Source: Candidatus Woykebacteria bacterium RIFCSPLOWO2_01_FULL_43_14 (GTDB lineage: Bacteria > Patescibacteriota > Microgenomatia > Woykebacterales > 2-01-FULL-43-14). Taken from it: 41,085 nucleotides of DNA. Each line of letters opens with the position of its first letter. Within the stretch, counting starts at the first letter, position 1. A program made the translations under genes and the position numbers. The stretch covers positions 23,523-64,607 of the forward strand of contig MHDB01000020.1 of NCBI GenBank assembly GCA_001816835.1, given 5' to 3'. Positions 1 to 41,085 of this stretch are shown piece by piece. The notes beneath the pieces were generated by a model. That model saw only the letters and a program-made list of their open reading frames with translations, searched no databases and was not told the DNA's origin.

Positions 1-520
1 TCAAACCCGCCAGTTCAGAAACACGCAGGCCAGTTGAAAATAACGTTTCCAGAATAGCTCGATCCCGAAGTCCCAATGGTTCTGAAGTATCAATCATAGA
101 CATAAGTTTTTCTAGCTGCTCGACGTTAAGAAAGGTAAGGCTGCGATCGCGCTCCTTACCAAGCTCGACTTGAGCACTACTCAACGCTGAAACATTTTCC
201 GAGGCTAAATAGTTTAAAAAGGCACGTATAGCAACCAAAAAGTAGTTCTGGGTGCTTCGCTTGAGCGGACCTTTAGTAGGATGGACCTTACCACTCAGAA
301 ACAAACGAAACTCGCGTACCATTTCTTTGGTAATTTGCCCGGGATCGGTAACTGGATGATTTTGGACAAGCCAGGCTGAGAAAGAGGAGAGGTAGTACTG
401 ATAAAGGCGAACCGTGCCTTTAGCCAGATTTTTGTCCAAGATACAATAATCGAGAAAGCGGCCAATATATTTTTCAAAGTTTGTGGAAATTTTTTTACTT
501 GGGTCCGTTGAGTTCGTCAT
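1..520 (-). CDS. Tyrosine recombinase/integrase, XerC/XerD-like (N-terminal part only; the gene runs off the left window edge)
   Basis: Absent from the ORF track because it has no stop in the window. Manual translation from ATG at 520-518 gives MTNSTDPSKKISTNFEKYIGRFLDYCILDKNLAKGTVRLYQYYLSSFSAWLVQ...QNYFLVAIRAFLNYL...LTFLNVEQLEKLM...LGLRDRAILETLFSTGLRVSELAGL. This is a SAM-like core-binding N-domain followed by the first catalytic box (Arg in GLRVSEL). Confidence 0.8.
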   Translation of the reverse strand, partial: MTNSTDPSKKISTNFEKYIGRFLDYCILDKNLAKGTVRLYQYYLSSFSAWLVQNHPVTDPGQITKEMVREFRLFLSGKVHPTKGPLKRSTQNYFLVAIRAFLNYLASENVSALSSAQVELGKERDRSLTFLNVEQLEKLMSMIDTSEPLGLRDRAILETLFSTGLRVSELAGL

Positions 521-1204
521 AGCAGAATAGAGCAGAGAATTGGTTTTCCTTAACGCGTCGTTAATTGATACTTTAGCGACGTCACAATAAGACTAGTCCA
601 TCTTCTTTAGACTGTCAATATAGATCTTCCTACGAAAGACTTAAATGCTATATCTAAGCACACACCGAGTAACTCTTATACTAAAGCAAGAAAAACTCAA
701 GATAGGCGGTTATCTATTCTCCACTTTGACTGGTCTACCAGCTGAAGCTAAACTTAAAGGCTCTGTAATGCCCTACAAGGCGCGATAAGCGGGAGGGACT
801 ACTTTGGATACCTTCAAAGAGGAATGGAAATAATCTATTAGGCCCGCTAAGGGGGATAAAGGAAGTTTAAAATTTTAATGGGTGACCTAAATTGGGAATT
901 TTGTATACGAAATTATAGAAAATTTTTGCACAAATTAATTAGTTACCAGCTGTCATAAAAGGGCCTGCGAGAAATTGTAGGTCTAATGCCTATAAGGCTG
1001 TTTAGTAATATTGTACGACATACTATATTTCCTACTCAGTTTCGCAAAAAGAGAGTGGTGGTTTTCACGGTATGAGTAACTGCAAGTAACAATTAAGTTG
1101 AGATAAGTAACATTATCGGAAGTAGAGCCGTCTTCTTCCCTATAGGACGTTGTCATCTAACATTCGGGTTTTGTTGGCTAGCACTCAAATACTACGCCTG
1201 CCAG

Positions 1205-1244
1205 TTATCCACAATGATATTGTCAATATTTCCACGCGTGGAAA
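1205..1244. promoter_or_regulatory. Stacked operator-like sites: consensus DnaA box plus two abutting palindromes
   Basis: TTATCCACA at 1205-1213. ATATTGtCAATAT (6+1+6 palindrome) at 1217-1229. TTTCCACGCGTGGAAA (16-nt perfect palindrome) at 1229-1244. A 2-mismatch DnaA-box-like gTTTTCACg lies at 1061-1069. Confidence 0.45.
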
Positions 1245-1335
1245 GTTCTCTCATCGCATTCCCGAATAAATAAACGTATCAAACCAGATCACTCTCCTCT
1301 CCCCTTTTTCTTAGTAGCAAACTTTTTCATCAGCA

Positions 1336-1364
1336 TTGTTTTAGGTAAAACATAAGGCTATAAT
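1336..1364 (+). promoter_or_regulatory. Sigma70-type promoter of the YibE/F operon
   Basis: TTGTTT (1336-1341), 17-nt spacer, TATAAT (1359-1364), then 12 nt containing GGAG before ATG at 1377. Confidence 0.5.
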
Positions 1365-1376
1365 ACATGGAGCCGT

Positions 1377-2504
1377 ATGGAAAAAATTGTTAAATTGTTC
1401 TCAGCTATCCTAGTTTCAGCTCTTTTGTTCTTATCCTTAGCCAATCCTAGCCTGGCTCAAGACACAATAGAAGCGCCCCAGGAAGAATTCATTAAGGCTA
1501 AGGTCTTGAGCATAATAGACCAAGGAGAAAGAGGTGTGGCGGGTATCAGTCGACCTTTCCAGATAGTCCAGGTTGAACTCCTTGAAGGTCCTGAAAAGAA
1601 CTCAGAAATCCAGATCGAACACGGCGTCAAACTCACCATAACATCAAACCAAATCGTTAACCCTAATGATTATGTCTTGGTACTAAAATCAACAGACAGC
1701 GAGTCTGGCTCCTCATACCAAATAGTCGATAAATACCGACTGGATACTGTTCTCGGTCTATTCGTTTTCTTCTTTATCCTCGTTTCCCTTTTTGGCCGCT
1801 GGCGCGGTGTTGGCTCTTTTCTCGGTCTAATCATAAGCCTTGTAATAATACTCAAGTTCATTGTTCCTCAAATTCTGGCTGGTCATGATCCTATAGTAAT
1901 AAGTCTCATCGGTGCCATGTTTATCGTGGTTTGTAACTTGTATCTTGCGCACGGGTTTAATAGACGCACCACATTGGCACTTATGGCTACCTTCCTCTCG
2001 CTAGGCCTAACCATGCTAGTCTCCTACCTATTCGCTGACTTAGCATATCTTAGTGGTTTGGGTAGCGACGAGGCTTACTCTTTGCGTTTTGGTCAAAGTG
2101 GGGGTATTAATTTCAAGGGTTTGCTGCTGGGTGGAATGATAATAGGCACCCTGGGAATACTTGATGACGTCACCACAACCCAAACAGCCGCTGTTTTGGA
2201 AATCCATCAGGCCAATTCTGCTCTGCATCTTAAAGATCTCATAAGGCGCGGTATGAATATAGGCCGTGAACATATATACTCCCTAGTCAACACTTTAGTA
2301 TTAGCTTATGCAGGGGCGTCACTCCCTATTTTTCTTATCATAATTCTAAATCCCACGAGCCAACCTATGTGGGTCATGCTTAACAGTGAGTACATTACTG
2401 AAGAGATTGTAAGGTCTCTAGCAGGAAGCATCGGTTTGCTTATGGCTGTACCAATTTCAACTATTCTCACTGCATATATGATTAAAAGGAGGAAGTTTTT
2501 GTGA
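1377..2504 (+). CDS. YibE/F family integral membrane protein
   Basis: N-terminal signal/anchor, a soluble beta-rich segment, then several TM helices. The motifs GILDDVTTTQ and REHIYSLVNTLVLAYAGASLP are typical of the YibE/F family. Confidence 0.75.
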   Translation: MEKIVKLFSAILVSALLFLSLANPSLAQDTIEAPQEEFIKAKVLSIIDQGERGVAGISRPFQIVQVELLEGPEKNSEIQIEHGVKLTITSNQIVNPNDYVLVLKSTDSESGSSYQIVDKYRLDTVLGLFVFFFILVSLFGRWRGVGSFLGLIISLVIILKFIVPQILAGHDPIVISLIGAMFIVVCNLYLAHGFNRRTTLALMATFLSLGLTMLVSYLFADLAYLSGLGSDEAYSLRFGQSGGINFKGLLLGGMIIGTLGILDDVTTTQTAAVLEIHQANSALHLKDLIRRGMNIGREHIYSLVNTLVLAYAGASLPIFLIIILNPTSQPMWVMLNSEYITEEIVRSLAGSIGLLMAVPISTILTAYMIKRRKFL

Positions 2505-2977
2505 ACAAAACTATTGTCGGTATCGGGGTATTTAGCGTGATTATTCTGATTGGTGGGGTAAGTTTGATGTCCCGCAATTCAACCACACCGCTGCCTCCAC
2601 ACCAGCAGTGTATCTCTCATGGAGGTATCTCCATGCACATCCATCCCAAACTCAGAATCGAGATCGCCGGAACTACCTTCCCCATCCCAACCAACATTGG
2701 AATAAATCCCAGCTGTATGATGTCCCTCCACACACATGATGACTCAGGGGTAATTCATGCGGAATACCCTACTAAGCGGGATTTCACTTTGGGTAACTTT
2801 TTTAGCAATTGGGGTAAAGATTTTTCCCAAAATCAAATCTTTGATAACTTTGTTGATGATACGCGTAGCTTAAGCATAACCGTCGATGGTCAGCCAAATT
2901 ATGATTTTGAGAATCTAGTTCTCAAAGATGACCAGGACATACTCATTAAATACGGTGAAAAGGTCATACCTTACTAA
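2501..2977 (+). CDS. Membrane-anchored His/Cys-rich hypothetical protein
   Basis: GTG start overlaps the upstream TGA (GTGA), with AGGAGGAAG 6 nt upstream. One N-terminal TM helix. Motifs CISHGGISMHIH and SLHTHDDSGVIH suggest metal binding. No family recognised. Confidence 0.6.
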   Translation: MNKTIVGIGVFSVIILIGGVSLMSRNSTTPLPPHQQCISHGGISMHIHPKLRIEIAGTTFPIPTNIGINPSCMMSLHTHDDSGVIHAEYPTKRDFTLGNFFSNWGKDFSQNQIFDNFVDDTRSLSITVDGQPNYDFENLVLKDDQDILIKYGEKVIPY

Positions 2978-3759
2978 CCACTTAGAACCACGATCAACAA
3001 AGCAAAGACGCTTAGACCAAGGAAAACATACTCCATAACTGTTCGTCTAGTCACGCTATCTTTTATTTTGTGCTGAACTAGACCTAAGCAGGTGTAAACA
3101 ACTGTGGTGAGTGCCAACCCCGCGCCGACCGGCGTTAAGGGCCAAAAACCAATGATGAAGCCGATTTGGGAGGTGAGGAGACTTGAAACTAAACTCCCTT
3201 GTAGTACCTCAGGACTCAAGTTCTCTTTCAGCTCAATCTGCCACAAAGCCTGTAAATAGATAAAAAATGAGATGACAAGAACCAAAAAACTCGACATAAA
3301 GACGCTCATGTGTGAATTGTATATTAGGAAAAATCCTAGAAACGACACCCCTAAAGTCGAGAGATAACCGACTGTCTGAGCAGCTCTTAAAAGCGGTATA
3401 TTTCTGACCTCTGATACGTTAAAAATATTCTGGGATAACTCAATAACATAATTAACCACGGCAAAGGCTAGCACAACTAGTAATTGCAACCAAAAACTAA
3501 TATCTGACTGAACGAGAAAGATCGCGACACTTGCTACCAGAAACACTGGTAGGACAAATAAGTTCACCAACTTAATTCCGTACAGATACTGCTTGAAACT
3601 CCAGGAGGTTAAGAAGTAGGACGTAATCGAGAGTAACAGGATGTAGAAATATACCCACCTATCCCCTATTAAAGGTGTCACAAGCAACAGCAAAGATAGC
3701 ACTAGGTTAGAGAAAATAATCCTAACTCTTTTGTTTTGAAACAATATCTGCGGAAACAT
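2974..3759 (-). CDS. Polytopic membrane protein, unknown function
   Basis: 261 aa, about 7-8 hydrophobic helices. The start overlaps the ruvC stop by 1 nt (ATGA-type coupling). Confidence 0.6.
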   Translation of the reverse strand: MFPQILFQNKRVRIIFSNLVLSLLLLVTPLIGDRWVYFYILLLSITSYFLTSWSFKQYLYGIKLVNLFVLPVFLVASVAIFLVQSDISFWLQLLVVLAFAVVNYVIELSQNIFNVSEVRNIPLLRAAQTVGYLSTLGVSFLGFFLIYNSHMSVFMSSFLVLVISFFIYLQALWQIELKENLSPEVLQGSLVSSLLTSQIGFIIGFWPLTPVGAGLALTTVVYTCLGLVQHKIKDSVTRRTVMEYVFLGLSVFALLIVVLSG

Positions 3760-4265
3760 TATTTGTTCCCTTCAGCTTCGAGTGAAACGTAACCATTTTG
3801 TTTGTAGATATGGCAAATTATCACTCCGAGAGCATCTGCAGCATCGTCTGGCTTAGGTATCTCTGATAATTTCAATGTGTTCTTAACTGCTTCCTGAACT
3901 TCCTTTTTCTTAGCTCTTCCGTAGCCTGTCATAAGACGTTTCACGGCTAGGCCTTGATACTCCTTAATCTGAATACCCGCCCTCGCTGCAGTTAGCAAAA
4001 CCACCCCCCTAGCCTGTCCAACCGACATAGCTGTTGTTGAATTGACGCCAAAAAAGAGCTGCTCAATGACTAGAAGGTCCGGTTTACGTTCAGTAATAAA
4101 GCACGAGACTTTATCGTAGAGCATCAGTAACCTTGCGGGCATTTCCATCTCCTTAGGTGTCTCAAAACAGCCGTAATCGAGAAGCTCTAGTTCTATTCCC
4201 TTTTCGTTATTTATCAAACCCCAACCTGTAGCAGCGGTTCCTGGGTCTATACCTAAAATAAGCAC
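3759..4265 (-). CDS. ruvC: Holliday junction resolvase RuvC
   Basis: MLILGIDPGTAATGWGLI... N-terminus and overall RuvC pattern, including the acidic catalytic residues (IEQLFF, DAADALG). Confidence 0.9.
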   Translation of the reverse strand: MLILGIDPGTAATGWGLINNEKGIELELLDYGCFETPKEMEMPARLLMLYDKVSCFITERKPDLLVIEQLFFGVNSTTAMSVGQARGVVLLTAARAGIQIKEYQGLAVKRLMTGYGRAKKKEVQEAVKNTLKLSEIPKPDDAADALGVIICHIYKQNGYVSLEAEGNK

Positions 4266-4266
4266 T

Positions 4267-5019
4267 CTAGACTATTGCCCTCTGCATTACATTTTCAGAA
4301 ATATCAAAATTGGCGTAAACTTTTTGAACATCTTCAAGGTCCTCAATCTTATCAACTAGATCCAAAACCTGCTTTGCCTTTCCCAAGTCTTCTAGTCGTA
4401 CAATATTAGTTTGTCTCTGGGTCAACTCAGATCTAGAAACCTGAAATCCGGAATTGAGCAGTTTCTGCTTTAGATTTTCTAACTCATTGGGTGAAGTATA
4501 GATCAATACGCGATCCCCAGCCTCCTCGGCATCGTGAGCTCCCAAATCAGCAGACACGAGCATAATATCATCGAAACTTCTATCTTCCTTTAACACTTCT
4601 ATTTCCCCCATTGGTTTAAACATCCAAGCAACAGAACCTACTCCTCCCAAAGACCCTCCTGCACGCTCTATCAAGCTTCTAAGGCTAGCTCCTGTCCTTT
4701 GTCGACTATCCGTTACTGTATCTACCATTAAAGCCACACCACAAGGGCCGTAAGCCTCGTAGGTAAGCTCCTCCAAGGGTTTGTCGTTTCCTTTACCGCT
4801 ACCTCGGTCTATGGCTCTATTAATATTGTCCTTGGGCATATTAGCCGCTCTTGCAGCTTCTATAGCTAGCCTAAGTTTGAAGTTAGAATCAGGGCTCTCG
4901 CCACCCTCTCGGACAACGACTGTAATTGCGTTACCCAGTTTGGTAAAAAGGTTACCTCTCTTGGCATCATTAGCTCCTTTTTGCCGTTTAATTGTACTCC
5001 ACTTACTATGCCCCGACAT
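4267..5019 (-). CDS. yebC: YebC/PmpR family DNA-binding transcriptional regulator
   Basis: MSGHSKWSTIKRQKGANDAKRGNLFTKL is the hallmark N-terminus. 250 aa. Confidence 0.92.
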   Translation of the reverse strand: MSGHSKWSTIKRQKGANDAKRGNLFTKLGNAITVVVREGGESPDSNFKLRLAIEAARAANMPKDNINRAIDRGSGKGNDKPLEELTYEAYGPCGVALMVDTVTDSRQRTGASLRSLIERAGGSLGGVGSVAWMFKPMGEIEVLKEDRSFDDIMLVSADLGAHDAEEAGDRVLIYTSPNELENLKQKLLNSGFQVSRSELTQRQTNIVRLEDLGKAKQVLDLVDKIEDLEDVQKVYANFDISENVMQRAIV

Positions 5020-5103
5020 ACCTCATAATTCTACCAATTTAAGGCTCAAAGATCAAAAGGCCAAACTTCACTCCATAAAGGTCTGCCCCACTAATGTCAA
5101 GTA

Positions 5104-5131
5104 TTGACAACCTACTCACAGCCCCTATACT
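5104..5131 (+). promoter_or_regulatory. Consensus-like promoter giving a leaderless mRNA for the TPR protein
   Basis: TTGACA (5104-5109), 16-nt spacer, TATACT (5126-5131), then 7 nt to ATG at 5139. Confidence 0.6.
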
Positions 5132-5138
5132 AAAAATC

Positions 5139-5975
5139 ATGGGTTCAGCAGAATTAGATCCCCTATCTAATAAAGCGGTTGAAGCTGCCTTAAACAATCA
5201 CTGGCCAGAGGCTATTGATTTTAACATGCTTCTCCTAAAGAAATACCCTAAAGATGTCGAGTCCTTGAATAGGCTGGCAAGAGCTTATCTTGAGTCTGGT
5301 AGGACCAGCAAGGCTAAATCAACCTACAAAGCAGTTCTAGGTATTGACCCGTACAACCCAATAGCCACCAAGAATGTCAAAAGAATCTCAGAGCTAAAGA
5401 GTAAAGGCATCACCCTCAATCCTACTGAAACCAGCAATACCACCACCTCTGTTTCCGACCTTTTTCTAGAAGAGCCCGGAACAACTAAAATCATTCAAGT
5501 CACTCAACTAAAATCGCCTAAAGCAAGCGCTAGTCTCCGAACAGCTGACCCGGTAGACCTCAAAAATAAATACAGCGCTACTTATGTTTATAACAGTAAA
5601 GGTAAAGAGGTCGGTGTGCTCGATTCGTTCTGGGGCAAAAAGGTTGCTTCAGCAATAAGGGAAGGTGCTAAATTTGAAGCTTATATCGTTTCTGCTGATC
5701 ATACCTCAGAGAATAAGATCAGTGTTTTTGTTAGAGAAACCTACCATCCGCCTAAACTAGAAAATGCTCCCACTTTTCCTATCGAAAAAACCGACGACTT
5801 CCATCCTTCAGTATCAGAGGAAGCTGTTAGTCTGATCACCTCGGAAAACGAGTTACCAGGATCCGATGAGGAAGAGTCTAACGAACATTCTACAGAAGGC
5901 GGTAAACACACTTCGCTTGAAAGCCTGGCTCAAAAAGAGCAAGACGCGCTCGACCATCTCGACGAAGAAAACTAA
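5139..5975 (+). CDS. TPR-repeat protein with an acidic C-terminal tail
   Basis: The track ORF is 5094..5975. The internal ATG at 5139 (MGSAELDP...) sits 7 nt after a -10 box. TPR-like helices (AIDFNMLLLKKYPKDVESLNRLARAYLESGRTSKAKSTYKAVLGIDPYNP) are followed by a beta-rich domain and a D/E-rich tail. Confidence 0.65.
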   Translation: MGSAELDPLSNKAVEAALNNHWPEAIDFNMLLLKKYPKDVESLNRLARAYLESGRTSKAKSTYKAVLGIDPYNPIATKNVKRISELKSKGITLNPTETSNTTTSVSDLFLEEPGTTKIIQVTQLKSPKASASLRTADPVDLKNKYSATYVYNSKGKEVGVLDSFWGKKVASAIREGAKFEAYIVSADHTSENKISVFVRETYHPPKLENAPTFPIEKTDDFHPSVSEEAVSLITSENELPGSDEEESNEHSTEGGKHTSLESLAQKEQDALDHLDEEN

Positions 5976-6008
5976 ATCAAAAATTTTACTAGCGAAGCTC
6001 GTCTTCGC
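5976..6008 (-). terminator. Intrinsic terminator of the ATPase operon
   Basis: On the minus strand, a GCGAAG-ACGAG-CTTCGC hairpin (6008-5992) overlaps the stop codon and is followed by a U-rich tract (GUAAAAUUUUUGA). Confidence 0.5.
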
Positions 6009-6798
6009 CCACAAGATCCGGCATTTTTACTTCCACTGGTTTTTCAACTTCTATCTTAAGTGGTTCAGGTTTCTTTGGTGAAGGCTCTGGTGAAATCTTA
6101 GGTTCTACTTTAACAGCCTTTACAACCGGTTGAGCTGGTTGTGTTTCTTTGGGCGCTGGTTTTGGAGCTTCCACTATTTTTTCCTTAGTCTTATCCTCAT
6201 GAAGCTCTTTCTTTTTATCATCTTCACTATTAGACTTGGTTGGCACGACCTCCTCGGCTTTACTTTTCCCAGCAACACTCTCTAGAGCTATGTAGCTAGC
6301 GATGAGATTTCCCGCCGGTAAGAAGGCTACCACCTCATCACCTACCTCAGCCTTAAAGTGCTCAATAGAAGCGCCTAGAACTTTGTAGCTCCCTTCGGGA
6401 GTAACCACCCGGAATTTACCCTCTTTTTTAGTAACCATGCCCGTGGTTCGGTATCTTTTGACATGCTCTATCTGTTTAAACCGCTTTTCGCCATTATCCT
6501 CAACCATTTTTAAGGTATCTCCTACGACCAGCATACATTTAGAAGCATAGTTTTGGGGAATGGGGTGCTTATCACCAGCTTCGGTCACCATACTCTCGCC
6601 GTCGAAGATTCCTACTATCCCCGGTTTTTCCTTTTCTACCTGTGGGCTTTCTATTTTCCTAATTGGCTGAGGCGAGTTTTTCGGTAATTCCCGAGAAGCG
6701 CTCCCTTGGTCAATCTCGGCCAAAAGCTGCTTTGCTTGTCTTATGCTCGATTCAGCCGCACTCAGAGCCTGATTTATAAGTTGGGTCTTGTTACTCAT
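5989..6798 (-). CDS. Hypothetical protein with a helical N-terminus, beta-rich core and K/E/P-rich tail
   Basis: 269 aa. AAGGAGGAA sits in the 9-nt gap after the ATPase stop, so the two genes are co-transcribed and coupled. No recognisable family. Confidence 0.6.
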   Translation of the reverse strand: MSNKTQLINQALSAAESSIRQAKQLLAEIDQGSASRELPKNSPQPIRKIESPQVEKEKPGIVGIFDGESMVTEAGDKHPIPQNYASKCMLVVGDTLKMVEDNGEKRFKQIEHVKRYRTTGMVTKKEGKFRVVTPEGSYKVLGASIEHFKAEVGDEVVAFLPAGNLIASYIALESVAGKSKAEEVVPTKSNSEDDKKKELHEDKTKEKIVEAPKPAPKETQPAQPVVKAVKVEPKISPEPSPKKPEPLKIEVEKPVEVKMPDLVGEDELR

Positions 6799-6807
6799 TC
6801 TTCCTCC

Positions 6808-9420
6808 TTACGGTTTGGTGGGGAAAACTACTTCTCCCTCAATCTTCTGAGTTTCATTACTATTTGGTGGTTCTGCCCCAATGGTGCTAATTGTACTCTC
6901 AATTTGTCTATCCGTAGGCAACGTCGACGTCACTTCGTTTTCCCCCTCAACTGGGGCTTCAGCAACTACTGTAGGTGCCTCAGGTAAAACAGCCCAGGCA
7001 GGTGGAACAGGCGGCTGACCTGGTCGGAATTTGGTCTCAACCCACCGTTTGATAGTAAAATCAACCTTCTCCAGATCCCGACTGTACTTAGCTCTTGAAG
7101 CGCTTATAGCTTTTTCTTTTTGACCAGTGGTATCAGTATAGGGTGCCAAAGAACGGGCGCTGAAAGGCTGGGAGCTGGAATCGTTTATTTGCAGCTTAAG
7201 GTACATCTCAAACCTCCCCAGGTTAATAAGATCCATCGCCAGGAAAGTAGGCGCAAACTCCTTTTCCAAGAAGTAGGCATCTGTCGGACCAACCCCAAAA
7301 CAGACCAAGGTTCCGATGTTACCAAAAACCGCTTCCTTGACCTTTTCAGGCATCTGTTCGATATATTGGTGAGTAAGCGTCAAATTAAGCCTATACTTTC
7401 GCGCTTCGGACAAGATATTGGCAAAAGAGTCCGTGGCAAACTTCTGAAACTCGTCGGCATAGACATAGAAATCTTTTCTCTCCGCCTCAGGGATATCTAC
7501 TCTTCTCATAGCCGCAAATTGCAGTTGGGATATTACCATGGCTCCAAGCAATGAAGCATTGTTTTCACCAATACGACCTGTCGCTAGGTTTACGAAGAAG
7601 ATTTTCTTGTTATTAATTATCTCGTCTATCCTAATAGTACTCTTAGGCTGACCGACGATGTTACGAATCGTGGAAGCATTTAGGAATTGACCTACTTTAT
7701 TCTGAATTGGGGATATAGCTTCAGTTAAAAGCTTTTGGTTTCCCTTCATAGTCTTGAACTCTTTGTTCCAAAAATCCTTCATTACAGGATCGGAAATCAT
7801 GCTCACGATATAGTTTTGGTAATCTTGGTCTGTCAATAAACGGACAATCGACAAAAGTGAGGTGTGAGGGACTTCCAGCAAAGTCAAAATCGAATTCATT
7901 AATAGGTACTCAAGTCGGGGTCCCCAGCTCTCAGCGAAATACTTCTTAAAAACGTCTAGTAGTCCTGAAGCGATAAGGTTGCGCTGCCGAGGATCAACAA
8001 CCTCCAGCATATTCAAGGCCACTGGGTGATCAGCGTCTGCTGGATTAAAAATAACTACGTCATCTAACCGATTCTCGGGTACAAACTCCAGCAAGGCATC
8101 TATTAGGTCGCCATGAGGATCAAGTATGGCTACTCCCTCACCATTTTTCATATCTGAAATAATCATGTTTTTGATCAGGGTCGACTTACCACTTCCTGTC
8201 TTACCTATCAAGTACATGTGCTTACGCCGATCGGGCCTCTGAATACCAAACTTCACTCTGGCCTCTCGAAAGATAGTTTCGGCGAAATAAGTACAATCAG
8301 TTGTGGGAAGACTGAGTGGGGGCTCACCTTTTTTGGCCCGAGTCCAGGCGATCGCGGGTGTCTCTACCGAGATATTAGGTAAGTGCCAGATAGATGCGAG
8401 CTCCTCTATATTCAAGATGAAATTCCCCGTCTCCCCCATACCAAAGGTACGACTTCGGAATTTGCTAAGTAGTGATTCATCGTCGCTAGAATTAGTATAA
8501 TCAGCCACAAAATTATTTAAGCTTGCGGTGGAAAACTGTTTAAACGATCCTACGGCTGACTTGAGACGGTTTTCAGAGGTCGCTTTGCTATCAGAAAACG
8601 CAACACAACGAACTTTTACTTCGAACCCCATTTTACTAAGTTTGTTCTCGATCAGTTTGAGATCCAACTCTTGACCAGCAGATAGTTGGACACGCAGGGC
8701 AGGACCTGGTTTTGCAGGTAGCTGGGGGCCTCTAGCGATTTGCCCAGGTATCTCTATGATGTGGGAAAAAATGTTTCGGCTGATTTCTTTAGCTATCTCC
8801 TTAGGCGCAAAGCTAACAGGGTGTTCCCCAGCCCGGACCACTTCGACATACTTATGTCCCCTCTCTTGCCATATATCCTCTAACGGGCGGACCAACACCT
8901 GCAGCCATACTTGTTCGTTATTGCTGATATTTCCGAGAGCACCGGTCACCCCGGCAAGCGGATCTACTTCAAAATCCCGAAAGGTTTTAATCGGAAAAAT
9001 AGAGTCTTTTCCCAACGTAATTTCGCACGCGGCGTACTTCATACCGCTTACTTTGTGAGTGTAATCTTCTACTTCGCGAATTTCCGCAGCAGGATATTGA
9101 GCATAAATCTGCCCTTCAACGAAGTTCTTAAACTGTTTTGGGATAAAGGCATAAAAACGGATTCCGTCTGGGGTAGAGGCTATCTCCAAACTTAAGTGTT
9201 CTTGGATTCCGGGGGTAAAACGCAGAAGACCGTGCAATGAGGCAAACATCTGCTCAGCAGAAATGGGAGTCTTCTCGTTCTCCTTTGGCAATTCGATGGC
9301 GAGTAACACCCCTTCTGTTGGTTGCTCAACAGCCTTGGTAGTTTCTAATTTTTTTGCGGCTCTGTAGGCAAAAAAGAATGATAAAGCCAGCATTACCACA
9401 ATTCCTAAGATTAAATACAT
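6808..9420 (-). CDS. Membrane-anchored VirD4/TraD-like (FtsK/HerA-superfamily) P-loop ATPase
   Basis: 870 aa with an N-terminal TM helix (MYLILGIVVMLALSFFFAY) and an uncharacterised domain of about 390 aa. Walker A is LIGKTGSGKSTL and Walker B-like is FYVYADEFQKF. The segment LTLTHQYIEQM...GNIGTLVCFGVG resembles coupling-protein/TraD C-terminal regions. The tail is Pro-rich. Confidence 0.7.
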   Translation of the reverse strand: MYLILGIVVMLALSFFFAYRAAKKLETTKAVEQPTEGVLLAIELPKENEKTPISAEQMFASLHGLLRFTPGIQEHLSLEIASTPDGIRFYAFIPKQFKNFVEGQIYAQYPAAEIREVEDYTHKVSGMKYAACEITLGKDSIFPIKTFRDFEVDPLAGVTGALGNISNNEQVWLQVLVRPLEDIWQERGHKYVEVVRAGEHPVSFAPKEIAKEISRNIFSHIIEIPGQIARGPQLPAKPGPALRVQLSAGQELDLKLIENKLSKMGFEVKVRCVAFSDSKATSENRLKSAVGSFKQFSTASLNNFVADYTNSSDDESLLSKFRSRTFGMGETGNFILNIEELASIWHLPNISVETPAIAWTRAKKGEPPLSLPTTDCTYFAETIFREARVKFGIQRPDRRKHMYLIGKTGSGKSTLIKNMIISDMKNGEGVAILDPHGDLIDALLEFVPENRLDDVVIFNPADADHPVALNMLEVVDPRQRNLIASGLLDVFKKYFAESWGPRLEYLLMNSILTLLEVPHTSLLSIVRLLTDQDYQNYIVSMISDPVMKDFWNKEFKTMKGNQKLLTEAISPIQNKVGQFLNASTIRNIVGQPKSTIRIDEIINNKKIFFVNLATGRIGENNASLLGAMVISQLQFAAMRRVDIPEAERKDFYVYADEFQKFATDSFANILSEARKYRLNLTLTHQYIEQMPEKVKEAVFGNIGTLVCFGVGPTDAYFLEKEFAPTFLAMDLINLGRFEMYLKLQINDSSSQPFSARSLAPYTDTTGQKEKAISASRAKYSRDLEKVDFTIKRWVETKFRPGQPPVPPAWAVLPEAPTVVAEAPVEGENEVTSTLPTDRQIESTISTIGAEPPNSNETQKIEGEVVFPTKP

Positions 9421-9485
9421 TTTCTCTCTGTGGAGTGGTAGGATCTATCCCCTCACGCTCCGCGAGGAGCCTACTTATTGACCTA

Positions 9486-9514
9486 ATGATACTCCCATAC
9501 AATATTAGTGTCAA
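9486..9514 (-). promoter_or_regulatory. Promoter of the ATPase operon
   Basis: On the minus strand: TTGACA (9514-9509), 17-nt spacer, TATCAT (9491-9486). This predicts a leader of about 60 nt containing a GCUCC-UCGC-GGAGC hairpin (9470-9457). Confidence 0.6.
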
Positions 9515-9529
9515 CAAACCTGACAAGTA

Positions 9530-9667
9530 GTCGAAACCACACTTCGCCCCGTACCATACGGTACAGGGCTTCGCGGAGAGCCCTGACTGCCGGCAGGCAG
9601 GTTCGCATGGTTGGCCTAATGCACATCCCCCTTCGCAGGTAGCTTCGGAGGGATTGCGCTGAAGCGC
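9530..9667. repeat. G+C-rich multi-hairpin repeat element (family shared with 26626-26730)
   Basis: Five consecutive GC-rich hairpins. Blocks shared with the 26.6-kb copy are GCGC-TTCA-GCGC (9656-9667), AGGCCAACCATGCGAAC (9600-9617), CTCTCCGCGAAG (within 9566-9583) and GGCGAAGTGTGGTTT (9532-9550), all read on the minus strand. Confidence 0.6.
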
Positions 9668-9699
9668 AAAAAGAAACCCCTGGTGTAATCCACCAAGGG
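9668..9699 (-). terminator. Intrinsic terminator of purC
   Basis: On the minus strand, CCCUUGGUG-GAUUA-CACCAGGGG (9-bp stem) starts right after the stop and is followed by UUUCUUUUU. Confidence 0.75.
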
Positions 9700-10689
9700 T
9701 CAAACAAGTACTAGTTCTATATCGGTAAGTCTGCTTAAAGCCTCTATGTACTTAGAGATGGTCTGAACGACTACCTCATCAGGTAACGTAGGCATGGGCG
9801 GAGTTCTGTCCCAACCAAGCCGACTCAAAAAATCTCTCACGAATTGCTTATCATAGCTTGGAGGAGAGGTCCCTGGCTGGTAATCCACCGGCCAAAAACG
9901 GCTGCTGTCAGGGGTAAAAAACTCATCTACCAAAATCAAATGTCTATGGACCCCAAAAACCGGAGTTGACTCCCACCCAGGGGTTAACCCAAACTCCATT
10001 TTAGTATCGGCAATGTTAATGCCTCTTTGCGACGCGTACCTAGTACATCCTTCTACCAACTCAAGGCCAATCCTTCTAATGGCTGCACTTAACCTAACAC
10101 CTTTATAAGTGGGGATGCTGTGCATTTCTTTTAGAATTCCAGGCACACGACTTGGATGAACATTCTGATCGTGACCACTATCAGCTTTAGTCGAAGGGGT
10201 GTAAATAGGGTTGGTAAACTGATCGCCTTCCACCATCCCCTTTCTCACTCTCATGCCACAAACAGTACCTTTCTTTCTATACTCAATTAAAGCCGAACCA
10301 GTAAGAAGGTTACGGAAAATGGCTTCTATTTTCAGAACCGGGGCTACTCTCCTCACTATCGAGGTTCGCCAGGCCAAATCCGGATGGTAATCTCCATCCC
10401 CTTTCAGGACTCTGACAAAGTGGGTCGCGACATCGTTCCTTGCCTTACCAAACCAAAATGCTGACATTAGATTCAGGACCACTCCCTTACCTGGAATTGG
10501 TTGACTCGATACCACATCAAAGGCGCTTAGCCGATCGGTACACACCATATGGTAGTAATCGGGGTCGCCATCAACCTCATAAGTCTCTCTTACCTTACCT
10601 ATGTGTACCAAGCGCCAGGTGGAAGGGACAATATCTCGAACAGTGTATCGAGGCGTCGCTGGAATCCTCGCAATAGTCAAGTTACTCAC
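9700..10689 (-). CDS. purC: Phosphoribosylaminoimidazole-succinocarboxamide (SAICAR) synthase, long form
   Basis: GKVRETYEV...MVCTDRLSAFDVV...IPGKGVVLN..FWF, ADTKMEFG and LVDEFFTPDSSRFW are PurC signatures. The GTG start overlaps the purE-like stop (GTGAGTAA). Visibly higher G+C than neighbouring genes. Confidence 0.88.
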   Translation of the reverse strand: MSNLTIARIPATPRYTVRDIVPSTWRLVHIGKVRETYEVDGDPDYYHMVCTDRLSAFDVVSSQPIPGKGVVLNLMSAFWFGKARNDVATHFVRVLKGDGDYHPDLAWRTSIVRRVAPVLKIEAIFRNLLTGSALIEYRKKGTVCGMRVRKGMVEGDQFTNPIYTPSTKADSGHDQNVHPSRVPGILKEMHSIPTYKGVRLSAAIRRIGLELVEGCTRYASQRGINIADTKMEFGLTPGWESTPVFGVHRHLILVDEFFTPDSSRFWPVDYQPGTSPPSYDKQFVRDFLSRLGWDRTPPMPTLPDEVVVQTISKYIEALSRLTDIELVLV

Positions 10690-11302
10690 CTACCGCTGCA
10701 AAGGCGTGGCCAATGACTTTTGCCTTCCTAGTTGGTTCTGGTAAGTGTCCAAGAACCCACGCATGAATCTCATCCTGGTCACTCAAAGCAGCCCTCACAC
10801 GCTCCGCGAAATTTGACCAAGACTCATCCTCCGCTTTGACTGAAATAGTTCCCGCCAAATCACTCGGCAAGACAGTCATCGCCTCAACCGCGATCCTCCG
10901 CAGCTCTGGTGTATCCCCAAGACCAACCCCAAAGATCGGGATCGTTTTACCTAAAGAGTTTAGCCATGCCCGCAGCATCGCCGGTAGTTGGAGGGACAAA
11001 CCCCCGGCTGCAACTACACAGGTGTTTACTGGTAGCGCACAGGCAAGGGCAAAAAGCAGAGCGGGATGACGATGGGCGCTCATAATCACAGTCACTTTTA
11101 TCTCTTGCAACAACAAGCGACTCAGCTCTTCCACTCTAGGTAGATCACTCTCACTACCTAAAAGTAGTATCAACCGTGAGTCAGGTAAAACGCTCCGCAA
11201 ATGCTCTAAGAATCTACCGTCCGACTCTGCACACAGAACAAGCTCATAAACTTGGGCGACATACGGAGGTTGATACATTACCCCGCTAAATTGACCACTC
11301 AT
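10682..11302 (-). CDS. purE: PurE-like (AIR carboxylase / N5-CAIR mutase fold) protein, divergent
   Basis: LLLGSESDLP, VIMSAHRHP, VVAAGGLSLQLPAML and PIFGVGLG parallel the PurE motifs GSxSD, SAHR(T)P, AGGAAHLPG and PViGVP. The ATG at 11302 (MSGQFSG) has a GGGAAGGGAAGAG SD. The track ORF begins at a TTG at 11338. It has an N-terminal extension of about 45 aa relative to typical PurE. Confidence 0.6.
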   Translation of the reverse strand: MSGQFSGVMYQPPYVAQVYELVLCAESDGRFLEHLRSVLPDSRLILLLGSESDLPRVEELSRLLLQEIKVTVIMSAHRHPALLFALACALPVNTCVVAAGGLSLQLPAMLRAWLNSLGKTIPIFGVGLGDTPELRRIAVEAMTVLPSDLAGTISVKAEDESWSNFAERVRAALSDQDEIHAWVLGHLPEPTRKAKVIGHAFAAVGE

Positions 11303-11458
11303 AGCTCTTCCCTTCCCAGTTATTTCTGTCCAAAACAAACCCAGTTGTCCCGACAGTTGTAAACAATACTATCAGCATTATTGGTTTAGTGCAAACCTTA
11401 AATTTGACATTTGGCTCTATTGATGCTATACTAATAAGCGATCTCTCTCCTTTCTTCC

Positions 11459-11486
11459 GGAATGGGGCCAAAATTAGTCCCATTCC
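11459..11486 (+). repeat. Hairpin with conserved 12-nt loop GCCAAAATTAGT (second copy at 22808-22839, opposite strand)
   Basis: GGAATGGG-GCCAAAATTAGT-CCCATTCC. The same loop is closed by a different stem (GAGTG/CACTC) at 22.8 kb. Confidence 0.5.
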
Positions 11487-11491
11487 AAGGT

Positions 11492-11515
11492 AAAAGGCCC
11501 CGCAAGGGGCCTTTT
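11492..11515 (-). terminator. Bidirectional intrinsic terminator (ends the LCP operon)
   Basis: AAAAGGCCCC-GCAA-GGGGCCTTTT: a perfect 6-bp GC stem with a GNRA-type loop and A/T runs on both sides. Confidence 0.8.
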
Positions 11516-11551
11516 ACTGTTGTATGCCAAAATATTTAAATCTTGACTAAA

Positions 11552-12607
11552 TCATTTATCCTTTCCACTGAGCTTTTGATAGTAATCCAATCCGACTACG
11601 ACTACTATATCGCCTCTTTTGCCTTCTTCCGGAGTTCGCGTAACCACTTCTCCGTCAAAAAGGTAAGCAAGTCGAGCAGAAGTCTTAGGCTTAGAATTGT
11701 AATCGATGATCAAGGTTTTCCCAACATTATCTAATTCCGCGTTATCGACAGCGACCACCTCTACACCTAAATTGGAAACAAGCCGGCTAGCCCGAGTAGC
11801 TAAACCTGGCTTACCTGTACCATTTCTTATCTCCACCCTACTCGCTTCTTTTTCTATCTCCGGATCGTTAAACACAGATGATACAAAGTTGTCAAATTGG
11901 TCCCTTTGCAAAACCATATGGTCTAAACCCTGATCCTTAGTTTGTTGATAATAATCTGGTCCCAGCTCAACGTAGTTATATTTATCACTTCGGACTTGCC
12001 ACAACTTCTGATAGACCTTGAACAGCTTGGACAAAGGGATATTTGTTCGACTATCCTCACTCAGAAAGTTCCCCAGTCTGAATATTTTCCAAAGATTACC
12101 TAACCCAGTAAGCTCCTTCTTAAGCCCTAAGAGTCTGTCTTTTTCCAGCCTCTCTTCATCTAAATAGAAATATCCGTCTAGGGGCAACCCTAATGTATCC
12201 GCGACGGACTCATAGAAAATATCAATCCCTTTTGGATCCACCTGAAAATCACCCTTGCTAAAGGCAGAGCAAAGGCAGTCAGAACCAAAGCCGTAGGCCA
12301 GATTGGTATAAATATTGGGATTAACTGAAACAAAATCCACTTCTTGCTCTTCGGGGTCGAAGGTGGCAATGACCAACTTATTGACTTGTCTAGCCTCACT
12401 CAAACTAAAAAGTAGATAGTTAGCCCGCCTAGAGGGGTTAAAAGACCCTTCTCTTACTTCTGTACTGTCGTAACCAAAAATTGCCTGGGTAAAGAACTTA
12501 TTTATATTAGAAATGTTTAGAACTAAATTAAAAATGGCAAAAGCACACGCTACTACCAGGAAATAAAAAAGTTTGGTTTTATTCCCTGTTCTGGATAGGC
12601 CAAACAT
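11552..12607 (-). CDS. LCP (LytR-CpsA-Psr) family protein with a C-terminal LytR_C domain
   Basis: N-terminal TM anchor and a divergent LCP core (VIATFDPEEQEVDFVSVNPNIY...GLPLDGYFYLD). The C-terminus VEIRNGTGKPGLATRASRLVSNLGVEVVAVDNAE...LIIDYNSK..SARLAYLF is typical of LytR_C. Confidence 0.7.
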   Translation of the reverse strand: MFGLSRTGNKTKLFYFLVVACAFAIFNLVLNISNINKFFTQAIFGYDSTEVREGSFNPSRRANYLLFSLSEARQVNKLVIATFDPEEQEVDFVSVNPNIYTNLAYGFGSDCLCSAFSKGDFQVDPKGIDIFYESVADTLGLPLDGYFYLDEERLEKDRLLGLKKELTGLGNLWKIFRLGNFLSEDSRTNIPLSKLFKVYQKLWQVRSDKYNYVELGPDYYQQTKDQGLDHMVLQRDQFDNFVSSVFNDPEIEKEASRVEIRNGTGKPGLATRASRLVSNLGVEVVAVDNAELDNVGKTLIIDYNSKPKTSARLAYLFDGEVVTRTPEEGKRGDIVVVVGLDYYQKLSGKDK

Positions 12608-12618
12608 AGGTGGAAAAC

Positions 12619-12837
12619 TTAGCTAGGAGTTTTGCCAGTTAGTTTTAGGGCCAAATAAACTATGGCAAAAACGCCAAAAACAAAAGCGAATATATCTTGA
12701 TCTATCGGAACAATAATCAGCTTAAGGGTGGAAACAATTAGCCCAAGCAACATGACTACGAAAACAACATCTAAAAACTTACTATACGATGGGGACATTG
12801 GAAAAGGGGTGCTCGATCGGGATTTGGCAGATTTCAT
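12619..12837 (-). CDS. Small two-TM membrane protein, hypothetical
   Basis: 72 aa. AGGAGGA SD upstream. Two hydrophobic helices. Confidence 0.5.
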   Translation of the reverse strand: MKSAKSRSSTPFPMSPSYSKFLDVVFVVMLLGLIVSTLKLIIVPIDQDIFAFVFGVFAIVYLALKLTGKTPS

Positions 12838-12920
12838 TTATAAGTATCCTCCTATTGTTACAACATAACACAGCTATTATTAAGTATCAAGTACCGCAAT
12901 ATTTCTCAAGTAAACAGCTC

Positions 12921-14156
<1,236 letters not shown>

Positions 14157-14190
14157 CTAACAGTTTGGGTGATAAAGACCAAAATGGTTA

Positions 14191-14538
14191 TTACTTTTGT
14201 CGAACTTTGGAAAAAATAGGCGTCGTGGAAATTCTAGTCAATAGCTCAAAGTCATCGTCCCCTGCAATACGATTGTACCGCTCAAATCCGCACTGCTCAC
14301 ACTTATGTACAACCACATACTCCCCACTCCGTCTAGTAAAAACGCCAATTGGTTTCATTAAGCCGCCGCAATCGCTTAATCTATCCCCAGGAACGTCGCC
14401 ATCAACATGTTTGGAATATAAACAATGGGGGCAATGGTTTCGATAACTCCCTCCATATTTGATTTGCTCAACACTCTTAGTACAGTTTCCACAAACAAAA
14501 GTTTCATTTCTGGCAATAAAGTTTTTTTTGATATTCAT
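14191..14538 (-). CDS. RNHCP domain zinc-ribbon protein
   Basis: The literal YRNHCPHCLYSKHVD motif plus flanking CxxC pairs (CGNC, CEQC). Confidence 0.75.
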   Translation of the reverse strand: MNIKKNFIARNETFVCGNCTKSVEQIKYGGSYRNHCPHCLYSKHVDGDVPGDRLSDCGGLMKPIGVFTRRSGEYVVVHKCEQCGFERYNRIAGDDDFELLTRISTTPIFSKVRQK

Positions 14539-14547
14539 GTCTTTATT

Positions 14548-16245
14548 TTAGAGGTAGTGGTCAAGCACTCTTTCTTGGAGATGCTCTATTTCTCGCTGTC
14601 TTACTTTACGCAAATCTTTTTTGTCTTCCACCTTACCTAGAATAATGTTAGCTAAGTGCTCGCCACCCGAGATATGCGGTATCACCACATAATCAGCTCC
14701 CTGAGCATATAGGGCTAGAGCGTCCTTTTCCTCCTGCGCAGTCAATATCACCATTATCTTAGGGTTCAGTATTTTGGAATCTTTAAGGAGGGCAAGATTT
14801 TCTTCCAACTTTTCAATGGTTGAAACCACCATCTTGGCGTGCTCAAGACTTAAGTGTTCTAACACTTCCGGGTCAGAGGCATCACCGAAAAAAGCTTTTA
14901 AACCACGCTCCTCCAATCTCTTCACAATCTCGGGATCAAAATCTAGCACTACGAAATTAAGTTCCGCCGTACTAAAAGCCTTAAGTAAGCTGTTGCCCAT
15001 CCGTCTGCACCCCACCAAAACAATATGGTCCTTTAACACCTCATTACCTATTGGGGTTAACCCATGGGCCCCTACTTTCTCAAAGTTCTTGAGTAGCGGA
15101 GAAAGTCTATAATAAAGCCTCCGGGCGTTAGATATTGCGTATGAAGAAACAGAAATAGTAATCAAGCCAACCAAGGTAACAAGTGCAACGATGTCTGTTC
15201 CTAAGTGCCCAAGTTTAACCCCAAGGGCCACGATAATTAAAGAGAATTCAGACACCTGTCCCACAGTGATACTGGTCAAAAAAGACGTCCGATTCCGAAA
15301 GTCCATATTCCGCATGATAAACATCACGATCAGTGACTTGCCCACCAAAACAAGCACTGAGAATAAAATTACCGGCACCACGTAATTAGCGATCTCGCCT
15401 AAATTAATACTCAAACCCAAAACAACAAAAAATATCACAATAAAAAGGTCTCGAAGAGGTCTAATTTTGGCACTAATTTGCCAATTATGAGCCGAAGTTG
15501 CGAGTGCCAACCCAGCCAAGAAAGAACCTATCTCAACTGAAAAACCCAGATACCTAGCCAAAGAAGCCCACATAAAACACCAGGTCAAGGCACCTAAGAA
15601 AAGTAGCTCGTTATTATGGGCAAATCTGGTAAATATAGGTGGGATAAGCCGCTTTGAAAAAAGAAGGGTTAAGTACAAAAGGAAAACACCCTTCACTAAA
15701 ATCCAAGGGAAGGTAAAGATATTTACTGATTGACCACTTTCGAACCCAGACAAGAATATGAGTATTAAAAGGGCGACGAAGTCTTGGACAAGTAGAAACC
15801 CAATGGCCACTCGACCGTGCAAAGAATTAGTCTCGTTCTTTTCTGATAAAAGTTTGACCACGATTATGGTACTACTGAAAGCCAGGGCAAGCGCCAAATA
15901 AATCGAAACTACCAGGTTAAACCCCAAAACTAAGGCAATCAGTAGTCCAGTTAAGGTACTAAAAGCCATCTGACCTAGGCCCGTGTACAAGGATACTTTA
16001 CCAACGCTTTTTAGTTGCCTAACTGAGAGCTCAATCCCAACCAGAAACAACAAAAATGTAACACCAATCTCCCCAAGCAAGGCAAAAAAGTCTTTGTGCT
16101 CAGGACGGATCACCCCTATCAATGCAAGAAGCAAACCAGCGAAAATGTAGGCGATAACTAAGGGTTGCTTGAGAATCCTAGCGAGAACTCCTAAAGCAGT
16201 AGCGGATAGTAAGACTAGTCCAATTTCTAAAAATAGTGTATCCAT
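14548..16245 (-). CDS. Cation:proton antiporter (CPA2/Kef-type) with a C-terminal TrkA-N (RCK) domain
   Basis: A membrane domain of about 12 TM helices followed by HIVLVGCRRMGNSLLKAF...VVLDFDPE (a Rossmann GxGxxG-like RCK domain). Confidence 0.85.
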   Translation of the reverse strand: MDTLFLEIGLVLLSATALGVLARILKQPLVIAYIFAGLLLALIGVIRPEHKDFFALLGEIGVTFLLFLVGIELSVRQLKSVGKVSLYTGLGQMAFSTLTGLLIALVLGFNLVVSIYLALALAFSSTIIVVKLLSEKNETNSLHGRVAIGFLLVQDFVALLILIFLSGFESGQSVNIFTFPWILVKGVFLLYLTLLFSKRLIPPIFTRFAHNNELLFLGALTWCFMWASLARYLGFSVEIGSFLAGLALATSAHNWQISAKIRPLRDLFIVIFFVVLGLSINLGEIANYVVPVILFSVLVLVGKSLIVMFIMRNMDFRNRTSFLTSITVGQVSEFSLIIVALGVKLGHLGTDIVALVTLVGLITISVSSYAISNARRLYYRLSPLLKNFEKVGAHGLTPIGNEVLKDHIVLVGCRRMGNSLLKAFSTAELNFVVLDFDPEIVKRLEERGLKAFFGDASDPEVLEHLSLEHAKMVVSTIEKLEENLALLKDSKILNPKIMVILTAQEEKDALALYAQGADYVVIPHISGGEHLANIILGKVEDKKDLRKVRQREIEHLQERVLDHYL

Positions 16246-16284
16246 CTGGCAGTTCTAAATTATCTTAGGCAAAGAAATTCTAAT

Positions 16285-17181
16285 TTACTCTAATTTATCC
16301 AAAATGGTTCTTAGCTCACGCGGTAAGGGGGCCTGGAATATCAATTTTTCCCCACTACTTGGCTGCTTGAAACTTAGCTCTTGAGAGTGCAAAAACTGTC
16401 TTTCTAACCCAAAAATGTTACTGCTATGACCATAAGTCTTATCCCCTACCAATGGGTGGCCAATGGAGGCTAGATGAACTCGAATTTGATGAGTTCTTCC
16501 GGTCAAAGGTTGCACTTCTACTAAACTAAACTGACCATAACTTTTTACTTTTTTATAGTCTGTCTGTGCCTCTTTGCCGCCCTGGGTAGTAGCAAACTTC
16601 TGTCTGTTTTTCGGATGACGACCGATTGGTTTATTGACACTCCCAGAATCTTTATCCAGCTTACCTTCAACTAAACAAAGATAAACTTTCTTAACTACCC
16701 TTTCCTGAAACTGTTTTTTAAGGGCAGTCTCCGAGAGCTGATTCTTGGCTACGACCATGACACCTGATGTATCTTTGTCCAACCGATGGACAATCCCGAT
16801 CCTTAAGTCTGAAGACGGAAGAGCTTTTAAATGATAAAGAATCGCGTTAACCAAAGTTCCTCCCGGGTGCCCAGCTGCCGGGTGGACCACCAAACCCGCA
16901 GGCTTGTTTATGACCAAACAATCTTGATCTTCGTAAATAATATCTAGAGGGATATTTTCTCCCACTACTCGGGTAGGTAGGTCACTAGGGATAATTCCTT
17001 TAATAACATCGTTTTTTGCTAGCCGATAGCTTGGCGTGACTTTTTTACTACTGACTGTAATCAGCCCTAAGTTTATTAACTTTTTTATCCTGGACCGAGA
17101 GACCCCAACATCAGATTGGCTAAGATACTTATCTAGTCTATCTTCACCATGAGCCTTTATTTCGAAACTACTGCTTTCCAT
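16285..17181 (-). CDS. rluD: RluA-family 23S rRNA pseudouridine synthase (RluD-like) with an S4 domain
   Basis: N-terminal S4-like domain (RLDKYLS...SRSRIKKLI). Catalytic motif HRLDKDTSGVMVVAK. Also THQIRVHL. Confidence 0.88.
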   Translation of the reverse strand: MESSSFEIKAHGEDRLDKYLSQSDVGVSRSRIKKLINLGLITVSSKKVTPSYRLAKNDVIKGIIPSDLPTRVVGENIPLDIIYEDQDCLVINKPAGLVVHPAAGHPGGTLVNAILYHLKALPSSDLRIGIVHRLDKDTSGVMVVAKNQLSETALKKQFQERVVKKVYLCLVEGKLDKDSGSVNKPIGRHPKNRQKFATTQGGKEAQTDYKKVKSYGQFSLVEVQPLTGRTHQIRVHLASIGHPLVGDKTYGHSSNIFGLERQFLHSQELSFKQPSSGEKLIFQAPLPRELRTILDKLE

Positions 17182-17566
17182 CCTTGGATCTCGTTAGAAA
17201 GACCTTCACCTCATGTAAAACTTGATCCGGTGTCATTGCTGATTTAATTAGGTAACCACTCGCTCCTAAGCTAAAACCCTGTTTAATAATCGCGTCCTGC
17301 CCTAAGTTGGTCAGCAAAACTACAGGCCCATTGGGCACCTTAGGAGAGGTAGTTTTTAGCTCTGTCAGGATTTCGAGACCATCCTTTTTTGGAAGCATAA
17401 TATCAAGAAGCACCAAGTCATAACCGCCATTTAACATTTTCGCCAAACCATCCTCGCCATCAGCACTAGTTTCTACTTCATAACCCTCATCGTTTAAGAG
17501 TTCCTGATAGAGCTCGCGCAGGAACTGGTCATCCTCAACTACTAATATTTTTCCTGAACTAGCCAT
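17168..17566 (-). CDS. Stand-alone response-regulator receiver (CheY-like) protein
   Basis: KILVVEDD, DLVLLDIMLPKKDG and LLTNL...K have the acidic pocket/Asp/Thr/Lys pattern of REC domains. No output domain. GGAGGTGG SD. Confidence 0.85.
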   Translation of the reverse strand: MASSGKILVVEDDQFLRELYQELLNDEGYEVETSADGEDGLAKMLNGGYDLVLLDIMLPKKDGLEILTELKTTSPKVPNGPVVLLTNLGQDAIIKQGFSLGASGYLIKSAMTPDQVLHEVKVFLTRSKDGKQ

Positions 17567-17605
17567 AAATAAACCACCTCCGTCCCCCGATTTACGGGAT
17601 AAAAT

Positions 17606-18034
17606 CTAAAACTCACTAACAGATTTCAGATTTCGGATATTAATATTATGGTAGCTTAAAAGAAATAAAGAAGCAATGATACCTAGATCAGAGGCATTTA
17701 CTTTTGAGAAAAAAAGCGGGATATAATCAATTACTCCCCCATAAACCAAACGATCCAGGGTATTTGAGAGCCCACCGCCAATAAACAATGAGGTGATTAG
17801 TAAACTCAAGGGGGTGATTTTCGATAAACACCACCTTAGGAGGATAACCGAACTCAGTAAATAAACAAAAATTGATAAATACCAAACTTCAGGCAAAATA
17901 CCAAACATTAGCCCACTATTCAGCGTGTAACTAAAGAGGCCTTTTACAGCCAGATGTTTTAAAAAGTGGTCTGTGAAACCAAGGCAAACAGGGATAAGTA
18001 CTGCCGCTAGTTGCTTTTTTCGCAATCCATACAT
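17606..18034 (-). CDS. lspA: Lipoprotein signal peptidase II
   Basis: NSGLMFGI and GGGLSNTLDRLVYGGVIDYI are LspA motifs. The track ORF extends to 18088. The ATG at 18034 (MYGLRKK) is more plausible but still overlaps the dksA-like stop. Confidence 0.85.
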   Translation of the reverse strand: MYGLRKKQLAAVLIPVCLGFTDHFLKHLAVKGLFSYTLNSGLMFGILPEVWYLSIFVYLLSSVILLRWCLSKITPLSLLITSLFIGGGLSNTLDRLVYGGVIDYIPLFFSKVNASDLGIIASLFLLSYHNINIRNLKSVSEF

Positions 18035-18342
18035 AATTGGGCTGTAGGCATGACGCTCAATCTTTCCTCTGATATTTGGGTACCGCATTTAGTGCAAATA
18101 CCGTAAGTCCCCTGATACACTCTTTCCAAAGCGTTATTTAGCTTACCCAATTGAGCAACTAACTCATTCTTGGCTGCCGTAATACGATCATGTCCTTCGT
18201 TTTCAGTAATATCATCATCTAAAGTTGAGGTCATATCCCTATCTTCAGTCAAGAAAGGGTCCTCAGATTGATAGTACTTTATCTGCTTTTCCAGATTTTC
18301 TTTTTCTCTGATTAGATTTTCCTTAATCTTTTCGATTTCCAT
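18007..18342 (-). CDS. DksA/TraR-family C4 zinc-finger protein
   Basis: Coiled-coil N-terminus and C-terminal CTKCGTQISEERL....CMDC zinc finger. Confidence 0.8.
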   Translation of the reverse strand: MEIEKIKENLIREKENLEKQIKYYQSEDPFLTEDRDMTSTLDDDITENEGHDRITAAKNELVAQLGKLNNALERVYQGTYGICTKCGTQISEERLSVMPTAQLCMDCEKSN

Positions 18343-19240
18343 ATTTTCTCCTTAAGTTTGATAGTGTTTTTCCAAACCGGCTCAGCCAACGCTTAGATTT
18401 TTTACCCACATCGCTTTTTCTAGTATCCAGTAAGTTGCCAAAATCCCGTGCAATATCTCTGATAACTTCGCTTTTTCCAAGTACGCTCTTAAGCTCCTGA
18501 GCTCCCAAAACCGTCGATTTGTAGAACCAGTATAATCCAAGGAGGCCAATTATGGCAAGTACAGCCCCTCCCCAAAACCCTTCCTTCATGTTTAAAATCA
18601 GAGTCCGGTTATCCCTAAAAAGCTCAGTAAAAATCCTCGCCAAACCGCTCAAAAGCAGGAAAATATAAAACACACCACCGCTCTTACTTTTGGCGCGATA
18701 GTAACGCAGTAAATAGAGATATATAAAGAACATTAAAATCAATTCATATATGGGAGAGGGATGACGCCGCCCGATAATACCTGGGATATGGACAGCGAAT
18801 GGTAAATTAGAAACAACGCCGTAGTCATCCCCATTTAAGAAACTTCCGATTTTCCCGATTATTATTCCCAAACTCAAAGCCAAAACGCCAAAATCGGCCA
18901 CTTGAAGGAGGGGCCACTTGTTCTTTTTAGTAAACCACCAAAGTCCGACAAAGCCACCTATCAGCGCGCCATGTAATGACAGCCCACCCTCCCAAACCTT
19001 GAAGACGGACGAAAATCGGTCAGCGTAGTCCGACCAATTAGTAATAACCTGGTAAACTCTAGCCCCTAAAAACCCAAAAATAATAGTCGTCACTGACAAA
19101 TCCAGAAGCTTTTCTTCGTTGTAACCTTGCTTTTGCCCTTCTCTCCAGAGAATAAAAGTGCCTGCCAAAAAGGCTAGCACCAAAAAAACTCCATAAGAAC
19201 GGATTTGAATTGGACCTAAGTTAATTAAAATTGGCATCAT
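18323..19240 (-). CDS. lgt: Prolipoprotein diacylglyceryl transferase
   Basis: IQIRSYGVFLVLAFLAG, WEGGLSLHGALIGG and GRIGNFLNGD-like (GKIGSFLNGDDYG) motifs. Confidence 0.88.
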   Translation of the reverse strand: MMPILINLGPIQIRSYGVFLVLAFLAGTFILWREGQKQGYNEEKLLDLSVTTIIFGFLGARVYQVITNWSDYADRFSSVFKVWEGGLSLHGALIGGFVGLWWFTKKNKWPLLQVADFGVLALSLGIIIGKIGSFLNGDDYGVVSNLPFAVHIPGIIGRRHPSPIYELILMFFIYLYLLRYYRAKSKSGGVFYIFLLLSGLARIFTELFRDNRTLILNMKEGFWGGAVLAIIGLLGLYWFYKSTVLGAQELKSVLGKSEVIRDIARDFGNLLDTRKSDVGKKSKRWLSRFGKTLSNLRRKYGNRKD

Positions 19241-19250
19241 ATCTGTATTT

Positions 19251-19340
19251 AGGTTATGGGTTATAGTTTATAGGTAATAGGAAAAAGTCACTAAAACCTA
19301 CAACCTACAACCTGTAACCTCTACCACCTACAACCTTTCC
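19251..19340. repeat. Imperfect long hairpin built from TACAACC/GGTTGTA units (family shared with 25309-25378)
   Basis: Left arm AGGTTATGGGTTATAGTTTATAGGTAATAGG, right arm CCTACAACCTACAACCTGTAACCT, continuing as CTACCACCTACAACC into the 3' end of the MFS gene. Confidence 0.6.
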
Positions 19341-20546
19341 CCACCTCTCCAGATAGTGTCGGGCGCGGAGAAATCCCAAAAATAAGAGTACCACACCAAA
19401 ACCTGCAATAACATTCCCTACCCCAGCCAGATCCGCCAGTCCCCCAGCAATTAAAATCGGAGTGAAGGAAACGCCATTTACCATAGTATTAACTACTCCA
19501 TATATTCTTCCTCTCAAATCCTCCGGCGTCATCTTATGCAAAATTGTGGTCGCCGGCGCACTTACAAAACTCCCAAAGACGCCTAGAGTAAACATAGAAA
19601 GGATAGCCAGGACGGGAGCCATGAAGCCTAATCTGTGAGGAGCGAACGATGAAAAAAGCACCAGGATAATCCCAGAAACAATGAAACCTAAGTCAACCAA
19701 AAAATCCTCGCTCCAATCTCTCCCGAAAGTTGAAAGAATCACCCCGCCAATAATTATCCCTAACACCCCAGGTGCTACTAAGATAAGTCCAGCGTCTAGC
19801 ACATCCATTTTTAGAACCTGACTAACGTACCCTGGCCCTAAAGCACTAAGAGTCATGATAAAAGCGTTTACTGAGGTAATCGCAAGCGCAGCTTTGCGGA
19901 GATTTTTGTTTTGCCAGATAAACTTAAGCGCCGTATACAACTCATGGAAAATAGTAACTACCCCTTTACCACCACTTTTACCCATGATATGGGGTATCTG
20001 AGTTGACAAAAATGTAGCTAATAAGAAGCAAATAAAGACTACTATCACCGCTCCGCTCGATCCCACCAACCTAACAACTGGACCGCTCAAAATAAAGCCC
20101 ACAACCATCGAAACATTTATCGTCATTGTAAAGAGAGAGTTCGCGGATAAAAGATGGTTTTTAGGCACCACGCCTGGGATGGCACTCCCTTCAGCAGGCA
20201 CAAAAAACTGTGTGACCAGACTAATAACGAAAATCAAAGGGAGTAGCGAAAAAGGACTTTTAAGAATAAAAATAAACAAGAGAATCAGCAAACTACGAAT
20301 AAGATTGGTCGCAATCAGCGCTTTTTTGGTATCCCATCTATCAATGAGAACTCCAGCTATCGGTCCAAAAAAGATCGCAGGAAGTGTAAAACTTAAGACC
20401 AAGAGACTAACGGCACTGTTTGACTGGGTGCTCTCCCATACCTTTATTGTTAAAAGGTAATAGAGCATGTTTAAGGAGGTTTGGGTAAGGATCTGGGCAG
20501 ACCACAAATAAAGGAAATTTCGATTCTGTAAGATGTTTAGAAGCAT
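19305..20546 (-). CDS. MFS transporter
   Basis: 413 aa, about 12 TM helices, with an MFS-like loop motif (GVLIDRWDTKK). Confidence 0.8.
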   Translation of the reverse strand: MLLNILQNRNFLYLWSAQILTQTSLNMLYYLLTIKVWESTQSNSAVSLLVLSFTLPAIFFGPIAGVLIDRWDTKKALIATNLIRSLLILLFIFILKSPFSLLPLIFVISLVTQFFVPAEGSAIPGVVPKNHLLSANSLFTMTINVSMVVGFILSGPVVRLVGSSGAVIVVFICFLLATFLSTQIPHIMGKSGGKGVVTIFHELYTALKFIWQNKNLRKAALAITSVNAFIMTLSALGPGYVSQVLKMDVLDAGLILVAPGVLGIIIGGVILSTFGRDWSEDFLVDLGFIVSGIILVLFSSFAPHRLGFMAPVLAILSMFTLGVFGSFVSAPATTILHKMTPEDLRGRIYGVVNTMVNGVSFTPILIAGGLADLAGVGNVIAGFGVVLLFLGFLRARHYLERWGKVVGGRGYRL

Positions 20547-20582
20547 ATCCTTAGATCAAATATGTATTTCAATCTAAATAGT

Positions 20583-22079
20583 TCAGTTTGTAGCGACTTC
20601 ATTTATGAGACTCGAAATCGTTTTTAGACCCACACCTGTCGGGCCTTTTGCCATGTACGGCTTTTCGCTATTCAACCAAGCCGTGCCCCCAATATCAATA
20701 TGAACCCAAGGAATCCCTGGCGCAACAAACTCCGAAAGAAACATCGCGCCAGCAATACTACCCGCCTGACGAGACGAGGGAACGTTGGCATAATCAGCTA
20801 TGGAGCTCTTGAGAAGCTCTTTGTAAAGATCAAAACTAGGCAATTGCCACATTTTTTCACCCGCCTTATTGGCATGTTCAATTATTTTATTAAGCCACTC
20901 TTGGTTATTCCCCATCACCCCACTCACCTCATATCCTAGCGCCGAAATTACCGCTCCTGTTAGAGTGGCCAGATCGATCAGATGGGTTATTCCCATTTCT
21001 TGAGACCAAAGCAGAGCATCCGCTAGAACAACCCTACCCTCAGCATCGGTGTTAATAACTTCTATAGTCTTGCCGTTCATGGCTTTGACGACATCCCCAG
21101 GTCGGACTGATTTGCCCGAAGGTAAATTCTCGGTTATGGGCATAACACCAACAACGTCTATATTTGGCTTAGTCATCGCCACAAGACGCATCGCCGACAG
21201 CACTGTGGCTGCTCCAGCCATATCCATTTTCATTTCTTCCATCTTATCGGAAGGCTTGATACTTATCCCCCCAGAATCGAAAGTCACACCTTTACCAACC
21301 AAACCTAAAACGCTTTTTTTGGGAGATTTTGCTCCGTGATAGGCAAGTTTTACCATAAATGAAGGTTCATCGCTCCCGGAGGCGATTGCGCAAAAAGCGC
21401 CCATCCCTTTTTCTCTAGCCTGTTTTTCATCAAGAACTTCAATCTCCAAATCAAATTCAGTAGCTAAACTCTTAGCCTCTTCAACAACCCTCTGTGGGGT
21501 GAGAATGTTAGCCGGTTCGGCAACCAACCTCCTAGCCCAGTTTATGCACTCGCCCACTTGAACTCCGTTAGTAATTTCCGCTTCTACTTTTTCGCTAGTT
21601 GGTACATCCAAATTAAAAACTACATCACTTAAGTCTTTGACGTCCTCTTTTTTCGAAACATAAATCGCGGGGTCAAAAACTCCAGTCAAAAGACCTTCAA
21701 CCATCAGAGACATTTCCCTTAGATCCGGTTTGGGAGTTGAAATACATAATCCCGCTTGAGTGATACCTTTTTTGGCAAGCGTTCGTCCTGCAAAAGCCGC
21801 TAATTTGGTTAACTTAGCGCTATCAAATTCACTACTTTTACCAGAGCCTAGCACCAAAACTTTTTTTGGAGTTATCTTGCCAAAGGTATAAATAAGGGTG
21901 CTTTCGAATAATTTAGCTTTTATTTCCCCATTTTTAAGGCCTTGAGAAATCACACTATCTAAAGCCTGGTCGATCTGAGCGACACGTGGAGATAGATTTT
22001 GGTCGCCTTCAAAAATGTTCAAGACCAAGGTATCTAGCTTTAATTGTTCGGGAGACAGAGTTGAAATAGAAAATTTCAT
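20583..22079 (-). CDS. pepA: Leucyl aminopeptidase (M17)
   Basis: VGKGVTFDSGGISIKP and NTDAEGRVVLADAL are signatures. Start set at MKFSISTL (22079), 6 nt after a TATACT box. The track ORF starts at 22115. Confidence 0.9.
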   Translation of the reverse strand: MKFSISTLSPEQLKLDTLVLNIFEGDQNLSPRVAQIDQALDSVISQGLKNGEIKAKLFESTLIYTFGKITPKKVLVLGSGKSSEFDSAKLTKLAAFAGRTLAKKGITQAGLCISTPKPDLREMSLMVEGLLTGVFDPAIYVSKKEDVKDLSDVVFNLDVPTSEKVEAEITNGVQVGECINWARRLVAEPANILTPQRVVEEAKSLATEFDLEIEVLDEKQAREKGMGAFCAIASGSDEPSFMVKLAYHGAKSPKKSVLGLVGKGVTFDSGGISIKPSDKMEEMKMDMAGAATVLSAMRLVAMTKPNIDVVGVMPITENLPSGKSVRPGDVVKAMNGKTIEVINTDAEGRVVLADALLWSQEMGITHLIDLATLTGAVISALGYEVSGVMGNNQEWLNKIIEHANKAGEKMWQLPSFDLYKELLKSSIADYANVPSSRQAGSIAGAMFLSEFVAPGIPWVHIDIGGTAWLNSEKPYMAKGPTGVGLKTISSLINEVATN

Positions 22080-22137
22080 GGGGTAAGTATAACAGCTTGG
22101 CCTTAAAACACGCAAACAAGAAAAGGGCAGTTAAAAA

Positions 22138-22278
22138 CTACCCTTTAAGTACCCAATCTAGGAGCGAATTAAGCTTGTAGGCTAAAGGTAACGCGCTGAG
22201 TAGCAAGACAACCCAAGCAACGTATACTTCGTCTGGAATGTTACTAAGTTCTTCGCCCATCTCAGACTCAGATTTCAT
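22138..22278 (-). CDS. Small (46 aa) single-TM protein, hypothetical
   Basis: Below the track's size cut-off. Manual translation gives MKSESEMGEELSNIPDEVYVAWVVLLLSALPLAYKLNSLLDWVLKG. It starts 3 nt after the stop of the preceding small ORF. Confidence 0.35.
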   Translation of the reverse strand: MKSESEMGEELSNIPDEVYVAWVVLLLSALPLAYKLNSLLDWVLKG

Positions 22279-22280
22279 AC

Positions 22281-22472
22281 TTACCACCTATCTACCGAGT
22301 CGTCGGTTGTCGACCAACTTAGAAACCCTTCACTGTCTGTAGATAAAAGTTTGACCTTTTGTAGAAAATTTATCATCCCTATCACTCCCCAAAGAATGAA
22401 CCCAGCCATAGCCATCGCCCCGCTGATAAAAAGTAAAGCGGCGGCTACCCACCTATCGTTTCTGTCACTCAC
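22281..22472 (-). CDS. Small (63 aa) membrane protein, hypothetical
   Basis: GTG start preceded by TAgTACAAT (-10) and an AAAGGGG SD-like element. One long hydrophobic segment (WVAAALLFISGAMAMAGFILWGVIGMI). Confidence 0.45.
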   Translation of the reverse strand: MSDRNDRWVAAALLFISGAMAMAGFILWGVIGMINFLQKVKLLSTDSEGFLSWSTTDDSVDRW

Positions 22473-22597
22473 TTCTCTAACCCCTTTTCGAGGAGATTGT
22501 ACTACTAGCTAGCTTTAAATTCAACACGAATCTATACAACCTAGGAGGTTAAACAGGTAGGTAACCTAGGAAATAGTCTATCTAACTACAAGAAGAC

Positions 22598-23018
22598 CAA
22601 AAAGAAAAGGCTAGCGAAACTACAAGAGTCTCAACTAGCCTACTGATTTCCAAAGCCGACGGAGGCTAAGGAAGACAATGGAAGGGAGAGGAAACCTCCG
22701 TCGACCAAGTTGGGTTAGAATTTGCTCATAGTGGTATGGGCCACTCGGAGCAGCTGGCCGGCAAAACCAGCTTACTAGGTGAAACCCATTCACCCAGTCC
22801 AAATATCGTGGGAGTGACTAATTTTGGCCACTCAACCACAGTTAATCTCATACCGTTCTCTCCTACCCCATGGGGCAAGTGACTAACGAGAACGGCTCAA
22901 CGCGAGTCAGGACTTCCGAACGAACCTTCGGAAACCTTTCTCGCTACAGCGCCCCCAGTACGTCCCATGGAACGTTGGGGGTAGCGAGGTCACACTTGGG
23001 CAACACCATAGCGCGACC
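22598..23018 (-). ncRNA. Candidate structured non-coding RNA of about 420 nt, unclassified
   Basis: Bounded by a minus-strand promoter (23054-23025) and a stem plus U-run terminator (22641-22598). The body is G+C-richer and packed with hairpins. One stem has a G.U pair only on the minus strand. See findings. Confidence 0.45.
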
Positions 23019-23024
23019 AAATCA

Positions 23025-23054
23025 ACCATACCACCGCAGTTTAACTTTTGTCAA
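23025..23054 (-). promoter_or_regulatory. Promoter of the ncRNA candidate
   Basis: On the minus strand: TTGACA (23054-23049), 18-nt spacer, TATGGT (23030-23025). Confidence 0.5.
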
Positions 23055-23118
23055 CTAACCCTCACACCTGGTGTGAGGTAGGTTCGCACATCTGGACAAT
23101 AATAATGGGAAGTCGTAA

Positions 23119-24246
23119 CTAAATTGTTACTTTAGAGATATCCTTTGGGGATTTAGTCAGAGTTTCGCAGCCTGATTTTGTCACAAGGACTAGGTCTTCA
23201 ATTCGTATCCCACCCCAACCAGGAATATAGATCCCAGGCTCGACTGAGATAACATTTCCTTCCTGCAAGACGTCTGTGGATCGAAGTGAAACTGACGGAA
23301 GCTCGTGAACTTCAAGTCCAATCCCATGACTTAACCCATGACCGTAAGGCTTATACCCAGCCTTTTCAACTACCTCACGGGCAGCAGCGTCTACTTCTTT
23401 ACTCTTTGCGCCAGGGTGAATACGCCTCATCGCAGACTCTTGGGCATCCCAAACTACTTGATAGACTTTTCGCTGATCAGCAGTCGGTTTACCCATAAAA
23501 ACTACGCGTGAAATATCAGAACAATACCCATTCACGACTGCGCCAAAGTCAAGCTGAAGCATATCTTGTTTTTGCAGTTGTGCTTTTCCTGGGTGGTAAT
23601 GAGGCATTGAAGAGTTTGCTCCAACGGCGACTATGAACGGATGCCAAGCAACACGCTCCGCGCCCTCTTCACGGATTAGTTTTTCGAGCAGCCAAGCTAT
23701 TTCTATTTCAGTTTGTCCCGGTTTTATAGCAACCAAAAGTTTGGCAAACGCTCGGTCAGCGATATCAACACTTTTTTGAATTTGCGCTATCTCGTAAGGA
23801 TCTTTGACGGATCGTACCTTCTCAATTACTCCCTGAGTACTCACCAAGTTAAGTTTGGCGGCTCGACTCCTGTCTCTGAGTTCTAACACCTGGCGATGAG
23901 TAATCTTGTGAGACTCGTAACCAACTCTTTCACCTTCGAACGACCGAGAATATGATTCCCAAAAACTATCAAATGGCGTGTCAATTTGGTTAACTTTTAC
24001 AGGAGGAGATTGGTTCTGTGCAAGCTCTGTATACCGAGAGTCAACAAAAAGGGTAACGCCATCCTCACTCACCAGGACCCACCCAGTACTGCCAGTAAAT
24101 CCAGTAAGATAGAGTCTATTGGCGGGGTCTTCAGTTAAGAAAAACTTCAGATTCTTCTTTTTCAGAGACTCTTTCAGTTTCCTGAGCCTCCCGGGATAAT
24201 CCGGGAGCATATCTTGGTGATCGTTTAAGTTTTGTTTCATCTTCAT
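23119..24246 (-). CDS. pepP: Xaa-Pro aminopeptidase (M24B)
   Basis: Creatinase-like N-domain (NRLYLTGFTGS). M24 metal ligands are in DFGAVVNGYCSDISR, HGLSHGIGLEVHE and SVEPGIY. A start at 24246 or at 24210 (MLPDYPG) both overlap the upstream gene. Confidence 0.88.
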   Translation of the reverse strand: MKMKQNLNDHQDMLPDYPGRLRKLKESLKKKNLKFFLTEDPANRLYLTGFTGSTGWVLVSEDGVTLFVDSRYTELAQNQSPPVKVNQIDTPFDSFWESYSRSFEGERVGYESHKITHRQVLELRDRSRAAKLNLVSTQGVIEKVRSVKDPYEIAQIQKSVDIADRAFAKLLVAIKPGQTEIEIAWLLEKLIREEGAERVAWHPFIVAVGANSSMPHYHPGKAQLQKQDMLQLDFGAVVNGYCSDISRVVFMGKPTADQRKVYQVVWDAQESAMRRIHPGAKSKEVDAAAREVVEKAGYKPYGHGLSHGIGLEVHELPSVSLRSTDVLQEGNVISVEPGIYIPGWGGIRIEDLVLVTKSGCETLTKSPKDISKVTI

Positions 24247-24835
24247 CGTTTATAATAAGCGGATACTTTCTGGGTCTTCCTCGTGGTCGCTTTGGTTTGA
24301 GTTCGGCTGACGTGGCAGCCAGTAACTTACGGGGTCTCCCTCGCTCTCGTTTGATTATACCCAATACACGTAGTTCTTCCATCCCGACCATACGGCTTTC
24401 GCGACCTGAGCAATATGGACAGTACGGCCAATTGATTTGGCTCACTCGATTACAGGCAAGACAAACTTTCTTTAGGCTTTGGCTACAACTTGGACAAAAA
24501 ATGTAATCCTTCTCCAGCACAAACCCACAGGTGGGACAAATCCCCTCGAGTGACTCCTTGATCAAAAGTTTTTCTTCAAGTCTTTTCTGTGCGGATTCGG
24601 CCAGAGTTAGGCGTGGTCTTAAGAACATGTAAAGAAACAAGCCAAAAATCCCACCGACCAAGACCAAAAAGGCAGCTGAGATATGAACAGCTCTGCTCCT
24701 TGATCTATCTTTGATGTCCACCCAAGTATAAAGAATCAAACCAAACCAAATAAGACCAAGGTAAGTCGAGACGATCATCCAAATATATGGGGCTTTAAAT
24801 GCATTAACCACAAATTCCAAGCTCATAAATAACAT
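24131..24835 (-). CDS. Membrane-anchored double zinc-ribbon protein with two C-terminal AT-hooks
   Basis: PLDc_N-like two-TM N-terminus (…GGIFGLFLYMFLRPR). Zinc ribbon CPTCG...CPSC...CLAC...CPYC. Two RGRPRK motifs (KRERGRPRKLL, KRPRGRPRKYP). Confidence 0.65.
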   Translation of the reverse strand: MLFMSLEFVVNAFKAPYIWMIVSTYLGLIWFGLILYTWVDIKDRSRSRAVHISAAFLVLVGGIFGLFLYMFLRPRLTLAESAQKRLEEKLLIKESLEGICPTCGFVLEKDYIFCPSCSQSLKKVCLACNRVSQINWPYCPYCSGRESRMVGMEELRVLGIIKRERGRPRKLLAATSAELKPKRPRGRPRKYPLIINDEDETKLKRSPRYAPGLSREAQETERVSEKEESEVFLN

Positions 24836-24845
24836 TAATAACAGG

Positions 24846-24874
24846 TTGACTTTTACTTAACAAAAACATACAAT
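24846..24874 (+). promoter_or_regulatory. Promoter of the 24884 membrane-protein gene
   Basis: TTGACT (24846-24851), 17-nt spacer, TACAAT (24869-24874), then 9 nt to the ATG. Confidence 0.6.
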
Positions 24875-24883
24875 CGCAACTAT

Positions 24884-25309
24884 ATGCTTTCGACCCCTCA
24901 TCTGCTCGTTGGTGCCACTGTTGGTTCCCTAAGCGCAAATCCTTTATTAGCTTTTTTGGCAGGAATAGCTTCTCATTTTATCATGGACCTGATCCCTCAT
25001 TGGGAATGGAAACCGTCAAATCCAATGTATGTCTTTCTTGCTTTCTTTGACTTTTTCTTTGGGGCAGCTCTTCTTTTCGTGCTTACAATTAACTCCTCAG
25101 ATCCTTTTTTGGTCTGGGCAGGGGCGATGGGGGGAGTTTTTCCAGATATCCTTCAAGCTCCTTACTACCTACTACACCGTAAGGTAAAGGTCTTGGAACC
25201 ATTAAGATCTTTTCACGGGAGTATTCAGCGCTACAAGGTTCCGATATATGCTGGAGTGCTTACGCAAATTGTGACTCTGATCATCACTTCTTGGTTCCTC
25301 ACTCGTTAG
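24884..25309 (+). CDS. Small polytopic membrane protein, hypothetical
   Basis: 141 aa, 4 hydrophobic helices, with an HFIMDLIPHWEW His/Asp motif. Confidence 0.55.
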   Translation: MLSTPHLLVGATVGSLSANPLLAFLAGIASHFIMDLIPHWEWKPSNPMYVFLAFFDFFFGAALLFVLTINSSDPFLVWAGAMGGVFPDILQAPYYLLHRKVKVLEPLRSFHGSIQRYKVPIYAGVLTQIVTLIITSWFLTR

Positions 25310-25378
25310 GTGGTAGATTGTAGGTTTTAGGTTGTAGGAGAAAGTTGCTACAACCTACAAACTATAACCTACAACCTC
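25309..25378. repeat. Long imperfect hairpin of TACAACC/GGTTGTA units between convergent genes
   Basis: GGTGGTAGATTGTAGGTTTTAGGTTGTAGG-agaaagttg-CTACAACCTACAAACTATAACCTACAACC. The core is 10 bp perfect. The right arm is near-identical to 19297-19319. Confidence 0.65.
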
Positions 25379-25942
25379 TCATCTAGCCACACGCTCGATA
25401 TAACTACCCTGACGAGTATCAACTTTGATAACGTCACCCTCGTGAATAAATAATGGTACACTTATTACCAGCCCATTTTCAAGTGTTGCGGGTTTAAGAA
25501 CATTGGAAACGGAATTTCCCCTCTCTCCTGGACCAGTCTCAGTAACCTTAAACTCGATACTATTAGGAAGGTCAACACTTAAAGGCTGCTCATCCCAAGT
25601 GATCAAGCTTACTACCATGCCTTCTTTAAGGAATTTATCTACCCCGCCTAGCTGGTTTTTTGGGAGAGAAAATTGTTCATAAGTGCCCACATCCATAAAA
25701 GTAAAGTTTTCACCGTCAGCGTAAAGGTAGGAAACTTTTTTCTTTTCCACGTTAGCTTCCTCTACACGAGCGTTTGAAATGTAGGATTTTTCGATAATCG
25801 CGCCTGTTTTAAGGTTACGCGCTTTTAACTTCACGTTGGCACTTCCCCGACCCACTTTCACAAACTCATAATTCAAAACAATCCAAGGACTCTCATCTTC
25901 CTGGAACATCGTCCCGTTTCGTAAATCAGTAACTGAAATCAT
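25379..25942 (-). CDS. efp: Elongation factor P
   Basis: MISVTDLRNGTMFQEDESPWIVLNYEFVKVGRGSANVKLKARNLKTG... is the canonical EF-P N-terminus. TTGCAA-17-TAGAAT lies upstream. The track ORF starts at 25981. Confidence 0.92.
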   Translation of the reverse strand: MISVTDLRNGTMFQEDESPWIVLNYEFVKVGRGSANVKLKARNLKTGAIIEKSYISNARVEEANVEKKKVSYLYADGENFTFMDVGTYEQFSLPKNQLGGVDKFLKEGMVVSLITWDEQPLSVDLPNSIEFKVTETGPGERGNSVSNVLKPATLENGLVISVPLFIHEGDVIKVDTRQGSYIERVAR

Positions 25943-26018
25943 AAGTGCGAAAATTCTAACACCTCGAGAAATTTTTTGCAAAAACTCAGCCTATCCGCTA
26001 GTTATGGGGCTTTTGTCA

Positions 26019-26027
26019 TGGTATAAT
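26019..26027 (+). promoter_or_regulatory. Extended -10 promoter of tRNA-Leu
   Basis: TGgTATAAT, 16 nt upstream of the mature tRNA 5' end. Confidence 0.55.
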
Positions 26028-26043
26028 TACTTTCTAAAACTGC

Positions 26044-26128
26044 GCCGCTGTGGTGGAACTGGCAGACACGCACGACTCAAAATCGTGTGCCTCACGGCAT
26101 GTCGGTTCGACTCCGACCAGCGGCACCA
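26044..26128 (+). tRNA. tRNA-Leu (anticodon CAA), CCA-encoded
   Basis: Hand-folded. Acceptor GCCGCTG/CAGCGGC, 3-bp D stem, anticodon stem CACGA/TCGTG with loop CU-CAA-AA. Long variable arm TGCCTCACGGCAT. T arm GTCGG-TTCGACT-CCGAC. Discriminator A, then CCA. Confidence 0.93.
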
Positions 26129-26164
26129 CCCCCTTATCGATTACACCCGCAACAAAATCTTTAG

Positions 26165-26193
26165 TTGACAGACGAAGCAAAAATCGCTAGACT
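26165..26193 (+). promoter_or_regulatory. Promoter of ORF 26245
   Basis: TTGACA (26165-26170), 17-nt spacer, TAGACT (26188-26193). The leader has a GTGCTC/GAGCAC hairpin and an AAGGGAGAG SD. Confidence 0.55.
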
Positions 26194-26244
26194 AATAATC
26201 TGTGCTCAAATTTCTCAATCACTCGGAGCACCTAAGGGAGAGCT

Positions 26245-26598
26245 ATGTACCAAGTGCATGCGCAGCCAGTCGCGTCCGTGACACCCCCAAAGACAGGTCA
26301 TGGAAAGACTGATCAGACGTGCCCACTAGCATTTCAAACCCTCGAGATATATTCAGCACTTATGGAATTCGCGAAGGTTGGGGATCAGCGAACATTACGC
26401 GCGCTTTATCAGGCATGTCAAACACCAAGTCACAAAATAGAAGACACCTGCGCGGCCATTGCGGTAATGATGTCAGCCATTCCTTTTGATTATGTAGATC
26501 GTCGAGTTAAGGCAGACGCAGTTGAAGTAACTGGAAAGCTTTTGGAAGAAAGAGATCGGACCATTGTAGTAAGACCTTTAGAGACTCTCCAAGTCTAA
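26245..26598 (+). CDS. Hypothetical protein (117 aa), higher G+C, next to a tRNA
   Basis: Good promoter and SD. No recognisable motifs. Followed by the GC-rich repeat family. Confidence 0.55.
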   Translation: MYQVHAQPVASVTPPKTGHGKTDQTCPLAFQTLEIYSALMEFAKVGDQRTLRALYQACQTPSHKIEDTCAAIAVMMSAIPFDYVDRRVKADAVEVTGKLLEERDRTIVVRPLETLQV

Positions 26599-26625
26599 TC
26601 TAACCCTCGTTTGATACTTTCAACC

Positions 26626-26730
26626 GGGGGTTTCTTTTTGGCCTTCAGGCCAACCACGCGAAGCTCTCCGCGAAGTGTGGTAACCTTCAGGCCAACCACG
26701 CGAAGTCCAGCGCGGGCGAAGTGGGGTTTT
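26626..26730. repeat. G+C-rich repeat element with an internal 42-nt tandem duplication (family shared with 9530-9667)
   Basis: GGGGGTTTCTTTTTG, then GGCC-TTCA-GGCC. The 22-mer CCTTCAGGCCAACCACGCGAAG is perfect at 26642-26663 and 26684-26705. CGCGAAG-type motifs occur four times. Confidence 0.65.
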
Positions 26731-28067
26731 TAACTAGTAGCTACTTTGACCGGAGCTGCGTGTTGACGATCGAGAGGGTAAAAGCGGCGGCGCTCCCCCT
26801 TGAATTTGAGATCAACTTCCCCAAGTGGTCCTGAGCGGTGTTTGGCAATGGTTAGCTTTATATCTTCACGCATCTCGGGATCTTCCCGGTGCAAGAACAT
26901 AACTACATCAGCGTCTTGCTCAATCGCCCCTGACTCACGCAAATCTGAAAGCTGAGGAGCTTTATTACCTCCCCGGATTTCAATCGCACGTGATAGCTGA
27001 GATAAGGAAAGCACGGGAATCTTCAGTTCTCGAGCCAGGTTTTTCAAAGATTGAGAAATTTCACTGACTTCCTGTACCCTATTCTCGAGATTGCGAGGGC
27101 CTTTTACTAACTGTAAGTAATCAACAATCAACAAGTCCAATCCGTGTTCCATCTGCAATCGTCTGGCTTTGGTCCTCATTTCCATTATGGATATCCCTGG
27201 GGTGTCATCGATAAAAAGCGGTGCCTCCGCCAGCTCACCCATGGCATCAGACAAACGACTAAAATCATCTTCGGTAAGGTTCCCGGTTGTCAATTTCCAG
27301 GCATCAACATTGGCTTCACTGGCCAACATAAGGTCCACCAATTGTTCTTTAGACATTTCCAAGGAAAATATCCCCACCTTAACTCTTTCTTTGGTAGCAG
27401 CTTGTTGGGCTATGTTCATGGCTAAAGTCGTCTTACCCATCGACGGACGGGCGGCCAGAATAATCAAGGTTGAGTCCTGTAAACCAGAAAGAACTTTATC
27501 CAAATCCTTAAATCCGGTGGCAACCCCTCGCAAACCGCCTTTTTTCTGGTGCATTTCTTCGAGTCTGTCAAAGCTTTCCGCCAAGGCATCTTTGATAGGA
27601 ATAAAATTACGCGTCACATGCTCTTGAGAAATCGCGAATAGTTCCCTTTCGGATTCATCCAGAAGATCCCGAACTTCTTTCCCCTCTTCAAAAGCCCATT
27701 CAGTAATCCGGGCAGCAGAGCTAATCAATCTTCTTTTGGTTGCTCTGTCTTTGACGATGTAAGCGTAATTTTCAACATGGGCGGACGTGGGAACGATATT
27801 GACCAAGGTTGTCAGGTATCCTGCCCCACCCACAAAATCATACTTATCTCGAATTTTTAGTTCGTCAGTCAGGGTAACCAGATCAATTGGTTGCCGCTTT
27901 TCATAAAGAGCGCTAATAGCACTATAAACTTCTGAGTGAATTGGTTTGTAAAAATGGTCGGGGTGTATAATGGGGGCAACCTTAACAACAGCGTCCTTGT
28001 CAATCAGGAGTGCTCCAAGAACGGCCTGCTCAGCCTCAACATTTTGAGGAGGTACTTTAGCTTCCAT
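26730..28067 (-). CDS. dnaB: Replicative DNA helicase DnaB
   Basis: PPQNVEAEQAVLGALL, Walker A ARPSMGKTT, LLIVDYLQL and SQLSR motifs. Confidence 0.93.
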   Translation of the reverse strand: MEAKVPPQNVEAEQAVLGALLIDKDAVVKVAPIIHPDHFYKPIHSEVYSAISALYEKRQPIDLVTLTDELKIRDKYDFVGGAGYLTTLVNIVPTSAHVENYAYIVKDRATKRRLISSAARITEWAFEEGKEVRDLLDESERELFAISQEHVTRNFIPIKDALAESFDRLEEMHQKKGGLRGVATGFKDLDKVLSGLQDSTLIILAARPSMGKTTLAMNIAQQAATKERVKVGIFSLEMSKEQLVDLMLASEANVDAWKLTTGNLTEDDFSRLSDAMGELAEAPLFIDDTPGISIMEMRTKARRLQMEHGLDLLIVDYLQLVKGPRNLENRVQEVSEISQSLKNLARELKIPVLSLSQLSRAIEIRGGNKAPQLSDLRESGAIEQDADVVMFLHREDPEMREDIKLTIAKHRSGPLGEVDLKFKGERRRFYPLDRQHAAPVKVATS

Positions 28068-28111
28068 ATAAACAAACCTCTTGTGGTGGAATCAGAACGT
28101 TAGCCATAAAT

Positions 28112-28693
28112 CTAGTGTATCATGTTTAAAACGGCGCTCAAAGCACTTGGCAATTCAGTGATGTTGTCACTGCCACTAAAGTGACCCTTGTCATGTTCGA
28201 TCAGAGGAGTTGTTTCGAGACGGGTTTGAAAAATGTCTGCATCAGTAAGCGGGACACATCCATCGTTATCAGAAAAAATAGTAGTAATTTGATTTGTATG
28301 TGTTTTTATTTTCTCCCAATTGATAGGGGTTGTAAGCCATGGGTGAGCGATCTTTTTGTCCTCTGGGGTTGGAACACACTCTGGAAGCAAATGTACCCAC
28401 GGAGCAACAAGAACAACACCACCTACTTTTTTACCAGAGGGCAAACTTTCCAGGTACCGCAAAATCGTTTGGCAACCAATTGAGTGTCCAACGAAGTATG
28501 TTGTTTCGTTTATTTCTCCTACAAGTTTAGTAAGGAGCTGTACCCACGTCTCAATTTTGGGATGTTCGGTATCGGGCATGGAAGGATTATAAACTTCGCA
28601 TCCTTTATCTTCGAGTTGACTTTTTAACCACGGAATCCAATCATCCTGAGGATACGCTCCCCAACCATGGACGATAAAAACTCTAGGATTCAT
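28112..28693 (-). CDS. Alpha/beta serine hydrolase, RBBP9/YdeN-like
   Basis: VFIVHGW...W, nucleophile elbow GHSIGC, and a late D...H (DKGHF). The ATG at 28693 (MNPRVF) is preferred over the TTG at 28708. Confidence 0.7.
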   Translation of the reverse strand: MNPRVFIVHGWGAYPQDDWIPWLKSQLEDKGCEVYNPSMPDTEHPKIETWVQLLTKLVGEINETTYFVGHSIGCQTILRYLESLPSGKKVGGVVLVAPWVHLLPECVPTPEDKKIAHPWLTTPINWEKIKTHTNQITTIFSDNDGCVPLTDADIFQTRLETTPLIEHDKGHFSGSDNITELPSALSAVLNMIH

Positions 28694-28694
28694 A

Positions 28695-29333
28695 CTATGA
28701 TCGTTCAAGTACTACAACTTGGGATTCTTCGGGGAGTTTGTCTTTGGTAATAACAAGTTTGGAAACTGGGGTAACGGATTCTTTGGCCATTTCTTTGAGG
28801 AATTTATCAACCCCTTCTAGTTGGTATTTCAACCCTTCTACCTGGTAATGCATTGGAATCACTACCTTAGCCTCTAATTCAGCAGCTATTTTGGCCGCGG
28901 TGTGAGCTTCGATGGTATAAACCCCACCCACAGGTATGAGTAGGACATCCACGTTCCCAAACTCTTCCAGCTGCTCGGAGGAAAGATCATGGCCAATATC
29001 CCCGAGATGGGCAATATTTACATCATCTACTGTAATATTGTATATGGTATTTTTTCCCCGCTCCGCGCCACCTTTGTCGTCGTGAAATGTAGCCATGCCA
29101 ACCACATTTACTCCCTTAACTTCATATTCACCCGGGCCTTGAATAAGGTAAGGTGAGCCTTCTATAGAAGAGGGATTATTGTGGTCAGAGTGACTATGAC
29201 TAACTGTAATTAAATCTGCACTCAGTTTGGGGAGTTTTAAACCAGTTGAATTTGAATCAAACGGGTCTGTAATGACCGTAGCAAACTTTCCTTTTAACCG
29301 AAAACACGAGTGTCCAATCCAACTTATTTCCAT
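28695..29333 (-). CDS. MBL-fold metal-dependent hydrolase (UPF0173-like)
   Basis: MEISWIGHSCFRLKG...TDPF...VSHSHSDHNN, with HxHxDH-type metal ligands. Start moved to 29333, 7 nt after a TACAAT box. The track ORF starts at 29525. Confidence 0.8.
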   Translation of the reverse strand: MEISWIGHSCFRLKGKFATVITDPFDSNSTGLKLPKLSADLITVSHSHSDHNNPSSIEGSPYLIQGPGEYEVKGVNVVGMATFHDDKGGAERGKNTIYNITVDDVNIAHLGDIGHDLSSEQLEEFGNVDVLLIPVGGVYTIEAHTAAKIAAELEAKVVIPMHYQVEGLKYQLEGVDKFLKEMAKESVTPVSKLVITKDKLPEESQVVVLERS

Positions 29334-29435
29334 ACAGTTTATTGTATTGGAAAATGTATCCAGATTCAACCCACCAACTCGTAAGAAGCCGCACAACCCT
29401 CCATACACCTCGGGAGTTGTATATTTGGCATATAT

Positions 29436-29465
29436 AAGGTGACACCCTCGCGAGGGTGTCACCTT
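29436..29465. promoter_or_regulatory. 30-nt perfect palindrome in the divergent MBL-hydrolase/hisS control region
   Basis: AAGGTGACACCCTCG|CGAGGGTGTCACCTT, 31-60 nt upstream of the hisS -10 box. Confidence 0.5.
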
Positions 29466-29510
29466 TGGAAATTTGTAAACATTTGCTGCCTGGTATGCTA
29501 CAATGTTTGC

Positions 29511-30743
29511 ATGATTATCCCTCAAACACCCAAAGGATTTCGCGATTTCTTGCCCTCTACTTCCCTCAAACGAAAATTGGTCTTAGCAAAAATTGTTTCT
29601 GTATTTGAGCGATTTGGATTTGACCCTCTCGAAACTCCAGCGATTGAATTTGCTGAGACCCTTAAAGGTAAATATGGCGAAGACGAAAAACTTATTTTTG
29701 AATTCACCGACCGAGGAGACCGCCAAGTGGCTCTTCGATACGATCAGACCGTCCCGTTATCTCGAGTGGTTGCCCAATATCCTGAGTTACCCAAGCCATT
29801 TAAACGCTATCAAACGCAAAACGTCTGGCGGGCCGAAAATCCTCAAAAAGGCAGGTTTCGTGAATTCCTGCAAGTCGACTTTGATGTAGTGGGCTCAAGT
29901 TCAACACTTGTGGACAGCGAAATAGCCCAAATCATCTCTGCAGTTTTGAAAGAGCTCGGGTTTAAAAAATTCCGAATTTTACTAAATAGCCGTCCGCTTC
30001 TTAATGATCTCATGAAAAGTTCAGGTGTTGATGAAAACTTAGTCACAGGAGCAATCACTAGCATCGACAAACTGAAAAAAATCGGGATCGATGGGGTTAT
30101 ACAAGAAATGGTCGGCCGCGGAATACCAACTGAGGTGGCCAAAAAAGTTATCGAGTCATTTCAAAATGCCAAGCCCAATCAAGAAGTTCAGAGTGTTTTA
30201 GACACCCTAAAGGACTCGGGTGAAGATATGAGTTCGTTTGTGTTTGAGCCAACCCTTGCTCGTGGTCTCGCCTACTATACCGGCATTATTTACGAAGCCG
30301 AAGTTGAAGGATTTAGCGCGGGATCTGTCTGCGGTGGCGGGCGATATGATAAATTGATCGGACAATTCAGTGGCACAGACTACCCTGCCAACGGGGCTTC
30401 GTTTGGATTCGACCGAGTACTCGAAGCCATGGAAGAGCAAGGTTTGCTTCCCGAAGTAAAAACTACCACCAAAGTTCTGGTAACTATTTTTAGTAAAGAC
30501 TTAGTCCAGAATTCGTTAAAAGTCGCTCAAGAATTAAAGGCCCAAGGCATCAACACCGAAGTATATCTTGATACTGACGCCAAACTAGAGAAACAACTTA
30601 AATACGCCGACGCAAAAGGTATTCCTTTTGCCATTATCCTTGGTCCTGAAGAAGCAGAAAAAGCTGTAGTAAACCTCAAAAACCTCTCCACTAAAGAGCA
30701 AACTCAAGTTCCCATTTCTGAAGTAATTACGAAACTTACCTAG
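29511..30743 (+). CDS. hisS: Histidine--tRNA ligase
   Basis: MIIPQTPKGFRDFLP, LRYDQTVPLSR, FRRYQTQNVWRAE-like, REFLQVDFD and GGGRYD motifs. TGcTACAAT sits 6 nt upstream of the ATG. The track ORF starts at 29439. Confidence 0.92.
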   Translation: MIIPQTPKGFRDFLPSTSLKRKLVLAKIVSVFERFGFDPLETPAIEFAETLKGKYGEDEKLIFEFTDRGDRQVALRYDQTVPLSRVVAQYPELPKPFKRYQTQNVWRAENPQKGRFREFLQVDFDVVGSSSTLVDSEIAQIISAVLKELGFKKFRILLNSRPLLNDLMKSSGVDENLVTGAITSIDKLKKIGIDGVIQEMVGRGIPTEVAKKVIESFQNAKPNQEVQSVLDTLKDSGEDMSSFVFEPTLARGLAYYTGIIYEAEVEGFSAGSVCGGGRYDKLIGQFSGTDYPANGASFGFDRVLEAMEEQGLLPEVKTTTKVLVTIFSKDLVQNSLKVAQELKAQGINTEVYLDTDAKLEKQLKYADAKGIPFAIILGPEEAEKAVVNLKNLSTKEQTQVPISEVITKLT

Positions 30744-30752
30744 AGTAGTTAC

Positions 30753-30989
30753 TTACTTCTTTTTTCTGAGTTCAGAAGCAACTGTGGGGGTTGATTCAAT
30801 CTTTTCTACTCTGTGATTTAAGAAAGTCATTTCCTGTCTGAATGCTCTTACTTCTCCCACAAGATTATCAATAATAGTCATTACCTGTCGAAACTGATCT
30901 TTGGTTGCCATTTTTTCTTCCAGAGTTCGCAAGTCTTCTTTTGTAGCGAACACCTTAGTAAGTTTTTTGATATCTTCTACTGATAACAT
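30753..30989 (-). CDS. Small coiled-coil protein, hypothetical
   Basis: 78 aa, heptad-like K/E-rich sequence. No family recognised. Confidence 0.45.
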   Translation of the reverse strand: MLSVEDIKKLTKVFATKEDLRTLEEKMATKDQFRQVMTIIDNLVGEVRAFRQEMTFLNHRVEKIESTPTVASELRKKK

Positions 30990-31049
30990 GGTTTTAATTT
31001 AACAGAAAATCCCTTATGCAACAATACGATTTTCTAGTACAATAACTAC

Positions 31050-31994
31050 ATGCCTGTCTACCTAACACCAGAGCGACTTGGTATCATTGCCATCACCATT
31101 GCCTGGATTATTTGGGGAGCACATCCTATCGCCGCCAAATTTGGAATTGAAACAATTCCAATTTATAGTTTGATTTTCTATCGATTATTTTTCGCTACGC
31201 TAATCATCCTTCCACTAACCATTAATCAGCTCCGTACGATCAGATTTACACCTTCTCTACTCAAGCAACTTCTTATCGCTAGTCTGCTGGGAATAGTACT
31301 CAACATTATATTTTTCTTCATCGGGCTTGAGCACACTCAAGCAATTGACGCAGCACTCATTATGGCCACCATACCTCTTATTACTCTTCTTAGCGCAAGA
31401 GTTTTTCTGAAGGAAAAAATAACTCCACCAGAAGTAATAGGCGCACTTGTGGGTCTCATGGGCACCGGCCTTATTTTTTTCAAGCCATTCCTCGAGGAAG
31501 ACCAACACACAGCTGAGCGCTTCCTAGGTAACATATTTATTGCGCTAGCGGTGGTTACCTGGGTAGCCTTCACAATATATACGAAACGAATCGAAAAGGA
31601 AATCAACCCGAGCGTTATTACCACTTCGGTCATTTGGATAGGGATGGTCATGCTCTTCCCACTAATGATTTGGGACATGTATCGCTATCCCAACTGGATT
31701 CACGACATCAAACCAATTTCTCTTTACAGCATGATCTATATGACTCTCGGATCAACTATCGGCGCTTATTTCTTGTATGAATGGGGTTTGAAATACGTCA
31801 AAGCAGGTCTGGCAGGGATTTTGAGCAATATTTCAGTAGTTATTACTTTATTTCTAGGAAGCCTTGTTTTAGGAGAAAAAATCACCACCCTTACCCTTGC
31901 AGGAGCTGTTTTACTCGTAGCAGGAGTTATCGCTGCTGGTCTTAAAGGCTCTAGACACATTACCCACCAACATCACCATAGACACAAAGTTTAG
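31050..31994 (+). CDS. DMT-superfamily (EamA-like) transporter with a His-rich C-terminus
   Basis: 10 TM helices in two EamA-like halves. The tail is SRHITHQHHHRHKV. Confidence 0.8.
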   Translation: MPVYLTPERLGIIAITIAWIIWGAHPIAAKFGIETIPIYSLIFYRLFFATLIILPLTINQLRTIRFTPSLLKQLLIASLLGIVLNIIFFFIGLEHTQAIDAALIMATIPLITLLSARVFLKEKITPPEVIGALVGLMGTGLIFFKPFLEEDQHTAERFLGNIFIALAVVTWVAFTIYTKRIEKEINPSVITTSVIWIGMVMLFPLMIWDMYRYPNWIHDIKPISLYSMIYMTLGSTIGAYFLYEWGLKYVKAGLAGILSNISVVITLFLGSLVLGEKITTLTLAGAVLLVAGVIAAGLKGSRHITHQHHHRHKV

Positions 31995-32035
31995 AAATTA
32001 GAAAAAAGAAAGACTCCGTTAAAAAAACGAAGCCT

Positions 32036-32524
32036 CTATAAAGTCCGATGGTTCTGGATACCTACAACCATTCCCATATCCACCGAGAAAGCACTGTGCT
32101 CAAAAATGTTGACGGGTAGTCCAAAGTCTTCCCACTCCATCGGAAGGTTCGGATCTACCTCGACCTCCAAAGTTACTACTAATACCGATCCGACAGAACC
32201 TCTTGAAGTGGTAAATAGCTCATCAGAAAACCGAATAGTAAAGTATGTGCAACCCCCCACACCAAAATCTTTGATGGATGCAAACAAGGAGTTAAAGTAC
32301 ATTTTTAGATCTTCTATTTTCGATTTAGGATCGACCGCACGTAAGCCAACTCTGACACTCAGTGTAAGAGTCGACAAATCCCTGCTTCCTTCAGTAGTTC
32401 CTGTTAGCGTAAAGGCAGTGTGCCCACTCGCAGCTTCAGGGGATAGTACTCTCCTTGAACCGTAAAACAGCCGAAGTACCTCTGAAAAGGTAAGCGGTTC
32501 TTTAGGCGGGACTAGTAGCCTCAC
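32036..32524 (-). CDS. Hypothetical soluble protein (162 aa), no recognisable family
   Basis: GTG start with a GAAAGGGG SD and a TATAAT box upstream. Beta-rich composition. Confidence 0.5.
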   Translation of the reverse strand: MRLLVPPKEPLTFSEVLRLFYGSRRVLSPEAASGHTAFTLTGTTEGSRDLSTLTLSVRVGLRAVDPKSKIEDLKMYFNSLFASIKDFGVGGCTYFTIRFSDELFTTSRGSVGSVLVVTLEVEVDPNLPMEWEDFGLPVNIFEHSAFSVDMGMVVGIQNHRTL

Positions 32525-32626
32525 TGGATACCCCTTTCTCGATGGCTATTATACACTATGGGATCATAAAAGTCAGCATATCCTCGTATATTGTGCAAAT
32601 CAAAGCTGTATGGTACAATCACATGC

Positions 32627-32911
32627 GTGAAAACAGACATTCACCCAACTTATTTTGAAGAGGCGAAAGTCACCTGCGCATGCGGGAACGTATTTACCGT
32701 AGGCGCCACTCTGGCATCTTTTCATGTCGACCTATGTAACAAGTGTCATCCCTTCTATACAGGTGAGCAACGGTTTGTGGATACTGAAGGCCGCGTTGAG
32801 AAATTCCGCCGACTTCAAGCCCAAAAAGTAACACCCAAGAAGAAAAAAGACGAAATTAAAGCTCCAGAACAGCCAAGAACTCTGAAGGAAATGCTAGAAA
32901 GCTTAGGCTAA
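32627..32911 (+). CDS. rpmE: 50S ribosomal protein L31
   Basis: [23 protein letters not shown]...[16 protein letters not shown]-17-TGgTACAAT, then 7 nt to the GTG. The track ORF starts at 32591. Confidence 0.9.
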
Positions 32912-32916
32912 GCTCT

Positions 32917-33987
32917 ATGGTCGAAAAACTCGACTCCCTACTTTCCCGGTACGAGGAAATTAATAACATTCTCGCCAGCCAAGAGGTTACGAGTGATACT
33001 CAGAAACTCGCGGCTCTTTCCAAAGAACTTTCCGAAATTACTCCCACTGTGACAAAGTATAAAGAGTATCTAGAGTTAAATTCGCAACTCTCCGAACTTC
33101 AGCAACTAGTTACCGCCCCTGAAGTAGACTCTGAATTTAGGTCCCTTGCTGAAACCGAAATTGAAGACCTGACGAGTAAAAAATCACTGGTTGAAAAAGA
33201 ACTTATATCTTCCCTCTCTCCAACTAACAAATTTGCCAATAAAAACGTGATCATGGAAATAAGGGCAGCTGCGGGTGGGGATGAATCTGGTCTCTTCGCT
33301 TCTGAGCTGTATCGAATGTATCTTCGTTTTGCTCAAAACAAGGGTTGGTCTACCCAACAACTTTCTCTTAACGAAGGCGGGATCGGAAATATTAAGGAAG
33401 TGGTCTTCAGTATCAAAGGTCCTGGCGCTTATGGCTTTTTCAAGTACGAGTCAGGAGTACACAGAGTCCAACGTGTTCCATTGACCGAAAGTTCAGGCCG
33501 AATCCACACCTCTACGGCAACAGTCGCTGTCCTACCAGAACTAGAAGAACTCGATTTTAAGATCGACCCTAAGGATGTTAAAATGGACACTTACCGATCC
33601 GGCGGAGCCGGTGGCCAGAACGTTAACAAGGTGGAAACAGCGGTGCGGCTTACCCATGTCCCCTCTGGAACCGTTGTAGCTTGCCAATCCGAGCGATCTC
33701 AACTTCAAAACAGAGAAAGGGCTTTTGATATTTTAAGAGCCAAACTTTTTGAAGCCGAGCAGGAAAAACGAGCTCAAGAAGTAGGAGCAAATCGTAAAGA
33801 ACAAGTCGGTTTGGGCGATCGAAGTGAAAAAATCAGAACTTACAATTTCCCCCAGGACCGAGTAACTGATCATCGAATAAACAAGTCTTTTTACAACCTT
33901 TCCTCCATTATGGAAGGCAATATTGACGGAATTCTTAGCTCTTTATCTGAAACTGATCTTGCCCGGAAAACTTTGGGCGACATTTGA
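32917..33987 (+). CDS. prfA: Peptide chain release factor 1
   Basis: [29 protein letters not shown] (PxT-type decoding motif) and [20 protein letters not shown] (GGQ). Confidence 0.93.
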
Positions 33988-34778
33988 AAATTAAAGAAAT
34001 TTTACAAAACTCTCCTCTGCCCCAAGCCGAAATACAAATACTACTTTCCCACGTCTTAGAAAAAGACCGCTCTTTTCTATTCGCCAACCCAGATCAAAAT
34101 CTGGCTCCTGAAATCATCAATCGGTTAAATAAACTCTTATCCAGACGAGCTAAAAATGAACCTATTCAATATATTCTTAAGTCAGCAAAATTTTATGGCT
34201 TAGATTTTTATGTTGACAAGAGAGTGCTTATCCCCCGACCCGAGACGGAAGAGTTAGTCTCAGAAGCAATAAAACATTTTCTCCAGAAACCCTCTCGGGA
34301 CCATGGCAAGGGCTTTAATCCTTTTCCAGATACTTACCGCATCATTGATGTCGGAACTGGTTCTGGCAATATCGCTATTTCTCTAGCTAAAAGCTTACCT
34401 AAGGAAGTGGAAATTGTCGCTATCGATATCTCCCCAAGCGCTCTTGAGGTGGCATCTTATAACGCCAGGGTTCATGGGGTAGGAGAAAGAATCAACCTTA
34501 TTCAAGGTAATCTCCTCCACCCACTACGAAAAAATGGGTCTAAAGCTAGTGCAAATCTGATTGTGTCTAATCTGCCTTATATCAGCGAGCATTTTTACTT
34601 AGCTCTAGAGGCCGACATCAAAGATCACGAACCTAAGCTCGCGCTTGTCGGTGGACCAACTGGCCTTGAGCTATACCACAGATTATTCCTTGAAGCAAAA
34701 GACGTTTTAAAGCCAGGTGGGAAAATTATTTACGAGCTTGACGGTCGCATTAAGTCACACACGCCTAGGTTTACTTAA
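33984..34778 (+). CDS. prmC: Release-factor glutamine N5-methyltransferase PrmC/HemK
   Basis: TTG start overlaps the prfA stop. SAM motif [13 protein letters not shown]. Catalytic SNLPYI (NPPY variant). Confidence 0.85.
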
Positions 34779-34782
34779 ACGG

Positions 34783-35916
34783 TTACTTATTCTCCTCAGG
34801 AGTTTGCTCAAGAGTTGCTTTTACCTTGATGCTTTCAGTGTCACGCCAGATTTCTATATCAATAGTATCGCCAATTTTTTTCTTAGCGATAGCGCTGCTA
34901 AGAGGGTTATCCAGAGATATCGTCTTACCATCAACTTTGGTAATAATATCTCGGACTCTTATCCCCGATTTTTCGGCTGGAGATCCTGGAACAACGGCTC
35001 TAATTAGGGCGCCCGAAGGAATTTTGGTATTCCCCTGAATCAGCTGATGGCTAACTCCCAAATAAGGTCTTAGTATCCTACCGTATTCCTGGTAGCCTTG
35101 ATAAATAGTCTTAGCGGTATTTATGGGAATCGCAAAACCAATATTTTGTGCTCCAACGGTAGTCGCTACATTAATCCCAATCACTTCTCCTTCAATATTA
35201 AGCAGTGGTCCCCCCGAGTTCCCTGGGTTAAGCGCTGCGTCTGTCTGGATCACATCCTCGAGTGTCTCGCTTTGACCAAAAAGACCATTACCAGCGGTCA
35301 CTGTGCGACCTATTTGACTAATCACACCTTTAGTTACCGAGTTGTCAAATTTGCCTAAGGCATTGCCAATAGCTATCACTGTCTGACCAACTTTGAGCTT
35401 GGTAGAATCTCCAAGTTTTGCAACTGGTAGATCAGTGGCGTCAATCCGAAGAATTGCCACGTCATTCACTGGATCACGATCCACTCTGGTCACAGGGTAG
35501 GACTTCTTATCCCGTGTCACAACTGTATATTCAGTGGACTCATTACTAACCACATGGGCATTGGTCATTACCACCCCATTCTTATCGATAATAAATCCCG
35601 TCCCAATCCCTTGATCTTCCTCAACAATACCTGTCTCAGGATCAAACCCAACCTCTTTAGTTACCACGGAAACCACAGCTGGAGAAACATCCTCGACTAC
35701 CTTGGTAACCGAATTTTCCTCGTCCACTACTACAATTTTGGCATTGTCAGACATATCGCTAGGTTTGGTCACCTGGTTAAAAGGGATTTTTAATCCTATT
35801 TGAGAGGCCCACCCGGGAAAACTGGTTGCCAGAAAACTACCACCAACAGTACCGATAAAAAGGGTAAATCCAGCAATAAGCACCAAATTTTGAAGAGAAA
35901 ATTTTTTATCTTGCAT
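34783..35916 (-). CDS. HtrA/DegP-family serine protease with a PDZ domain
   Basis: TNAHVV, D...AIL and GNSGGPLLN form the catalytic triad context. C-terminal PDZ (GALIRAVVPGSPAEKSGIRVRDIITKVDG). The ATG at 35916 follows a GAGGAG SD. Confidence 0.9.
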   Translation of the reverse strand: MQDKKFSLQNLVLIAGFTLFIGTVGGSFLATSFPGWASQIGLKIPFNQVTKPSDMSDNAKIVVVDEENSVTKVVEDVSPAVVSVVTKEVGFDPETGIVEEDQGIGTGFIIDKNGVVMTNAHVVSNESTEYTVVTRDKKSYPVTRVDRDPVNDVAILRIDATDLPVAKLGDSTKLKVGQTVIAIGNALGKFDNSVTKGVISQIGRTVTAGNGLFGQSETLEDVIQTDAALNPGNSGGPLLNIEGEVIGINVATTVGAQNIGFAIPINTAKTIYQGYQEYGRILRPYLGVSHQLIQGNTKIPSGALIRAVVPGSPAEKSGIRVRDIITKVDGKTISLDNPLSSAIAKKKIGDTIDIEIWRDTESIKVKATLEQTPEENK

Positions 35917-35956
35917 TGTCACTCCTCGTCATTACTTCCCACTCTTTTTTATTATA

Positions 35957-37156
35957 CTAAAATACTTCAAGTGCCTTTATTATATAAAGATCCTTGGTTA
36001 GATCAGATATAATACCCTCTCCTTCTTTGGGAGCGGGCAAAGTGATTTCGATATCAGGGGTAAGACCCTTGTTGTCATTTATCCATGTTCCATTGGGAGT
36101 CAGCCAACGTGAGCTTGTAATATGCACCCCACCTTTGTTATCAAATTCTTCGACTTCCTGAACTGTACCCTTACCAAAAGTCTTTTCCCCAATTACCTTG
36201 GCTCGGTTGTTGTCCTTCATCGAGCCGGCAAATATCTCCGAGGCCGAGGCAGAGCCTTTGTTTACTAAAACTATTAGGGGCGTCTTGGTAAGCCTACCGC
36301 CAGGTAAAACCGGATAGTCTTGCTTCCGGCCATCGTACCACTCTTGCTTGGCAGCCAAACCACTTCCCACAAACTCCGAAACTATTCTAATGGCTGTATC
36401 AAACCTCCCACCAGGGTTGTTTCGAAGATCCAGAATAACTTTATTGTAACCAGCATTTTTTATTTCATCAACAATCTTAGCCCACTCTGAACGGGTATTA
36501 TCACCGAATTGGGTGATTTTGACGTAAGCGGTATTTTCTGGAAGACTCTTTAGTGACACTGTTTTGACAATAATTTCTTCTCTCACAAGATTAATTTCGT
36601 AAGGTTCTTCGCTACCATCAGACAATAAGGTTAGCTTGATAGAGGTACCCGCATTGCCTCTGATCAAAGTAACTGCTTCCGGCAAGGTGATCTCAGCGGC
36701 GTTTTTATCTCCAATTTTAAGTATCTGGTCGTTAGGCTTTACACCGGCTCTTTGTGCAGGAGTCTCATCCAAAGGAGCAATAACTACCATTCTTTGATCT
36801 TGGTAACCAAGCTGAATACCTACCCCGGAATACTTACCAGAAATATTTTCATTAAAGTTCTCGTTCTGCTCAGGCGTAAGATATACTGTGTATGGGTCCC
36901 CAATAGCACTGACCATTCCGGCTATTGCCCCATCAATCATTTTCTTAGGATCGATTTTGGCCTTGTCAAAATACTTCTCGTTCATAAGATCCCAGACTTT
37001 CCAAAACAAGGAAAGATCTGGTCTAGAAGTTTGGGTATTAAGGACCTCTCCAACGACTGGAACAGATTTGGATAGAGGTAAGGAAACATTTTGGCCGACA
37101 AATATTCCTAGGGAAAAAATGACAACTAATAAGACAGTTTTTTGAATATTAGACAT
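35957..37156 (-). CDS. S41 C-terminal processing peptidase (Ctp)
   Basis: PDZ (PAQRAGVKPNDQILKIGD), LDLRNNPGG and NKGSASASEIFAG... K motifs. Confidence 0.9.
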   Translation of the reverse strand: MSNIQKTVLLVVIFSLGIFVGQNVSLPLSKSVPVVGEVLNTQTSRPDLSLFWKVWDLMNEKYFDKAKIDPKKMIDGAIAGMVSAIGDPYTVYLTPEQNENFNENISGKYSGVGIQLGYQDQRMVVIAPLDETPAQRAGVKPNDQILKIGDKNAAEITLPEAVTLIRGNAGTSIKLTLLSDGSEEPYEINLVREEIIVKTVSLKSLPENTAYVKITQFGDNTRSEWAKIVDEIKNAGYNKVILDLRNNPGGRFDTAIRIVSEFVGSGLAAKQEWYDGRKQDYPVLPGGRLTKTPLIVLVNKGSASASEIFAGSMKDNNRAKVIGEKTFGKGTVQEVEEFDNKGGVHITSSRWLTPNGTWINDNKGLTPDIEITLPAPKEGEGIISDLTKDLYIIKALEVF

Positions 37157-37195
37157 ATTTATAAACGCTGTTACCAGTGAAAAGCAAAAACTGGT

Positions 37196-37402
37196 TTATA
37201 CCTTTGGGGCAAACTGCATTAGAGCCAGTTGTCTCGCTCTTTTAATAGCCACCGCAAGACGTCTTTGATGAATAGCGCAAACGCCACTCCTCAGTCTCGG
37301 GACTATTTTCCCGCGTTCGGTGACAAATTTACGCATCAAAGCGACTTCTTTATAATCAGGTACTGTTTTTTCAGCACAATAATAGCATGGTCGTCTTCTC
37401 AT
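37196..37402 (-). CDS. rpsR: 30S ribosomal protein S18
   Basis: CYYC...[42 protein letters not shown]. Confidence 0.93.
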
Positions 37403-37411
37403 ATAATTATT

Positions 37412-37960
37412 CTAGAAAGGGATATCATCGATATCAATCTTATCCTCTGGTTCATCTTTTTTCGGTTCTTTGGGAGTCTCTGCTGGGCTTGCTTCACTAA
37501 CTGCTGAAGCTGCACCTGTAACTTCGGCTGCAGCGGGTTCTTTATTGCCCACTGCTTCTGTTGTAGTTGGGGACACCGCAGCGGGTGCAACTGGTGCGCT
37601 CTCTGAGGCACCCTCAGTACGCCTAGGGTCGAGAATCATCATATCCTCAGCCACGATTTCGGTAGCTTGTCTTTTATCACCTTCAGGAGTTTCCCAGCTT
37701 CTGGTTTGAAGTCTTCCTTCGATATAAATTTTTCGTCCCTTAGTCAACAACTGTGAACATAGTTCAGCCAGTTTATTCCAAGCGACAATCCGATGGAACT
37801 CAGCTTCCTCTTTTCTTTCTGTAGAATCCGACGGAAGCCAGCTTCGGTTGGTCGCTAAACCAAAAGAACACACTGCACTGCCCTGAGGAGTATACCTAAG
37901 TTCTGGATCCCGAGTCAAATTACCAATTAACATTACCTTATTCAAAGACCGCGTCGACAT
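37412..37960 (-). CDS. ssb: Single-stranded DNA-binding protein
   Basis: LNKVMLIGNLTRDPELRYT OB-fold start and an acidic C-terminal tip ...DIDDIPF. Confidence 0.93.
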   Translation of the reverse strand: MSTRSLNKVMLIGNLTRDPELRYTPQGSAVCSFGLATNRSWLPSDSTERKEEAEFHRIVAWNKLAELCSQLLTKGRKIYIEGRLQTRSWETPEGDKRQATEIVAEDMMILDPRRTEGASESAPVAPAAVSPTTTEAVGNKEPAAAEVTGAASAVSEASPAETPKEPKKDEPEDKIDIDDIPF

Positions 37961-37968
37961 ATACCCTC

Positions 37969-38256
37969 CTAGGCTGCAGATCTCACAATCAAGTATCTAA
38001 GTAGTTTCTTTTCAACCCTTAACTTAGTAGTCAATTTTTTGACAAAATCTGCTTCGCTAGATTTAAGTTTCAGGTGCAAATACTGGCCAGCCACGTTTTT
38101 CTTGATAGCGTAAGCCAATTGCTTACGGCCCCAGTCAACATTGTTTTCAACAGTGCCGCTAGTACCAATGTAACCTTTTAAATCTTCATTTAGTTCTTCC
38201 CTGGCTTTATCATCAAGCTTAGGGTCGACCAATACAGTCAGTTCGTAGTTATTCAT
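37969..38256 (-). CDS. rpsF: 30S ribosomal protein S6
   Basis: MNNYELTVLVDPKLDD...WGRKQLAYAIKK. Sits in the rpsF-ssb-rpsR arrangement. Confidence 0.92.
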   Translation of the reverse strand: MNNYELTVLVDPKLDDKAREELNEDLKGYIGTSGTVENNVDWGRKQLAYAIKKNVAGQYLHLKLKSSEADFVKKLTTKLRVEKKLLRYLIVRSAA

Positions 38257-38261
38257 AAGTT

Positions 38262-38373
38262 GCTCATTAATCTAATGAACGGATTATATTCGTAAAGAAT
38301 AACGAGTACAACGAGTATATTCGCTATTAGCTTGCGAATACAGGCCGTTCTTCAATCTAATGAACGGATTATA
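38262..38373 (-). repeat. Duplicated promoter-like cassette upstream of rpsF (family shared with 39593-39655)
   Basis: The 20-mer AATCTAATGAACGGATTATA is perfect at 38269-38288 and 38354-38373. TATTCGCTATTAGCTTGCGAATA hairpin at 38318-38340. Read on the minus strand, each copy presents TATAATCCG. Confidence 0.6.
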
Positions 38374-38439
38374 CAAGATTCGGCTTAATCAAGCAAGACT
38401 CACGAAAAACAACCATTTAATTTGACTCATCAGTAAAAA

Positions 38440-39588
38440 CTAGGTGTTTACTCGGAACTCAACTACGTCCCCATCTTTCATGATGTAGTCCTTACCTTCG
38501 AGACGAAGTTTTCCCGACTCCTTTGCTTTGGCATAGCTCGCCGCAGAAATAAGATCTGTAAAAGTCACCACTTCCGCTCGGATAAACCCTTTTTCAAAAT
38601 CCGTGTGAATGACTCCTGCTGCTTGCGGAGCCTTAGTCCCTTGGGGAATAGTCCAGGCGCGGACTTCTTTGGGTCCCGCGGTGAGAAATGAGAGCAGACC
38701 GAGAACCGCGTATGCTTTTTGAATCAGCCGCTCAAGTCCGGTTTTTTCTATTCCCATCTCTTGCAAATATTGCTTTCGCTCTTCATCTGTTAGATCAGCC
38801 AACTCTTCTTCAAGCTTGGCACTGATTACGATTGAATTTCGAATTTCGAATTTCGATTTTTGGGAATTATCTTTTCCCACATTCAATATTCCAGATTCTA
38901 TATTCAACCTCTCGGCATAATCACCCTCAGAAACATTATAAACATACAAAACCGGCTTCAGTGAAAGTAAAGGCAGCTTGGCATACCAAGTTGCTAACCT
39001 TTCATCTGAGAATTTCGTAATATTTGAGCTTACACCTTTCAGGTGCGAGTTAAGATTTTCTTTAAGTTGAATCAAGACTTGAAGCTTTTGTTTTTCAACC
39101 AGGTCTTTAGCAAATTTAGCATCCTTCTCTTGGGCAGAGATCAATTTTTCCAGGGTTTGTAGATCTGAGAGCGCCAGTTCGGTTTCGACAATCCCTTTGT
39201 CAGAACTTGGGTCAATACTCCCTGCCCGGACTACGTCAGAGTCGCTAAAATCCCGCAAAACATGGATAATCGCATCGACTTCGCGGATGTGGGACAAAAA
39301 CTGGTTCCCGAGTCCTTCGCCTTGGCTTGCCCCTTTGACTAGTCCTGCAATATCCACAAATTCCACTACCGCCGGAACTAAAGGTGGTAACAAAGCCATT
39401 TTCTCTTCCTGTTTCACTAACTCCGCAAGTTTTCCGAGGCGTTCATCTGGCACTTCCACTACACCGGTATTAGGCTCAATTGTCGCAAATGGATAATTCG
39501 CGCTCAGAGCGACGCGTTTTTTTAGCAGAGCGTTAAATAAAGTCGACTTCCCGACATTGGGAAGTCCCACAATTCCTACTTGTAACAT
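38440..39588 (-). CDS. ychF: Redox-regulated ribosome-binding ATPase YchF
   Basis: VGIVGLPNVGKSTLFNAL, DIAGLVKGAS and a C-terminal TGS-like domain (AGVIHTDFEKGFIRAEV...GKDYIMKDGDVVEF). Confidence 0.93.
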   Translation of the reverse strand: MLQVGIVGLPNVGKSTLFNALLKKRVALSANYPFATIEPNTGVVEVPDERLGKLAELVKQEEKMALLPPLVPAVVEFVDIAGLVKGASQGEGLGNQFLSHIREVDAIIHVLRDFSDSDVVRAGSIDPSSDKGIVETELALSDLQTLEKLISAQEKDAKFAKDLVEKQKLQVLIQLKENLNSHLKGVSSNITKFSDERLATWYAKLPLLSLKPVLYVYNVSEGDYAERLNIESGILNVGKDNSQKSKFEIRNSIVISAKLEEELADLTDEERKQYLQEMGIEKTGLERLIQKAYAVLGLLSFLTAGPKEVRAWTIPQGTKAPQAAGVIHTDFEKGFIRAEVVTFTDLISAASYAKAKESGKLRLEGKDYIMKDGDVVEFRVNT

Positions 39589-39592
39589 AGTT

Positions 39593-39655
39593 CGGATTAT
39601 ATTCGCTATTATCCTGCGAATACAAGACGCTCATTAATCCGTCAAGCGGATTATA
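39593..39655 (-). repeat. Promoter cassette upstream of ychF, homologous to 38280-38373
   Basis: CGGATTATATTCGCTATTATCCTGCGAATACAAGACGCTCATTAATCCGTCAAGCGGATTATA. On the minus strand it reads TTGTAT-18-TATAAT (39601-39596), then 7 nt to the ATG. Confidence 0.6.
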
Positions 39656-39676
39656 TCACTTTGCGAACAGTTAGCC

Positions 39677-39705
39677 TTGAATTTTACTTCTACTTATGGT
39701 AAAAT
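39677..39705 (+). promoter_or_regulatory. Strong plus-strand promoter facing the 3' end of the NYN gene
   Basis: TTGAAT (39677-39682), 17-nt spacer, TGgTAAAAT (extended -10, hexamer at 39700-39705). Confidence 0.6.
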
Positions 39706-39711
39706 ACTCAT

Positions 39712-39776
39712 ATCACGATGACCAAGCTAAGCAGCCTAAGGTTTCGACCGATCGCTGATCTTGGTCTTATTTTTTT
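39712..39776 (+). ncRNA. Candidate small RNA of about 65 nt (cis-antisense to the NYN gene 3' end)
   Basis: Predicted TSS near 39712. Extended hairpin GACCAAG-cta-AGCAGC-ctaa-GGT-UUCG-ACC-gauc-GCUGAU-CUUGGUC (39720-39766), followed by UUAUUUUUUU (39767-39776). Confidence 0.45.
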
Positions 39777-40245
39777 CTAAAGAATTTCTTAACAAATCAA
39801 CTCTGACAATATAACTATTGTATTTATGCAACAAGCCTGAGTAATGCTTATTAGGAGCAAGTACACGAAGTAACTTGTTCTTTTCCTCTAGGAGCTCAAC
39901 TAGACAATAAAAATCTCCGTCTCCAGAGACAATTACTACTTTTTGGTAATTTTTGTATTGGATCATGGCATGAAGCACTAATTCAGCATCAACATTCCCT
40001 TTGATGATAGTTTTAGTCTTTTCGCGATGATACAGCGTTGGTTTGAAGATAAGAATATAACCACTCTCTTGCAAAAAAGCGTATAAAGATTCGTTCCCTG
40101 CCACTTGACCAATAAACAGATATGCTTTGACCACGCCGTATTTGTTTCGCAGATATTGCCTAAATTTACGCCAGTCAAGTTTCCAACCTAACGACTGTAT
40201 CCCTAAGTTTAAATTTTGGCTGTCAATAAAAGCATATGTCTTCAC
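39736..40245 (-). CDS. NYN-domain (LabA-like, PIN-like fold) putative ribonuclease
   Basis: AFIDSQNL...KGNVDAELVLHAM...VVIVSGDGDFYCLVELL is the NYN/LabA acidic-residue pattern. GTG start. Confidence 0.75.
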   Translation of the reverse strand: MKTYAFIDSQNLNLGIQSLGWKLDWRKFRQYLRNKYGVVKAYLFIGQVAGNESLYAFLQESGYILIFKPTLYHREKTKTIIKGNVDAELVLHAMIQYKNYQKVVIVSGDGDFYCLVELLEEKNKLLRVLAPNKHYSGLLHKYNSYIVRVDLLRNSLEKNKTKISDRSKP

Positions 40246-40319
40246 TAGACAAATTATTGCATATAAAAATGGTTTGAATTATATACCTTGCTGGAGTGGA
40301 ATTCGACTACGGTAGCTTT

Positions 40320-40970
40320 TTAAAACTCTCGTAACTTATCTCTGCCTTTGTAAAAGCCGCTGCAGATCTCTGGGAACTGACCATTATACGTACTACCGAC
40401 TTTATCCCAGATAGCATTAATTCTCGAGTGCGAGTCCTCATCAAAATAAGTCAGAGGACAAAGGCGGTCTGTCACAAAACTATCATAATCAAATTCCCAA
40501 TGGGTGCTGTACTGTAACCTATCTTGCTGTCTATACTCTCCACCCCTTCCAATAACTTCTCCTTTTTTAATCATCACTCCTACTTTTATATTATCTGCAG
40601 GTTTAATCTCGTCATACCGAATGGCATAAATCCCATTTACTACCTCCACATCATATATTTTTTCTGTTTCCCCAAAGCCCCCTGGAGGATGTTCTTCTAT
40701 TTTAGTGACTTTTCCGGAAGCAACAGCAATAAGCGGGGCAGGATGATTCCAGGCAAAATCCAACCCTGGGTGTCCCCTTGGTGGTTTATGGTGATCTGTT
40801 TCTCCCATAGGATTAATAAACAAAAGATCATCATTTTCCTGGGCAAAGGGCAAAGAAATAGTAATTCTTTCATGAGGTACAAATGGGAGGAATCTAATAA
40901 AAAACTTCCAGGCAAAAAATAACACCAAAGCTAGTAGTATTAGCCCAACAATTTTAACAAGCCGCTTCAT
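40320..40970 (-). CDS. Membrane-anchored M23/LytM-like peptidase domain protein
   Basis: N-terminal TM. GHPGLDF (HxxxD). A beta-rich core follows, with THWEF in place of the usual HxH, so it may be a degenerate or variant active site. Confidence 0.55.
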   Translation of the reverse strand: MKRLVKIVGLILLALVLFFAWKFFIRFLPFVPHERITISLPFAQENDDLLFINPMGETDHHKPPRGHPGLDFAWNHPAPLIAVASGKVTKIEEHPPGGFGETEKIYDVEVVNGIYAIRYDEIKPADNIKVGVMIKKGEVIGRGGEYRQQDRLQYSTHWEFDYDSFVTDRLCPLTYFDEDSHSRINAIWDKVGSTYNGQFPEICSGFYKGRDKLREF

Positions 40971-41010
40971 TGTGTTTACTGTACCACTTTAAGGCGCTAT
41001 ACTAAACACA

Positions 41011-41085
41011 ATGCCTAAGATAATCATTGTCATTATTTTAATAGCTGTCGGTATCTTTATTTTTGGCATAGTCTTAAAAGGTGGC
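41011..41085 (+). CDS. Start of a membrane protein (runs off the right edge)
   Basis: ATG 7 nt after a TATACT box. MPKIIIVIILIAVGIFIFGIVLKGG... is a hydrophobic helix. Confidence 0.4.
   Translation, partial: MPKIIIVIILIAVGIFIFGIVLKGG

Follow-up and report, generated by a model that had tools for sequence, protein, structure and literature searches.

A candidate structured non-coding RNA gene of about 420 nt in the variable pepP-pepA gap of a Woykebacteria genome

The window, i.e. the whole stretch of 41,085 nt analysed here, includes an RNA candidate on the minus strand between pepP and pepA, two peptidase genes. The remainder of the 1-kb gap is occupied by two small membrane-protein genes (22281–22472 and 22138–22287, minus strand) that are conserved in one relative. 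The initial annotation had seen no convincing long ORF in this gap, and in the RNA body the longest ORFs are indeed 40–62 aa.

A near-consensus promoter of the sigma-70 type is predicted at 23025–23054 (minus strand) and consists of TTGACA (23054–23049), an 18-nt spacer and the TG-extended -10 box TATGGT (23030–23025). Noted earlier by eye, it was recovered by the promoter scan with 10 of 12 matches and TG before the -10 box, and it is one of 11 TTGAC[AT]-N16-18-TAnnnT sites in the whole 41-kb window. The RNA is predicted to start at about G23018. An intrinsic terminator is predicted at 22598–22641 (minus strand), in which AGGCUAGU (22641–22634) pairs with GCUAGCCU (22615–22608), an inner helix adds 6 bp, and UUUUCUUUUU (22607–22598) follows. 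The stem and U-run proposed previously are present in the sequence, and the hairpin forms in the minimum free energy (MFE) fold. A simple terminator scan missed it because the loop limit of the scan was 3–8 nt. The RNA body delimited by these signals (22598–23018, minus strand) is ~421 nt long, with 136 predicted base pairs in ~12 hairpins. Its G+C content of 52%, as compared with 0.43 for the window, bears out the G+C-rich body described from the sequence. The 420-nt RNA is therefore predicted to be a transcription unit distinct from the genes on either side, with a promoter and an intrinsic terminator of its own, as expected of an sRNA.

A conserved extended -10 box, TGnTATACT, lies 6–7 nt ahead of the pepA start codon in the window and in relatives L084, L109, L082 and L085. 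This box appears to give pepA a conserved promoter of its own beyond the RNA terminator, from which a leaderless mRNA would be made, and the RNA should therefore not be the pepA leader. This bears on the alternative that the RNA is a long cis-acting leader (riboswitch or attenuator), the terminator of which would control read-through into the small membrane-protein genes in the window and into pepA in relatives. Such a leader would explain why the RNA is oriented like the genes that follow it and is always found upstream of them, and it would account for the terminator at the RNA end, which resembles many riboswitch expression platforms. However, besides the pepA box 3' of the terminator, a second promoter-like site (22524–22496) precedes the small membrane-protein ORFs, and the identity of the downstream gene varies by lineage. 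No alternative anti-terminator pairing is evident, conservation is far below that of ligand-binding cores, and no riboswitch family of Rfam 15 was found in the gap at E≤10. Hence, the chance of a cis-acting leader is slim.

Folding of the minus strand with RNAfold gave an MFE of -187.8 kcal/mol, as compared with -138.5 ± 5.8 kcal/mol for shuffled sequences (z = -8.55), and a z-score of -5.93 was obtained for the plus strand. The shuffles preserve dinucleotides and thus control for composition. In the fold computed from the predicted start at 23018, 19 of the 136 pairs are G.U, which become A.C mismatches on the plus strand. These figures, together with a U-run that is found only on the minus strand, agree with the minus-strand orientation favoured earlier. 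They also count against a GGA-rich, CsrB-like sponge made from the plus strand, which was rejected given the weaker plus-strand z-score and a promoter scan that revealed no plus-strand promoter.

The fold is multi-branched with no helix between the 5' and 3' ends. The 5' domain (22841–23018, minus strand) forms four hairpins in the MFE structure, including a two-tier CCCCCA/UGGGGG stem and a hairpin that carries GGAAGUCC. The central domain (22724–22840, minus strand) comprises four hairpins and the junction AUAUUUGGA; one of the hairpins, GAGUGGC[CAAAAUUA]GUCACUC (22812–22833), has a loop with an unpaired probability of 0.99. Further 3', a hairpin at 22654–22706 (minus strand) has a 14-bp stem (22706–22693 / 22667–22654) in the MFE structure and a 25-nt loop, UCCUCUCCCUUCCAUUGUCUUCCUU, at 22692–22668. 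No other single-stranded stretch of the RNA is as long as this loop, which includes CCUC and CUCC. All of the hairpins listed in the initial annotation were found in the MFE fold where it had placed them, and the 9-bp stem given for 22657–22703 was lengthened to the 14 bp above. In the two-tier stem at 22940–22988 the inner CCCCCA/UGGGGG tier was retained, while the outer arm is paired otherwise. The 9-mer AGTGACTAA does occur twice, as had been pointed out, but also does so in 6 of 100 shuffles.

Judging by the neighbouring genes, the window belongs to a lineage of the Candidate Phyla Radiation (CPR) close to Woykebacteria. The gene order EFP-DZR-pepP-[gap]-pepA-MFS-LGT is kept among relatives, and the content of the pepP-pepA gap varies between them. 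Structured RNA candidates bounded by a promoter or a terminator were found in the gap of L081, L082, L108, L085 and L109, with fold z-scores of -5.7, -7.5 and -6.2 for L081, L082 and L108, respectively. A TTGACA promoter occupies the equivalent position in L081, L082 and L108. The window, L081 and L082 have kept both promoter and terminator; L108 has the promoter, and L085 and L109 have the terminator, the contigs of all three ending before the other signal. C/U-rich tracts recur in L081, L082 and L085, and the entire central domain is missing from L081. The L108 and L109 RNAs gave no significant alignment to the window RNA, and hence the gap RNAs may not all belong to one family. The only part of the 5' domain in common with L108 is the 13-mer GTAGGAGAGAACG.

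No RNA was found at the pepP-pepA site of the distant relatives L086 and L111. In L083, L084, L107 and L110 either the contig ends before the RNA or there is no detectable match. Two contigs of the same species (L087 and L088) carry a 100% identical RNA, which is uninformative for covariation. A scan of the genome collection with pepP yielded no useful relatives, the best of the matches listed being 47% identical and the matches being dominated by the generic M24 peptidase motif. The full-length pepA query gave a 99% match. When JGI metagenomes were scanned for the conserved central motif AGTCNCTCNCN{2,10}TTTGGACTGGG, all 18 of the 18 matches lacked the upstream hairpin half and were attributed to chance, and a scan of viral contigs with the hairpin motif gave 0 matches.

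Covariance models were built from the single window sequence for the central domain (R1), the 3' domain (R2) and 22841–22944, which is part of the 5' domain (R3). R1 matched L082 at 6732–6834 with 24 bits (E = 5e-4), and R2 matched L085 (E = 2e-4) and L082 (E = 7e-3). The matches were confined to syntenic loci; in 768 kb of unrelated DNA, R1 reached at most 13.6 bits and the top score overall was 13.8 bits. R3 found nothing significant in the relatives, and the 5' domain (~180 nt, with no detectable homolog) appears to be lineage-specific. Sequence comparison of the central domain with L082 also gave a local alignment block of 45 nt with z = 9.1.

In the alignments, 98.6% of cells are paired in the central domain, where 13 of the 39 pairs are altered on both sides, and 97.5% in the 3' domain, where 21 of the 32 pairs are so altered, as compared with 28–52% in a slid-partner control; each domain is backed by 2–3 distinct sequences, and fitting of the alignments to the window's own predicted structure inflates these pair counts. 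RNAalifold gave covariation terms of -7.1 and -7.5 for the two domain alignments and re-predicted the central-domain helices. The L082 counterpart of the 22812–22833 hairpin is GAGUGAC[CAAAACA]GUCGCUC. The 14-bp stem is fully kept in L085, and in the alignment of three sequences 9 of its 14 pairs are altered on both sides; the loop of the L085 hairpin is likewise C/U-rich. The homologous terminators of L085 (AGGCUGG..CCAGCCUUUUCUUUUU) and L082 also align with compensatory changes. Thus, the comparison of the syntenic gap that the initial annotation had suggested revealed structure-aware homologs in relatives, with compensatory changes.

These data can be set against the possibility that the gap holds non-functional, fast-decaying filler of a hypervariable island, i.e. 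a mobile or foreign remnant or a degraded gene, with folding as a by-product of G+C content. Such filler would fit a gap that differs in every lineage (different ORFans, or nothing in L086), the patchy and modular homology, and the fact that the contigs of several relatives break within or just ahead of the gap. Against it stand a z-score of -8.6 relative to dinucleotide-preserving shuffles, helices held by two-sided changes between lineages, and the transcription signals, of which the window, L081 and L082 have both and L108, L085 and L109 one. Furthermore, blastn in distant mode found no match to the RNA among phages and plasmids, and no repeats were detected in the window. Filler is therefore considered improbable.

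A coding function was also weighed, in which the locus would be a small-protein gene or a dual-function RNA. Among the ORFs, just one is preceded by a ribosome-binding site, a 41-codon frame (22851–22726), the AUG of which lies 8 nt beyond an SD-like, well-spaced AGGAG (22866–22862). In addition, the 13-mer GUAGGAGAGAACG is found in L108, where it leads into a GUG-initiated frame. However, the central domain, which covers most of the 41-codon ORF, aligns to L082 with its helices intact but with indels of 1–2 nt and a UGA in the reading frame. The AGGAG lies inside a 9-bp stem, and the peptides of the window and L108 frames show negligible similarity. A phmmer search of the ORF against 1.84 billion representative proteins matched only five long tandem-repeat proteins and no small-protein family. 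Two of the five, the sequences of which were read, look eukaryote-like, and the matches to VWA-repeat proteins were dismissed as spurious, their scores being sums of weak matches to near-identical repeats. With the only RBS-bearing frame broken in L082 by a stop codon and out-of-frame indels, no conserved small ORF, which would have spoken against the initial annotation, is evident, and a protein product from this frame is very improbable.

No family could be assigned to the RNA from the sequence by eye, and a search of 1.1 kb (22080–23200) against Rfam 15 was likewise empty, both at gathering thresholds and at E≤10. The homologous loci in relatives had no Rfam match either (E≤1 to 5). OLE, GOLLD, ROOL, HEARO and raiA were among the Rfam 15 families not found in the gap at E≤10. 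For tmRNA, ARAGORN found only a tRNA-Leu in the window, the Rfam tmRNA families were absent at E≤10, and there is no GGUUCGA-type T-arm ahead of the RNA 3' end. 6S RNA is a rod of ~180–200 nt with a large central bubble, unlike this multi-branched RNA of 421 nt and ~12 hairpins, and was not matched in Rfam at E≤10.

A strongly diverged housekeeping RNA missed by Rfam would most plausibly be RNase P RNA, or else tmRNA, 6S or SRP RNA. As in CPR RNase P RNAs (Lui et al. 2021, PMC8172020), the size of ~420 nt, G+C richness, CPR host and lack of a match at Rfam thresholds would fit, as would the predicted promoter and terminator. At E≤10, which corresponds to scores from ~15 bits upwards, neither RF00010 nor RF00011 was matched in 22080–23200 or in the homologous loci, and CPR RNase P RNAs reach down to ~5 bits: 10 of 35 circular CPR genomes needed an RF00010 threshold of ~5 bits, with helices missing or extended (Lui et al. 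2021, PMC8172020). The window RNA also has isolated motifs that recall conserved regions of RNase P RNA, namely GGAAGUCC (CR-I), GGGUGAAUGGGU...GUAAG (CR-II/III), and CGGCUU near the 3' end (CR-V).

However, in the window these motifs belong to covarying local hairpins. The P4 pseudoknot helix joins CR-I (GGAAAGUCC...) and CR-V (ACAGAA..CGGCUUA), while GGAAGUCC and CGGCUU of the window could pair over only 5 bp, and both motifs are absent from L082, L081 and L085. The 14-bp hairpin, which is fully kept in L085 via compensatory changes, has GUCGGCU as its 3' arm. CR-II and CR-III (A-GGGUGAAA-GGGUG ... GUAAG) are unpaired junctions flanking P12, while GGGUGAAUGGGU in the window makes up one arm and the loop of a local hairpin, the L082 equivalent of which differs in sequence (CUGGGGUA/UGCCCCGG); CUGGGUGAA is also a hairpin arm. 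The weak hint of RNase P drawn earlier from the CR-I-like GGAAGUCC is thus not upheld. Unlike CPR RNase P RNAs, the window RNA has no credible P4 and, with its ends unpaired, no P1, its motifs are unconserved and lie in covarying hairpins, and the central domain is dispensable, as seen in L081. At ~60% identity of the neighbouring proteins, the sequence has also turned over much more quickly than the cores of RNase P RNA or tmRNA do. Together with the searches for RNase P, tmRNA, 6S and SRP RNA, which were empty at E≤10, these features make a diverged housekeeping RNA highly unlikely.

The locus is quite probably a genuine novel ncRNA gene. The product would be an independently transcribed, non-coding structured RNA of ~420 nt (minus strand, 23018–22598), belonging to a small, fast-evolving family that has so far been seen only in a CPR clade related to Woykebacteria and always in the variable pepP-pepA gap. 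This RNA may act in trans, with the stable hairpins as a scaffold and the 25-nt unpaired C/U-rich loop as its business end, the target of which would be a segment of purine-rich RNA or else a protein that binds pyrimidines. Another small-RNA candidate, at 11439–11520, has a hairpin (11459–11486, plus strand) with the same CAAAAUUA loop and closing bases, as well as a C/U-rich 5' end. The CAAAAUUA-loop hairpin common to both RNAs might be recognised by a shared partner, for example a chaperone, a nuclease or an RNA complementary to it.

An accessible pyrimidine-rich seed, as this mechanism requires, is predicted in the loop at 22692–22668 (unpaired probability, 0.99). Duplexes of the loop with 45 translation start regions (RNAduplex) had a mean energy of -8.24 kcal/mol, as compared with -7.91 kcal/mol for all 30-nt windows, the start calls being mechanical and the test a weak one. 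The best duplex sites are within coding regions. Hence, the reading of the CU-rich loop as anti-SD-like is not supported, its complementarity to start regions being no better than background. A role as a general anti-SD mimic was also rejected, as only 13 of the 45 genes have even a loose SD and most look leaderless or SD-poor. The mechanism as stated is therefore offered tentatively, and we would not expect it to be correct in all its parts. The explanation as a whole is given a probability of about 0.6.

A broader proposal is that the RNA founds a new class of modular structured RNAs, large (280–430 nt) and specific to a CPR lineage, and would serve, for example, as an RNP scaffold or ribozyme and not just as a base-pairing regulator. 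In this class, the conserved central junction (UUUGGA and its flanking hairpins) and the pyrimidine loop would form the functional core, and the small RNA at 11439–11520 would share a partner via the identical CAAAAUUA hairpin. This proposal is regarded as unlikely.

The CPR/Patescibacteria account for a large part of bacterial diversity, and their genomes are tiny, with hardly any non-coding DNA. To our knowledge, almost nothing has been reported on their regulatory RNAs, and we know of few large bacterial ncRNAs that lack a family. Time and again, RNAs of this kind have proved to act as ribozymes, as RNP scaffolds or as unusual regulators. A structure-conserving RNA of 420 nt with a strong predicted promoter that is kept in a tiny CPR genome is likely to be of importance to the cell, though its narrow distribution limits the claims that can presently be made for it.

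Exposed C- or C/U-rich loops target purine-rich ribosome-binding sites in RNAIII and RsaE of S. aureus and RoxS of B. subtilis. Like these, the window RNA is predicted to be a stand-alone unit with several stable hairpins and an unpaired pyrimidine-rich loop, and like RNAIII (514 nt) it is large and multi-hairpin. Unlike these, it has one long loop instead of several short UCCC loops, the loop has no extra complementarity to start regions, and most genes here lack an SD. There is also no relationship to these RNAs in sequence or in Rfam.

OLE, GOLLD, ROOL, raiA and HEARO/omega are large orphan ncRNAs that Breaker/Weinberg-type searches detected in A+T-rich genomes as intergenic stretches with a high G+C content. 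In comparison with them, the RNA described here is confined to a handful of related CPR genomes, shows faster turnover of sequence and domains, and has no consistently associated protein gene. As in OLE, GOLLD, ROOL, raiA and HEARO, it is >400 nt long and multi-hairpin, has a G+C content above that of the genome, occupies a long intergenic region, and combines a predicted promoter and terminator of its own with a covariation-supported structure and an orphan function. The pattern seen here is useful for discovery: an RNA gene can stay at one syntenic site although its sequence and even entire domains are replaced too quickly for any but structure-aware models to recognise it.

The gap of ~1 kb between pepP (23119–24246) and pepA (20583–22079), both on the minus strand, begins on that strand with a hairpin directly 3' of pepP (23078–23060). 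A promoter found by scan with 10/12 matches lies next to it and consists of TTGACA (23054–23049), an 18-nt spacer and a TG-extended TATGGT (23030–23025); it is one of 11 TTGAC[AT]-N16-18-TAnnnT sites in the 41-kb window. A predicted RNA body of ~421 nt, dense in hairpins, extends from near 23018 and closes with a compound hairpin (22641–22608) followed by UUUUCUUUUU, as seen in both the sequence and the minimum free energy (MFE) fold. The same strand continues 3' with a weaker promoter-like site (22524–22496), ORFs for small predicted membrane proteins of 63 aa (22281–22472) and 49 aa (22138–22287), a terminator detected by terminator scan (22146–22122), and a TGTTATACT box 6 nt 5' of the pepA ATG. 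Both membrane proteins have counterparts conserved in protein sequence in L084 (1–378), a relative's locus with 77% pepA identity; no Pfam family was found for them, DUF6703 being a weak hint. The pepP ORF as called mechanically has 375 aa and shares 116 nt with the DZR (double zinc ribbon) gene upstream of it (24131–24835, minus strand), and gene callers place a later start on same-species contigs, giving 317 aa; the true pepP start is probably downstream of the mechanical call. At the left edge of the window, an ORF that extends beyond it (2–592, minus strand), with a TTGACA promoter at 618–590 ends in a tyrosine-recombinase-type motif (...LRVSELAGL), and the ~780 nt of low G+C at 600–1376 include no ORF of at least 60 aa and one of 57 aa.

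The minus strand of the RNA folds with −187.8 kcal/mol, as compared with −138.5 ± 5.8 kcal/mol in dinucleotide-preserving shuffles (z = −8.55), and the plus strand gave z = −5.93 in the same test. Of the 136 pairs in the fold from the likely start, 19 are G.U, which become A.C mismatches if read on the opposite strand. The G+C content is 0.52 in the RNA versus 0.43 in the window. All hairpins listed in the initial annotation are present in the MFE fold, including the stem of the pyrimidine-rich loop, although this comprises 14 bp instead of the 9 bp listed. The 9-mer repeat reported there does occur twice but is weak evidence, as 6/100 shuffles equally contained two copies.

The initial annotation could assign no family to the RNA, and the Rfam check is in agreement. 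Rfam 15 at gathering thresholds matched only a tRNA-Leu in the whole window, and a search of 22080–23200 at E ≤ 10 gave noise with no match within the RNA, the best being the terminator-like DapZ at 22115–22170, outside it. No tmRNA was found in the window by ARAGORN, no family by Rfam in the homologous loci of relatives, and no similarity to the RNA in phage and plasmid records.

The closest homologs of pepP and pepA are on metagenome contigs, and the nearest named taxon by these proteins is Candidatus Woykebacteria (44–48% identity). The N-terminal 160 aa of pepA (21600–22079, minus strand) as protein query gave no match and full-length pepA found a 99%-identical cluster; thus, the word prefilter of the protein search can overlook even clear relatives when the query is short. 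Relatives keep the gene order EFP-(145 aa)-DZR-pepP-[gap]-pepA-MFS-LGT, and the gap content changes between lineages. The RNA is identical in two same-species loci, L087 and L088 (99.8% DNA identity over the locus). L082 (pepA ~60% identical) includes a 169-aa ORFan, a TTGACA promoter, a structured RNA of ~430 nt (z = −7.5) and a terminator, and L081 (pepP 60%) a 165-aa ORFan, the same promoter, an RNA of ~280 nt (z = −5.7), a terminator and a 138-aa membrane ORF. The contig of L085 (pepA 63%, GCA_034680565.1) begins within an RNA 3' end, directly 5' of pepA. L086 (pepA 53%) has an empty gap of 52 nt, and the Woykebacteria locus L111 has two minus-strand ORFans of 182 and 93 aa, opposite to the gene strand. 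As seen in L081, L082, L086, L111 and the window, the pepP-pepA gap is a hypervariable island. No Pfam domain was found in any gap ORFan (165/169 aa, 138 aa, 63 + 49 aa, 182 + 93 aa). Contigs break within or just ahead of the gap in several relatives.

Two further loci carry G+C-rich, strongly structured sequence in the gap: L109 (pepA 59%; 1–355), with 320 nt and a terminator 5' of pepA, and L108 (pepP 57%; 1217–1587), with a TTGACA promoter ~100 nt past pepP and then at least 240 nt (z = −6.2). Neither gave a significant alignment to the window RNA; the 13-mer GTAGGAGAGAACG is common to the latter and L108. These sequences may be independent RNAs, or homologs that have diverged beyond recognition.

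Plain alignment of the window with L082 gave one significant block of 45 nt (z = 9.1 against shuffles). Among single-sequence covariance models derived from the window MFE structure, R1 (central domain, 22724–22840) matched L082 at 6732–6834 (24.0 bits, E = 5e-4), and R2 (3' domain, 22598–22723) matched L085 at 38–149 (25.8 bits, E = 2e-4) and L082 at 6907–7037 (19.8 bits, E = 7e-3). The noise ceiling in 768 kb of unrelated loci was 13.6 and 13.8 bits, and every significant match lies in the syntenic gap and has the orientation of the genes. R3 (22841–22944) had no match in relatives, and L081 is tied to the window RNA only via L082. In alignments of 2–3 sequences per domain, fitted to the window's own structure, 97.5% of cells in the 3' domain and 98.6% in the central domain form pairs, as against 28–52% with partners slid, and 21/32 and 13/39 pairs, respectively, were changed on both sides. 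The 14-bp stem is fully paired both in the window (GGUCGACGGAGGUU/AGCCUCCGUCGGCU) and in L085 (AGCGCAGCUUCGGU/ACUGAAGCUGCGCU), with two-sided changes in 9/14 pairs among three aligned sequences. RNAalifold predicted the helices of the two domains anew, its covariation terms being −7.5 and −7.1.

Since CPR RNase P RNAs are able to escape Rfam thresholds (PMC8172020), the defining features of RNase P RNA were tested directly. The CR-I-like GGAAGUCC, which had weakly hinted at this class in the initial annotation, is not present in L082, L081 or L085, and neither the CR-II-like GGGUGAAUGGGU nor the CR-V-like CGGCUU was found there. RNase P RNA was rejected on comparative grounds: CGGCUU and GGGUGAA are arms of covarying local hairpins, P4 is limited to 5 bp, and, given the predicted start, the 5' and 3' ends do not pair with each other. 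A pepA leader was likewise rejected, as pepA has its own −10 box beyond the RNA terminator. The window, L084, L109, L082 and L085 all have this extended box (TGnTATACT or a near variant) 6–7 nt 5' of the pepA start codon, and wherever there is an RNA terminator the box lies 3' of it; the pepA mRNA is therefore most likely leaderless and transcribed from its own promoter.

ORFs within the RNA reach at most 40–62 aa. Only one is preceded by a good ribosome-binding site (AGGAG 8 nt before its AUG); it has 41 codons (22851–22726) and lies almost entirely in the central domain. It was rejected as a protein gene because the L082 homolog of this domain keeps the helices and loses the frame; the 45-nt block contains 1–2-nt indels and a UGA within the window's ORF frame. 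A phmmer search with a 50-aa version (22726–22878, minus strand) against 1.84 billion representatives gave five matches, all long tandem-repeat proteins, the two inspected as sequence having a eukaryote-like look. These were dismissed, their scores being sums of weak matches over repeats: E = 1e-19 against a 2693-aa protein resembling a run of VWA domains arose because a weak 30-aa resemblance was summed across 12 near-identical repeats. Hence, phmmer E-values on repeat proteins need caution.

The largest unpaired element of the RNA is the 25-nt loop UCCUCUCCCUUCCAUUGUCUUCCUU (22692–22668; unpaired probability 0.99). C/U-rich tracts also occur in the L085 loop (CAACUUCCCCUC), L081 (CCUCUCCUUCUCUCCUUCC) and L082 (UCUCCUCUCCUC). 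Another small-RNA candidate, ~80 nt long (11439–11520, plus strand) and convergent with a LytR_C-domain gene, follows a plus-strand promoter matching 11/12 positions (TTGACA at 11404, then a 17-nt spacer and TGcTATACT up to 11432). The unpaired, C/U-rich 5' end of this candidate (21 nt, GAUCUCUCUCCUUUCUUCC) resembles the 16S rRNA 3' end, the loop and closing bases GGCCAAAAUUAGUC of its hairpin 11459–11486 are identical to those of hairpin 22812–22833 of the large RNA, and it closes with a terminator hairpin (z = −6.3); no Rfam family scored above its gathering threshold. The C/U-rich 5' end and the identical loop suggest two RNAs of common design, with a pyrimidine-rich interaction site and a common recognition hairpin.

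RNAIII, RsaE and RoxS are anti-Shine-Dalgarno (anti-SD) mimics that block ribosome-binding sites. The proposed anti-SD character of the loop was not borne out, its complementarity to 45 start regions being no better than background (−8.24 vs −7.91 kcal/mol). A loose SD is present in only 13/45 of these regions, and many genes look leaderless, lacking an SD and having a −10-like box (TAnnnT) just 5–8 nt 5' of the start codon (e.g. 22080–22095, 24846–24886, 31020–31052, 12921–14160), which suggests that leaderless translation is widespread in the source organism. With the failure of the complementarity test, the claim is held to an RNA that would act in trans, its exposed pyrimidine loop binding either a protein or a purine-rich stretch of RNA, a tentative and rather unlikely mechanism.

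The finding is real, and the initial interpretation as a promoter-to-terminator RNA is supported; the probability that it represents a genuine novel ncRNA gene is put at roughly 0.7. This orphan structured RNA is modular, evolves fast and is restricted to its lineage; it is relevant to RNA and CPR biology within the bounds of a narrow distribution and few homologs. Although it belongs to no catalogued family, it resembles stand-alone regulatory or scaffold ncRNAs.
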